A DNA stretch of 64,000 nt from Bdellovibrionales bacterium (lineage in GTDB: Bacteria; Bdellovibrionota; Bdellovibrionia; Bdellovibrionales; UBA1609): the NCBI GenBank assembly GCA_965261545.1, contig CBDHDF010000011.1, positions 1 through 64,000 of the forward strand. The letters run 5' to 3'. Position 1 is the stretch's first letter. Every line of letters starts with the position of its first letter. A model generated the notes under the pieces. It was not told the origin of the DNA and searched no databases. It saw nothing but the letters and a program-made list of their open reading frames with translations. The translations under genes were made by a program, and so were the position numbers. This document shows positions 1 to 64,000 of the stretch, in pieces.

Positions 1-1746
1 AACGTCTTGAATAAACAAAAACAAGAAGAGATATTAACATTAATTATAGCAGGTCACTCATTTCGTAAAATAGCGAAAAGGCTACATGTAGGTCGATCTA
101 CGGTTTCAGAGTATGCGAAAGCCCATAGGGTCATTGCCAAAAAGGGGCGTACAGGAGGTATAGAGCCAAAATCTCCAGCCTTTTCGGTGTGCTCAGAAGC
201 AGAGTCATGTTCATCTTCATGTTCTCCTGAAATTTGCTCTGCGGAGCCTCCAAGCCTTCCTGTGGCCCAGTTCGAAAAGCCCAAGGAAGTTTCGGTCTCC
301 TCCACAGAATTCAATCAGCAGGTTCTTCTAGGGGAAGCCACACCCCCCTTAGAAACGCCTCCATCTTCCCCTATAGGATCAGGCTCAGCATGTCTTGTCG
401 TGTCTGATGGGGCTTCCATGCACTCCTCCGCCTGCCTCACGCGCCCATCCACAACCATGGTGGAACCGATGGCTGCTCCCACAGAAACTGGATCCACGGA
501 CTGTATAGAACCACCTGGATTGAAAAAATCTCTTAAAGATAAAACCTCTCAACGCCCCTTATGTCATCAGTCGGCTTGTGAGCCCCACAGGGCTTGGATT
601 GAAAATCAGGCTTTGAACTTAGAGCGCAATCGAATGGCCATCTACCAAGATTTAGTGGAGAAATTTGGTTTTTCTCACTCCTACGACAGCGTGAAAAAAT
701 TTGTAAGGAAGCTGAAGAAGAGTACTCCCAAACGCTATGATCGCTTGGATTTTCCCCCCGGAGAGGAAGCCCAAGTGGATTATGGCCAAGGGGCTCTGAC
801 TGTTCACCCCCGGACAGGCAAATATAGGCGGCCTCGCCTTTTTGTGATGACCCTCAAGTACTCTCGTGCCTCTTTTCGCAAGGTTGTTTGGAAGTCCAGC
901 CAAGAGACGTGGAGCAGACTCCATGAGGAGGCTTTTCATTATTTTTTGGGCTGCCCTCAATATGTCGTCTTAGACAATCTCAAGGAAGGTGTTATTAAGC
1001 CAGATATCTATGAGCCAACGCTGAACGCCGTTTATGGCGCTGTACTGACTCACTACGGGGTCGTTGCTGACCCGGCAAGAGTTCGTGATCCTGATAGGAA
1101 AGGAACCGTTGAGCACGCCATTCACCACACCCAAGACACAGCACTGAAGGGTCGTTCATTTAAAACCATTGAGGAGCAAAATGAGTGGCTCATGCACTGG
1201 GAGCACACTTGGGCTCGCCCTCGGGTCCATGGTCGCACCAAGCGAGTCGTTTCTGAGATGTTTGAAGAAGAGAGCCCCTTTCTCAAAAAGCTCCCCCAAA
1301 AGAAATTTGATTTTTTTAAACAAGAGATACGAACAGTTGCAGACGATGGGCTCATTCAAGTGGGAAACAGTTACTATTGCGCCTACCCTTCTGATCTAAA
1401 GAGCCAAGTCATTGTGCGTATTTATGATAAAGACATAGAGATTATGGACCCCTGCTACGATGAGTGTTATCCGCCGCCACCAAAAAGCCACTCTCCCGGG
1501 GAGTCTCTCTTTGCTAGACAAAGATCGTGTTTATAATCCATCTCGCCATGTAGAAAATATTTTAGCTGATGCGGGTCAGATTGGCCCTCAAACAAAAGCT
1601 TTTTGTCAGTCATTACTCAGGGTGGATGAGAGAGTTGGAAACAGGCAGATGCGTGGGGTGGTGTCCTTGGCTAAAAAATATCACTCTGATCTTATTGAAA
1701 AAGCAGCCATTCAGGCTGTGAGCAGAGGGGTCTTATCTCTTAGGGT

Positions 1747-3164
1747 CAATGCCGTTTCCTTAAGCCACCACACCCCTCTGCCTCTGCGTTAAGCTATTTC
1801 TTTTAAAAGAACTCCCAGCGCTTTTGATAGACCTTTCATAGCTTCTTTTGAAGTGCCTCCTCTTCTCCATTGAAATCTTCATCAGCAACTTTATCTGCTT
1901 CCTAAATTTCTGATAGAGCCCCGCAACAAAAAGAGGGATGCTATCCATTATGAAATCAAGAATCAGTTTAAAGTTAGGTTTTTTGTAGTCATTTTTTACC
2001 AACTGATTCACACTGTCTTCATCCTCATTTATGCTCATTTGAATCTTTGTATAATTGAAGAGCCAAAAATAAGAATACAGCTCTTGCAATATTCCATTAA
2101 GGCTTGTTGAGTGCCACTGCTCCATTTTCATTGTCGATGTAAAATCACGAAATGTCGTTTCTATTTCCCAACGACGAGAGTAAAGAGCAACCATATCCTT
2201 CTTGTCCAAGGAGCCATGCGGAAGATTAGTGGCCAAAACAGAGAACTCCCCAGTCTTTGGGTTTTTATACTTATAGAGATGAATGACCACCCCCTCAATA
2301 ACCATTTGTGAATACCAACCTGGGCCATTAAATAAATTTACGATGGGGATAAAAGTAGAGCCTCGCTTACAACGCGCAATAAAGAAGTTACTGGCTTGAG
2401 CATGGGCCTTAATAATCTCTGTAGATAAATAAAGCCTATCGTAGAGAGTTATGCTATTACTCTCAAAAACTACCTATCATTTGAATAGCATTGGCGATTT
2501 CGTTGAGAGCGGGAGAAAAGCAAAGATTCTTTGTCACACCCGATAAAACGTCATAAGCATGAGATAGATACATACGTAAGAAATGAGTTTCCATCTCATT
2601 TGGGCAAGGGTACCCACAATAACCCTCCTTTAAAAGATCTTTAGAGCGAGGAAGTGCTAATTGGTCGCCATCTATGGCATAGATATAAAAACCATGAAAC
2701 GTTTTTCTCAATGGTTCGTAGTCTGTAATCAGAGATTCAAAGATATCTTTGAAAAATAGGTAAGAAATACTTTGACGTATCTTGCTGAGACTGCTTTTGA
2801 CTGGCATGAGAAGCAGGTCACCAAAATGAGTCCATACCGTCTTAAGAGCGATTTGGTAGCCTTCGTAATTTGTTCCGGAAATAAGATAGATAATGGTAAA
2901 AAAGAAAATTTGAGGATTAAATTTTCGATTCCTTTTTTGTTTTTCTGGATCGACAAGGTGCTCTGGCTTGAAGGAAGAATCAAGTTTTGGTAGAATAAAA
3001 TGGTCATCTGTGACGCGAACTCGTCATTTGGGGGCTTTCGAGATCAATATTGGATTGCATGTGACTTACTCCTTGGTTGAGGGTTGGGTGTAAAATAAAA
3101 CAAGTCTTATTCTTGTCGATTTATCTAATGATTTCAAGAGATTTTTCTTAAGGAAACGGCATTG
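1747..3164 (-). mobile_element. IS4-family element, copy 1
   Basis: Perfect 18-bp TIR CAATGCCGTTTCCTTAAG. 10-bp TSD CTCTTAGGGT at 1737-1746 and 3165-3174. Confidence 0.95.
1760..3060 (-). pseudogene. IS4-family transposase, frameshifted
   Basis: Motifs YAIDGD and YSRRWEIETTFR (YREK-type) are split over ORFs 2463..2807 and 1760..2305. One extra base in the A5 run at 2465-2469 relative to copy 2. Confidence 0.88.
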
Positions 3165-3922
3165 CTCTTAGGGTCTTTAAAAGGCTTGTTGAGGAACTAC
3201 AGCCCCCTGTGGATGAGAAAAAGATGGAATCCCACCTCACCCAAGACCACGACATCATTCGAGCACCATCCGAGTATGCCATCTACTGGGATTTACATGC
3301 CAACAACGAAATCTACCACTCACCCTTACACCCTCAGCCTAGCACCAACCTTACTTAATCCACCCCCCCAACCCCTCTTCTAGAGGAAAGGAGCAATCAC
3401 AATGCCAATGTCACCTACAGAAATACAAGAGACTCTCAAAAGCCTTAAGCTTATAGGCATGTTTGAAACATTTGAGGCTCGAAGTTACCAACACACACAG
3501 AACCAACAAAACTTCCAAGAGACCTTCTCATTGCTCTTACAGGATGAAAAGGATTTCAAGAAAAGCAAAAAATGTGAGAGACTCCTCAAAGCATCCAAGC
3601 TCACGGAAAAGTCCACCCTCACCGGCTTTGATTGGAATTTTAACCCAAAAATACCCAAGCCAATGATCTTGGAATTAATGAACTTGAAGTTCATCAAGCA
3701 GGGGGAGGGAGCCTTGCTTATTGGCTCCCCTGGAACTGGAAAAAGCCACATTGCAAAAGCTATAGCCACCAAGGTCTGTTCCATATCAAATTACAAGGTT
3801 TTGTATCAAGAAGCTCACAAGCTCTTTGAAAATCTCTTTGAGGCCAGGCAGCTGGGGCGCAGAAAGAGGTTCTACACCCAACTCATCCATGTGGACCTGT
3901 TGATCATTGATGATCTTTTTCT

Positions 3923-5636
3923 GTAACTATTCAGGGGGTGCTGCATTAATTCGAACAATTTTTTTAAAAAAAGTATAAAAATTCTTGACAAGTTTTTGAA
4001 GCAAACGACCTCTTTCATTTGTTCTTTATCGAATATGTTCCTGCATATGGCTTAAACTCTCTGAGAGCCATAGTATTGAAAGATTGTGAAACATAGGTCG
4101 CGGGGGGCACTTCTCATTCCTTTTGCTTCTTAGAACGAATCCTAGTGCATTTTTTTTAATGAAAAAAAGGCATGTTAATATTTTCATAAGGTAAGTATGA
4201 AAATAGAAAATATTGACGTGTCTTCAGCCATAAATAAAATCAGGAAGCTTCTTAAGAAAGAGAAGTCCCTTTCTCCCGCTTTTATTGTGGCCATTGAGTT
4301 GTTGATCAAAATCATCACTATTCTAGTAAATCAAAAAAAATTAAATAGTCAAAACAGTAGTATTGCCCCTTCTCAAGATCCGAATGGCCCTAAAAAGAAA
4401 CCTAAGGAAGAAACTGGTAAGAAGCCAGGAGGACAACCCGGACACGAAGGAGCTACTTTAAAACCCGTGGATACTCCAGACAAGGTGGAGTTCATTTCTA
4501 TTAATAAAGAGGAACTTCCTCCAGGTGATTACATTTCTTCTGGAGTTGAAAAGCGTCAAGTATTTGAGGTAGACCTTTCTGTGCATGTCACGGAGTATCA
4601 AGGAGAAATCCTCGAAGACCAAGATGGGAATCAGTGGGTTGCAGGTTTTCCAGAAGGAATCAATAACCCAACTCAATATGGCCCTTCTGTGAAAGCTCAC
4701 TCAGTTTATATGTCCCAGTTTCAGTTAATCCCTCATCTTCGAGTCGCAAGTTACTTTAATCAATGGGGTCTATCGCTTGCTGGATCTACGGTACACAATT
4801 TTAACAAATCTGCCTTTGAGGCTCTGGAAGCTTTTGAGGAGTGGGCAAAGGAAACTCTTCTGAACTCACCTTTGATTCATGCTGACGAAACTGGAGTGAA
4901 TGTTAATGGGAAGAGGCTGTGGTTTCACCTCTTGTCCAATGATACTGTGGTTCTCTATCAGGTGGACGAAAAAAGAGGCGCAGAGGCTATGGATCGCATG
5001 GGAATTCTTCCAAAATACACAGGGATTGTTTGTCATGACCATTGGAAACCTTATTATACATATACTTCCTGCATTCATGCCCTTTGCAATGCGCACCATT
5101 TAAGGGAGCTTCAAAGAGCTTGGGAGCAAGATGATCAAAAATGGGCAAAAGAAATGAAGTCTCTTTTAGAGACAATAAACAAAGAGGTGCACGATACGCA
5201 GAACCAATGCCTTTCACAAGACCGAATTGAATATTACAAAGAGAAATATCGAAATATTCTCTTCGAAGGGGAAAAGGAATCTCCATTAATGGAGAGGACA
5301 GAGAAAAAAAAGAAGGGAAAGGTTAAACAATCCAAATCTAGAAATTTACTAGATCGACTGAGAAACTTTGAAGATGATACCTTGCTCTTTATGAAGGACC
5401 CCATAGTTCCATTTACGAATAATATAGCAGAAAATGATCTGAGAATGACCAAAGTTCAGCAGAAAATATCTGGGTGCTTTCGTTCGTTGATGGGAGCCAA
5501 GACATTTGTAGAAACCGAAGCTTTCTCCTGACTTGCCAGAAAAATGGCATAGAACCTAAAGATGCTCTAAATATGCTATTTCAAGGAAAACTTCCCTCAT
5601 TTATGACTCGAATTCGCCCACCCCCTGAATAGTTAC
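3923..5636 (+). mobile_element. IS66-family element (single-ORF type), copy 1
   Basis: TIR GTAACTATTCAGGGGGTG at both ends. 8-bp TSD CTTTTTCT at 3915-3922 and 5637-5644. Confidence 0.95.
4197..5632 (+). pseudogene. IS66 transposase with a 1-bp deletion near the C-terminus
   Basis: Motifs LNSQNSSIAPS, PGGQPGH, IHADETG, LCNAHHLREL, FTNNIAENDLR. TTT at 5505-5507 versus TTTT in copy 2 shifts the frame; the corrected frame ends at TAG inside the right TIR. Could be an assembly error. Confidence 0.85.
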
Positions 5637-5981
5637 CTTTTTCTTAGAAAGCGCATTCCGCCAGAGGCTTGCGATGACTTCCAGGAAATCATTCTGGATC
5701 GATACTCAGCGAGAAAAAGCACTCTTATTACCTCCAATCGCATTATTGAGGACTGGGGAAAGTGTTTGGGCGATAATACCGTGGCCTCTGCCATCCTGGA
5801 TCGCCTTCTCCACTGCAGCCAACTATTAAAATTTGAGGGAAAAAGCTACCGATTGAAGGAAGCTTCAAACCGACTTGTCAAGATAAAAAATTAAAGGTAG
5901 GGTGAGCCCATCTTGTCAGATCGCCCTAAATGGCCTGGTTTGCCCGCCCACAAATGGCCTGGTTTAACCCGCCCATCGGGG

Positions 5982-6218
5982 TTTGTCTCGAACTGAGTCC
6001 AAGCTCTATGTATTTCTTAATATTGTTGATCATTCTTGCTCCTTTTTTCTTACCTTGTTTGCCCATAGACACCTCCTCGTTAATGCGTAGCGCAGAAAGA
6101 ATATCTATGAAGATCTAAGTGGGTCAATGTTTGGTGAAATTCAGTGGGTCAAACTTCGTGAAATCGGGTGGGTCAAACTAGGTGAAATTGGGTGGGTCAA
6201 ACTAGGTGAAATTTTGCA
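5982..6218 (-). mobile_element. Left-end fragment of a third IS21-family element (C)
   Basis: TG terminus at 6218 and four ~24-bp repeats GTGGGTCAAACTAGGTGAAAT (6119-6215). RBS GAGGAGGT and ATG 6066 give MGKQGKKKGARMINNIKKYIELGLSSRQT, an IstA-like N-terminus cut by element A. Confidence 0.7.
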
Positions 6219-6653
6219 TCGGAGAACATGGATAAGAATTCTACCTCATAGAGAGGTTCCCACGCCTCCTAAAACCTACATAAAAAATAAATGAAGAATA
6301 AAATATCAAAAATTATTTCTCTGAAAAAACACGTCAAGTATTTTTTGAAGTTGATGCGCAACGTAATGTTATTTCCCTGAAGGAGGTTTGAAATCACCAC
6401 GGTGGAAACACAGGTTGATCCAACTCTTCCTCTCATATCAAGTAACCAGTTGATAGCCACATAAGTCACTGAAAGGGAGGGGCTGTGAAAGGTTCGTCAA
6501 GAGAGGGGGGGGAACTTATTTTATTTTTCCGTTTTATGTAAGTAACTGAATTTACACGGATTATGTTTGATGGACTCCATTTTAAAGCATAAAATCTAAA
6601 GGGAAGGCATGTAAATACTTAAAACTACTTAACTTTCTTCCCTGGACAGGAAC
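6219..6653 (-). mobile_element. Partial ISNCY copy (left end only)
   Basis: Direct repeat of 8370-8806, differing in a G run (G8 versus G10). Truncated by IS21 element C. Confidence 0.9.
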
Positions 6654-6695
6654 TAACTAGTTTCTGTCCAGAAAGGCCCATTTTTTGTTCTCTGA

Positions 6696-6735
6696 CACTC
6701 CCCATTGAGCCTCCCAATGCCTCAATGGGGGAGTG
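6696..6735. other. Strong hairpin in the ISNCY 3' region
   Basis: CACTCCCCATTGAG...CTCAATGGGGGAGTG inverted repeat with one bulge. Confidence 0.6.
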
Positions 6736-6893
6736 AGAGTTGGAGATTTGCCACACAAACTCTACAGATTAAGGGGAAAAAGGTCTTTAAGCGACTTGCG
6801 CCCTAGTTTTTTCGATTTGAAGACGCACCCCTACCTTTGGAAGATTTTAGCACCTTCGACCTGGTCCATTGCTGTTATTCCTAATGGATAAAT

Positions 6894-8258
6894 TTAGGTG
6901 ACAGTTGATAATTCATGTCTTGCCAAGACAACAAAATTATAGGCACAAACGGCATTCTTTACATACCTCTTAAAACCATCATGCCCTTTCCAGTAAGCAA
7001 CTCTCATACCAAAACATCTCTTAAGGAATGAAATAACAGCCTCTATTCCGGCTCTCCAATTGAGAAGATTTTTAAAGACCCAAGCACTTTTAACCATCTT
7101 TAATATTTTCATTCCTTTTTTTTCTGGGAAGCAAACATCTTTAGCCCCCATCTCTTTGGCCTCTTCAAGATTTTCTTTTGAAGCAAACCCACCATCTGCA
7201 CTTACTTTTACAGGGCAAGCCCCATAGGTTTGTGTCACTGAATTCATAACTTTTAAAAACATATCAGAGTCTGCGGGGTTGCCATCAGGGATCTGACAAT
7301 CTAAAATCATGTTGCTTTGCCCTGAGGTCAGAAAGATTTTATGCCCAAACTCGACTTCTCTTTGCCCCTTTACAATAATGTCTGTATGCGGTTCAAAGAT
7401 GGATAGGACCTTTTTTTCAGAAGATACTTTTTTCCCCTCAATAACTCTTTTTTGAGTTTGAAAGATGATTTTTTCCAGGTAGAAGGCAACATTTTCTAAC
7501 TGTTTTAGACTCTTTTTCAAAGCATTCATCTTCACACATTTTTGTTCTTTTTTTATCTTTCTGATGGTATCAGGTAATCCTTTGTTCAATTTGGTAGCGA
7601 TTTTTAAAAGCTCCTTATAGCAAGGTAGTCTTTCCGCATCATTTTTGGAATTATTAATTTTGTAAAGCAAGGTTTTTGCTCTCTTAAGATCTTCTCTTGA
7701 AATAAGTCGCCAAAAATCTTTCATGACATTTTTACGAACTTTTTTAAATTCTCTTTCTGTAACTCTTATGCAGTCATATAAAAGCGATGCATCCGTTGGA
7801 TGATGAATATTTGATTTCGTCACTGTACTGTCCAATCTCATTTTCTTACACGGCTCAATCTTTTGATCTCTTGCATCTGAAACTAAAGAGGCGCTAATAA
7901 TTCCCCAAGTTTCTTCACTTATTTGAACAATCAAGTCCTGTAAGGTGGAGTGAGCGTAATTTTCTTCCAATTCAAGGCCCAGAAAAGCTCTGGTGGATAC
8001 TGAATCGACAAGATTAAAGGCTAACGCACGATAGGAAAGACCTCTTATGGATTTAAGAATAGCCACCTTGAGAACTTGCTCCGATGTCATACCAATATCA
8101 CCAGAATCTTTCTTTTCTTTAACAAGGTCTTCATGAACCATATGGGCAAACTCTGGATGGCGATCAATGATGTTATTAATTTGCTGCAATTCTGTACTGA
8201 GTTGGTGGTTAGGATATTGGGAAAAGAGTCCCAACTGTGTCTTCTTCAAATGGCGCAT
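6894..8258 (-). CDS. ISNCY/IS5-like DDE transposase
   Basis: Motifs MRLDSTV, IHHPTDASLL, VEFGHK, VSADGGF, WRAGIEAVISFLKR. Intact 454 aa. Confidence 0.9.
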   Translation of the reverse strand: MRHLKKTQLGLFSQYPNHQLSTELQQINNIIDRHPEFAHMVHEDLVKEKKDSGDIGMTSEQVLKVAILKSIRGLSYRALAFNLVDSVSTRAFLGLELEENYAHSTLQDLIVQISEETWGIISASLVSDARDQKIEPCKKMRLDSTVTKSNIHHPTDASLLYDCIRVTEREFKKVRKNVMKDFWRLISREDLKRAKTLLYKINNSKNDAERLPCYKELLKIATKLNKGLPDTIRKIKKEQKCVKMNALKKSLKQLENVAFYLEKIIFQTQKRVIEGKKVSSEKKVLSIFEPHTDIIVKGQREVEFGHKIFLTSGQSNMILDCQIPDGNPADSDMFLKVMNSVTQTYGACPVKVSADGGFASKENLEEAKEMGAKDVCFPEKKGMKILKMVKSAWVFKNLLNWRAGIEAVISFLKRCFGMRVAYWKGHDGFKRYVKNAVCAYNFVVLARHELSTVT

Positions 8259-8777
8259 AGTCCCCCCTTTGGTGAAAGTTTCTCTTTAATTTTTATATTA
8301 ACATACGTTTTTTTGAGGGAAAAAAGTGAGCAAGGATGTCTTTTAAGAAGAAAAAAATCAGAGAGGTTCTCGGAGAACATGGATAAGAATTCTACCTCAT
8401 AGAGAGGTTCCCACGCCTCCTAAAACCTACATAAAAAATAAATGAAGAATAAAATATCAAAAATTATTTCTCTGAAAAAACACGTCAAGTATTTTTTGAA
8501 GTTGATGCGCAACGTAATGTTATTTCCCTGAAGGAGGTTTGAAATCACCACGGTGGAAACACAGGTTGATCCAACTCTTCCTCTCATATCAAGTAACCAG
8601 TTGATAGCCACATAAGTCACTGAAAGGGAGGGGCTGTGAAAGGTTCGTCAAGAGAGGGGGGGGGGAACTTATTTTATTTTTCCGTTTTATGTAAGTAACT
8701 GAATTTACACGGATTATGTTTGATGGACTCCATTTTAAAGCATAAAATCTAAAGGGAAGGCATGTAAATACTTAAAA

Positions 8778-10184
8778 CTACTTAACTTTCTTCCCTGGAC
8801 AGGAACTATTTAGAGCATCTTTAGGTTCTATGCCATTTTTCTGGCAAGTCAGGAGAAAGCTTCGGTTTCTACAAAATGTCTTGGCTCCCATCAACGAACG
8901 AAAGCACCCAGATATTTTCTGCTGAACTTTGGTCATTCTCAGATCATTTTCTGCTATATTATTCGTAAATGGAACTATGGGGTCCTTCATAAAGAGCAAG
9001 GTATCATCTTCAAAGTTTCTCAGTCGATCTAGTAAATTTCTAGATTTGGATTGTTTAACCTTTCCCTTCTTTTTTTTCTCTGTCCTCTCCATTAATGGAG
9101 ATTCCTTTTCCCCTTCGAAGAGAATATTTCGATATTTCTCTTTGTAATATTCAATTCGGTCTTGTGAAAGGCATTGGTTCTGCGTATCGTGCACCTCTTT
9201 GTTTATTGTCTCTAAAAGAGACTTCATTTCTTTTGCCCATTTTTGATCATCTTGCTCCCAAGCTCTTTGAAGCTCCCTTAAATGGTGCGCATTGCAAAGG
9301 GCATGAATGCAGGAAGTATATGTATAATAAGGTTTCCAATGGTCATGACAAACAATCCCTGTGTATTTTGGAAGAATTCCCATGCGATCCATAGCCTCTG
9401 CGCCTCTTTTTTCGTCCACCTGATAGAGAACCACAGTATCATTGGACAAGAGGTGAAACCACAGCCTCTTCCCATTAACATTCACTCCAGTTTCGTCAGC
9501 ATGAATCAAAGGTGAGTTCAGAAGAGTTTCCTTTGCCCACTCCTCAAAAGCTTCCAGAGCCTCAAAGGCAGATTTGTTAAAATTGTGTACCGTAGATCCA
9601 GCAAGCGATAGACCCCATTGATTAAAGTAACTTGCGACTCGAAGATGAGGGATTAACTGAAACTGGGACATATAAACTGAGTGAGCTTTCACAGAAGGGC
9701 CATATTGAGTTGGGTTATTGATTCCTTCTGGAAAACCTGCAACCCACTGATTCCCATCTTGGTCTTCGAGGATTTCTCCTTGATACTCCGTGACATGCAC
9801 AGAAAGGTCTACCTCAAATACTTGACGCTTTTCAACTCCAGAAGAAATGTAATCACCTGGAGGAAGTTCCTCTTTATTAATAGAAATGAACTCCACCTTG
9901 TCTGGAGTATCCACGGGTTTTAAAGTAGCTCCTTCGTGTCCGGGTTGTCCTCCTGGCTTCTTACCAGTTTCTTCCTTAGGTTTCTTTTTAGGGCCATTCG
10001 GATCTTGAGAAGGGGCAATACTACTGTTTTGACTATTTAATTTTTTTTGATTTACTAGAATAGTGATGATTTTGATCAACAACTCAATGGCCACAATAAA
10101 AGCGGGAGAAAGGGACTTCTCTTTCTTAAGAAGCTTCCTGATTTTATTTATGGCTGAAGACACGTCAATATTTTCTATTTTCAT
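8778..10184 (-). CDS. IS66 transposase, last ~20 aa replaced by ISNCY-derived sequence
   Basis: Same protein as copy 1 without the frameshift. Ends DALN|SSCPGKKVK. Confidence 0.88.
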   Translation of the reverse strand: MKIENIDVSSAINKIRKLLKKEKSLSPAFIVAIELLIKIITILVNQKKLNSQNSSIAPSQDPNGPKKKPKEETGKKPGGQPGHEGATLKPVDTPDKVEFISINKEELPPGDYISSGVEKRQVFEVDLSVHVTEYQGEILEDQDGNQWVAGFPEGINNPTQYGPSVKAHSVYMSQFQLIPHLRVASYFNQWGLSLAGSTVHNFNKSAFEALEAFEEWAKETLLNSPLIHADETGVNVNGKRLWFHLLSNDTVVLYQVDEKRGAEAMDRMGILPKYTGIVCHDHWKPYYTYTSCIHALCNAHHLRELQRAWEQDDQKWAKEMKSLLETINKEVHDTQNQCLSQDRIEYYKEKYRNILFEGEKESPLMERTEKKKKGKVKQSKSRNLLDRLRNFEDDTLLFMKDPIVPFTNNIAENDLRMTKVQQKISGCFRSLMGAKTFCRNRSFLLTCQKNGIEPKDALNSSCPGKKVK

Positions 10185-10458
10185 ACTTACCTTATGAAAA
10201 TATTAACATGCCTTTTTTTCATTAAAAAAAATGCACTAGGATTCGTTCTAAGAAGCAAAAGGAATGAGAAGTGCCCCCCGCGACCTATGTTTCACAATCT
10301 TTCAATACTATGGCTCTCAGAGAGTTTAAGCCATATGCAGGAACATATTCGATAAAGAACAAATGAAAGAGGTCGTTTGCTTCAAAAACTTGTCAAGAAT
10401 TTTTATACTTTTTTTAAAAAAATTGTTCGAATTAATGCGGCACCCCCTGAATAGTTAC
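8807..10458 (-). mobile_element. IS66 element, copy 2, 3' end cut by ISNCY
   Basis: Near-identical inverted copy of 3923-5573. Left TIR at 10441-10458; right ~63 bp missing here. Confidence 0.93.
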
Positions 10459-10737
10459 GAAAATGTTTTTAAAGGGGCCACTCTCGCAAATCCAGATACA
10501 AGTGGATGGACCTTTGCAAAAGTGACATCTTTTGATCTTATATTTCTGTCATCTGGTCTCTCCACTGAGAATTATTCAAAATTTTTAATAAGATTCAGCA
10601 CAAGTGTGCCCCCCAATTACAGTCTTACAAAAAGTATTGATGTTGGAACCTTAGTAAAGTATCAGCCCAGTGCGTCAGAGGCTCGAAAAATCTTAACAGA
10701 AAGAGGGTGGGTTTTCCACGACGGGGGTCTAGAGTGA
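10459..10737 (+). pseudogene. C-terminal remnant of a DUF285/BspA-like surface protein
   Basis: DTSGW..AKVT repeat remnant plus the typical cap GLSTENY...KY...A.EAR..L..RGW.F.DGG. 5' part replaced by IS66. Recognised from memory. Confidence 0.65.
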
Positions 10738-10752
10738 AATTTATATAAACCT

Positions 10753-10812
10753 TAGTGCTCCGTCAAAAAAGTTTTTCCCTATGTTGATTTAATCAACTTT
10801 GACGGAGCACTA
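10753..10812. mobile_element. 60-bp miniature inverted-repeat element (MITE-like)
   Basis: Perfect 15-bp IR TAGTGCTCCGTCAAA / TTTGACGGAGCACTA with TA at both ends. Confidence 0.6.
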
Positions 10813-11200
10813 GTGATCTCGGTTGAACTCAAAATGCCGGTGACAAGTTCACATTTCGGCACAAACTTCATTCTTCACTTCGTTTTCTTAGTTTTTGTTA
10901 GGCGCCAATTAAAATTGGCCATTTTTAGAAGCCGTCGCCAATGAAAAACGGCCAGTTGATGATGTACTGATTTAGTTATTCTTCGTTCAGAGTTTAGTCA
11001 AGTGTCTTTATTTTGCTCATCATTTAACTCGGACTATGCCACAAGATTCTGAGGAATGATTTTCTGCCCACCACTTTTGGCATGACCCCAAATGCATCCT
11101 TCAGCCCTATGGCAGAGGTAAATGGAGTATTTTTCAGGATTCCTTGGCGCAGCTAATGTCTAAAGCTCCGCGAGAGTGACGAGCAAATAGTACGGTAAAA

Positions 11201-11298
11201 GCCAGTTATCCATAAATTTATCCATGGCGACACTGCGGCTGTGACCCCGATGTCTAGCAACGCAGTGCTGCTGTGGATAAATTTTGTGGATAACTGGC
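11201..11298. repeat. Long imperfect hairpin with DnaA-box sequences, homologous to 25535-25626
   Basis: GCCAGTTATCCA...TGGATAACTGGC. TGTGGATAA at 11272-11280 and 11285-11293. Confidence 0.85.
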
Positions 11299-11325
11299 GA
11301 GTTCCTTCCCCAAAAGTGGGGATCT

Positions 11326-12108
11326 CTAATGAACTTCTTTGGTTGAACTTTCCTCTTTGCTCTGTTTAGACTTGGCTTTTGCCGATTCGGTTCTCCAACT
11401 TTCTTTTCCTTCAATGTTGAGGGTTTCACAGTTGTGAATGATTCGATCAACAGCAGCAGCGGTGGTAATAGGGTTAAGAAACACCTTATCCCATTCAGAG
11501 TATGTTAAGTTTGTAGTGATCATGAGACTTTTCCTTTCATATCGCTGAGATATGAATTGAAAGAAAAGATCTGCCCCCTCTGTGCAGGAAGCTGTATAGC
11601 CAAGTTCATCACAAGCAATAAGATCAAAACGGTCTAATTTCTTAAAAAGAGCATTCAATGAGAGTTCTTTCTTGCTTTCACGCATTGTTTCAATAAGTTC
11701 ATGAGTGGTGACCCATAAACATCGATAGCCTTGTTCACAGAGTGAACGAACTAGGGACATGGCCAAATGACTTTTCCCCATTCCAAAGCTTCCGTAAAAC
11801 ACAACATTACAGGCTTTTCTGACCCACTCTCCCTCTGCCATCCAATTAATTTGCTGAGCTGTCACTCCCGTTCTTTTCTGGAAGTTATAAGTTTGGAGTG
11901 ATTTAAGTTGAGGAAGCTTGGCCCCCTTAAGCAATCTTTTCACTCTCTGGGAATGCTTGTCAGCAAGCTCATTTTGAACGAGTATACCTAAATACTGTTC
12001 ATACGTCTTTTTTGTTTTTTCGGCAACTCTAGCCGTTGCAACATATTCATCCGCCATCGCTGGAAGTCGGAGTTTTTTAAGAGAACCTATAAGTTCTTCG
12101 TGATTCAT
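11326..12108 (-). CDS. istB: IS21 helper ATPase IstB
   Basis: GSFGMGKS, LIACDELGY, ITTNL, AAVDRIIH. 1-nt overlap with the istA stop. Confidence 0.95.
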   Translation of the reverse strand: MNHEELIGSLKKLRLPAMADEYVATARVAEKTKKTYEQYLGILVQNELADKHSQRVKRLLKGAKLPQLKSLQTYNFQKRTGVTAQQINWMAEGEWVRKACNVVFYGSFGMGKSHLAMSLVRSLCEQGYRCLWVTTHELIETMRESKKELSLNALFKKLDRFDLIACDELGYTASCTEGADLFFQFISQRYERKSLMITTNLTYSEWDKVFLNPITTAAAVDRIIHNCETLNIEGKESWRTESAKAKSKQSKEESSTKEVH

Positions 12109-13574
12109 TAAGAACCTCCTATGTTTGGAACAAGACTGTCATATTGAGACAATCTAGGTTGAAGTGGTTTTTGTTGGTCATTCAAATTAATTTTGGTGGG
12201 ATTTCCTAAGAGCAAATCTTTTATGGATTTAAAGTCGAAAATCTCACGACTTTCTAATTGAAGCTCCATGGCTGTAGATAAGTCCTGCCAACTCACATGC
12301 TGAATCAAGTTGATAACTCTTAAATATTCATGCTCGGCACGGCTTGAATCTTGTTGCTTGAGGTATTGATAAAAATTTTCAAACACATTTGTTGGAAAAA
12401 GAATGGATCGGTGAGCCCATCTTACCATGGCTTGCGGCTTACGAACTAAAGAAGGAAGGATATGTTCAAGAAGAAGACTATGCTCCCCATCAGGTTTTCT
12501 TTGATGGCGAGCGACAATTTCTTGCTTCCCTCCTGCACGATAGATCGTGACATGATAGGGACCCTGTACGGTTTTACAGGGAGATTGGATCACCTCATCA
12601 GGTATGGAATATGTGGTTTTACCTATTCTCAAAGTCCCATAACCATTACTTTGACAAATATTCACCTTACAGAGAATATCTTCATCTCGTGGAGGCAAAG
12701 GCTTAAGAACTTTGGCCTCCTCCTCAAAGCGAGATTTGGTGGAGTCACTCTGATGCTGATCCATATAAGACTCTAAAAACTGATTCAAATGATCCCAGTC
12801 TTTAAAAACAATTCCTTTGTTTCTAACAATATTTTTTATCCGAGAACTGAAGGTTCGAATATCACGCTCCACATCTCCCTTGTCAGAGCCCTTCCCTGCG
12901 CGGCAGGGAAGAACCTTAAATCCATAGTATTGGATGGCTCGATCAAAAGATTGGGTGTAAATTCGCTGATTTCCTTTAAGAACTTTCTTCACACAGGGAG
13001 ATAAATTATCAATACGGATGTTCGCACTCATCCCACCTATCTTTTCAAAAAAAGCATGCACCCCATCGATGAAACACTCATAGACAAGAAAGGGGTAGGC
13101 ACGAACCCAACAGGTGCCACTACAAGGCAATGTTCCAAAATGGAGATGAACGATCTGAACACCATCGGCAAATGGTAAAGCAACCTTCTCCTTAAAATCA
13201 AACTGAGCCTGTTCTCCAGGATCATATCTTTGGCTGAAAAAACGCTCCTTGGGGCGAGAACCAAGAATCTCACAAACTCTTCTCTGAACCGTTCTCTCAC
13301 TCCCACGATAACCCTCCTCAACTAATAGCTCATATATTTCACGGGCGGTGTTACTTGGGTTCAACTTCAAAAAGTACTTCACCCGATCCATATATCCATT
13401 AAGGGGATCTGGGCGAGTTCTTTTGGACCTCGCCTTGTACTTCGGTGGGGTGTTGGACTCACAGTACTTGCGCACCGTCTTACGATTGATCCCTAATTCA
13501 CGAGATATTTCTGTCTTATTTTTACCACTGTGACTCAGGTCACGAATGCGGCCGAAAGTGTATTGACTAATCAT
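12108..13574 (-). CDS. istA: IS21 transposase IstA
   Basis: HTH ISRELGINRKTVRKY; EQAQFDF, IRIDN, KGDVE. Start set to ATG 13574, which follows GAGGAGGA. Confidence 0.95.
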   Translation of the reverse strand: MISQYTFGRIRDLSHSGKNKTEISRELGINRKTVRKYCESNTPPKYKARSKRTRPDPLNGYMDRVKYFLKLNPSNTAREIYELLVEEGYRGSERTVQRRVCEILGSRPKERFFSQRYDPGEQAQFDFKEKVALPFADGVQIVHLHFGTLPCSGTCWVRAYPFLVYECFIDGVHAFFEKIGGMSANIRIDNLSPCVKKVLKGNQRIYTQSFDRAIQYYGFKVLPCRAGKGSDKGDVERDIRTFSSRIKNIVRNKGIVFKDWDHLNQFLESYMDQHQSDSTKSRFEEEAKVLKPLPPRDEDILCKVNICQSNGYGTLRIGKTTYSIPDEVIQSPCKTVQGPYHVTIYRAGGKQEIVARHQRKPDGEHSLLLEHILPSLVRKPQAMVRWAHRSILFPTNVFENFYQYLKQQDSSRAEHEYLRVINLIQHVSWQDLSTAMELQLESREIFDFKSIKDLLLGNPTKINLNDQQKPLQPRLSQYDSLVPNIGGS

Positions 13575-14177
13575 AAGATCCTCCTCATTGCTAACCTTTT
13601 GAGTTGCAAGAGGGAGGGACTCTGTGAGCTTATCTATATCAGAAGAAGAGACTTCATTGTCTAGTATTTGAACACTCCCTGAAGATTGGTCACTTTTCAT
13701 TGGCGACAACCTCCATATTGAAAGTGGGACATTTTAATTGGCGACGGCTTTAAGGGAAGCCTGTCTTCAGAAAGAAATTCCATGAAAATTGAGGCAAATG
13801 TTGGAATCTTGTGGAATTTAAATACTTTAGAAAATGGGCACAGCCTAAACAGGCTTTTCTTGACTATATATTTAACCTCATTGAAATCCAGAAACAGTCT
13901 ACAAATGACAAATATGGAACCTGAATAGGCTGTCATGGAAGGACTCTCCAACACGGAGCCCCTTTCCAGGTCGACAAGAACCCAAAAGGAGTTCTTATCA
14001 GCTCGGAGCCTTTTTATGAGTAATATCAATTGATTATATGCGTCTCGGTTGACAATGCCAAAAATCACCATAGGTCCTCCTCTGAAAAGTGGCCACTTTT
14101 CATTGGCGACGGTGGGGCATTTTAATTGTCAGCTAACAGTTTTGAGCCATCACCCATAATTGCACTCCATCATCCCT

Positions 14178-15056
14178 ATGAAAGTTGTGATTCCATGGAA
14201 ATACTTAGTTGGCAGTTTATATTGGCGAGGTGTCCTAACATCACTGGATGAATTCAATTTCTACCTCGAACTCAAAACCAAGACTCCCTCTCACCTTCTT
14301 CGATGCGCTCAATCCGAAAAACTGCACAACTATTTCAACTCCCGGCCTTCCTGGGAGGCTCAAGCCCAAAGCGAATGGGAGTGGTGTCTTCATCATCAGG
14401 TTTACCTCACAGTTCCTGGAGAAGAAGAATACCCCTTTTACGGTCTAGAAAAGCCTCCTCTTCTTATAAGTTATATGGGAGCCACTTGTTGGAAAAAGCA
14501 CTCCGGCCTGTCTATTGTGGGAAGTCGTAACCCCTCCCAGGCCAGCCTCTTGTGGCTTGAAACTTACCTGCCAAGACTTTTGAAAACCAGAAGTGACTTA
14601 ATCACTGTGAGTGGTGGAGCCCATGGCATTGACCAAAAGGTTCACTCTGTTTCTCTTCAAGTGGGAAGGCCCACCATCAGCATTTTGCCTTCGGGCCTAG
14701 ATCGATGCTATCCGCAAAAGATGAAGAGCTGGATTCCCCATATATTGGCCGCAGGGGGGGCTATTATGAGCTCCTTTGCTCCTCAGTACCCCGTTTACAA
14801 ATCTAGCTTTTATAAGAGAAATCTTCTTATTGCTGGAATCTCAGAAGCTACTTTCATTGTTGAAGCAAGAAGAAAAAGTGGGAGTCTCTTAACGGCGCAG
14901 CACGCTCTCAGATTGGGAAAATCCATAGCCTCCCTCCCCGCAAGCCCCTTGGATATAAAAGCTCTTGGTGGTCTCGACCTTCTCTACGATGGGGCCATTA
15001 TGGTTCGAGATGAGAAAGACCTTGAGATCTTTATCAACCAAGCCTATGTGGAGTGA
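14178..15056 (+). CDS. dprA: DNA-processing protein DprA/Smf
   Basis: SIVGSR, VSGGAHGID, FYKRNLLIAG, VEARRKSGSLLTA. Start uncertain. Confidence 0.92.
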   Translation: MKVVIPWKYLVGSLYWRGVLTSLDEFNFYLELKTKTPSHLLRCAQSEKLHNYFNSRPSWEAQAQSEWEWCLHHQVYLTVPGEEEYPFYGLEKPPLLISYMGATCWKKHSGLSIVGSRNPSQASLLWLETYLPRLLKTRSDLITVSGGAHGIDQKVHSVSLQVGRPTISILPSGLDRCYPQKMKSWIPHILAAGGAIMSSFAPQYPVYKSSFYKRNLLIAGISEATFIVEARRKSGSLLTAQHALRLGKSIASLPASPLDIKALGGLDLLYDGAIMVRDEKDLEIFINQAYVE

Positions 15057-15077
15057 TCTCAGCCTATGTGGAGTGAT
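15041..15077. repeat. 17-bp direct repeat duplicating the dprA 3' end
   Basis: AGCCTATGTGGAGTGAT at 15041 and 15061. Confidence 0.85.
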
Positions 15078-15138
15078 ATAAAACAATAAAACGATCCGCC
15101 CGTTCATATCTGTATGTTATCAGATATTATGAGTTATG

Positions 15139-15168
15139 TTGACCATGATATAGTCATGACTATATCAT
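15139..15168 (+). promoter_or_regulatory. Putative sigma70 promoter overlapped by a perfect 24-bp palindrome
   Basis: TTGACC-18nt-TATCAT. ATGATATAGTCATGACTATATCAT at 15145-15168. Confidence 0.65.
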
Positions 15169-15175
15169 AGTGCCC

Positions 15176-16303
15176 ATGAATAAAGTCAGGTATCTTCAGT
15201 CTCAAATTTCCAAGGACCTCGTTGAAAAAATGGCCTTTGTGGGTGGCCCAAGGCAGGTCGGCAAGACCACTTTATCTCGGCAAATCATCAAGCAAAAAAA
15301 CTCCTATTTAAATTGGGACAATGTGGAGCATCGATCTTCGATCATAAAAAATCAACTTCCCACTCATTTAAATGAACTCATTTTTGATGAGATCCATAAA
15401 TTTGCCAACTGGCGTGGTTTTATGAAAGGGCTTTATGATACCTACGGAGAGCAAATCAAAATTATTGTTACAGGCTCAGCCCGATTGGATCACTTTAAGA
15501 AGGGGGGAGATTCGCTCTTTGGTCGCTATCACTACTTTCGTCTCCACCCCTTCAGTCTCCGAGAGCTAAGTCCCAACCCTCATCCAGATGATGTGAACGC
15601 TTTATTAAATTTAGGTGGCTTTCCCGAGCCTATTCTCAAGGGCAGCCAGAGAAGTTATCGGCGCTGGTCTCTAGAAAGACTCCATCGAGTGGTGTACACG
15701 GATATCAATGACTTGGAGAACATAAAAGAAATATCATTGATGGAAACCTTGATTCACGCTCTCAATGATCGAGTGGGTTCTGCGCTCTCTGTGGAGAGCT
15801 TAAGGCAGGATTTGCAAGTAAATCACAATACCATCTCCCGGTGGTTAGACATTTTAGAGGCTCTCTACATATGCTATCGAATTTCTCCAATGGGTGGTTC
15901 TCGTATTAGAGCCGTTAAAAAGGAAAAAAAACTGTACCTCTGGGATTGGGCTCAAATCAATGACCCGGGGGCACGCTTTGAAAATATGGTGGCCTCTCAG
16001 CTTCTCAAGTACTGTCACTTTATTGAAGATACAGAGGGGTACCCCATGGAGTTGTGCTATATTAGAGACCGAGATGGAAGAGAAGTTGATTTTGTTGTCA
16101 TTCAGAACAATCAACCTCTCTTTGCCGTAGAATGCAAGGTTGCAGATCGGTCTCTATCCAAAGCCATCAAGTATTTTAAGGAGCGAACATGTATCCCACA
16201 GTTTTATCAAGTGCACTTAGGCCGTCGGGACATAGGATCCGCCGAAGTTGGAGGACGGAACCTGCCTTTTTGGAAGTTTTGCCAAATCAAAGAAATGCCC
16301 TAA
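15176..16303 (+). CDS. AAA+ ATPase, AAA_14/DUF4143 (COG1373) family
   Basis: GPRQVGKTT, IFDEIH, TGSAR, GGFPE, an HTH segment, FENMV, and a C-terminal EVDFV..VECK PD-(D/E)XK-like motif. Confidence 0.9.
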   Translation: MNKVRYLQSQISKDLVEKMAFVGGPRQVGKTTLSRQIIKQKNSYLNWDNVEHRSSIIKNQLPTHLNELIFDEIHKFANWRGFMKGLYDTYGEQIKIIVTGSARLDHFKKGGDSLFGRYHYFRLHPFSLRELSPNPHPDDVNALLNLGGFPEPILKGSQRSYRRWSLERLHRVVYTDINDLENIKEISLMETLIHALNDRVGSALSVESLRQDLQVNHNTISRWLDILEALYICYRISPMGGSRIRAVKKEKKLYLWDWAQINDPGARFENMVASQLLKYCHFIEDTEGYPMELCYIRDRDGREVDFVVIQNNQPLFAVECKVADRSLSKAIKYFKERTCIPQFYQVHLGRRDIGSAEVGGRNLPFWKFCQIKEMP

Positions 16304-16406
16304 TCAAACCAAATATGTTGTATTTTCACACTTCGCCTGGGGCTGATTGGAAAAATGGCCAACTGCAAAATTTAAGGTGGCTTCAATCACAAAAGTATAT
16401 TATCCC

Positions 16407-18341
16407 ATGGCCATGAATCAATGGAATAGGGAAAAAAGCTCCCAGCTTTATGGAGTTGAGCAATGGGGTGCTAGGTACTTAAGAATCAATGATAAGGGTC
16501 ACATTGAGGTCATGCCCCAGGGGCCAGGTGGTAAAACCTTGGACTTGTTTCAACTTGTTGGTGATCTTAAAGAAAGGGGCATTCGCCTTCCCACTCTCAT
16601 TCGTTTTCCTCAATTGGTAAAATCTCAAATCGACTTAATATCTGCCTGCTTTGCTCGCTCCATAGCGGAGTATGAGTATACGGGAAAATACACAGGGGTT
16701 TACCCCATCAAAGTGAATCAACAACGGCACCTTGTGGAAGAAATTGTTCACTTTGGAAATAATTGTGGACTTGGTCTTGAATGTGGCTCCAAACCGGAGC
16801 TTCTTATTTGCTTGGCTCTTATGGAGGGGGCGAATTCTCTCCTTATCTGCAATGGGTTCAAAGATGATGCTTATATTGAGATGGCTCTTCTCTCTCGCAA
16901 ATTGGGGCACCAAACTGTGATTGTTGTCGATCGTATGGCGGAGTTAGGTATGATTGTTGAGGCAGCTCAGAGAATTGATGTGCGACCCATTATTGGCTTT
17001 CGTACAAAGCTTCATAGTCTCCGCATCGAGGGTAGCGGTCGATGGGCGGAAACAGGGGGAAGTAAGTCCAAGTTTGGCTTGACCCCCTCTGAAATTGTGG
17101 AGGGAGTGAAATTTCTTAAAGAAAATCAAATGATCGATACCCTGCAACTGCTGCACTTTCACATTGGTTCACAAATTCCCTCGATTCAGTCTGTGAAAAC
17201 AGCCATGAAAGAGGGAGCCAGATTTTTCACAGAGATATACCACCTGGGGGCCCCTCTCACATACTTTGATGTGGGGGGAGGATTAGGGGTGGACTACGAT
17301 GGTTCAGGGCACTCGGATAGTTCCACGAACTACAGCGTGCAAGAATACGCCAATGATGTGGTTTCCATCACCCAGTCTATTTGCGATGAGAAATCCGTGC
17401 CCCACCCCTACATTGTCTCTGAATCAGGTCGCTTTCTTGTCGCCCATAGTTCCATGCTTGTTTTTGATGTGCTCGGTAGAAATAAGGTCACACGGGGTCC
17501 ACTTAATTTCAAGGTGACAGAGAAGGATTCCCGCCTTGTTCAAGACCTCAATGAGATGCTGCAAACAGTTCATGAGGGAAATATCAACGAATTTTATAAT
17601 GATTTGATTGAAAAAAAACGTGATACCAAGCAGCTTTTTTCCTACGGGGTGCTCAGCTTAGAGCAACGGGCCAAGGCCGAAGATTTGGCGGGCGTCATTA
17701 TAGAGAAAATGTCTTCTCTGGCAAAAAAAAGTGCCGAAGACGAAGAAATCTACTGGAGCCTTCAGGGAGAACTGTCGGAGACATATTTTTGCAATTTCTC
17801 TGTTTTTCAATCCCTTCCAGATTCTTGGGCTTTGGGCCAGCACTTTCCTGTCATGCCCATTCACCGCCTGAATGAAAGCCCCGATCACCGTGCCACATTG
17901 GCGGATCTTTCTTGCGACTCAGACGGAAAAATTGATACCTTTATAGACATTGATGGGGAGGGCCCCCAAAAATACCTTGAAGTTCACAAGCTCAAAGAAA
18001 ATGAACCCTACTACATCGCCGTTTTTATGACGGGCGCTTATCAAGAGACATTGGGTGATTTACATAATCTGTTTGGCGATACGGATGCCGTGCATATCAC
18101 TTTGAAGGACAAGGGCTACAGCGTCGATCACTATGTGAGAGGGGACTCTGTCACAAAAGTCTTGGGCTATGTGCAGTATTACAAGTCTCAGTTGGTAGAA
18201 CATGTTCGGCGAGCCAGTGAGGAGGGGATTCTCAATAGGTCTCTTTCACGGGAAGAAGCTCGCTTGCTTTTAAATCACTATGAAGAGGGACTTTCTGGTT
18301 ACACCTACTTAGAAGAAGATCGTCGAAACGGAATCAAGTAA
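16407..18341 (+). CDS. speA: Biosynthetic arginine decarboxylase
   Basis: YPIKVNQ, GLECGSKPEL, HFHIGSQ, GGGLGVDYDG, FSVFQSLPDSW, GAYQETLGDLHNLFG. Confidence 0.97.
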   Translation: MAMNQWNREKSSQLYGVEQWGARYLRINDKGHIEVMPQGPGGKTLDLFQLVGDLKERGIRLPTLIRFPQLVKSQIDLISACFARSIAEYEYTGKYTGVYPIKVNQQRHLVEEIVHFGNNCGLGLECGSKPELLICLALMEGANSLLICNGFKDDAYIEMALLSRKLGHQTVIVVDRMAELGMIVEAAQRIDVRPIIGFRTKLHSLRIEGSGRWAETGGSKSKFGLTPSEIVEGVKFLKENQMIDTLQLLHFHIGSQIPSIQSVKTAMKEGARFFTEIYHLGAPLTYFDVGGGLGVDYDGSGHSDSSTNYSVQEYANDVVSITQSICDEKSVPHPYIVSESGRFLVAHSSMLVFDVLGRNKVTRGPLNFKVTEKDSRLVQDLNEMLQTVHEGNINEFYNDLIEKKRDTKQLFSYGVLSLEQRAKAEDLAGVIIEKMSSLAKKSAEDEEIYWSLQGELSETYFCNFSVFQSLPDSWALGQHFPVMPIHRLNESPDHRATLADLSCDSDGKIDTFIDIDGEGPQKYLEVHKLKENEPYYIAVFMTGAYQETLGDLHNLFGDTDAVHITLKDKGYSVDHYVRGDSVTKVLGYVQYYKSQLVEHVRRASEEGILNRSLSREEARLLLNHYEEGLSGYTYLEEDRRNGIK

Positions 18342-18387
18342 TCATCAATTTATATTATCAGATATATGAGTTAAAAGGGGAGATGAG

Positions 18388-19617
18388 ATGGATATCACCA
18401 TTATCGGCATTGGTATTCTTTTCTTTTTTGGCCATGGGCTGAACTGGTGTTTTGCAAAGACTAAGATTCCAGATACCTTTGTCCTTGTGGCTCTTGGCTA
18501 TATCCTTGGGCCTACCCTAGGTGTTATGAGCGCCGATGACTTTGGCAAAATGGGACCCGTCTTCTCCACAGCCGCCCTGATTTTCATTCTCTATGAGGGG
18601 GGGCTTCACTTAAGTGCCAAGGACTTGCTCACTTCCAGCCTTCCTGCCGCCGGCCTTTCTCTTTTGGGTTTTCTCCTGATTGCTCTCATAGGAACCCTCA
18701 TTAGTGGCACCATAGGTTTTCAATCATGGCCCATATCCATCCTTCTAGGTGTTGGAATCGGAAGCACATCTTCAGCGATTGTGATTCCCATGGTCAAAAA
18801 ATTGTCCATTCCCGATCAGGTAAAAACAATTCTTTCCTTGGAATCTGCTTTTACAGATGTTCTTACCATTGTGATTTTTTTGGTGGTGGTTGACTCCTTG
18901 GTATCGGGAGCTTTTAGCCCCCAAGAGTTATTGATTGGAATTGGCCCCAAAACTTTGCTGGCGGGTTTGATGGGGATGAGTGCGGGTATGGTGTGGGCTG
19001 TGATTAAAAAGAAATGGGCTCCCATGGTGACCATGGCCTTTGCTGGAGAAGCTTGGGCCCTTCTCACCTACGGTATTATCGAGTTTACGGGGCATAATGG
19101 AGCCATTGGAGTTCTCGCCCTTGGGTTTATGTTGGCCAATCTCAATCTTCTCCCCCACTGGCTTTGTGGCTTAATGAGTGCTACACCCGTTCCCTATGAG
19201 GACCTTTCTATTCTCAAAGAGTTGACTTTTTTATTGAGAACTTTTTTCTTCTTGTACCTTGGACTTCTTATCAATTTTGCCAGTTGGCAAACAGTGGGTT
19301 TGGCTTTTCTCATCACCTTATTTATTTTTGCGACGCGTTACATAGCTGTGCAACTCCTTTTTCGCCCTGAGAAATACAGCCGTCTGGATGCGATGATTTC
19401 AGTCAGCATGGGGCCCAGGGGCTTGGCCTGTGCCGTTCTCGCAACCATTCCCCTTCAAAAGGGAATTGAGGGAGGGGAGTGGTTGCGAGACACTCTCTTT
19501 GCTTTGATTCCCATGAGCATTGCAATAACAGCAGGGCTGGTGATTTTCAGTGAAAACTCAATTTGGCGCTCTCGTTGTAAAAAGCTATTTGGGCGCTACA
19601 GGGATCAACAAATTTAG
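18388..19617 (+). CDS. Cation:proton antiporter (CPA1/NhaP-like)
   Basis: Many TM segments; ILYEGG, LESAFTD, GPRGLA. Confidence 0.85.
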   Translation: MDITIIGIGILFFFGHGLNWCFAKTKIPDTFVLVALGYILGPTLGVMSADDFGKMGPVFSTAALIFILYEGGLHLSAKDLLTSSLPAAGLSLLGFLLIALIGTLISGTIGFQSWPISILLGVGIGSTSSAIVIPMVKKLSIPDQVKTILSLESAFTDVLTIVIFLVVVDSLVSGAFSPQELLIGIGPKTLLAGLMGMSAGMVWAVIKKKWAPMVTMAFAGEAWALLTYGIIEFTGHNGAIGVLALGFMLANLNLLPHWLCGLMSATPVPYEDLSILKELTFLLRTFFFLYLGLLINFASWQTVGLAFLITLFIFATRYIAVQLLFRPEKYSRLDAMISVSMGPRGLACAVLATIPLQKGIEGGEWLRDTLFALIPMSIAITAGLVIFSENSIWRSRCKKLFGRYRDQQI

Positions 19618-19645
19618 ATTTAGGCTTTTAAGGTTTAGGTTTTAG

Positions 19646-20251
19646 GTGATGGTCAAATTTACACTTTCTAAAATGAGGCTTCTCTATGACAGCTGTATAG
19701 GCTGGGCCGATCACCCCTATGGAGTGCAAGCTCTTTGTTGTATGGCTTTGATTGAGTCCATTTTTTTTCCCATCCCCGTAGACCCCCTTCTTATGGCCAT
19801 GAGCACGGGGCGACCGAAGAAGTCTTTATATTTTTCTTTACTGACAACAATTTTTTCTGTGCTGGGAGCTTTTGGAGGTTACATGATAGGTGCTATCTTT
19901 TGGAATATCATGAGCCGCTATATCGCCACTGAGGGGGGGGTGTTTCTATCTTACTTTCATGTTGCCCAAAACATGTTTAAAGACCATGCGTTGTGGGCCA
20001 TGGTCCTTGCAGGCTTCACTTTTTTGCCTTTTAAGGTCTTCACTGTGAGTGCAGGTCTATGTGGGGTGGGGCTTGTTCCATTTTTTATAGGCTCTTTGTT
20101 AGGGCGTGCGGCACGATTCTTTCTTATTGGTGCTTTATTCTATTTTTTTGGTTCTCAAATCCGAGGGTTCATTGAAGCCCATTTTGAAAAAACTATCCTT
20201 TTGATTTGTGCCCTCGTTGTTTTAACCGCCATTTTATGTATCGCTTATTAA
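19646..20251 (+). CDS. YqaA/DedA (VTT-domain) membrane protein
   Basis: ESIFFPIPVD, GFTFLPFKVFT, GRAARFF. Confidence 0.88.
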   Translation: MMVKFTLSKMRLLYDSCIGWADHPYGVQALCCMALIESIFFPIPVDPLLMAMSTGRPKKSLYFSLLTTIFSVLGAFGGYMIGAIFWNIMSRYIATEGGVFLSYFHVAQNMFKDHALWAMVLAGFTFLPFKVFTVSAGLCGVGLVPFFIGSLLGRAARFFLIGALFYFFGSQIRGFIEAHFEKTILLICALVVLTAILCIAY

Positions 20252-20408
20252 TACATTGCATTAATTCCTCTCATTGGGGCGTCTATACCCCGGTGGGAGA
20301 GTTATACTCACAGGACGAAGGTCCATCCATAATCATTCACAGCTATTTTAATATAAATCATATAAAAATTTTATATATTAGGTCGCTTCTTATGCTAACA
20401 TAATTTTT

Positions 20409-21290
20409 ATGAATCAGTCTTTTGCCAAGGAAAAGCTTATATTTTCTCAAGGTGATGAGAGCTGCAAGAGCCAAAAGCTCATTGAAAGAATTCGCTTCGA
20501 GCAAGATATTGAAGACGCTTTTGTGAATAAAGAGTTTTTTATTCAATATCAACCTATTGTGCATATGACCTCACGTCAACTGGCGGGCTTTGAAGCTCTC
20601 ATTCGATGGCAGAGCCCTACAAAAGGCTTGGTTCGTCCCGATATATTTATGGCCGTGGCTGAAGATGGGGCCCTTATGATACCCATTGGCCGATGGGTGC
20701 TGCAAAAAGCTATTAAAGACCTGGAAGAAATCAATAGGGCTTTGAATTTTAAACCCTTTATGGCGATCAATGTTTCTGGCAGACAAATGGGTGATGCCCA
20801 ATTCTTTAAAATTCTTGAAAATGGACTTGATCAGGCCGGTTGTGATCCTAGCCAAATTAAATTGGAAATCACAGAGAGGGTTTTTGTGGAGAAAGAAATA
20901 GCAATCAAGTGGATTCGTCGCTGTCAACAGATGGGGATGACTGTCGCCCTTGATGATTTTGGAACAGGCTACTCTTGCCTAGGGGCACTGACACAACTCA
21001 AAGTGGACAATTTTAAAATTGATAGATTCTTTGTAAGTCGTCTTATCAAAGACAAGGTAAGTCGTGTGATTGTTCAGGGTCTCATGGGCATTGCAAGGGA
21101 ATTGGGTATTCCTGTTGTGGCAGAAGGTATCGAAACCAGAAAGCAGGAGAATGAACTTAATAAGATGGGTTGCTCCTATGGACAGGGATACATATACTCG
21201 AAGCCCCTTTCCTTAGAGGCGGTCATCGAGTTTTGCCAGAAGAATCAAATTTGTACGAATACGAAAGGCTCATTTCCCAAAGTATCATAG
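20409..21290 (+). CDS. Stand-alone EAL c-di-GMP phosphodiesterase
   Basis: YQPIV, EALIRW, INVS, LEITE, DDFGTGYS, KIDR, AEGIE, QGY all present. Confidence 0.93.
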   Translation: MNQSFAKEKLIFSQGDESCKSQKLIERIRFEQDIEDAFVNKEFFIQYQPIVHMTSRQLAGFEALIRWQSPTKGLVRPDIFMAVAEDGALMIPIGRWVLQKAIKDLEEINRALNFKPFMAINVSGRQMGDAQFFKILENGLDQAGCDPSQIKLEITERVFVEKEIAIKWIRRCQQMGMTVALDDFGTGYSCLGALTQLKVDNFKIDRFFVSRLIKDKVSRVIVQGLMGIARELGIPVVAEGIETRKQENELNKMGCSYGQGYIYSKPLSLEAVIEFCQKNQICTNTKGSFPKVS

Positions 21291-21328
21291 AGCATCCCCC
21301 AAAGTATTTAGAACGCAACGAAAAGTGA

Positions 21329-22426
21329 CTATTTTAAGTAGCCTCGCCGTCTTTGATCTTCCTCAATGGCATCAAAAAGGGCTTGAAAATTACCCTCACC
21401 AAATCCATCATGACCCCTTCTTTGAATAATTTCAAAAAATATAGGACCAATCATATTTTTAGTGAAAATCTGAAGGAGGTAGCCCTCACTGTCTCCATCT
21501 GCTAGAATCTTCAACTCTTGCAACTTAGACATATCTTCTTTTAAATGAGGCAACCTCTGAGGCAGAGCTTCGTAATAGGTATCTGGCACATCTAAAAATG
21601 AGATACCTTTTTCTTTGAGGAGAGACACCGACTGAATAATATTATTTGTGTGAAGAGCAATGTGTTGAATTCCAGGCCCTTGATATTCTTCTAAATACTC
21701 CTGAATTTGTGATTTTTTATCTTTGGGTTCATTAATGGGGATGGTAATATTTTCGCAGGGCGAGCGCATCGCCCTTGAGAGCAAACCTGTTTGTTGACCA
21801 ACAATATCAAAGTATCTAATTTGTCTAAAATTAAAAACTTTGACATAAAAGTCATACCATTTGTCCATATCTCCCATGGGAACATTATTTGTCATGTGAT
21901 CCATAAAAGTGAGCCCTATGTCGCTGTGATGGTCACAAGCTCCGGGAATATACTCAAATTCTTCGGCGTAAATGTCCTTTTCTGTACCGCCATCAATAAA
22001 GTAAATAAGTGAATCACCAATTCCATAGATGGCCTTAAAGCTGTGAGCATGCCCTTCATAGGGCTTCCCTCCCCTTTCCACAGCCTCTTTTAGAGCCTTG
22101 TTGGCGTCGTAAACTCTAAAACCTGCGGCACACACCGAGGGGCCATGTTGGGATTGAAACTCTTCTGCAAAAGAGGAGGGCTCTTTATTTAAAATATAGT
22201 TGATTTGATGCTGGCGATAGAGAGTCACATTTTTTGTCTTATGGTGGGCGACCTTGGCATAGCCCATTTTATCAAATAACAATTCCAGTTCTTCGGGATG
22301 CTTCGATGTGTATTCCAAAAATTCCACGCCATTAAGTCCTATGGGATTATCTTGAGGTTGATGGACCGTTTGATTGGTTGTTTGGTTGACCGTTTGATGA
22401 TCTTGATAATTTTGAGGATGGACCAT
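21329..22426 (-). CDS. hppD: 4-hydroxyphenylpyruvate dioxygenase
   Basis: NPIGLNGVEFLEY, DHMTNNV, GPGIQHIAL, LLQIFT, FFEIIQR..GFGEGNF. Start moved to ATG 22426, which follows AAGGA. Confidence 0.96.
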   Translation of the reverse strand: MVHPQNYQDHQTVNQTTNQTVHQPQDNPIGLNGVEFLEYTSKHPEELELLFDKMGYAKVAHHKTKNVTLYRQHQINYILNKEPSSFAEEFQSQHGPSVCAAGFRVYDANKALKEAVERGGKPYEGHAHSFKAIYGIGDSLIYFIDGGTEKDIYAEEFEYIPGACDHHSDIGLTFMDHMTNNVPMGDMDKWYDFYVKVFNFRQIRYFDIVGQQTGLLSRAMRSPCENITIPINEPKDKKSQIQEYLEEYQGPGIQHIALHTNNIIQSVSLLKEKGISFLDVPDTYYEALPQRLPHLKEDMSKLQELKILADGDSEGYLLQIFTKNMIGPIFFEIIQRRGHDGFGEGNFQALFDAIEEDQRRRGYLK

Positions 22427-22527
22427 AGAATTTCCTTTTTCATTAGAGTCTTCTTTTTCGTTTCTGAGCTTCATATTTTCACTCCTAAACAAATGAAATA
22501 TGAAAATATGAAACACATAGGTTTTTG

Positions 22528-23376
22528 TCAATAGACTTCTATTCCCAACATGGCCCACAGGCCCAAGATCCATAGATAGACGCTAAAGAACGCAAGGTGG
22601 CCTTTTCTGACAAAGAAAAGGATGCTCCATAAGCCTATCAAGCCGACAACGTAGGAAACAGCCACACCTGTCAGCATAGGCCACAGAGAATCATTGAGCC
22701 ACAGAGGCTCATGCTCATTGAAGGCCAAAGACCCCAATTCAAGGAGAGTGGCACCTAAGATAGCGGGAATAGACAACAGAAAGCTAAAACCTGCGGAAAC
22801 ATTTCTAGGAAGCCCTAGAAACAAACCCATGGCAATGGTGGAGCCTGAGCGACTGATTCCTGGAGCAATAGCAAGGCCCTGAACTAAGCCTATGGCGAGG
22901 GCCTTCCAGCCACTCATGCTTTCGAAGCTCCCAAAGTCATGGAGTGTTTCCTTGAGATGACTTTCTTCACTCCTTTTATAGCGTGTTAAAAATAAAATCA
23001 CTCCGGTGAGGCATAAAAATAACCCTACAAATCTTACGTCTGAAAAGAAAGAGATAAAGACATCTCGTGCAACAAAACCAATGATGGCCGTGGGTATGGA
23101 ACCTAGTACCACCCAAATAAATATTTTGACAGGCAAGCTCAATAGCCTGGCTTTTGGAAAAAGTATGACATCCACAGCAATCTTTTTGATCTGGTGAAAG
23201 TAAACAGTGAAGACACTCATTAAAGTTCCAAAGTGCACAGCAATATCAAGGGACACACTGTGTTCTTTAAAACCTAAAAACTTTTGGATCAGGACAAGGT
23301 GGCCGGAACTGGAAATTGGCAGAAACTCTGTAAGTCCCTGAACGATTCCTAGGATGATCGCATTGATAAATTCCAA
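22528..23376 (-). CDS. uppP: Undecaprenyl-diphosphate phosphatase
   Basis: GIVQGLTEFLPISSSGH, PGISRSGST, FSFLLSIP. Confidence 0.96.
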   Translation of the reverse strand: MEFINAIILGIVQGLTEFLPISSSGHLVLIQKFLGFKEHSVSLDIAVHFGTLMSVFTVYFHQIKKIAVDVILFPKARLLSLPVKIFIWVVLGSIPTAIIGFVARDVFISFFSDVRFVGLFLCLTGVILFLTRYKRSEESHLKETLHDFGSFESMSGWKALAIGLVQGLAIAPGISRSGSTIAMGLFLGLPRNVSAGFSFLLSIPAILGATLLELGSLAFNEHEPLWLNDSLWPMLTGVAVSYVVGLIGLWSILFFVRKGHLAFFSVYLWILGLWAMLGIEVY

Positions 23377-23475
23377 GCTTTCCTCGTTTTTCTAATGATG
23401 TGTTATGGTGGCACTATTTTTGCATAATCATAAGCCTTTTACAACTCTTTACAACCTTTTATAAATGGGGCGGTC

Positions 23476-24216
23476 GTGGGCTTTATTTTCATACAGGTTT
23501 GGTTCGGTATATGTTTTTTTTGTTTCTATTTAAAGCAAATGAAGCGAAAGCATCTCTTAAGCAGAGGTGCCACTCAAAAAGTGGGTATAGCCTATGCTGT
23601 CTATTTGTTTGTGTTGCCCTTTTGGGCTCCTGTAAGTTATTTTTCAATGTTTGTTGTGATTCACACCCCCTTCTTTTTGCTGGTCTTTTTTGAGTTTGTT
23701 TTAAGAAAGTATCGAGTTTTCTATATTCGCCGCCATATTTGTGGTTTTTTGTCCCTTGTTATTTTGAAAATGCATGTGGGCCACTCCTTTCGCGATGCCC
23801 TGCAATGGGCCAATAGAGAAAATGACCCCTTTATGCAGTCAAAGTGGAATAAAATCATTGGCTCTGTTGTCTTTTCAAAACAACCAATGAAGCACGAGCA
23901 TCGCTTCTTAACCACCTTGGTACAAAATTTAAAGAGTATTGATGAGCAGAGCCACTTGTCACTTCAAGGGGTGCAGAATTTACGCAGAAAGTATGAAATT
24001 GAAGATGAGTTTCTCCATCGATCCCGGCAGGCACTCTATCAAACGAGGGCACAGAGCTTCATTATGTTTGGAATGTATGTCGCGGCATTTGGATTCATGG
24101 TCATGAGATACGGATTTCACTCTATGGTAGATATTTTTATGATCTCTTTGGGTCTCTTTTTTTCGGGTTTTATGGGAACTTTACTTTTAGGAAGAAAAAT
24201 GCGATGGAAGCACTAG
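23476..24216 (+). CDS. Membrane protein, possibly TadB-like (T2SS F family)
   Basis: N- and C-terminal TM segments; L.L.M.VGHSFRDAL and QTRAQ pattern. Weak recognition. Confidence 0.5.
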   Translation: MGFIFIQVWFGICFFCFYLKQMKRKHLLSRGATQKVGIAYAVYLFVLPFWAPVSYFSMFVVIHTPFFLLVFFEFVLRKYRVFYIRRHICGFLSLVILKMHVGHSFRDALQWANRENDPFMQSKWNKIIGSVVFSKQPMKHEHRFLTTLVQNLKSIDEQSHLSLQGVQNLRRKYEIEDEFLHRSRQALYQTRAQSFIMFGMYVAAFGFMVMRYGFHSMVDIFMISLGLFFSGFMGTLLLGRKMRWKH

Positions 24217-24638
24217 CTCCCCCTCTCAACTGTGTTCTTGAAATGAGAGTCTTTCTTGGACAAGGCTTAGGAGTGGGCTCCTCCCTCCTTAGGTACATTC
24301 AAAGAAATGATGACTCTTTTTCACAGCAGGTGGCCGAGTGGCTCAGACTGAGGGAACAAGGGGGGCAAGCCCATGAGTACAGGCATAGCCTTCGCAGTAT
24401 ATATAGAAAAACACTCCTCTCTATTTTTGATATGGGCTTAGAGGGAGCCCCCATTTTAGAGCACATGAAAAAGATGGAGAATGAATTGATGAAAGTGGGT
24501 CAGTCTGAACTTGATGAGTATATAAGGAGACTTCCCCTCATCTCCCTGCTACCTCTTCTCTTTTTACAACTACCAGCTCTTCTTATTATTGTGCTCTATC
24601 CTATGCTCAATGAACTCTTGAAAGGACTGGCCTCATGA
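24204..24638 (+). CDS. Membrane protein, possibly TadC-like
   Basis: C-terminal LLPLLFLQLPALLIIVLYP TM segment; overlaps the upstream gene. Confidence 0.45.
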   Translation: MEALAPPLNCVLEMRVFLGQGLGVGSSLLRYIQRNDDSFSQQVAEWLRLREQGGQAHEYRHSLRSIYRKTLLSIFDMGLEGAPILEHMKKMENELMKVGQSELDEYIRRLPLISLLPLLFLQLPALLIIVLYPMLNELLKGLAS

Positions 24639-25534
24639 ACCAATGCCGTTTCCTTAAGAAAAATCTCTTGAAATTATTAGATAAATCGACAAGAATAAGA
24701 CTTGTTTTATTTTACACCCAACCCTCAACCAAGGAGTAAGTCACATGCAATCCAATATTGATCTCGAAAGCCCCCAAATGACGAGTTCGCGTCACAGATG
24801 ACCATTTTATTCTACCAAAACTTGATTCTTCCTTCAAGTCAGAGCACCTTGTCGATCCAGAAAAACAAAAAAGGAATCGAAAATTTAATCCTCAAATTTT
24901 CTTTTTTACCATTATCTATCTTATTTCCGGAACAAATTACGAAGGCTACCAAATCGCTCTTAAGACGGTATGGACTCATTTTGGTGACCTGCTTCTCATG
25001 CCAGTCAAAAGCAGTCTCAGCAAGATACGTCAAAGTATTTCTTACCTATTTTTCAAAGATATCTTTGAATCTTTGATTACAGACTACGAACCATTGAGAA
25101 AAACGTTTCATGGTTTTTATATCTATGCCATAGATGGCGACCAATTAGCACTTCCTCGCTCTAAAGATCTTTTAAAGGAGGGTTATTGTGGGTACCCTTG
25201 CCCAAATGAGATGGAAACTCATTTCTTACGTATGTATCTATCTCATGCTTATGACGTTTTATCGGGTGTGACAAAGAATCTTTGCTATTCTCCCGCTCTG
25301 AACGAAATCGCCAATGCTATTCAAATGATAGGTAGTTTTGAGAGTAATAGCATAACTCTCTACGATAGGCTTTATTTATCTACAGAGATTATTGGCTATA
25401 TCCGAGTTTCTCGGAGCCTAAAGTCCAAATTCCCTAGGGAAATAGCTAAAAACTGGATGTACAGGTTATTCCTAAGATTTGTACATAAAAACACGGAGGA
25501 CAGGGCTACCAAATCACTTGTGTGGAGAGCCGCC

Positions 25535-25626
25535 GTTATCCACAAGACTCACCCACAGCAGCGCTGCTTTATTGTGGCTCCGAGGGCCATAGCCGCAGCG
25601 TCGCCATGGATGAGTCTGTGGATAAC
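25535..25626. repeat. Long imperfect hairpin closed by two inverted perfect DnaA boxes, homologous to 11201-11298
   Basis: TTATCCACA at 25536-25544 and TGTGGATAA at 25617-25625. Confidence 0.85.
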
Positions 25627-25694
25627 TGACTCATCTTGGCGGAGTTAGTATGGGGAGGTGAATTGGAAAAAGAAATGTTGATCGACAATAAAAA

Positions 25695-26936
25695 CTATAA
25701 TGTACAAAAACGCTTGGGGAAACTTCCAACAATATCCAAATCCCCAGCACACAAGTAAATCATATTCTCAAAACCCTGTAGGTTCTTAAATCCTGAAGCC
25801 CGATTTTTTATGATCTTTAGAAGGCGATTGATTCCCTCAGCCTTGGCATTTGTGACAGGATCTTTAATGAAGGAAAGAATATTTTCTTGGTGCTTCCTGA
25901 GCATCAAGGCAAACTTTTTCATAGAATCAATGCGTGATCTTAAGGCACGAGTGATCCAGGCATTCAGAAAATTCGCAGCATGACCTGGACTCACATAATC
26001 CCAGAAATGCTCAAAATTATCTTTAAGCAGCCATGCTCTGAATATTTTATTGTTAGATTTCTCCATGAGGTTAATTTTACGAGTTTGGGCCTTACTACGA
26101 GAGGATGAACTGTAGGCTATCAACCAGCGAGTTCCCTTAATAGCCTTTCTGTCCTTCTTGCAGGCATCTCTCCAAATTTCTTTTCTCACCTCATCCACAG
26201 CCCTGTTGAGGGATTGAATAATGTGAAATTTGTCCAAAACGAGAGTAGCATTCTTACAATGCTCCTTGATAGAGGAGATGTAGCCTTGAGCCATATCACA
26301 ACAAGCCACTCTAATTTTGTCTCGCTGATATTGGCTGAGTTCCTTTGTAAAAAAGGAGTCTATTGTCTCCTTACCCTTACCTTTTCCAATCCAAACGACA
26401 CAGCCTTTCTTCATGTCGTAAATCAAGGTAATAAACTTCCTTCCCTTAGCATAAGAAATTTCATCGACTCCAATGACCTCCAAACCACGAATTTTGTGAC
26501 CATCTCGTTCCCTGTGGATGATTCGATGAATAAGATCAGATAAGGTGGATGTGGGTATCTTGACAAGCTCTGAAACGGCTTTTTGGGTCATCTGCTTGGT
26601 CAGGGTCAGAATTGTTAGTTCCAGACGATAGGTGACTCGACTGAAGTGGTCGGCCCAAGGAATTCTCTCCATAATACGACCATGAGTGGGACACAGAACT
26701 TCCTTCGGAGAATAATGGAAATAAATGGGGGTACCGCACACGACGATATCTCGCCACACTCTTTCTTCTAAGCATCTAAGTATCTTACAGCGGCGTCCAC
26801 AATGAGGACAGCGGCAGCCATTCTTATGGGGTTTAACCCCTAAGTGAAGTTCTTGATTTCGATTTTTAAATTTAACCCAAGTCACTTTTAAGAATGATAA
26901 TTTCAACATCTTTATAATAAACTTATTCAAGACCAT
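25695..26936 (-). CDS. ISL3-family transposase
   Basis: Zn-finger CPHC...CPTH; IGVDE, CDM, LDKFHI, TNAKAEGINRLLK. ATG 26936 follows AGGAG. Confidence 0.95.
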   Translation of the reverse strand: MVLNKFIIKMLKLSFLKVTWVKFKNRNQELHLGVKPHKNGCRCPHCGRRCKILRCLEERVWRDIVVCGTPIYFHYSPKEVLCPTHGRIMERIPWADHFSRVTYRLELTILTLTKQMTQKAVSELVKIPTSTLSDLIHRIIHRERDGHKIRGLEVIGVDEISYAKGRKFITLIYDMKKGCVVWIGKGKGKETIDSFFTKELSQYQRDKIRVACCDMAQGYISSIKEHCKNATLVLDKFHIIQSLNRAVDEVRKEIWRDACKKDRKAIKGTRWLIAYSSSSRSKAQTRKINLMEKSNNKIFRAWLLKDNFEHFWDYVSPGHAANFLNAWITRALRSRIDSMKKFALMLRKHQENILSFIKDPVTNAKAEGINRLLKIIKNRASGFKNLQGFENMIYLCAGDLDIVGSFPKRFCTL

Positions 26937-27790
26937 GGCATCTCCTGTATTATTTTCCAATAAGTAAATTAAGAGATTAAACCATGGTTTTGTTATGGGT
27001 AAAGTAATGAGGGGGATAAATCATGGAAATTGAATTATTTTCTTGGTTTTTAATGCGGTAATTCTGCAACGTCGAAATTAGGCCCATTTTCTGTTGAGAA
27101 ACTCGGATATACCCAGATTATTAAGGCCCATGCTCAAGCCAGTAACTTCTTTATTGCGCGTTGTAAGCGAGGCTCTACTTTTATCCCCATTGTAAATTTA
27201 TTTAATGGCCCAGGTTGGTATTCACGAATGGTTATTGAGGGGGTGGTCATTCATCTCTATAAGTATAAAAACCCAAAGACTGGGGAGTTCTCTGTTTTGG
27301 CCACTAATCTTCCGCATGGCTCCTTGGACAAGAAGGATATGGTTGCTCTTTACTCTCGTCGTTGGGAAATAGAAACGACATTTCGTGATTTTACATCGAC
27401 AATGAAAATGGAGCAGTGGCACTCAACAAGCCTTAATGGAATATTGCAAGAGCTGTATTCTTATTTTTGGCTCTTCAATTATACAAAGATTCAAATGAGC
27501 ATAAATGAGGATGAAGACAGTGTGAATCAGTTGGTAAAAAATGACTACAAAAAACCTAACTTTAAACTGATTCTTGATTTCATAATGGATAGCATCCCTC
27601 TTTTTGTTGCGGGGCTCTATCAGAAATTTAGGAAGCAGATAAAGTTGCTGATGAAGATTTCAATGGAGAAGAGGAGGCACTTCAAAAGAAGCTATGAAAG
27701 GTCTATCAAAAGGGCTGGGAGTTCTTTTAAAAGAAATAGCTTAACGCAGAGGCAGAGGGGTGTGGTGGCTTAAGGAAACGGCATTGCCTC

Positions 27791-28228
27791 ATGAACCAAA
27801 GGCAAGGGTTTCGATGGTTGCTGCTTTTGACCCTATGGTTTCCATATAGCTCTTTTACTAGTGAATCTTTAGGACTGAGAAAAATCATTGAAAGTTCTCG
27901 CCTCGATGTCTTAGGAAAAATAATTTCTTTTCAAAAAAAGGATAGCCTATGGATGGAGAAGTGTAAGATCGAGCTGTCTCTCTTATACCCACCTGTGTCC
28001 TGTTTAAAGCGTATTGACGAACTCAAGATTTATTTTCCCAAAAAGGCTCAACTTCTTCGAAATCAAAGGGAAGAGTACCATATACTATGTCGAGCCTATA
28101 CCCCTACCATGGGGGATATCAACTGGATTGAAAAGTCTCTTTCCCTCAAAGTGGGGGGCGACTGTGAGAGAGCCCTTGTTCGTAGGAGAAAAATCTTGAA
28201 ATACAGATTTAGCCAAAGTCTTGAATGA
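27791..28228 (+). CDS. Hypothetical exported protein
   Basis: Signal-peptide-like N-terminus and four Cys. The ATG lies in the IS4 TSD. Confidence 0.65.
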   Translation: MNQRQGFRWLLLLTLWFPYSSFTSESLGLRKIIESSRLDVLGKIISFQKKDSLWMEKCKIELSLLYPPVSCLKRIDELKIYFPKKAQLLRNQREEYHILCRAYTPTMGDINWIEKSLSLKVGGDCERALVRRRKILKYRFSQSLE

Positions 28229-28277
28229 AGCTCTTGAAACAAAGCATTAGAAGTAGCCTTTTTCTTTATTTCCATTT

Positions 28278-29315
28278 ATGATTTTCTTTATGCAACGCTT
28301 GTCTGACGGTATTTTAAACTTTCTTTGCCAAGCTTTGGCTTCCACGAGCTTTGAAGTTCTTCCCCTCCTAGGGGATGCGAGCAAAAGAAAATATTTTCGT
28401 CTGTCTCACAAAGACGACACTTATGTGCTCATGTTGTGGGAACCCTTTGATCCATCAACATACCCCTTTCTCTCTGTACAAAAACACTTTGCTAAACATG
28501 ATGTTAAAGTGCCCTATGTTGTCGATCAAGAAGCTGAACTGGGAGTTCTTCTTTTGGAAGACTTGGGGGACCTCACTCTTGAACGTTGTTTCTGGAGAAT
28601 TCAAGACCAACAACTTGTGATTCCATTTTATAAGCAAGCCCTTGATGAGGTGGTTAAGATTCACTTTCGCTGTAGCAATGACTTTCAAAACTCATGCACA
28701 GCTTTTCAAGTCTCCTTTGATAAGGAGAAGCTTCTATGGGAAATGAACTATGGAAAGGTCCATTTGTTAGAAAAGCTCGTAAAGATGAATCTCAGTGATA
28801 AAGACTTCAATCATCTGGAGTTTGTATTTGAAGACATTTGCACAAAACTTGATAAGGAGCCAAAATATATTTGTCATCGAGATTACCATTCAAGAAATCT
28901 CATGTATCACAAGAAAGAAATACGAGTGATCGATTTTCAAGATGCTCGTCTTGGCCCTGTTCAGTATGATCTCGTCAGCCTTTTTCATGATTCTTATGTA
29001 AGTCTCAAGCCAGAGATTATTGAGATATTAATAAAATACTACTTCCATCAAGCTTCTGGTCTTTACAAGAAGTCCCTTCCAAGGGTGGATGAATTTCAAT
29101 ACATATTTCAATTACAAACCATTCAGCGTTGCTTTAAAGCTTGTGGTAGTTTTGCAAGTTTTTACAACCAAGGAGGAGACCAGAGGTATCTTAAGTATAT
29201 TCATAAGACCATTCGTAGGATATACAAAATACTTGAAAATTTTCCAGAGTATGCGCACTTCAGGGAGGTTCTCACGAGGGAGAATCTCTTGGAAAGGCAT
29301 TTTGAAGATCTATGA
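28278..29315 (+). CDS. amgK: Aminoglycoside phosphotransferase family, AmgK-like anomeric sugar kinase
   Basis: LLGDASKRKYFR, LEDLGD, CHRDYHSRNLM, IDFQDARLGPVQYDLVSL. Paired with a nucleotidyltransferase. Confidence 0.8.
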   Translation: MIFFMQRLSDGILNFLCQALASTSFEVLPLLGDASKRKYFRLSHKDDTYVLMLWEPFDPSTYPFLSVQKHFAKHDVKVPYVVDQEAELGVLLLEDLGDLTLERCFWRIQDQQLVIPFYKQALDEVVKIHFRCSNDFQNSCTAFQVSFDKEKLLWEMNYGKVHLLEKLVKMNLSDKDFNHLEFVFEDICTKLDKEPKYICHRDYHSRNLMYHKKEIRVIDFQDARLGPVQYDLVSLFHDSYVSLKPEIIEILIKYYFHQASGLYKKSLPRVDEFQYIFQLQTIQRCFKACGSFASFYNQGGDQRYLKYIHKTIRRIYKILENFPEYAHFREVLTRENLLERHFEDL

Positions 29316-30472
29316 AAGGCATGATTCTTGCCGCAGGATACGGTCGTCGTTTTCTTCCCCAAACTCTCCATTTGGCTAAACCTGCGCTTCCACTTTTTGA
29401 CTTGCCTATGATCGCTCACCCTATTCACTACTTGGCCTTAATGGGAGTGAAAGAATACATCATTAATACTCATTATCTTCCCCAAACTGTTGAAAAGGCC
29501 GTCCAAAAACTCAATCTATCTCAAAAGAATCATTCTCAAAGAATGGATTCTCAAGAGACTCATTCTCAGAAGGCTTATTCTGAAATAATTTCTTCTAAAG
29601 AAATGCATTTTGAAAAAATTCATTGGAGCTTTGAAAAAAAAATCTTAGGCAGTGGTGGAGGGATCAAAAAGGCTCAAACGTGGCTGGGAAGTGAAGATTA
29701 TTTTATAGTGGCCAATGCGGATTGTGTTCTTAGTTTACCCAGTGGAAGCGTCCTCTCTCGCCTTGTGGAGGAACACAAACACAATGCTAATGCTCCTTTG
29801 GCCACTCTTTTAAGCTGCCCTCACCCAGGTTTAGGAACCACCTATGGGGCTCTTTGGTGTAAAGACAATCAAGTGAAAAAAATTGGCAAAGCTTCTCCTT
29901 CCACTTACCCTAAATTGATACCTCGGCACTACGCCAGCATCATGCTTCTTTCCCAGAAAATATTTGAATACTTACCTGAGGGTTCTTCTTGTATTTTTAA
30001 AGATGCCATTTGCAATGGTATTTCTCAAGGTGAGCTTGTTCAGTCTCTTTACTTTGAAGATATGCAGTGGTTTGAAACGGGTGATCTCGATTCCTATTTA
30101 AAAACCCAAAAGAAGCTTCTTGTACGCATGCAAGGTGGTCATGATCATGGGCACTCTCTGCAACATCCCCACGGTGAGTTCTTGAAATCGGTCTATCGAC
30201 GCTTCTTGGATTATGAACCTCCTATCCCCATCAACCCAACTACATCTACCCCTGCCACAACAGGCTCTTCTTGTCTTCACTGGATTTCTCCTCACGCTGT
30301 GGTGTTTCCAGGAACGAAGGTGGGTGAAAATGTTGTTATTTGCTCAGGGGCTCAAGTGGGATCTGAAATTTCCTCGAAAAATGCCGAAATTTCCTTGGAG
30401 AATGCCACGATCTCTTGGGGGAGAACTGGGGCTTTTAAAAATAATTTTATTCACTCCATGTTGATTCTTTAG
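29312..30472 (+). CDS. murU: NTP transferase, MurU-like
   Basis: GMILAAGYGRRF..T...KPA, INTHYL, ILGSGGG. ATGA overlap with the amgK-like gene. Confidence 0.7.
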   Translation: MKGMILAAGYGRRFLPQTLHLAKPALPLFDLPMIAHPIHYLALMGVKEYIINTHYLPQTVEKAVQKLNLSQKNHSQRMDSQETHSQKAYSEIISSKEMHFEKIHWSFEKKILGSGGGIKKAQTWLGSEDYFIVANADCVLSLPSGSVLSRLVEEHKHNANAPLATLLSCPHPGLGTTYGALWCKDNQVKKIGKASPSTYPKLIPRHYASIMLLSQKIFEYLPEGSSCIFKDAICNGISQGELVQSLYFEDMQWFETGDLDSYLKTQKKLLVRMQGGHDHGHSLQHPHGEFLKSVYRRFLDYEPPIPINPTTSTPATTGSSCLHWISPHAVVFPGTKVGENVVICSGAQVGSEISSKNAEISLENATISWGRTGAFKNNFIHSMLIL

Positions 30473-30505
30473 CCCGCATTATGCAATTTTGTGAGAAGTT
30501 ATGAC

Positions 30506-31582
30506 TTATCCTGATGGCTGAACATGTTGAAGAGTTTTTTTCACGAGGGAAAAGGGCACCACTCTTTCTAGTTCATGCACATGAATCCATTTCATACCTT
30601 GAGGCATCATCTTCATATCCACCACTCTCATATCCTTGAGCATCAACCCCTTCATACCCTTGAGCATCACCAAGGTTTTGGATTTTATGTTCTGAGTGCA
30701 AACCTCAATATCAATGTAAATATCGTGGTGGGTGATGCTATGGCGAAAATTATATTGTTGAGGCTTTATTTTCTGCCTACTGGCAGAACCGGGAAAAATC
30801 CATTGCCCCTTTAGAAAAGGGGCATAGTCATTTTTGACAAAACCAATTTCGTTGCCACACCGGTAAAGTTGGGGCTTCCATAGCCAAATTTCCCTTTCTC
30901 TCCGAGGCTTGGCAAGTGGAAGGGAGAACTCAGCCCCGACCTTTTGAGACTTACAAAATCTCAACAAGGGGCAAAAAAAACATGCCGGCGATTGGGGTGT
31001 GCAAATAGTTGCTCCCAACTCCATCATGGCTTGATTCATGGATGAGCTATCAACTCCTTGCACAGCGTTGTCGGACAACCCCTGCAAAAGCTTTTGCTCT
31101 TCTGATTTCCACCAAGAAATTTTCAGGTGAAAAAGGCGGCATAGAATACGAATAACATTGCCATCGAGAACACCCACAGGCTCTTTGAAGGCAATGGAGC
31201 TAATAGCCCTTGCCGTGTAGGGACCGAGGCCCGGAAACTCTATGAGTTCAGAGTGGGAGCGGGGAAACTCCTTAAGTGAACTTATTTTCTTAGCAGCACT
31301 CCATAGGTAGCGTGCGCGACGGTAGTAACCAAGCCCCGCCCAAGAAGCGAGAACATCTTCTTCACTGGCCGAGGCCAAGTGGTGAATGGTGGGAAACCGA
31401 TGCATAAAGTTTTTGTAGTAGGGAATGACGGCGGTCACAGTGGTTTGCTGGAGCATGGCCTCAGAAACAAGAATTCCATAGGGGCTGGAATGCTGCCGCC
31501 ATGGTAGAGCACGTTGATTTTCTTCAAACCAGCTGAGAAGCTTGGTCTTCATCTGTGGAGTCCAGTGAAGTGATTTTTTCAT
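30506..31582 (-). CDS. mutY: A/G-specific adenine glycosylase
   Basis: LPWR, VSEAMLQQT, WAGLGYY, LDGNVIR, CTPQSPACFFCPLLRFC Fe-S motif. Confidence 0.95.
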   Translation of the reverse strand: MKKSLHWTPQMKTKLLSWFEENQRALPWRQHSSPYGILVSEAMLQQTTVTAVIPYYKNFMHRFPTIHHLASASEEDVLASWAGLGYYRRARYLWSAAKKISSLKEFPRSHSELIEFPGLGPYTARAISSIAFKEPVGVLDGNVIRILCRLFHLKISWWKSEEQKLLQGLSDNAVQGVDSSSMNQAMMELGATICTPQSPACFFCPLLRFCKSQKVGAEFSLPLAKPRREREIWLWKPQLYRCGNEIGFVKNDYAPFLKGQWIFPGSASRQKIKPQQYNFRHSITHHDIYIDIEVCTQNIKSKTLVMLKGMKGLMLKDMRVVDMKMMPQGMKWIHVHELERVVPFSLVKKTLQHVQPSG

Positions 31583-31695
31583 GACTCTATTGTCCTCGGA
31601 TGTCCTTAAATGTAAAATAAAAATAAATACCTTGTGCAAGGAATCAGCAATAAATATCTTGCGCAAAGGATCAGCCTTTATTATAAGAAAAACTT

Positions 31696-32643
31696 ATGAA
31701 ATATGAACCCTTAAGTGGGAGAGAGTTTCCTCGTTTTTCAGGCATCAAAACCTTTTTTCGCCTTCCCCATGTGAGCGTGGACATGGACTACGATGTGGCC
31801 CTTGCGGGAGTCCCCTACGATGGGGGAGTGAGTTATCGACCGGGAGCCCGAATGGCTCCCTCCCATATACGAGAAATGTCTTCTCTTGGACGTGGTTATC
31901 ACTGGACCCGAGGAGTCAATTTTTTTGAAAAAATCAAAGTGGCGGATATTGGAGATTGTCCCACAGTGCCCCTAGACCAAAAAATGACCTACGAGCGCAT
32001 TGAAAATTTTTTTTCAAATATTTTAAGCCTTGAAAAAAGATTTGTCGCCATTGGAGGGGATCATTCAACAACCCTTCCCCTTTTGAGGTCTGTGAAAAAA
32101 AAATGGGGTGGCCCCGTGAGTCTCATTCACTTTGATGCCCACCTAGATACCTATCCGTCAGCTTGGGGCTGTGAATACCACCACGGGGCCTTTGTGAGGC
32201 ATGCTGTGGAGGAGGGACTTATTCTTCCCGAAAAATCATTACAAATAGGCATTCGAGGCCCGCTTGCCAGCGGTTCAGATACCGACTTTGTCAAACTGCA
32301 TAGAATTTCTGTGACGACGGTGGATGATATTCGAAGACGAGGGCTTGAGAGTTTTCTTGGCTCACTCCCCTCCTTTGACGGCCCCACATATATAAGTTTT
32401 GATATTGATTGCTTAGATCCAAGTTACGCTCCTGGAACAGGGACCCCCGTCCCAGGGGGACTAACCACTTATGAAACTCAGCAAATTCTCCGTCATCTGA
32501 AAGTTTCTCAATTGGTAGCTGCCGATATTGTGGAGGTCTCTCCCCCCTACGATTCTTCAGGAATCACAGCTTTGGCTGCCGTAGACACTCTTTTTGAGCT
32601 TTTGTGCATGATGGCTGAGAACAAAAGCCTGCGCGATGGTTAA
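31696..32643 (+). CDS. speB: Agmatinase
   Basis: GGDHS, HFDAHLD, SFDIDCLDPSYAPGTGTP. speA is in the same window. Confidence 0.9.
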   Translation: MKYEPLSGREFPRFSGIKTFFRLPHVSVDMDYDVALAGVPYDGGVSYRPGARMAPSHIREMSSLGRGYHWTRGVNFFEKIKVADIGDCPTVPLDQKMTYERIENFFSNILSLEKRFVAIGGDHSTTLPLLRSVKKKWGGPVSLIHFDAHLDTYPSAWGCEYHHGAFVRHAVEEGLILPEKSLQIGIRGPLASGSDTDFVKLHRISVTTVDDIRRRGLESFLGSLPSFDGPTYISFDIDCLDPSYAPGTGTPVPGGLTTYETQQILRHLKVSQLVAADIVEVSPPYDSSGITALAAVDTLFELLCMMAENKSLRDG

Positions 32644-32738
32644 GAGTGGACGAGGCATCATCTGCTTTTACTCTTCCTTCAGAGTTGTTACGCTTGCGAG
32701 AAGTGTAGGTTAAGTTAGGTTAGATGGATTAGTTTAGA

Positions 32739-33761
32739 TTAGCCTTCTTCATTCATCATATTCTCTTTAATCCATTGGACACTTTGGGCAATGGCTTCTT
32801 GGGAAGGGCGTGGTTTGAAGTCAAACTCTTTTTGAGCCTTGGTTGAATCAAACCAATGATACAGTGTGGAAGCCCAAGCATTTTCTGAATTGAGAGGTCC
32901 TCGCTTTCCCACCTTTTCTAAAAGGTCTCCTGCACACCCAATGGCATGAACCACAGGGTTAGGCAGATAAATAGAGGGAGGGGAGGTTCCAGCCTCTTTC
33001 GCAATGGCTTGAAAGAGTTCTTTGATAAGCATATTCTCACCTGAGATAATGTAACGCTCTCCTGGTTGCCCTTTGTGAAGAGCAGAAGAAATAACGTGAA
33101 TGACATCCTCCACAGAGACAACATTGACACCCCCAGAAGTATAAAAGGGAAATTGGCCCTTTGCGATTTTGAGTTGAATACCACGGCTGCCTTTTTTGGC
33201 ATCTCCGGGTCCATAGATGGTCGAGGGATTGAGTATGACAGCATTGAGTTGATGCTGCTGTACCGCCTGAACAACAAGTTGCTCTGCCTGTCGCTTGGTT
33301 TCAAAATAACTTAGATTAAGGTGAGAAAGATTATAGAAAGATTCTTCATTGAGGGGAGAGTGAGGCTTAAAGCTTGCTCCCACAGCCACCACAGAACTCA
33401 TATGTATGAGTCGTTGGACATTATTTTTTAAACAAGCGTTAATGACATTTTGAGTGCCATAGACGTTGACTTTTTCCATGGTGGCACGCATGGCCTTGGA
33501 GTAGCCGACCACTCCTGCAAGGTGGCAAACAACACTCACGCCTTGAGTGGCTTTCAAAAGGCTTTTTGGGTCGATGATGTCACCGATATGATGTTCGAGT
33601 AAACCCTTTGACTTCAAACCCTTGGATTTTTGAACCTCCTCCAGTTTTGAGATATCGCTATGGCTTCGGCGAAGAATTCTAATCTCATGCTCTTCATCAA
33701 GCCACCTTTGAGTCAGTTGAGTTCCCACAAAACCTGTGGCCCCCGTGATAAGGATTTTCAT
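32739..33761 (-). CDS. NAD-dependent epimerase/dehydratase (dihydroflavonol reductase-like)
   Basis: ITGATGFVG, HLAG, YFETK, NPSTIYGPGD. Confidence 0.9.
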   Translation of the reverse strand: MKILITGATGFVGTQLTQRWLDEEHEIRILRRSHSDISKLEEVQKSKGLKSKGLLEHHIGDIIDPKSLLKATQGVSVVCHLAGVVGYSKAMRATMEKVNVYGTQNVINACLKNNVQRLIHMSSVVAVGASFKPHSPLNEESFYNLSHLNLSYFETKRQAEQLVVQAVQQHQLNAVILNPSTIYGPGDAKKGSRGIQLKIAKGQFPFYTSGGVNVVSVEDVIHVISSALHKGQPGERYIISGENMLIKELFQAIAKEAGTSPPSIYLPNPVVHAIGCAGDLLEKVGKRGPLNSENAWASTLYHWFDSTKAQKEFDFKPRPSQEAIAQSVQWIKENMMNEEG

Positions 33762-33829
33762 GGTTTTGGGATTCTCATAGTCTTAGACTCTCATGGCTTT
33801 AGGGCGCTCACAGCTTTACATCCACTGAT

Positions 33830-34765
33830 TTACTTCTTTATGATCTTGATCGACTTTATTTTAATCTCATTTAAAGGTTTATCGTTTTGCATATTTCTTT
33901 TCATAGAGGCAATTTTTTTGACAACATCCATGCCTTCAGCAATTTCACCAAAGACAGTGTGCCCCCTCCCCTTCTTCTTACACTGGTCATCCATGAGGTC
34001 CAAATAGGCAGCTGGTGCCAAAGTGATAAAGAACTGGCTGCCATTTGTATTGGGCCCCGAGTTGGCCATGGACAAAACACCAGGCTTATTATGTTTGAGA
34101 TCGCAGGAGGGCTCATCTGCAAATGTATACCCTGGGTCGCCACGACCATTGCCCAAAGGGCATCCTCCTTGAATCATAAAGCCAGGAATGACTCGATGAA
34201 AAATAAGGCCGTTATAAAACTCTTGTAATACAAGCTTATTGGAGACTTTAACTTGATTTGTGCCTTTTACCAGAGTTCTTTGAGGAGTTTTAATATGACC
34301 TTCGGCCAGGTCAATAAAGTTTCTGACAGTTCTGGGAACTCTAAGGTGAAATAACCTGAACTTAATGGTCTCAACCTTCTTGCTGGGAAGCCCCTCCACT
34401 TCTATGAGGGCATAAATATTACGAAACTTGTTAAGATTCATGGATTTTGGTTTTGAAGATTTCATTTTCATATTGGATGTCCCGGCCCTTTTGATTGCTT
34501 CCCCGGCTTTGTTTATTGGCACTCCAATTTTGCTTACTGGTCCCACAGCTTTGTTTATTTTTGCCTCAGCTTTTTTTGTTTGGGCTTTGATGGTTTGACG
34601 AAGCTTGTTAACATTAATAGTCATAGACTTTGTTCCCCCCTTTGTCGCCTGGGGTTCCACTGGCACTTGGTCTGGTGGCACCACCTGGGCCGGCAAAGTG
34701 TTCACCATACTGATGACAGTCAACATGATACAACATTCTATAAAATAGCCTTTCAAATACTTCAT
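33830..34765 (-). CDS. Cyclophilin-type peptidyl-prolyl isomerase with signal-like N-terminus
   Basis: FYNGLIFHRVIPGFMIQGG, LSMANSGPNTNGSQFFIT, HTVFG. Confidence 0.94.
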   Translation of the reverse strand: MKYLKGYFIECCIMLTVISMVNTLPAQVVPPDQVPVEPQATKGGTKSMTINVNKLRQTIKAQTKKAEAKINKAVGPVSKIGVPINKAGEAIKRAGTSNMKMKSSKPKSMNLNKFRNIYALIEVEGLPSKKVETIKFRLFHLRVPRTVRNFIDLAEGHIKTPQRTLVKGTNQVKVSNKLVLQEFYNGLIFHRVIPGFMIQGGCPLGNGRGDPGYTFADEPSCDLKHNKPGVLSMANSGPNTNGSQFFITLAPAAYLDLMDDQCKKKGRGHTVFGEIAEGMDVVKKIASMKRNMQNDKPLNEIKIKSIKIIKK

Positions 34766-34952
34766 AACACTCCCTTGATCCCTTGATTTTGGCTCATCTA
34801 TGTTCTTAGCTCATTTAAACTCTTCGCCAGTGTATCTTATGAGTTGACCTTAGTTGACTTAAGTTTATCTTAATCTGACTCATCTCAGCTTATCTCATAG
34901 TAGTATTCATATTTATCGGCTAGATTCCAATCTTACATAAGCAGCAAAGTGA

Positions 34953-36437
34953 TTACTTTATAACAGGAGACCACCTAGGCTTAAAGTAATTGTGCTTGTC
35001 GAAAGTGATAGCCTTTTCATTTTTTCCTTCAAGATCAATTAAGTAAAGTTGGTAATTTCCTGTGCGATTGCTGGAGAACATAATATATCTCCCATCAGGA
35101 GAAAAGGTGGGCTCCTCATTGCTGGCCCAACGCCCTCGAATCGTTTTCACAGAGGTGAGTCTTTTGAGATTGGTTCCATCAACATTGATAATAAAAATGT
35201 CGAAATGCCCTTTGTTATATCCCGAAAAAGTAATTTTAGATCCGTCAGGGGACCAAACGGGGCTGGCATTATTCCTCCCCGAATAGGTGAGCCTTTTAGG
35301 GGATATTTTACCACTTATATCCATAACATAAATCATAGGCGACCCCGTTCGATCGGAGGTGAAAGCCACCTTTGTACCATCGGGGGAAACAGTCGGTTCC
35401 ACATTGAGGGCTCCACTGGGCCCTCTTGTCAATTTGGCGAGGAGTTGGCCTTGACCATTAACTTTAAAAATATCTGCAACTCCATTGCTAGAGAGAGTGA
35501 AGAGAAGCTCTTTTCCATTTTTGAGAAAAGTTGCCCCAGAATTGATTCCCCTGCGGTAGGAAAGAAGCCTCCTTTTTTGAGATTTTAAATTATAGAGAAG
35601 TAAATCAGCATTGTTGGACTTTATTATGGGGTGATAGATATAAGCCGTATAAGCGAGATTTTTGCCATCTGGAGACCATGATGGTGATAGGGCAATGCTA
35701 TCATGATTGCTCACTTGCTGCCGGTTAAATCCGTCCCAATCCATCACATAAATTTCTTTATGTCCCGAGTGACTGCCTACAAAAGTAATTTTTGAATGAA
35801 ACATGGTGGGGCGCCCTGAGAGTCTTTCAATAATATCGTTGGCAAAACTATGGGCAAGTGTTCGCAAGGAGATCTTATCCATGGAAGAATGGTATGTTTT
35901 GGCCAAAACGACTCGTGCTGTGGGAATATAGTACAAATAAGCCTCAAGCTTGATTTTATGACTTAGAACCTGATAACCCGCTCTCACTAAGAACTTTGCC
36001 CCAAGGGCCTGCCAGTTGGAATAGTGAAATCCATTTTTTTCACCTGGGGCGGGCTTGAGTCCGACACTCCGGGGGTCTTCAATATAGGCTTGGGGATTTA
36101 TAAAATTAAAGTAAAAAGATGTATCAAGGTCATTGCGAATAATAGCATCCAAATACTTACCAGCATCCCTTTGAGATTTTGTTGGTAGGCCATCCAGATA
36201 TTTTAGAGGTGGAAGAGCCATCAAACTTTTTTCAAAACGAGCTTTGCCGACATCAATGCGAACACTGCTTTGAGCCAAGGCTGTGTTCATGAATGGATTC
36301 TCCACAAAAGAACTCTTCGTAGGAATGGAAAACACAGAAGTGGGAACCACTGAGGCCAAGACCCACAAGCTCACCCACAAAGCAAAGAAAGTGAAAGTCA
36401 AACATAGGCGAGAACACCGGTTTATGAGATCCATCAT
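34953..36437 (-). CDS. tolB: Tol-Pal beta-propeller protein TolB
   Basis: TolB_N-like region (IIRNDL, AHSFAN) and repeated P.WSPDG (PD40) blades. Confidence 0.9.
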   Translation of the reverse strand: MMDLINRCSRLCLTFTFFALWVSLWVLASVVPTSVFSIPTKSSFVENPFMNTALAQSSVRIDVGKARFEKSLMALPPLKYLDGLPTKSQRDAGKYLDAIIRNDLDTSFYFNFINPQAYIEDPRSVGLKPAPGEKNGFHYSNWQALGAKFLVRAGYQVLSHKIKLEAYLYYIPTARVVLAKTYHSSMDKISLRTLAHSFANDIIERLSGRPTMFHSKITFVGSHSGHKEIYVMDWDGFNRQQVSNHDSIALSPSWSPDGKNLAYTAYIYHPIIKSNNADLLLYNLKSQKRRLLSYRRGINSGATFLKNGKELLFTLSSNGVADIFKVNGQGQLLAKLTRGPSGALNVEPTVSPDGTKVAFTSDRTGSPMIYVMDISGKISPKRLTYSGRNNASPVWSPDGSKITFSGYNKGHFDIFIINVDGTNLKRLTSVKTIRGRWASNEEPTFSPDGRYIMFSSNRTGNYQLYLIDLEGKNEKAITFDKHNYFKPRWSPVIK

Positions 36438-37330
36438 TGAGCCAACCTTATAATGCGATCATTCATATCCGCAACAATCACGGAGGCGTCCCTTGATGGT
36501 TCATGTTTTGCACTCACTCCACGAAATCGTTGCACCTGAAATAATATCTCATTTCTCAAAGCATGGGTATCTTTCGTTATAGATCTTAAAATAACTTCAC
36601 ATAACCTCTCTTGTCCATAGCACTCTCCATTGGTATTCTTTTCTTCAATGAGACCTCTTGTGCATAGGATCAAACGATCCTTGGGGTTGAGGATAAATCT
36701 GCGACTTGTTGAAGAGTCGTGGGAAAAATGAGCCTTAATAGAGCCACTAGTAGCTTCAAGTAGCTTCAGCCGGCCTTTTTCATCATCGTAGTGAAGTCCT
36801 ATGATTTCTCCCGCTTTACAAAAGGAAAACTCAGAGCTTCTACGGTCATAGAGACCATAGAGTATATCCGTGGTGGCATTGTCTTCAATGTGGGGCACCA
36901 GTTCTTCAGCAATGCGTTGAAGCCATTGAATGGGTTCAGAGTCTGATCTCGTCTCCATTTGACTGGTAAGTTTTAATAAAGTTGAAATGAGTAGGGCAGA
37001 CATTCCATAGCTTGAAGAACTAGCTATGATGATTCCAAATCGAGAACGATCATCATGCTCAAAAATGTCAAAGTAATCACCTCCCGACTGTAAGCCAGAA
37101 ATAAATTTTGTACTGAAATCAAACCCAGAAATGGAGGGAATTTTTGTGGGAACAAGGGCTTTTTGAATAGCATGGGCTGCCTGGACCTCATTGCCTAGGT
37201 GAATAATAAGATTTTCCAACTTCTTATTGGTACGCTCAAATTCCTTGCGAAATAGGGCCAAATCACTTTCCCTCGCTAAAAGCTCTTCTTCCAGCTCCTT
37301 GACTCGCTTTTCTAGCTCTTCTTTTGTCAT
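36434..37330 (-). CDS. SpoIIE/RsbU-like PP2C domain protein with N-terminal coiled coil, degenerate active site
   Basis: AHAIQKALVP and SGGDYFD present; other metal-binding Asp motifs are altered. Confidence 0.8.
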   Translation of the reverse strand: MTKEELEKRVKELEEELLARESDLALFRKEFERTNKKLENLIIHLGNEVQAAHAIQKALVPTKIPSISGFDFSTKFISGLQSGGDYFDIFEHDDRSRFGIIIASSSSYGMSALLISTLLKLTSQMETRSDSEPIQWLQRIAEELVPHIEDNATTDILYGLYDRRSSEFSFCKAGEIIGLHYDDEKGRLKLLEATSGSIKAHFSHDSSTSRRFILNPKDRLILCTRGLIEEKNTNGECYGQERLCEVILRSITKDTHALRNEILFQVQRFRGVSAKHEPSRDASVIVADMNDRIIRLAQ

Positions 37331-37568
37331 GATTAGCCTTTATGTGGATTGTAAGGTGAATGACCTGCAAAAATCATACAAGTCATGAAATACCTGCGAA
37401 ATAGTATATAAGCCAATGGCAAGTCTTAATACCTACTACCTACCATGTTTTTTGCGTCGCATAATAATTCGTCGCATCAAAAGATGTCCTTGTAAAAATT
37501 ACATTACTTTTTTATTTGTGGATGGTAAAGTCAAATTTTCTTTTTCACAAGAATTTCACTAGAACACG

Positions 37569-38648
37569 GTGTGGCTTGGCGAGGTGACTGCTTTCAAGCA
37601 CGATAGTGAGAGAGAAATAGCTAAGCAAAAAGGAAGTCATATGTATCATTCAGAGACCATGGCATGGAGCACCTTATCCCAAAAACTTGAACTTGTTAGT
37701 GTGGAGACTCCAACCTCGATGATCCCCTTAGTTTTGGGTATTAACTCTTTGCTAGACCCCCAGGCATCAAGATGTTTGAAAAAAATTAATTTTATGAGCT
37801 ATGAAGTTGCCGCCAAATGTGATGATGATTCAGAGCTTAATCGTCTCTATATTTTAAATGATTATTTTTTTGGTGACCATGGCTTTCAAGTGGATAGAGG
37901 CAAAACCCATGAATTTTGGAATTTTCGCCATATCATCGAAACAAAACGAGGTGCTCCCCTTCCCATTGCTCTCATTTACTTTCACTTTGCAGCTTATATT
38001 GATTTGCCTCTCTACATTATTCAACTGCAAGGGTTTCGAATGGTAAAGTGGGTGGTTGAGAATCAACCCAAGTATATCAACCTCGCTGCGGGTGGAAGAA
38101 TTCTAAGTGAGAAGCAAGTTTTAGAAGTTCTTAATAAAATGAATAAAACGGCTTTGAGTACTAAAGACAAGAAAGAACCAGAGGGGGCCTTGGCCACTCA
38201 TTTAGAGATTCTCCCCTTGAAAAAATTGTTGTTTCACTACGTCCAATCTCTCATCGAACTTTATAAGTATGAAGGCAAAGATATAGAACGCAAAACTATG
38301 CTGGATGTTATTTTAAAAATATCTCCTTCGAATTTAAAGTTTCTTAGCCAAAGGGCTTTGCTTTTAAAAAGAATGGGACTTTATAAAGAAGCCATGGCCG
38401 ATTTAAAAAAGTATTTTTCATTCACAAGTCTTGAGGGGTCTCCAGAGGAGATTCAAATTGCTTTTTATGATATGAAGCTAAAAAACTCCCCCGATGATAA
38501 TATGTTCAATACAACCAAGGTGACCGATAGCACAAACATATCCTCAGCTTTATTCACAGATGCTTCCTATAAACTAAGTACACCTAAAATAAGTACATCT
38601 GCAAAAAATCTATCCACCACCAAAGTTGATGATGATCCCATTCTGTAA
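37569..38648 (+). CDS. SirB1-like (transglutaminase-like plus TPR) protein
   Basis: LNDYFFGDHGF, KRGAPLPIALIY, C-terminal RALLL..MG.YKEA.ADL. Start uncertain. Confidence 0.75.
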   Translation: MWLGEVTAFKHDSEREIAKQKGSHMYHSETMAWSTLSQKLELVSVETPTSMIPLVLGINSLLDPQASRCLKKINFMSYEVAAKCDDDSELNRLYILNDYFFGDHGFQVDRGKTHEFWNFRHIIETKRGAPLPIALIYFHFAAYIDLPLYIIQLQGFRMVKWVVENQPKYINLAAGGRILSEKQVLEVLNKMNKTALSTKDKKEPEGALATHLEILPLKKLLFHYVQSLIELYKYEGKDIERKTMLDVILKISPSNLKFLSQRALLLKRMGLYKEAMADLKKYFSFTSLEGSPEEIQIAFYDMKLKNSPDDNMFNTTKVTDSTNISSALFTDASYKLSTPKISTSAKNLSTTKVDDDPIL

Positions 38649-38719
38649 ATGCGCCCCATAAGGCACAGCCCCTTTCCAGTCAAAGACTTTCTAGCTCTAC
38701 CTCTACCTCAACATCACAA

Positions 38720-39754
38720 TCATAAAGGTTGAAAAATAAGAATATCTAGCCCTTTCTTAGAAGAACTCTGAATAGTGTAAGAATTTCCTTCTTCCATGTA
38801 AAAATAAGAGCCCTCACTTAAATGATATTTTTCGCTAGCTCCCTTTATGGTCTCCATGGTGATAATTCCACGACCGTGGCGGACAAAAAATATTTGACTG
38901 GCGGTCGCCATTGCACTACCCACCTCCCCTGGGGGAAGGGTCCATCGCTCCATCATAAGGCCCTTTTCCACACCCTCCCTTTTTGCCACAAGAGTTTGGC
39001 GGCTCAAATACCTTTGTTCTCCATGAAACACAGGAATACGACCGACAATGGATAAATTTGTGGAGTCTTGAAGCCACCCCCCTTCGTCAAAGAATTTATA
39101 CTCGACCTCAGCCACTTCGTTTCTTGGAAAAATATAAAGAATTTCAACAGGATCCTTGGACTCAGCCACAGTGTAATGAGCCAAATTGGGAGGGATATAT
39201 AAAAAACGTCCGGGAACTAAATCTACGACCTGAGAATGAACACCACGGCCCAAAACAATTTTTCCCCGGCCCCTGAGAACATAATAAATTTCAGAAGCAC
39301 TATGGTAATGAATTTTAAGATCGGTATCAATTTTTGCAATTCCCATGAAAATACTTTGAGCGCCAAAAAATCGAGTATCCAGCAGCTTCTTAATGGCAAC
39401 AGTGCTGATTTCTGGATTCCATACTTCATAAGAAAGCGAATCTATGTGACCTCCTCGAAGACTATGATTTCCATGGTGGGGAATGTCATTATGAGAGTTA
39501 TGTGAAAGACCAGGGATACCACTGGGAAGGGAAAGGCCATGCAAACGGCTGGGGTGGTGGTTTATATTTGTTATAGAGAAAACAGTGGGAATCACTTGAG
39601 AACAACCTTTGCGGTTGTGATCGTGACTCTGGTTAGGGTGTTTTTTGGGGGTGAAGTCATCCCTAGAGGCGGCTTGTAAAGTTGTGCCATAGAAACTTAA
39701 AAATGTAAGAAGAAGACCCCAGGTAACATATAAGTTTATCTTTGTATGTGACAT
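38720..39754 (-). CDS. Exported bicupin; first domain resembles DddK/DddW DMSP lyases
   Basis: Signal peptide ending TLQA; HYHSASEIYY, LYIPPNLAH, IFP..VEYKF. The second cupin lacks metal ligands. Confidence 0.75.
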   Translation of the reverse strand: MSHTKINLYVTWGLLLTFLSFYGTTLQAASRDDFTPKKHPNQSHDHNRKGCSQVIPTVFSITNINHHPSRLHGLSLPSGIPGLSHNSHNDIPHHGNHSLRGGHIDSLSYEVWNPEISTVAIKKLLDTRFFGAQSIFMGIAKIDTDLKIHYHSASEIYYVLRGRGKIVLGRGVHSQVVDLVPGRFLYIPPNLAHYTVAESKDPVEILYIFPRNEVAEVEYKFFDEGGWLQDSTNLSIVGRIPVFHGEQRYLSRQTLVAKREGVEKGLMMERWTLPPGEVGSAMATASQIFFVRHGRGIITMETIKGASEKYHLSEGSYFYMEEGNSYTIQSSSKKGLDILIFQPL

Positions 39755-40007
39755 AGTATATGATATAAGTGAGTTCATTTTTACACTTAAGTGAACAGTT
39801 AAATGAGTTTTATTATACAGCCCCAGCAATAGCTTGATCTCCTATCATCTATATTTATTTTCATTTGCTTTCTTTTATCAGGGCTTATCCCATCTTTTGA
39901 TGCAAAATTCAATGGCATTTTGTCAATTCCATGCCTCAATGCTTGCATTTGGATGGCTTGGATGGCGACGAAGGTGCTTGTACATAAACTTTTTGCCATA
40001 AGGAAAT

Positions 40008-41327
40008 CTAAAAATTCTCCACAAGATCACTCCCATCTTGGAGATCTCCCATGAGCATCACTCCCAGTTGATCCATGTCAAAGTAGGTCTCTAGGAATTT
40101 CTTTATGGAATCCACAGAGACCTTTTCTAGCTCTTGAATCACACTCTCCACGGGGCGGTATTCACCAAAAATCATTTCATTGACTGCCAGGGAGTTCATG
40201 CGATTGTCCACGTCATCTGAAGCTAAAACAATGTTTCCCACAACCTGCCTTTTGAAAAAATCCAACTCACTTTGAGTGATACCCTCTTTCTTTAAAGACA
40301 CCATCTCTTTTCGAATCAGCTCCATCACTTCGGGACAGGTCTCAGGGGTTGTGGCCACATACACCATCAAAAGACCTGAATCTGTAAACGAATGGAGGTA
40401 GCTGTAAATCGAATAGGCAAGCCCTCTTTTTTCGCGGATATTTTGATAAAGGCGAGAGGTCATTCCTCCCCCCAGTAGGGCATTGACAATAAAGGCTTCA
40501 AAGCGTGTTTTGCTCCTGTAAGAGGAACTGGGAAGACCCATAAGAGCATGGACCTGCTCAGAAGGGCGGTGAATAAAATTTCTAAAGGCCAGGACTTGGG
40601 GTGGCTTGCGTTCATGCCAGTCCCCGGGAGAGGCTTGAGTCAAACGACTTTGAATGTCTTCCACAATTTGGTTATGGTCCACATGCCCAGCCACACTGAC
40701 AATGAGATTTTTTCCACAGTAGCGAGGTTTGTAAAATTCGACAACCGACTTTGGAGTTAAATGGGACAAAGTTTTAGGGGTTCCCAAAATAGGACGAGAG
40801 AGGGGGTGCTCCCGAAACACTCTCTCAAAGTAAAGGTCAAAAATATATTCATCCAACTGGTCTACAGACATATCCATCTCATGGAGAACGACCTCCACTT
40901 CTTTACCAAAGTCTTCTTCTGTAAATTGACTGTGGGCGATCATGTCTGACAACACATCCATTCCCAAACCCACATCCTCTCGCAGGGTGGAGGTGTGAAA
41001 ACAGGTGTGTTCACGCCCCGTGAAGGCGTTGATTTCACCTCCCACGGCCTCAAGGGTTTTGACAATATCATAGGCGCTTCGAGACTTTGTGCCTTTAAAA
41101 AGAATATGCTCCACAAAATGCGCCACCCCTGTCATGGGGGAAGGCTCATCCCTAGTGCCTAAGTCAATATAAATACAGGCACTTGTGGAACGAGCGTAGG
41201 GATGGTGCTCTGTGAGCACGCGAATTCCGTTTTCTAAGACAGATTTTCGAAACTGGGGAGGATGATCGAAGACATCCATCTTCAACGAAAGCTTTTCCCC
41301 CTTCAATGAAAACTCTTTTCCCTTCAA
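40008..41327 (-). CDS. M16 (pitrilysin) family zinc peptidase
   Basis: AHFVEHILFKGT, INAFT, LGGGMTSRLYQNIREKRGLAYS. Usual position downstream of pnp. Confidence 0.95.
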   Translation of the reverse strand: MKGKEFSLKGEKLSLKMDVFDHPPQFRKSVLENGIRVLTEHHPYARSTSACIYIDLGTRDEPSPMTGVAHFVEHILFKGTKSRSAYDIVKTLEAVGGEINAFTGREHTCFHTSTLREDVGLGMDVLSDMIAHSQFTEEDFGKEVEVVLHEMDMSVDQLDEYIFDLYFERVFREHPLSRPILGTPKTLSHLTPKSVVEFYKPRYCGKNLIVSVAGHVDHNQIVEDIQSRLTQASPGDWHERKPPQVLAFRNFIHRPSEQVHALMGLPSSSYRSKTRFEAFIVNALLGGGMTSRLYQNIREKRGLAYSIYSYLHSFTDSGLLMVYVATTPETCPEVMELIRKEMVSLKKEGITQSELDFFKRQVVGNIVLASDDVDNRMNSLAVNEMIFGEYRPVESVIQELEKVSVDSIKKFLETYFDMDQLGVMLMGDLQDGSDLVENF

Positions 41328-43444
41328 TGGGAATTCTTCTCTAGGAGAGCCTTGCGACTGAGCTTGATTCGCCCCGCCCGATCCACATCGAGAATTTGCA
41401 CATCCACCTCATCTCCCTCACTGAGAATATCCGTCACCTGGCGAATGCGCTCATGGGCAATCTCTGAGATATGAAGAAGTCCGCTCTTGTTGGGGAGAAC
41501 ATCCACAAAAGCCCCAAAATCAGTGATTTTCACCACCTTGCCCTTGTAAATCTGCCCCACTTCAGGTTCCGCACATATGCGCTCAATGATATCAATGGCT
41601 TTTTGGGCTGCCTCGGGGTCGCTGGAAGCAATATGAATCTTGCCATCATCTTCAATATTGATCTTCACACCCGTTTCCTCAATGATGCCTTTGATGGTCT
41701 TCCCACCAGCTCCAATCACCTCGCGAACCTTGTCGGGCTTGACCTGAATGGTTTGAATTCTTGGCGCAAACTCAGAAACTTGACCACGAGAAATCTTCAT
41801 GACCTTTTCCATTTCATTGAGAATGTGGTGGCGTCCCTTCTGGGCCTGATTCAAGGCTTTTTCCATGATGTCAAATGTCAGGCTGTCAATTTTGATATCC
41901 ATTTGTAAGGCTGTGATTCCCTCACGGGTCCCTGCAACTTTGAAATCCATATCGCCAAGGTGATCCTCGTCTCCCAAAATATCAGAGAGGACAGCCACAC
42001 GCTCTCCATCGCTGATAAGCCCCATGGCAATCCCTGCCACATTGCCCTTAATGGGAACGCCCGCATCGAGAAGAGCCAAAGTTCCCGAACAAACTGTGCC
42101 CATGGAGGAAGAGCCATTGGACTCCAAAACCTCACTCACAATACGAATGGTGTAGGGGAACTTTTCCCTATCTGGAAGAACGAACTTCAAAGCTCTTTCG
42201 GCCAAAGAGCCATGGCCAATTTCACGACGACTTTGACCACCCATACGCCCTGTTTCTCCCACACAGTAGGGGGGGAAATTATAGTGGAGCAAAAAGCGTT
42301 TTTTAACCAGTCCCATGAGAGAGTCGATCATCTGCTCATCATCGGCAGTTCCCAAAGTCACTGTCCCCAAAACTTGAGTCTCACCACGGGTAAAAAGTGC
42401 CGAGCCATGGGCTCGGGGAAGAAGTGCCACCTCACAGGCAATGGGGCGAACGGTCTCCCTCTCCCGACCATCAATGCGAACTTGGTCATCCAACACCATG
42501 GAGCGAGCCAAATCGTATTTGAGTTCCCCCATCACAGTGCCAATGTCTTTTTTGAGTTTTTCGGGAAGACCTACGACCTCTTCGCCATCCACAAAAGCGG
42601 CTATGGCCTCTTCATGAACCTTATCCAAAGCTTCGTAACGCTTGGTTTTATCTCTTTCAGTCAGGGCCTCCTTCACTTTGGGAGTGAGAAATTCCACCAC
42701 TTGGGCTCGAAAACCACTATCAACTTCAGGAGCCAAAAATTCTCGCTTCTGGCGAGACCCCATCTTCTCACGAAGCTCATCTTGGGCATCAAAGGTCGCC
42801 ATCATGGATTGGTGACCAAATTTAAGGGCCTCTAAAACTTCAGCCTCACTGGCAAATTGAGCCTCCCCCTCCACCATGAGGATCCCCTTGCGAGTTCCAG
42901 CCATAAACATATCTAAGTCAGCCGCTTCCTCCTGCTCTTTGTTAGGGTTGGCAATAAGCTCTCCATTGCATCGCGCCAACTTTACTGAAGCCGTGGGCCC
43001 CTTAAAGGGAATATCGCTCAAATGAAGGGCTGCCGAAGCTCCTATGCTGGCCAAACTATTCACTGGATATTGTCCATCATGACTTAAAATGGTCAATACC
43101 AGTTGAGTCTCAAAGTTGTAGCCATGGGGAAAGCAAGGACGAAGGGGCCGATCAATGAGGCGACAATTTAGAATGGCCTCACCGGAGGGACGCCCCTCCC
43201 TTTTAAAGTAACCACCAGGGATTTTACCTGTGGAGTAAAATTTCTCACTGTATTCCACCGTTAAGGGAAAAAAATCAAAAGAACTTGGTCTTCTCGACGA
43301 AACCGCTGTAGCCAACACAATATTATTGCCACTTGTTACCAGCACAGAGCCATGGGCCTGCTTTGCAAGACGGCCTGATTCTATGGTCACCTCACGGCCA
43401 CCAATTTCAAACTTAACTTCTTTCTTTTCCATTTTCATTTCCAT
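41324..43444 (-). CDS. pnp: Polyribonucleotide nucleotidyltransferase
   Basis: RLIDRPLRP, FTRGETQ, RREIGHG, DHLGDMDFK, KH and S1 domains. Confidence 0.99.
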   Translation of the reverse strand: MEMKMEKKEVKFEIGGREVTIESGRLAKQAHGSVLVTSGNNIVLATAVSSRRPSSFDFFPLTVEYSEKFYSTGKIPGGYFKREGRPSGEAILNCRLIDRPLRPCFPHGYNFETQLVLTILSHDGQYPVNSLASIGASAALHLSDIPFKGPTASVKLARCNGELIANPNKEQEEAADLDMFMAGTRKGILMVEGEAQFASEAEVLEALKFGHQSMMATFDAQDELREKMGSRQKREFLAPEVDSGFRAQVVEFLTPKVKEALTERDKTKRYEALDKVHEEAIAAFVDGEEVVGLPEKLKKDIGTVMGELKYDLARSMVLDDQVRIDGRERETVRPIACEVALLPRAHGSALFTRGETQVLGTVTLGTADDEQMIDSLMGLVKKRFLLHYNFPPYCVGETGRMGGQSRREIGHGSLAERALKFVLPDREKFPYTIRIVSEVLESNGSSSMGTVCSGTLALLDAGVPIKGNVAGIAMGLISDGERVAVLSDILGDEDHLGDMDFKVAGTREGITALQMDIKIDSLTFDIMEKALNQAQKGRHHILNEMEKVMKISRGQVSEFAPRIQTIQVKPDKVREVIGAGGKTIKGIIEETGVKINIEDDGKIHIASSDPEAAQKAIDIIERICAEPEVGQIYKGKVVKITDFGAFVDVLPNKSGLLHISEIAHERIRQVTDILSEGDEVDVQILDVDRAGRIKLSRKALLEKNSH

Positions 43445-43490
43445 CTTATCTCCATCTCCTATTTGGATATAACACATGTATCGTCGGTTT

Positions 43491-43760
43491 TTACTTTCTT
43501 AATCCTAACTCATCAATCAGGCTTTTGTACTTTTGAACATTGCAACTTCTCAGGTAATCCAAAAGCTTACGACGACGACTCACCATGCGAATCAGGCCAC
43601 GACGGCTGTGGTGATCCTGTTTGTTGGCTTTAAAGTGCTCCGTAAGCTGCTTGATTCGAAAGGTAAGAAGGGCCACCTGCACCTCTGAGCTGCCTGTATC
43701 AAGCTCAGCGCGACGGAAATGTTGAATAATTTGTTCTTTTTCTGCACCAAGGAGTGCCAT
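43491..43760 (-). CDS. rpsO: 30S ribosomal protein S15
   Basis: [21 protein letters not shown]. Confidence 0.99.
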
Positions 43761-43872
43761 ATGAAACCTCCAAAATAAAATGTGAATGGTTCTGCTCCAT
43801 CAAAGCAAGACAGAAAAAGAACCGCAATACAAAGTCATAGATATAAAGTCATATAAAATATAAACAACAAAA

Positions 43873-44814
43873 TCAAGTCCCCCATGGGATAGCTTGTATG
43901 GGATAGCTTGTTTTGAAAATCTTTTTAATCTTCAAAGAGTCAAAGGGACGCACCTCTAGAAGACCGAGGAGATTCCCTCCTGTTCCACTCATCACTCTCA
44001 CAGGAATGGACTCTTGGCGACCGTTGGCTTGCTTTTGGCTGTAAACCAATCTTTGAGATAGCTCATGGGGAATCTGTCCATTCTTCATGAGACGCTCACT
44101 CTTTCCACTCACTGTAAAAGCTTTATAGGGGCTGACGCAATCCTGAAACGAGGTGAAGTAGGGGGGGGCAAGCCCCTCTTTTTTTAGTTTCTCTAAAGTA
44201 ATGGCCGCTTCGACCTTGTAGGGAAGTGAGGCCAACCTTCTCAACTGCTCCACACAGGCGCCAACTCCCAGTTGGCGACCCAACTCATAGGCCCAAGATC
44301 GAATAAAACTCCCCTTAGAACAGCTCAGGCTGACCTCCACAAAATCAGAGCCCACAGACTCCAATGAAACATTATAAAACTTCATTTCACGCAGAGGAAT
44401 TTCCACTTGCTTTCCCTCTCTTGCGTACTCATAGAGCTTCTTTCCCCCTCTTTTCACAGCAGAAAAAATGGGGACCGGCAAAACCAAGTCCCCCTCAAGC
44501 CTCTCCACCTCTGAAACCACCTGTCTAGGACTTAAAACTCCCGTATTCTTTTTCTGAATGACCTTGCCATCCGTGTCCCAGGTTTCAGTTTCTACACCCA
44601 GTTTCACTTTGATGTGATACCATTTATCACGATTCAATAAGCCCTGGGACAAATGAGTTCCCTCACCAAGAAGAATCACCAAAAGACCGGTGGCCAGTGG
44701 ATCCAAAGTCCCGGCATGACCGACAGCCTTCATTTTCAAAATACGTCGAACCTCTCGAACAATATCATGGGAAGTCATACCCGAAGGCTTGTCTATCAAT
44801 AAAATACCATCCAT
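43873..44814 (-). CDS. truB: tRNA pseudouridine(55) synthase
   Basis: DKPSGMTSHD, GHAGTLDPLATG, CSKGSFIRS. Confidence 0.97.
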   Translation of the reverse strand: MDGILLIDKPSGMTSHDIVREVRRILKMKAVGHAGTLDPLATGLLVILLGEGTHLSQGLLNRDKWYHIKVKLGVETETWDTDGKVIQKKNTGVLSPRQVVSEVERLEGDLVLPVPIFSAVKRGGKKLYEYAREGKQVEIPLREMKFYNVSLESVGSDFVEVSLSCSKGSFIRSWAYELGRQLGVGACVEQLRRLASLPYKVEAAITLEKLKKEGLAPPYFTSFQDCVSPYKAFTVSGKSERLMKNGQIPHELSQRLVYSQKQANGRQESIPVRVMSGTGGNLLGLLEVRPFDSLKIKKIFKTSYPIQAIPWGT

Positions 44815-45270
44815 TCAATCCTCACCCTCGTTCAGACTTTTCTGTAGCTCCTCTGTCTGGCCCAACAACAACTCATTTTTCTCGCCTAGCGATTTTTCTC
44901 TTTGATTCAGCAATTCTTTCCTCTCGTCTTGCAACTCCTTGAGAGTCTTGTGAATATGCTCTCCGTGGACAAAGCCACGATCCCAAATCATCCGAAGTTT
45001 AGGGCAAAACTTCATGGGCAGTCGTCGGCTGACCTCCCTCTGAATATCTCCCACATTTTCCTTGAGAGTATCTATATTTTCACTAGCCTCCTCATCTTCA
45101 ACCCCCATAAAGCTCACAAACACCCTCGCTCCACGAAGATCTGCACTCACCTCGACACGGGCCACTGTCACCAAGCCGTGAAGGGGTCTATGAAAGCCAC
45201 CCAGCAAATATTTAGCAATCACCTGCTTCAATTCCTTCTCAACTCGCTGAATCCGCCAAGAACCCGACAT
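44815..45270 (-). CDS. rbfA: Ribosome-binding factor A
   Basis: VTVARVEVSADLRGARVF, PKL. Lies between infB and truB. Confidence 0.93.
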   Translation of the reverse strand: MSGSWRIQRVEKELKQVIAKYLLGGFHRPLHGLVTVARVEVSADLRGARVFVSFMGVEDEEASENIDTLKENVGDIQREVSRRLPMKFCPKLRMIWDRGFVHGEHIHKTLKELQDERKELLNQREKSLGEKNELLLGQTEELQKSLNEGED

Positions 45271-45325
45271 AAAGACACTCTCTCTTTCCCTAGACTTCAG
45301 GAAATCTTAGGAGACTCTAGAAAAC

Positions 45326-48253
45326 TCAGGACTCCAATGAATCCAAAGTTCGAGCCACCTCTTCTTCAATATAAGCCTCTATAACGTCTCCCACCTTGAT
45401 GTCATTGTAGTTTTCAATTCCAATACCACATTCATAGCCACTGGCAACTTCCTTGGCGTCATCTTTATAACGCTTTAAACTCCCCAAAGTTCCTTCGTAG
45501 ACAACTCGCCCATCTCGAATGAGGCGCAGTTTAGAAGTTCGATAAATCTTTCCATCCACCACAGAGCAGCCTGCAATAACACCTAACCTAGGTATACTGA
45601 ATATCTCGCGAACCTCAGCTTGCCCTTGGGATTTTTCCACGATATCTGGACGCAGGAGGCCACTTAGGGCCTTTTTCACATCATCGATCAACTCGTAAAT
45701 AATCTTGTAGGTCTTAATTTCAACGCCCTTTTCCTTGGCCATGCGCTGGGCACTGGAGTCGGGTCGAACATTAAAACCAATCACAACTCCACCAGATGTG
45801 TTCGCCAGCAAAATATCAGACTCACTCACTCCACCCACTCCCGAGTGAATGATATTGACCTTGACTTCCTCGTGATTCAGCTTTGCAAGCATTCCCTTAA
45901 TGGCCTCGTTGCTTCCCACAACATCTGACTTCAAAACAATCACCAACTCTTGAACATTTCCCGCCTTTACTTTGGAGAAAATCTCCTCAAGGGACATACC
46001 CGCATGTGGTGTTTCCACTTTTTTCTGAACTTCAGCAACACGCTGCTGGGCAATCTCGTGGGCCAGACCCTCCTCCTGACAAACATCAAACCGATCCCCT
46101 GCCTGGGGAGTGGACTCAATACCAGCGACCTCCACGGGAACACCCGGTCCAGCCTCCTTCAAACCAACCCCCAACTCATTGTGCAAACGACGAACACGCC
46201 CCATCGTCATCCCTACAACCATGAAATCTCCCACTCTTAGGGTTCCTTCTTGAACAAGAAGAGTGGCCACATTTCCACGACCTTTTTTGATACTTCCCTC
46301 AATGACCGTGCCCGTGGCCGACCGCTTGGGATTCGCTCGAAGTTCTAGAACCTCTGCTTGGAGGTGAATTTGCTCTATAAGATTCTCAATGCCCTGCTTT
46401 TTCAGTGCGGAAACTTCCACAAAAAGAGTGCGCCCCCCCCATTCTTCTGGAATGAGTTCATACTCCATAAGCTGCTGCTTGATCCTTTCCATATTGGCAT
46501 CGGGACGATCGACCTTGTTGACGGCGACAATAACGGGAACCTCTGCGGCCTTGGCATGGTTGATGGCCTCTGCTGTTTGGGGCATCACTCCATCATCTGC
46601 GGCCACAACAAGAACCACAATATCTGTGACATTGGCCCCCCGAGCACGCATCTCTGTAAAGGCAGCATGGCCTGGAGTATCTATAAATGTCGCCATCTTT
46701 CCATCAGGTAGAGCCACACGATAGGCACCAATATGTTGAGTGATGCCCCCGGCCTCACCCGACACCACATCAGAACTTCGAATGGCATCCAAAAGAGTTG
46801 TCTTGCCGTGGTCCACATGGCCCATCACCGTCACCACAGGAGGGCGCACAACAGGCTCTGCATCTAAGTCACCAAAAGCCACATGTTTCACCCTCTCGTC
46901 GATATCCATATGTAAATTCTCTGCTTCAAAGCCAAACTCGGGGACAACAAGAGACACAGTGTCAAAATCCAACTCTGTATTTATGTTTGCCTTCACTCCT
47001 TCAGAAATAAGCTTTTTTGTCAATTGAACATGTTTCACGCCCAACTTTTGAGCCAAATCTGATACTTTGATAACATTGTGCACCTTCACAATCCGTTTTG
47101 AAGCCTTTGGAGTGGTCAACTGGTTTTTTTTGCCTTCTCTAATAATGGGAAAGCGCCTTTTCTTGGGTTGAAAAATGACCTCTCTTTTACGAAATTCAGT
47201 GGCCGCAAAAGTTTGCACAGGCTGCTCTTTGCCCACTCCAGCACTGGGTTTCTTTTTTGCAGGTTTTTCTTTCTCGCGTGACTCTGATTCTGGAGAAGGA
47301 GGTATATCGATAGGCATGGCCACAAAACCTGTACGAATATTTCGGTGGACTGTTCTTTGGGGGCGCATAGATGATCCTTCACCGGACCTCCCAAAGCCTT
47401 GAATTTTGCCTAAGTCCATCCGACCCACAATATTTTTGCGAGTTTTTACCTCACCTTCACTCTTCCCTTCTTTTTCTTTTGCCGCAGGGTATGGTGTTTC
47501 CTTCCCCTTAGAGGAACTCTCCGAAGCTTGGAGTTCTGGGGAATCCATAGAAGATGAGGAAGTTAGAGCCGCAGAACCTGAGTCTGTGGCCTCATTGGAT
47601 AAAAGAGAAGTATTCACGGACTCCGAAGTCGTCGCTGCTGCCTCCTCTGCTGCCTTTACATCAGCCCTTCGACGAATCACCACCCTTTTCTTCTTAGACT
47701 TTTCATGCTCCTGACCCGTTGTAGTTAAATCACCTGTGATTTTTTGGGGCTCGACTTGACTTGCCGCTGCCCCCTTGGTCACTGCCTTTTGCGCCACCAC
47801 TTTTTTAGCACCAGTTTTCTTAGTCACTGTTTTTTTAGTTGTTGCTTTTTTAGTTGTTGCTTTTTTAGCAGCGTCTTTCTTGGTCACTGCTTTTTTTGCC
47901 CCTGTCTTCTTTTTGGCCATCTTTTTCTTTGTAGTCTTCTCTGTGACCTCATTTTGCCGCTCGTCCCCACCCTCATCTTTTTTCGTGGTTTCTTGAGGGG
48001 TCTCTCGTCCCCCACTTTTCTCTAAGGCGACGTTTTTCTTGATCACTTTTTTGGTGATCTTCTTCCCTGCCTTCTTAGCTTTTTTCCTTCTCCCTGGATA
48101 AAGGCGATGTTCAATTTCGACAATCATCTCCTCGCTGAGAGCGACCATATGACTTCTGACAGGCAGTTGCCACTCACGAATCTTGTCCATGAGAGCTAGG
48201 GTCTCCATGCCTATTTCCTTTGCATATTCAAAAACTTTTGGTTGCTCGCCCAA
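45326..48253 (-). CDS. infB: Translation initiation factor IF-2
   Basis: [33 protein letters not shown] start follows GAGGAG. Confidence 0.99.
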
Positions 48254-48336
48254 AATAACTCCTCATAGTTATTGCCATTGTCATCCTTCAAACACTGCAT
48301 TTGAAGATTCGCATTACACACTTTTTATATCATGTT

Positions 48337-49857
48337 TTATATTTGATCTGTTTCTTGTTCTTGATTTTCTTGTTCAGAAAACTTTGTGGTTTCTTCGATT
48401 TCTCCGACCTTTGTGGTTTCTTCCTCAAGTTTTCCAGCTTCTTCCTCAAGTTTTCCAGCTTCTTCCTCTGTTTTCAGTTGCTCAAGTTGAACTTTGAGAA
48501 GGGCCTCAGCCTGAGATTTCACATCGCTGCCACCTCCCATATCTATAGAAGCTTCTTTAACCACGGGAGCTGTGGGAATTTCTTTGCCTTCAGATACGTA
48601 CTTCTCCATAATATCTTTTGCTCCTTGCATAAGAGCACGGGCTTTCTCCTCATCTTCATAACCGGGTATGCTCATAATAGACTGAAGTTCAGCTTCTGCA
48701 AGAGCTTGGAAAGACGCAAAACCCGATTGGAAAATATTCTGCGCCATGGTTTCTGTCATACTTGGCACGAGCATTAAGTTGAAAATAGCTTCTGCCGTGC
48801 GAGAAGCCAAATTGGCTTCAGACACAATATCTAAACCCCACCCAGAGAGTTTGGATGCTAGGCGTACATTTTGCCCTCGGCGACCAATAGCCAAACTTAA
48901 ATGGCTATCAGGAACAACAATATCCATTTCCTTGCGACTTTCATCAACAAAAACCTTTTCAACTTCAGCAGGTGCCAAAGTATTGCAAACAAACCGCGCA
49001 ATGTCTTCACTCCAAGGAATAATATCAATTTTTTCACCGCGAAGTTCTTGGATGACATTCTGCACACGGCTTCCTTTGATTCCCACACAGGCGCCTACGG
49101 GATCCACTGTGGCCTCTTTACTGGTCACCGCAACCTTAGCCCGCTGCCCAGGTTCACGAACCGCTCCCACAATTTGTACAATCCCATCATAAATTTCTGG
49201 GACTTCAAGCTCAAAGAGCTTTATTAAGTAGCGCTCATCAGCTCGGGACATAATGATTCGAGGTCCACGAGTGGTTTGACGCACATCTGCAATATAACCT
49301 TGGATACGATCTCCAGGTTTGTAAGTCTCACCTGGGATCTGCTCCCTTGGTGGAATATAAGCCTCCGTGCGACCAAGATCCACAACAATCGCCCCTCGTT
49401 CCACGCGCCGAGCAATCCCCGAAGCAATTTCACCTTTGCGTTGTTCAAACTCGTTAAATATGATATCTCTTTCTGCATCTCGAACCTTTTGAGTGATAAT
49501 TTGCTTAGCCGTTTGCGCTGCGATGCGTCCGAGATCCATGGTTTCAAGTTTAGCTCCCACGTGGTCACTAAGTTGAACATCAGCATCCAACTCCACAGCT
49601 TCGGAGTACTTGATCTCCACTTCTTCGTCGATAAAATCTTCGTCTTGCACCACCTCTTTAAACTCAAAAAGCTCCACTTCTCCCAGTTCTTCGTTGTATT
49701 GAGCCTCAATCTCCCTATAGGTTCCATACTTTTTACGAGCTGCCACCAACATGCCTTGGACAACGGCATCAATAACCAAGCTTTTATCAATACCCTTATC
49801 CTTACCAACCATATCAATCATTCGACTTAAATCTGAAAATAAATTGTCTGTAGCCAT
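48337..49857 (-). CDS. nusA: Transcription factor NusA
   Basis: GRIAAQTAKQ, REPGQRAK, DPVGACVG, AIGRRGQNVRLA. Confidence 0.98.
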   Translation of the reverse strand: MATDNLFSDLSRMIDMVGKDKGIDKSLVIDAVVQGMLVAARKKYGTYREIEAQYNEELGEVELFEFKEVVQDEDFIDEEVEIKYSEAVELDADVQLSDHVGAKLETMDLGRIAAQTAKQIITQKVRDAERDIIFNEFEQRKGEIASGIARRVERGAIVVDLGRTEAYIPPREQIPGETYKPGDRIQGYIADVRQTTRGPRIIMSRADERYLIKLFELEVPEIYDGIVQIVGAVREPGQRAKVAVTSKEATVDPVGACVGIKGSRVQNVIQELRGEKIDIIPWSEDIARFVCNTLAPAEVEKVFVDESRKEMDIVVPDSHLSLAIGRRGQNVRLASKLSGWGLDIVSEANLASRTAEAIFNLMLVPSMTETMAQNIFQSGFASFQALAEAELQSIMSIPGYEDEEKARALMQGAKDIMEKYVSEGKEIPTAPVVKEASIDMGGGSDVKSQAEALLKVQLEQLKTEEEAGKLEEEAGKLEEETTKVGEIEETTKFSEQENQEQETDQI

Positions 49858-49892
49858 TTTGTACCTCATTTATTTCATTTAAAAATGCTTCT

Positions 49893-50438
49893 TTAAATTT
49901 TTAAATTCTTTTCATTAAAGTTAAACACCACGTGAGCTTTGCGTATTTGATTAAGTGATACTTCCAAAGAAGAAGAACCCAAATCGACAACCACTTGGTC
50001 ACCCTGGACTTGGACGAGAACGCCACTAAAGTGCTTCACTTTCTTGCCCTGTTCTCGACCCTGTTCTCGAATAGTGATGGGGTGAGTTAGGTGAACCTTC
50101 ACAACTTCGTTGACAGCTCCTTGAAAATGCCACCGCTCCTTGAGCCGTCTCTCTACCCCCGGACTTGAGACCTCCAAATCATAGCGATCACCGGCTATGA
50201 TATCTGAATCTTGATTGTCCAAAAGCAGGCTCAGCCCACGAGAAACCTTCTCACACTTATCAAGACTTATTCCCTCAGGGCTTAAAATAAAAATTCGCAA
50301 GATCCTGCTCTTTGCATCGAGAAATTCCAAGTCATAAAGCTCACAGGATTGCCTATGACAAACCTCCCGAGCCAAATCCCTGAGTTGCTCTAACATAGCA
50401 TCACTTAAAGAGCTCACTCTCAAAAACTCCACAGTCAA
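49893..50438 (-). CDS. rimP: Ribosome maturation factor RimP
   Basis: ISLDKCEKVSR, YDLEVSSPGVER. Start uncertain. Confidence 0.95.
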   Translation of the reverse strand: MTVEFLRVSSLSDAMLEQLRDLAREVCHRQSCELYDLEFLDAKSRILRIFILSPEGISLDKCEKVSRGLSLLLDNQDSDIIAGDRYDLEVSSPGVERRLKERWHFQGAVNEVVKVHLTHPITIREQGREQGKKVKHFSGVLVQVQGDQVVVDLGSSSLEVSLNQIRKAHVVFNFNEKNLKI

Positions 50439-50581
50439 AAATTAAGAAATACCTACAAGCTCTAAACCCATAACAAAGAACTTATAACAAGAACTTAGCT
50501 TTAGATGACATATGGGGCTGTAAACGAGGCAACAAATCTAGGCAGTCCTAATAACAACTAGGCACAAACTAGATAACAAAC

Positions 50582-50607
50582 AAAAAAGAGGGCCACCGGC
50601 CCTCTTT
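50582..50607 (-). terminator. Terminator-like hairpin upstream of rimP (rimP-leader type)
   Basis: Minus strand reads AAAGAGGGCC-GGT-GGCCCTCTTTTTT. Confidence 0.7.
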
Positions 50608-50832
50608 ACATCACAGTAACACCACATCTAACAACCACACCACAGAAACAACACACTAAGGCCCAGTTTCTATCAAATATTTTCTACATATGCAACCTAT
50701 TAAGAGAAGATTCTCCATTCATCTATAAAATATTTCAGAATCTTCCAAAAATATTGCAGAGAGTTATGCCTTCTCAATGATTTTCTTCTCAATGATTTTT
50801 TTAGTTATTTCTTAGTGGGTTCTCACGGAGTC

Positions 50833-51702
50833 TCAGTGGCTTCTCAATGAGATCTGAGATTTGGTGAAGCTCTCTCCCCACTTCACTTGAGCCGGTAGGG
50901 GAGCCGTTGGCTTTTGAGAGGCGATTTCGGTTGAGACAAGGTTTAAATTTTTAGATGTAAGCACAATGACTGTGCTCCCCATATGGAAGACTCCCAGTTC
51001 TTCGCCCTTTTTTATGGGCAAGGGTGTGGAATAATGGATCCGGCGGGGCTTGCGAAAATGTTGAACATTGGTGATGATTTCTGGCTCAAATGACAATGTG
51101 ATTTGGCCCACGTTGGTGGCTCCCACCATGACAAGAATAAGGGGGCCGTGGGGCGTTTGAAGTCGAATAATGACTCTTTCATTGATAGAAAATAATTGGC
51201 TGATATTTTCCACACTCCATGGATTGACAGGCCACAATCTTCCAGGAAGGTATTCGCAGGACTCCACCAAGCCTTCCATAGGACTGTGAACCCGGTGATA
51301 ATCCGTGGGACACAGGTAGTACGTTAAAACCCCCCCCCCTTTAAAGGTTTTGAGTTCTTCCTCTGTACCATGAATAAATGTTTTTAAACTATAAAATTTA
51401 TCTTTAGCTTGAATCAGTTGATCGCCATCAATGGATTGAACTCCTGTGAGAGTTGAATCCGCCGGGTGAACGTAATGATCCTGAGAAAGGGGTCTCAGGC
51501 CATGCTTGAGTCGCCGAACAAAGAGGTCCCCAATGGATGAGTAGAAGTCTTTCTCAGCCTCTGACATGTCAATAGAGTATTTTTTTATGAACCACTGAAC
51601 GAGCCAAAAGCCAAGGGGTTGAGGGCATCGTATGCGCACTAGTTTTCCAACAAAAAAACTCAAAAAATTTTTGGGAATAAAGTATAAAAACCACATGAAC
51701 AA
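50833..51702 (-). CDS. psd: Phosphatidylserine decarboxylase proenzyme
   Basis: YLCPTDYHRVH, NER, VGATNVG, FHMGSTV autocleavage motif. Confidence 0.95.
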   Translation of the reverse strand: MFMWFLYFIPKNFLSFFVGKLVRIRCPQPLGFWLVQWFIKKYSIDMSEAEKDFYSSIGDLFVRRLKHGLRPLSQDHYVHPADSTLTGVQSIDGDQLIQAKDKFYSLKTFIHGTEEELKTFKGGGVLTYYLCPTDYHRVHSPMEGLVESCEYLPGRLWPVNPWSVENISQLFSINERVIIRLQTPHGPLILVMVGATNVGQITLSFEPEIITNVQHFRKPRRIHYSTPLPIKKGEELGVFHMGSTVIVLTSKNLNLVSTEIASQKPTAPLPAQVKWGESFTKSQISLRSH

Positions 51703-51797
51703 CCTAACCCCAGTTTCGGATTTTTCAATACTAAAGATCAGCTAGCCTTCGATATCTTCAATGAAATGCCTTAGAACTAACATTCGAAGCCCCACAG

Positions 51798-53135
51798 TCA
51801 CTTCGTAGTCACGGTTTCTCCGTGGCACAAATGTATTTGTTCTTCAATGCGAAGAAGCTGATTGTATTTGGCTGTCCTCTCTCCGCGGCAAGGACTTCCC
51901 GTTTTGATTTGTGGACAAGCCCAAGCCACAGCAAGGTCTGAAATGGTGGCGTCTTCGGTCTCACCACTGCGATGGGACATCACCGTAGTCCACCCTGCCT
52001 TATGGGCCATTTTCACAGCCTCCCAAGCCTCTGTGAGAGTGCCCCTTTGGTTGATCTTAATCAAAATGGAATTAGCTGCTTTTTGGTCGATGCCCCTTTC
52101 TAACCGCTCTGTATGTGTCACCAATAAATCATCTCCCACAATCTGAACTCTATTTCCATGGGACTGAGTAAAAAGCTTCCACCCCTCCCAATCGTCTTCA
52201 CTAAAGCCATCTTCAATACTCACCAAAGGATATTTTTTAAGCCAACCACTGTAAATCTCTCCCAATTCATCAGAGGAAATCTGCTTTCCTCCCCAGCTAT
52301 AGGCTCCAGTTTCCCCTTGAAATAGCTCCGTGGCGGCCACATCTAGGGCCATCTGAATATCCTCACCAAGTCGATATCCCGACTTCTCCACCGCCCAAGC
52401 TAAGTAGCTCAAAGCTTCTTCACTGGAGTTTAGTGAGGGCGCAAAGCCACCCTCATCTCCCACGGCTGTAGAGTGCCCCTTTTCATCTAAAAGTTTTTTT
52501 AAGTTCTGAAAAACTTCACATCCAGCACGGAGATTTTCTCGAAAAGAATCCCCCCCCACAGGAACCAGCATAAACTCTTGCACATCCATGCCATTGTTGG
52601 CGTGAGCCCCCCCATTGAAGACATTCATTAAGGGGGTTGGAAGTTTAAAGTTTTTGACGTTGACTTCATGGGCCAAGGATTCAAACAAGAAGGGCTGGGA
52701 AAACTCCGCTGACTGAAAAGGCACCGTTGACTGAGGAGACCCTGTGGAATATTGCCACTGTTCCATGGCCACAGCTTTGGCAAAGGCCATGGAAACACCC
52801 AAGACTCCGTTGGCCCCCAACCTCAATTTATTCTTTGTTCCATCCAAGGAGATGAGGGCTTGGTCCAAATCTCTCTGGGAGGAAAACTCCCTTTTCTCCA
52901 AGCTTTTGGTAATTTCTCCACGAATATGGTTCAGAGCCTTCAAAACTCCTTTGCCTAAAAATCGCTTCATATCACCATCACGAAGCTCATGGGCCTCATG
53001 GGAGCCCGTTGAGGCTCCTGAGGGAACGGAGGCTTGCCCCCATGCCCCCGAGACAAGCCTAAGATGAACTTCCACCGTGGGGTTGCCACGGCTGTCTAAA
53101 ATTTCTCTCCCATGGATATGTTGGATGGTCGACAT
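51798..53135 (-). CDS. eno: Enolase
   Basis: REILDSRGNPTVEV, VPSGASTG, VGDEGGFAP, SHRSGETED. Confidence 0.99.
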   Translation of the reverse strand: MSTIQHIHGREILDSRGNPTVEVHLRLVSGAWGQASVPSGASTGSHEAHELRDGDMKRFLGKGVLKALNHIRGEITKSLEKREFSSQRDLDQALISLDGTKNKLRLGANGVLGVSMAFAKAVAMEQWQYSTGSPQSTVPFQSAEFSQPFLFESLAHEVNVKNFKLPTPLMNVFNGGAHANNGMDVQEFMLVPVGGDSFRENLRAGCEVFQNLKKLLDEKGHSTAVGDEGGFAPSLNSSEEALSYLAWAVEKSGYRLGEDIQMALDVAATELFQGETGAYSWGGKQISSDELGEIYSGWLKKYPLVSIEDGFSEDDWEGWKLFTQSHGNRVQIVGDDLLVTHTERLERGIDQKAANSILIKINQRGTLTEAWEAVKMAHKAGWTTVMSHRSGETEDATISDLAVAWACPQIKTGSPCRGERTAKYNQLLRIEEQIHLCHGETVTTK

Positions 53136-53149
53136 ATTTCACCTTTCTT

Positions 53150-54274
53150 CTACTTCACGTTATCTTCTAGAGAAGAAACCCTAAGAAGTGCTTTTTCACT
53201 GGCTTTCTCCTCGCTGGTTTTTTCCTCCAAAACTGACTTCATCTCATGGGCCTGAGCACTGAGCTCACTGATATGGTCAAGGCCCGCTTGGACCACATGG
53301 GGAAATTGAGTCCTCACGGTATCCCATTGAATGCGCTTCATGGCCTCCTTCACTTGCTTATCTTTTCGATCTTGTCCCACAAGTAAAACCACAAGCTGTT
53401 GGGTTCGAGTGATATAGTCACTCAAACACATCCATGATTTGTAGATATCTCTAAGAGAAACAAAGATTTTCTCTTCCAAACCTTTTTCTTTCCAATCTTT
53501 ACCTTTTTTTTCTTTCCAGTCTTTTTCTTGCTCCTCCACTTTAGGAAGTTGAGATGTTTTTTTCCATGGAGTGGCTTCAAGCTGAGATTTCAATTCCTCG
53601 ATTTCAAATTTTTGGTCTTCGATTTCACGGTTTTTGTTCTCCAACTTCTTCTCTGTGCTTTCAAGGGTCAATAAAAGGTTTTGGACAAACTCGGGTTTAA
53701 ATTGCTTCACCTCCATTTCTTTGAGTTCTTTTTGTCGGTCTTCCCAATCCACATAAAGCTCATTTTTTTTCCACTCAATGTGTGCCATGGGCCGGTTCAT
53801 AAACTGGGGCAAGGATTCTAAGGATGCCTTGAGATATGTGCAAAATAAAGGGTATTCATCATGGGAAATGGGTAATTCAAATGAAACATGTTGGGTATTT
53901 AGAGGATCTTTCATAAGCACATTACCCACAGGTGGAGCCGGTGAAATAAAATAAGAGATAAACCTCTGGGGTTGTATAAAAATATCTTTAGGAGACATCA
54001 TCATTCTCAAAACGCTATCTAAGACTCCCCAAGATTGCAGCTTATAGCTGCAATGCCCTGTGGCTTCACACACATTGTCAATAGCAAGGGAGGGGCCGTA
54101 GACTTCTTGAACTTGTTCTAAAAACTTCTCCACTTGGTTGGCAGTCAACCAATAGCTAGGGTCCCTTAGAAAATCCAATGACAGATCAGTGATATCTTCA
54201 AGCTTATCTAGGTCTCCCCCGCTTTGGGACAAATAAGAAACAATGGAGTTTGTGACTTTTCCACTAAAATACAT
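53150..54274 (-). CDS. Hypothetical protein with central coiled coil
   Basis: 374-aa ORF co-oriented with its neighbours; no family recognised. Confidence 0.75.
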   Translation of the reverse strand: MYFSGKVTNSIVSYLSQSGGDLDKLEDITDLSLDFLRDPSYWLTANQVEKFLEQVQEVYGPSLAIDNVCEATGHCSYKLQSWGVLDSVLRMMMSPKDIFIQPQRFISYFISPAPPVGNVLMKDPLNTQHVSFELPISHDEYPLFCTYLKASLESLPQFMNRPMAHIEWKKNELYVDWEDRQKELKEMEVKQFKPEFVQNLLLTLESTEKKLENKNREIEDQKFEIEELKSQLEATPWKKTSQLPKVEEQEKDWKEKKGKDWKEKGLEEKIFVSLRDIYKSWMCLSDYITRTQQLVVLLVGQDRKDKQVKEAMKRIQWDTVRTQFPHVVQAGLDHISELSAQAHEMKSVLEEKTSEEKASEKALLRVSSLEDNVK

Positions 54275-54413
54275 AGTTCTTTTTTTAGCTCAAGCTCAGA
54301 AGAATAGGAACCTCTATAACAACAATGGAGAATAATAAAGAAACTTTACGCGACAAGCCAAATGGCAAATGATAATGACGGCGCCCAAATTTCCATAGAG
54401 TTTCTAGGTGAAT

Positions 54414-55274
54414 CTACTTTAAAATCAAATGCTCTAATTGAAATACCTCGTCATCTGTGAGTTCAATGTTGAGGAACTTGAGATCCTCCTCCATGTGATG
54501 TTTCTGGGTAGTGCCTGTGAGAGGAATCATACCTAATCGGCGAGAAAAATTAAAAATAATTTCAGGCAAAGGTCGCATAAGTTTTTCAATAATGTGAACA
54601 ATCAGGGGGTTTTTGAATTCCTTCACATTAGCTGTGAGGAGAGAAAACCCCTGATAGACCACATCGTTTTGTTGAGCCACCAACCGCACATCTCTGTCCC
54701 ACCCCAATGAGGCAAAACAGCGATTTTGAACAAATTGGGGGTTCACCTTGGATTTTTCACAGAGCAATGCCAACTGAAGGGCACTGAAGTTAGACACACC
54801 TAGATGCCGAACAAGGCCCTCATCGTAAAGGTCTTCCATGGCTTCCCATGTTTCCCAATCCTCTGCCGAGAGTACACTCTGATTAAAGGGACCATGTAAG
54901 ATGTAAGAATCAATATAGTCTGTCTTCAAATGTTCTAGAGAACTCTCAAAGGACTGTTGAACTTGATCTGTGTAAGAGTCATACTCGTCATAGGGCTTTC
55001 TGTGATCTTGCCCACGGGCATAGGTGAATTTTGTTTGGAGAAATAAATCTTCCCTAGAAAGAGATGATCTTTCATAAAATTGAGACAGTCCCTCTCCCAC
55101 CCCCGCTTCAAAATAGTGCTTTCTTTGATTGGCAGTATCAATGGCACGAAACCCGCACTCTAGGGCTTGAGTGACAAGATGAGCGGTGGCCTCTTCTTTC
55201 CAGGCCGTACCATAAATAATGATGGGAAAATAATTGGAGAAAAAGGGATTAAGTAAGGGGTCAGGGGTCTCCAA
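54414..55274 (-). CDS. Aldo/keto reductase
   Basis: IIYGT, GFRAIDTA, REDLFLQTK, DYIDSYILH, LGVSNF. Confidence 0.92.
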   Translation of the reverse strand: METPDPLLNPFFSNYFPIIIYGTAWKEEATAHLVTQALECGFRAIDTANQRKHYFEAGVGEGLSQFYERSSLSREDLFLQTKFTYARGQDHRKPYDEYDSYTDQVQQSFESSLEHLKTDYIDSYILHGPFNQSVLSAEDWETWEAMEDLYDEGLVRHLGVSNFSALQLALLCEKSKVNPQFVQNRCFASLGWDRDVRLVAQQNDVVYQGFSLLTANVKEFKNPLIVHIIEKLMRPLPEIIFNFSRRLGMIPLTGTTQKHHMEEDLKFLNIELTDDEVFQLEHLILK

Positions 55275-55333
55275 TAGATGCTCCTTTTAGATGCTTCTTT
55301 TAAAAGATTTCTTTGAGTCTAGTTGATAACCCA

Positions 55334-57705
<2,372 letters not shown>

Positions 57706-57995
57706 ATTAAAATCCGACCATATTAAATAAAATCCGAATGATTCATGCCAGGCTTAGGAGTTAGGAGTTAGGGGTTTGGGGGCCTGGTGCCCATGTCATC
57801 CGTGCCCATAATCCACATGTATCTGTATAACTATGGTATATGTATGTACAGCATATGTCAGCAATTCCTAAAATAACCCTACATTCATAGATTTCTCCTC
57901 AAAGCAAAGCCGAAAAATCTCGCCGGGAATTTCTGAGCATATGTTATTATATTTGCCTATGTTATTGCACTTGCTGTATTGTATTTGCTGTATGT

Positions 57996-58082
57996 GCGCC
58001 AGTGCTGGAATTGGTAGACAGGCCAGCTTGAGGGGCTGGTGCTCGCAAGGGCGTGGTGGTTCAAGTCCACTCTGGCGCACCA
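57996..58082 (+). tRNA. tRNA-Leu (anticodon GAG)
   Basis: Acceptor stem GCGCCAG/CTGGCGC plus ACCA; anticodon arm CCAGC-TTGAGGG-GCTGG; long variable arm; GGTTCAAGTCC. Confidence 0.97.
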
Positions 58083-58133
58083 TTTCTCAGATTCACCCGG
58101 ACTGTGACCTTCTTCAGAGCTGGAATGTGATTT

Positions 58134-59177
58134 ATGATTGAGGTTGAGAATTTATCAAAAAACTATGGCCCAAGAACAGCCATTAAAGGACTTCACTTTT
58201 CTATAAAAAAAGGTGAAATCGTTGGCTTTCTAGGCCCCAATGGAGCGGGAAAAACGACCACCATGAAAATCATCACTGGCTTTATGCCAGCCACCCAAGG
58301 AACGGTGAGGGTGGATGGTCTCGATGTCTTTGAGCAACCCCTTGCTGTCAAAAAGAAAATAGGTTATTTGCCAGAAATTCCTCCCGTTTACGGGGATATG
58401 AAAGTTGAAGAGTATTTGAAGTTTGTTGCAGCCATTAGAGGTGTCCCTCGCCCCAAACTCAAAGAAAAAGTCGCTAAGGCCATCCAGAAAGTTCAATTGG
58501 AGGAAGTCCAAAAAAGGCTGATTCAAAACCTCTCCAAGGGCTTTCGCCAGCGAGTGGGCCTAGCTCAAGCCTTAGTATCCGACCCTGAAGTGCTTATTCT
58601 GGATGAACCCACTGTGGGGCTAGACCCCAAGCAAGTCGCCCATATGAGAAAACTGATCCTTGGGCTCAAGGGACACCATACAGTGATATTATCCACTCAT
58701 ATTCTTCCGGAGGTTCAGGCCAGTTGCGAAAAGGTCATTATCATCAACAAGGGGGAAATTGTTGCCCAAGACAATATTTGGGGGCTGGCTCAGAAAATAT
58801 CACAATCTAAGGGAAGCCGCATTGTTGTGAAAGTAAAAAAAGTCCACAACGAGCTACTTCAATCCTTAAGAAATCTTCAAGGGGTCCAAGAGGCCTCTTT
58901 TCTCTCAGAGAAAAAAGATGGTTTTCTCATTTATGGGAACCATTTTCATGAGAACCATGAACTTGTAGAGACAATTGCTCAGCATGTCATACAGTCGGGG
59001 GCCGGCCTTATAGAGATTAGACCCGACAGTATCAACTTAGAAAATATATTTATTCAACTCACATCAACTCAACTCACAGCAAACCAACTCACACCAACGA
59101 CAACAAATCCTTCTAGTCACTCTAGGGACTCCCATCACTCCAGCCGCTCCAATCACTGCAAAAAGGAACTCCCATGA
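58134..59177 (+). CDS. ABC transporter ATP-binding protein (GldA-like)
   Basis: GPNGAGKTT, LSKGFRQR, ILDEPTVGLDP. Confidence 0.94.
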   Translation: MIEVENLSKNYGPRTAIKGLHFSIKKGEIVGFLGPNGAGKTTTMKIITGFMPATQGTVRVDGLDVFEQPLAVKKKIGYLPEIPPVYGDMKVEEYLKFVAAIRGVPRPKLKEKVAKAIQKVQLEEVQKRLIQNLSKGFRQRVGLAQALVSDPEVLILDEPTVGLDPKQVAHMRKLILGLKGHHTVILSTHILPEVQASCEKVIIINKGEIVAQDNIWGLAQKISQSKGSRIVVKVKKVHNELLQSLRNLQGVQEASFLSEKKDGFLIYGNHFHENHELVETIAQHVIQSGAGLIEIRPDSINLENIFIQLTSTQLTANQLTPTTTNPSSHSRDSHHSSRSNHCKKELP

Positions 59178-60010
59178 ACAATATCACAAACGTGCTAAGC
59201 CTGATAAGAAGCATAGTCCATGGACTCTTTAGAAATATCTTTATCATTGCATGGAGGGATATAAAAAGTATCATGACAAGTCCTACCTTTTTAATGATCG
59301 GCTTTTTCTGCACCCTTGTTTGGGCTCTTTCCTACTACAACATTCTCCACAAGTTTGACCAGATTATTTCTCAACCTCCCCAACTTGTTGCCTCCGCAGG
59401 GTATCGAAATATTCACCTCCAAGTCTTTGGGAATTACTTATCAAGCCCCGTTCACCTTATTCTCCTCCTTTCCATTCCGGCGACAACCATGAGACTTCTC
59501 GCCGAAGAAAAAAGGCAAGGCACCTACGACCTCCTCTTAACATCACCCATTTCAGCCACTCAAATTGCTTTGGGCAAGTATCTTGCCGGCCTTACCCTTG
59601 CCATGACCCTACTGATGCTCGCTTTAACTTACCCTCTTCTCACGTCTTTCTTTGTGGACTTTCCCATGGGTCCCCTTTGGACCTCTTTTTTAGGTTTTTC
59701 TCTCCTTGTTGCAAGCTATGTGGCTGTAGGGCTATTTGCCTCCTCTCTCACCTCATCAATGATGTTAAGTGTTGCCTTTGGTATTCTTTTCAATATCACC
59801 CTTCTCATTATCTCTGCGGGTGCAGAGGTCATCGACACTCCTTTTCTTGCCTCCTTTTTCAATCACATTTCCATCGGCCAGCAGTTACAGGGTTTTTTAC
59901 TAGGAAATCTTAAAACCCACTCCGTGGTTTTCTTTTTGAGTTTTATCAGCTTATTTGTTTTTCTCACTCAAAGAATCATTGAGTCTTCCAGATGGAGGCG
60001 TTCTCAGTGA
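59174..60010 (+). CDS. ABC-2 permease (GldF-like)
   Basis: TMRLLAEEKRQGTYDLLLTSP...LGKY and multiple TM segments. Confidence 0.9.
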   Translation: MNNITNVLSLIRSIVHGLFRNIFIIAWRDIKSIMTSPTFLMIGFFCTLVWALSYYNILHKFDQIISQPPQLVASAGYRNIHLQVFGNYLSSPVHLILLLSIPATTMRLLAEEKRQGTYDLLLTSPISATQIALGKYLAGLTLAMTLLMLALTYPLLTSFFVDFPMGPLWTSFLGFSLLVASYVAVGLFASSLTSSMMLSVAFGILFNITLLIISAGAEVIDTPFLASFFNHISIGQQLQGFLLGNLKTHSVVFFLSFISLFVFLTQRIIESSRWRRSQ

Positions 60011-61605
60011 GTCGTTGGTGTAAAATTGGATGGACCATCTTTGTTATTTCTTTTTTTATACTCATAGGGACTCGCTTTGTATTGGCTGGATGGACACCGA
60101 TCCTCTTTATTCCCTTGGGTCTGGTGGTTGGAAGCTTTATGTTTTCCGCTCTCATCGACATGAAATACTACCTTGAGTTTTTCACCATGCGCTCCACCAA
60201 GCATGGCCTCAATATGGGAGCTATGATCGCCCTTTTTCTCATACTTATCACTGCAATCAATGCACTCTCTATACGGCACAGCCTCTCTTGGGACCTTACG
60301 GAGGAAAAAGTTCACAGTCTCTCCCCATCCACTTTGGACTTCCTCAAAACATTAAAAGACAAAAAAACAGAAGTGACCATCACTGTTTTTTACCTCGGTT
60401 TTGAAGCTAGAGAAGCTAAGATCACAGCAAAAGAAGTACTACAAAGATACCAGGCCCAATCCCCTCATATCAGGGTTCGCTACGTTGATGCCTATGTTCA
60501 CAAAGAAAAGGCCCACAAATACCTCAAGGGATCCAACTTTGGTAACATCACAGCTTTTGTGGAATCCAGTCATCGAGGAAATAGGGATAACAATAATAGC
60601 TCTAAGAGAATTCAAGTATTGACCCCTCTTCTTGAAGAGAAACTCACACCCGCCCTCATAAAAGTCACCCGAGGAGAAACTAAGAAAATTTATTTTTTAG
60701 TAGGGCATGGAGAGCGCTCTATTTCCAATGGAGATGCCGTTGGTATCAAGTCCTTTGCTCAAGCTCTAGAGAGAGTCTCCTACGAAGTTGAAGAACTTAA
60801 TTTATTCAATACAAAGGTAGTTCCTAGTGATGCCAGTGCTCTCGTTGTGGCAGGCCCAGAATTTCCCTATATTCTCTCAGAACTCAAATCCATAGAAAAG
60901 TTTCTCAAAGAAGGAGGGAGACTTATGATCGCCTTGGATCCCCACCAAAAGCATCAATTCTCCCGTTGGTTATTGCAATGGGGTGTGAAATTCGTAGATA
61001 ACCTAGTCATCAGCCCCTTTGTGACTCTTACGGGAAGAGGACAAACAGTCACCGCAGGAAGAATTTATGATGAAACCCACGAAGTCACTCGCCAAATGAA
61101 ATGGAACACACTCACATTTTTTGACTGGACCAGCGAACTCTCCAAAATAAATACTATGAATATGATAAATATGAATAATGTAAATGTGACAGAACTCATT
61201 AAAACGGATGGTAACGCTGTGAGTGTAGCTCTCACACCCAGCGGAGGAAAGGCCAAGGCTGGAAGCCCTCGCCAAAGAGTGATTGCCATGGCTGTAAGTG
61301 GCACCTACAGCGACAAAAACAACAAAAATCACCAAAGGGAGTTTCGCTTGCTGGTTTTTGGAGATAGTGACTTTCTATCTGAAAAGGATATTTCTCTCTA
61401 CGCCAATATGGAGCTTGCTTTGAACTCCATGGCCTATTTGGCCGGTGAGGAAGATGTCCTGGGAATTACGCCCAAGGCATGGTCAAACACTCCCACAAAA
61501 ATGACTTCCTATCAAATGCGCGGACTTTTTCTCGGCGGTTTGGCCCTTCCCATGATCCTTCTTATACTGGCTGGAATTGTTTTCCACAAGCGTCGAAATA
61601 TGTGA
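60007..61605 (+). CDS. GldG-like ABC auxiliary protein
   Basis: WDLTEEKVHSLS, IYFLVGHGE, LLVFGDSDF, C-terminal TM. GTG start overlaps the upstream TGA. Confidence 0.88.
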   Translation: MSRWCKIGWTIFVISFFILIGTRFVLAGWTPILFIPLGLVVGSFMFSALIDMKYYLEFFTMRSTKHGLNMGAMIALFLILITAINALSIRHSLSWDLTEEKVHSLSPSTLDFLKTLKDKKTEVTITVFYLGFEAREAKITAKEVLQRYQAQSPHIRVRYVDAYVHKEKAHKYLKGSNFGNITAFVESSHRGNRDNNNSSKRIQVLTPLLEEKLTPALIKVTRGETKKIYFLVGHGERSISNGDAVGIKSFAQALERVSYEVEELNLFNTKVVPSDASALVVAGPEFPYILSELKSIEKFLKEGGRLMIALDPHQKHQFSRWLLQWGVKFVDNLVISPFVTLTGRGQTVTAGRIYDETHEVTRQMKWNTLTFFDWTSELSKINTMNMINMNNVNVTELIKTDGNAVSVALTPSGGKAKAGSPRQRVIAMAVSGTYSDKNNKNHQREFRLLVFGDSDFLSEKDISLYANMELALNSMAYLAGEEDVLGITPKAWSNTPTKMTSYQMRGLFLGGLALPMILLILAGIVFHKRRNM

Positions 61606-61630
61606 GAATGACCTAAACATCAGGTGTTTT

Positions 61631-62791
61631 ATGAAACCATGGACAAAAACATCAATTTTTGCTTTTCTTGTCGCCATCATTGCGTCTTGGTCCTATTGGG
61701 ATTTCCAAAGGGGCCAAGAACAAAATCTTTCTAAATCCATTCAGTATCGAATTTTTCCAGAGATCGAAGGCTCAAGACTTGATACTGTGATTGTTAAGAA
61801 AAGATCTTTTTCTAAGGAAAAAAAAATTATTAAAGAGGAAGTTATTAAAGAGAAAAATGCTTTTAAACAAGCTATTAAGCAAAAAGATTTTCGAAGATCA
61901 AATCAACAAATCCTTGAGCTGCAAGCACGAGATGGTCAGTGGGAAATTCTGCACCCCCCCTTAGGAAAAGGAGATGCCACTTCCATTGATACATTTTTAT
62001 TCAAACTTCTAGAGCAGGACATCTACAGAGTGAAGAAAGAAAAAAATATGCCAAAGAAGACTCCATGGGGTCAGTATGGATTTAAAGGGCCCACTCCATC
62101 TATTCTTTTTTACTTGAAAACAAAGGAGGGAAAAGAGTTTCAAATAGAAGTCTCCCAGTCCCCCTCTTTTGATGGACGTTATTATTTGAGAAAGAACAAC
62201 CAGCTCTTTATTGGCCAAAGCCTATGGAGAGAACTCATCGGAATAAACCCCAATGCCCTAAGAAGCAAGCGTCTATGGCCCCAAGAGCTTTCCATCCAGT
62301 CCGTCCGATTTACAAACCATAGTGGAAGGGCTCCCAAAGATACCATAATTCCCAAGGATCCCATAACTCCCGTAAAATCTTTCCAAATTCTTTTGCAAGA
62401 TAGCAACAACAACAATAATAATAATAAGTGGAAGTGGAAAAACCACCAGGGATTTGAAATCGACTCCCTGAAAGTAAAGTCCTTTGTTCACAATCAAATT
62501 ATGGAAGCTCAAATCATTCATTTTGTGGAAAAGAACAAAGCTCAGCTTGCCAAATACAATCTGAAAGAACCCTTTGGTCAACTGTCTATCACTCCATATT
62601 CTCACAAGCACCAATCTATGGATCAAGATGATACCATCCATTGGATGTTCACGGATCCCTTTCAAGATAAAGTATTTATGGTGTCTTCAAAAAAATCAGG
62701 GATCTACCAAGTTTCTCCCCTATTGGCTCGCCAGTGGCTCAAAACCCCCAATGACTTTAAAAAGGAGTCTAAAAATGCATATTCATATTAA
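61631..62791 (+). CDS. DUF4340-like protein
   Basis: N-terminal anchor and two repeats with YG/YNL..P motifs. Typical fourth gene of Gld-type ABC clusters. Confidence 0.7.
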   Translation: MKPWTKTSIFAFLVAIIASWSYWDFQRGQEQNLSKSIQYRIFPEIEGSRLDTVIVKKRSFSKEKKIIKEEVIKEKNAFKQAIKQKDFRRSNQQILELQARDGQWEILHPPLGKGDATSIDTFLFKLLEQDIYRVKKEKNMPKKTPWGQYGFKGPTPSILFYLKTKEGKEFQIEVSQSPSFDGRYYLRKNNQLFIGQSLWRELIGINPNALRSKRLWPQELSIQSVRFTNHSGRAPKDTIIPKDPITPVKSFQILLQDSNNNNNNNKWKWKNHQGFEIDSLKVKSFVHNQIMEAQIIHFVEKNKAQLAKYNLKEPFGQLSITPYSHKHQSMDQDDTIHWMFTDPFQDKVFMVSSKKSGIYQVSPLLARQWLKTPNDFKKESKNAYSY

Positions 62792-63773
62792 ATCTCCCAC
62801 TCGTGTGGATCTATCTGGTGGCACTCTCGACTGCTGGCCTCTGTACCACCTCATTGATGGCCCCTGCCACACAATCAACTTGTCTATTAATATTTCCACA
62901 GAAGTTCATCTTCAAAAAAGAACTGACTCCAAGATTTTTATCAAAATTGACAACTTTCGTTACGAGAAAGAATTTAATCACCTTGAGGAATGTCTTCAAA
63001 GCCCTGATAAAGAACTCCTCCTATTAATGCCCCATTTAGTCTATTGGAAACCTCATTTACTTCACTTTGGTTTTAAAATGGGAACATCTTCCCAAAGCCC
63101 TGTGGGAGGTGGGCTTGGAGGAAGTTCCAGCCTATGTGTCAGCCTTATAAAAGCTTTTTCCAACCTCTGCCACCAACCCATGGGTCCCTCCGAAATTGTG
63201 GATTTAGCCTCTCATATGGAGACTCGAACTCTCAAAACAGTGACAGGAACACAGGATTACTACCCTGCTCTTCAGCCGGGCCTTCACCTCATGACATACC
63301 ACTTTGGCACCCAATGGGAGATTCTCCCATTTGATAAAGAGTTTTTTCAAAGTCATATGATTCTTGTGTACACGGGACGGCCCCACCACTCGGGACTCAA
63401 CAATTGGCAAGTCATCAAAGCCGCAGTGGAAAAAGACTCAAAAACCTTAAAGCTTCTCTCTCGAATCGCTCAAATTTCCATTCATATGGAAAAAGTTTGC
63501 CGTGAAAAAGATTGGAATCAGCTTCCCTTTCTCTTTCAAGAGGAATTCCATGCACGAATCCAACTTAGCTCCTCATTTACAAGTCCTGAAATTGAAAAAC
63601 TCCAGAAAATCACCTTACAAAGTGGAGCTGAGGCCATTAAAATATGTGGTGCGGGCGGAGGAGGCTGTGTCATGGTGTGGTCATCACCAGAGCGCAGGGA
63701 CCAGGTGATCGCTGAATGCCAGAAACACTCATTTCAAGTCATAGAAGTCAAGCCCGCAGACGAACTCCATTAA
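62775..63773 (+). CDS. GHMP-family sugar kinase (HddA-like)
   Basis: SPTRVDLSGGTLD, PVGGGLGGSS, GTQD, KICGAGGGG. ATG 62775 follows AAGGAG. Confidence 0.88.
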   Translation: MHIHIKSPTRVDLSGGTLDCWPLYHLIDGPCHTINLSINISTEVHLQKRTDSKIFIKIDNFRYEKEFNHLEECLQSPDKELLLLMPHLVYWKPHLLHFGFKMGTSSQSPVGGGLGGSSSLCVSLIKAFSNLCHQPMGPSEIVDLASHMETRTLKTVTGTQDYYPALQPGLHLMTYHFGTQWEILPFDKEFFQSHMILVYTGRPHHSGLNNWQVIKAAVEKDSKTLKLLSRIAQISIHMEKVCREKDWNQLPFLFQEEFHARIQLSSSFTSPEIEKLQKITLQSGAEAIKICGAGGGGCVMVWSSPERRDQVIAECQKHSFQVIEVKPADELH

Positions 63774-63824
63774 TACAATCGAAGTGTCAGGAGAGTTTGG
63801 AGACCCTTACGAATATCATTCATC

Positions 63825-63998
63825 TTATTCAAAAAGGCTGGGGTCGTATTCTTCAACAGGTATCTCAAACCCTTCCTTAGACTCTTTTTGACGCTCTTCT
63901 GTATGCAATTCATTGATTTCTTGAATCAGTTCTTTTTCACCTTCTCCACGATATTTTTTATGAACTTCTTGGCTTCCACTGAGGTGACCTCTGGGACT
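63825..63998 (-). CDS. 3' end of an unidentified gene running off the window
   Basis: Open frame SPRGHLSGS...EEYDPSLFE* reaches the window edge. Confidence 0.5.
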   Translation of the reverse strand, partial: SPRGHLSGSQEVHKKYRGEGEKELIQEINELHTEERQKESKEGFEIPVEEYDPSLFE

Positions 63999-64000
63999 CC

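Follow-up and report, generated by a model that had tools for sequence, protein, structure and literature searches.

A DnaA site exists in the outside end of IS50/Tn5, and plasmid R6K is the source of the A site. The A site belongs to the ABC primosome and is a single-stranded DNA hairpin with a DnaA box at which, in E. coli, DnaA loads DnaB and priming follows, as described in the available text of PMC6127211. The available part of PMC2723962 makes no mention of the IS50 site. Among insertion sequences (IS), the conversion of the figure-eight to the circle draws on host replication, and the second-strand synthesis of copy-out-paste-in elements is ascribed to 'host replication mechanisms' with no cis signal given in the part of the article that is available (PMC3299598). 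According to the accessible text of PMC8116780, transposition from incoming single strands requires a double-stranded intermediate. Here we describe DnaA-box hairpins that are carried by several unrelated ISs in the genome of a Bdellovibrionales bacterium, the starting point being a stretch of 64,000 nucleotides, which we call the window. Our literature search, made mostly outside subscription papers, supplements and ISfinder, returned no publication on a DnaA-box hairpin common to IS families, and this includes the available part of PMC6006769.

Two DnaA-box hairpins in the window

The two hairpins were found as a sequence-only reading of the window had written them, at 11201-11298 on the plus strand and at about 25531-25631 on the minus strand. 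Each is in an IS whose family was assigned by NCBIfam. The first IS, IS21-B (10896..14138, minus strand), has about 60 copies, TG..CA ends, and a 5-bp flanking direct repeat. It codes for the IS21 transposase IstA (12108..13709, minus strand, NF033546 over cut-off) and the 260-aa helper ATPase IstB (11326..12108, minus strand, NF038214 over cut-off), and its hairpin is 304 bp inward of the right end. The left end of IS21-B has a 124-aa ORF with no Pfam or NCBIfam match (13697..14071, minus strand), which is upstream of istA and is present in most IS21-B copies. The second IS is an ISL3 element (25394..27114, minus strand) that has an 8-bp flanking direct repeat, sits within an IS4-type element, and codes for a 413-aa transposase (25695..26936, minus strand, NF033550 over cut-off). 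From the stop codon to the start of the hairpin there are 27 bp and 63 bp in the two elements, respectively. Elsewhere in the window, at 6133-6212, three repeats spaced by 24 bp match the end of a second IS21 type, IS21-C.

By sequence and folding, the IS21-B version of the hairpin (11200..11299, plus strand) has an imperfect stem of about 35 bp. Its plus strand is the strand with the G-T wobble pairs and is antisense to istAB. In the ISL3 version (25531..25631, minus strand) the wobble strand runs in the sense direction of the transposase gene, and this difference in orientation was absent from the sequence-only reading. The block common to the IS21-B and IS21-C hairpins has its limits exactly at 11200 and 11299. 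Since contigs of a second-study run span the IS21-B hairpin and the IS21-C version there shares exactly 11200-11299, with the same limits, the hairpin is not an assembly artefact.

Perfect TTATCCACA boxes number four in the window against 0.57 expected, a count that 0 of 100 shuffles reached, and all four fall inside these two hairpins. Thus, the earlier claim of two perfect boxes per hairpin holds for the count; the sites of these boxes in the stem, however, differ between the two versions. In IS21-B both perfect boxes are in the 3' arm, the inner one at 11272..11280 and the outer one at 11285..11293 (both on the minus strand). The 5' arm has an outer DnaA-like box with one mismatch (11206..11214, plus strand), which is perfect in the IS21-C, ISL3, and IS110 versions, and an inner one with two mismatches (11218..11226, plus strand) that is predicted to form a tandem-wobble duplex with the inner 3' box. 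In ISL3 the perfect boxes are the outer pair, at 25617..25625 on the minus strand in the 5' arm and at 25536..25544 on the plus strand in the 3' arm. The z-scores of the DNA fold, given for both strands, were -9.1/-9.8 and -5.6/-4.6 for the two hairpins and those of the RNA fold were -11.2/-9.3 and -8.1/-7.2, in each case better than 200 of 200 shuffles. A larger fold that includes the flanks was supported only in the IS110 version (2 of 100 shuffles, against 12-94 of 100 in the others) and was dropped.

Distribution in the genome and conservation of the stem

A profile was built from the two window copies and run over the 4.3-Mb genome, in which it found 108 places. The carriers are four IS types of three families, namely, two IS21 types, ISL3, and IS110, and by sequence type 61 places are IS21-B, 19 are IS21-C, 25 are ISL3-type, and 3 are IS110. 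IS21-C is a separate element, its IstB being only 25% identical to that of IS21-B. The hairpin is of full length with two perfect boxes at 97 of the 108 places. An occurrence across the genome that is independent of ISs, which the sequence-only reading had named as evidence against a module carried by ISs, was not seen, as solo copies were 0 of 108 and an IS-specific flank is present on at least one side at all 108 places. Sequence that is repeated at least three times makes up about 1.65 of the 4.3 Mb (about 38%), and the transposase types number at least 26, many of them nested. The hairpins had no bias toward the leading or lagging strand (33 versus 36, with 39 ambiguous, p=0.81) in this genome, the skew of which is fragmented. 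We kept out of the system 38 perfect boxes in an IS1634 that overlap its last codons and stop.

Several other loci touch on these elements. Of the seven 5' ends that were detected for a group II intron-like element (G000 C10:508797, C11:1056593, C2:463511, C2:47909, and C11:695141), five share a single position within the IS21 hairpin, in its 3' arm, and two fall in an IS1634 end whose short target is similar. One ISL3-type hairpin is broken at C10:111602 by an intron-like start of another kind. Composite derivatives are found at C10:250245, C11:121619, and C10:111672, in which an ISL3 right end that has the hairpin but no transposase has been joined on after an IS21-like end and a small helix-turn-helix-like gene. 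At C6:162100-164200 an IS1634, bordered on each side by a direct repeat of about 36 bp, lies among clustered DnaA-like boxes, after which come AT-rich repeats of 23 bp; this is possibly an origin-like region.

The differences between the two window copies had been taken as compensatory, and this was borne out, both partners being changed in 6 of 34 pairs. Among 10 variants, 99.4% of the cells pair compared to 28-54% in slid controls; these 10 rows are related, so the paired changes reflect few independent events. The IS21 and ISL3/IS110 groups are set apart by three spacer pairs and one loop-side pair; a further pair, an inner one (G-C/A-T), changed in the IS21 group and in the ISL3 group, and one of the six paired changes stems from a single copy. 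In this IS21-B copy, at C7:588546, the 3' arm has been made exactly complementary to the 5' arm, and this may be the signature of template switching, the alternative being a sequencing error. Paired changes need not mean selection because template switching also yields them, as at C7:588546. On the other side, the stem is less divergent than the loop and flanks in three of four pairwise comparisons (p=0.005, 0.002, 0.003, and 0.14), which are not independent of each other. The proposal that the structure is selected is therefore kept in part: conservation of the stem argues for it with moderate support, and the paired changes can be read in either way.

All the variants fold better on the same strand, by 0.7-3.9 kcal/mol with DNA energies and by 4.6-9.6 kcal/mol with RNA energies. 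This strand has six wobble sites and one A-C mismatch; taken alone, the asymmetry of the wobble pairs falls short of significance (6 of 7 sites, p=0.125). In ISL3 the wobble strand has the sense orientation; in IS110 and the two IS21 types it is antisense. The hairpin is always shortly 3' of the last transposition gene. If it were a 3'-terminal RNA hairpin of transposase transcripts or of antisense read-through, acting as a stability element or an RNase III substrate and with a box match that is incidental or inherited, then this position, the G-U pairs, and the strand preference with RNA energies would fit. We regard this as improbable: in three of the four carriers the favoured strand is the antisense one, and an RNA stem gives no cause to keep DnaA consensus boxes. 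The stem base is without a U-tract and a terminator scan returned nothing for ISL3 and, for IS21-B, no more than a small sub-hairpin, and the hairpin was thus rejected as an intrinsic terminator. An Rfam match, the presence of which the sequence-only reading had said would count against a new module, was absent from the window, where the best sub-threshold match was a microRNA model at 28 of 76 bits.

The 108 places contain 200 of the 298 perfect DnaA boxes of the genome, compared to one perfect box and three one-mismatch boxes in the dnaA-dnaN interval. These numbers would be expected of a double-stranded DnaA-binding cassette that couples the timing of transposition to the cell cycle, stops transcription from reading through at the end of the IS, or titrates DnaA, its palindrome following from the inverted box pairs. 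Such a cassette would be functional in either orientation, and the outer boxes are perfect in duplex DNA. In addition, generic convergent-box patterns were found in 19 of 400 phylum genomes at loci that all adjoin dnaA or dnaN, and the origins of the phylum have convergent box pairs at a similar spacing. However, pairing and paired changes reach positions outside the boxes, in the spacer and the inner GC stem, and the two to three mismatches of the inner boxes are tolerated in the fold as wobble pairs. The origin loci, moreover, have 0-32 axial pairs and weaker folds, against 38 axial pairs for the hairpin. A cassette that acts as duplex DNA is for these reasons unlikely.

Exchange between insertion sequences

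The IS21-B and IS21-C versions have 118 bases in common at 86% identity with unrelated flanks, and ISL3 and IS110 have 182 bases in common at 84%; in the window this block of about 180 bp, hairpin and flanks, is at 25475..25652 on the minus strand, with approximate limits. At C11:695068 an IS21-B right end has a hairpin with 74 bases left, which match the IS21-C version without a difference, and this, as far as sequence identity goes, is direct evidence of exchange or of shared origin. The hairpin was absent from 80 of 80 metagenomic ISL3 relatives at 51-67% identity (best E 1.8). In the 70 of 80 relatives whose right end was found, this end has a median length of 69 bp and is at most 79 bp long, compared to 301 bp here; the remaining 10 were too short or had no recognisable end. 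The hairpin was also absent from 22 GTDB relatives of IstB, several of which are distant or partial, and from 13 IS110 relatives at 28-46% identity. Closer relatives, at 67-85% identity for ISL3, 73-81% for IstB, and 63-79% for IS110, were available as proteins only, and the comparison of DNA thus covers more distant ones. Most of the close IS21 relatives belong to Bdellovibrionota genomes. Because the related ISL3 (80 loci) and IS21 (22 loci) elements are without it, the hairpin is acquired cargo. The suggestion of a portable cis-module exchanged between IS families is thus upheld by four carrier types with unrelated flanks, by relatives without the hairpin, and by one swap that was seen, with neither a solo copy nor an Rfam match.

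Taking the circle-forming families as they are listed in the available part of a preprint (10.1101/2023.06.07.543989), carriers make up 4 of the 10 types from circle-forming families, compared to none of the 16 other types (Fisher p=0.014), a count that leaves out one repeated 442-aa ORF and one further ORF, both without a family, and the recombinases. With a hand-set family table p was 0.016-0.024, and p was 0.096 once the IS481, IS91, and ISKra4 types were counted as circle formers. Since there are relatives free of the hairpin, and six circle-forming types in this genome, by the same list, are without it, the hairpin is not required. Presumably the spread of the cassette is due to recombination or deletion between ISs that are nested in each other and not to transposition of the cassette itself.

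Nesting of this kind raises the question whether the hairpin is a neutral passenger, that is, a palindromic fragment gained once, made symmetric by template switching, and shuffled among the nested ISs that go with about 38% repeats. A template-switch product was seen, ISs are constantly nested in each other here, a 30-bp remnant of an IS21-B-like end is near the IS21-C hairpin, and no homologue was found outside this genome, all of which would agree with it. It is nevertheless hard to reconcile with exchange limits that match the stem base, with wobble pairs that persist where template switching would erase them, with a stem conserved over its flanks, and with analogous box hairpins on other ISs in other hosts. 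Long palindromes, furthermore, are usually lost without selection. We consider a mere passenger to be a poor prospect.

Hairpins elsewhere, a proposed role, and known systems

Homologues of the window hairpins were sought beyond this genome. Blastn of the hairpin gave 0 of 40 relatives, exact hairpin patterns matched nothing in GTDB contigs, IMG/VR, or JGI metagenomes, and blastn of both hairpins against 72,556 plasmids gave only matches of 20-25 bases at E=3. A covariance model, R1, matched 0 of 108 family genomes, and on 76 loci it gave at most 40 bits, with phage or origin box arrays, compared to 110-122 bits for true copies. Generic convergent-box patterns were present in 4 of 300 order genomes, namely, an IS110 hairpin, an origin, an in-gene match, and a gene-start match. 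A wobble-duplex pattern was present once each in 13 of 250 order genomes and was treated as chance, the listed sequences not being hairpin-like. With two loosely defined viral patterns, box-rich arrays were found at 37 and 29 phage loci, respectively. The 37 loci (L032-L068, IMG/VR) have dense DnaA-box arrays, many of them foldable and often near contig ends; on inspection they were not homologous to the window hairpin. The search of IMG/VR for transposase relatives gave none of use.

Two further DnaA-box hairpins adjoin IS110 genes in genomes of the same order. One of them (L022:293-395, G039:C579) is 5' of an IS110 transposase, is of a third type that combines both box polarities, has a DNA z-score of -12.7, and is present in a single copy in its assembly. 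The other, L334 (L334:1487-1622, G056:C31), is a 140-base hairpin of opposite box polarity 3' of an IS110 gene. A plasmid of Legionella antarctica has a homologue of L334 at 85%, immediately behind an IS3-type transposase; another, at 76%, is in a plasmid of L. israelensis, and weaker ones are in two small plasmids, one from Oceanimonas and one of 2.8 kb from E. coli, and in Cupriavidus. The Rep of the Oceanimonas plasmid is a Replicase/PriCT-1 protein, and the Cupriavidus hairpin adjoins a coat-like gene (a weak match, E 6e-4) and a gene for ssDNA binding in a filamentous-phage-like arrangement. In all six members of this family (L334, L348-L352) one of the strands gives the better fold, and covariation was seen at 14 of 45 pairs in an imperfect alignment of six sequences. 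The family had no Rfam match, viral patterns built for it gave nothing, and phage blastn gave short matches only. It has in common with the window hairpin an 11-bp box duplex with tandem G-T pairs, the arms being swapped, and a looser form of this duplex was found in 1 of 56 other box-rich loci. A covariance model of the family, R2, gave 0 matches at E<=0.1 in this genome and matched 2 of 149 phylum genomes, both beside origin loci. Because R2 finds nothing here, kinship with the L334 family rests on the short duplex, and by sequence comparison the two are analogues that have a motif in common and are not proven to be one family.

The reading that we favour, though tentatively, is that the hairpin may be a portable single-strand priming site carried as IS cargo. 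The DNA of the IS would be single-stranded during the formation of the copy-out circle or after entry of one strand into the cell. One strand would then fold into the long hairpin, the stem of which would rebuild double-stranded DnaA boxes, and the host DnaA would bind these boxes and load the DnaB helicase, so that primase could start the second strand as at the A site. We infer folding in vivo, binding of DnaA to the hairpin form, priming, and a benefit to transposition. The IS-flanked places, carriers that are circle formers, the conserved stem, the constant better-folding strand, and the L334 and L022 analogues are in favour of such a priming site. The DnaA of B. bacteriovorus recognises a matching consensus according to the available text of PMC5124646, and this host has genes for DnaA with an intact domain IV (the DNA-binding domain), DnaB, DciA (over cut-off), and PriA. 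On the other hand, a host with PriA and DciA differs from the loader set-up of E. coli, which counts against priming, as does the orientation of the hairpin to the transposase, which varies between carriers. A ComEC-like gene (L325, G000 C2:177586-181179) appears to be split over three frames, as a pseudogene or through an assembly error, and this weakens the route by transformation.

A wider proposal, which we hold to be possible and rather more doubtful, is that unrelated ISs recruit a single-strand origin from a pool of small plasmids and filamentous phages, that DnaA and not PriA primes their circles or incoming strands, and that several architectures built on one wobble DnaA-box duplex make up an unrecognised class of IS cargo. 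In this wider proposal the expansion of the hairpins, to two thirds of the perfect DnaA boxes in this genome, could be a sink for DnaA that acts on chromosome initiation. The IS burst has put 200 perfect initiator boxes outside the origin. Non-coding modules are seen here to move between transposon families, and a 100-base cassette that is present in some ISs and absent from their relatives makes the question of the second strand directly testable.

Several known systems can be compared with the hairpin. The chromosomal oriC was rejected as dnaA-dnaN is on contig C4 with its own boxes, and the hairpins are GC-rich and borne by ISs. REP/REPIN elements and MITEs are like the hairpin in being palindromic with about 100 copies. 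REP/REPIN with RAYT was rejected since solo copies are 0 of 108 and the four Y1 transposase fragments, at two loci, do not adjoin the hairpin, and a MITE was rejected since there is no target duplication, read by eye, at the hairpin limits in the four carriers. As described in the available part of 10.1101/2025.01.17.633520, ssr9 of ISPpu9 (IS110) is likewise a dispensable non-coding module downstream of an IS110 transposase; it is, however, mobilised by its own IS110 and occurs alone, whereas the module described here crosses IS families and carries DnaA boxes. An IS110 bridge RNA would probably differ, in that the block here is common with ISL3 and its favoured strand is antisense. The L334 family is alike in its location 3' in ISs, its long wobble-rich stem, and the 11-bp box duplex, and unlike in its reversed box polarity and three-way architecture. 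The site in IS50/Tn5 is similarly a DnaA consensus within an IS end region; it is one box in the transposase-binding end of one element, whereas here a 100-bp hairpin is 140-720 bp inside the end in three families. The A site, which is the nearest precedent of known function and is compared by its description in the available text, likewise presents a DnaA box on a hairpin stem, which here is a predicted fold, and a strand-specific fold is expected of both. It has a single box and acts with the DnaC of E. coli, whereas the window hairpin has two box duplexes per stem and is inside ISs in a host with DciA, all 108 places being in ISs or IS remnants and none at a plasmid or ssDNA-phage origin. 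The hairpin would thus be a signal of a known kind, with a mechanism that we only propose, in an unexpected carrier.
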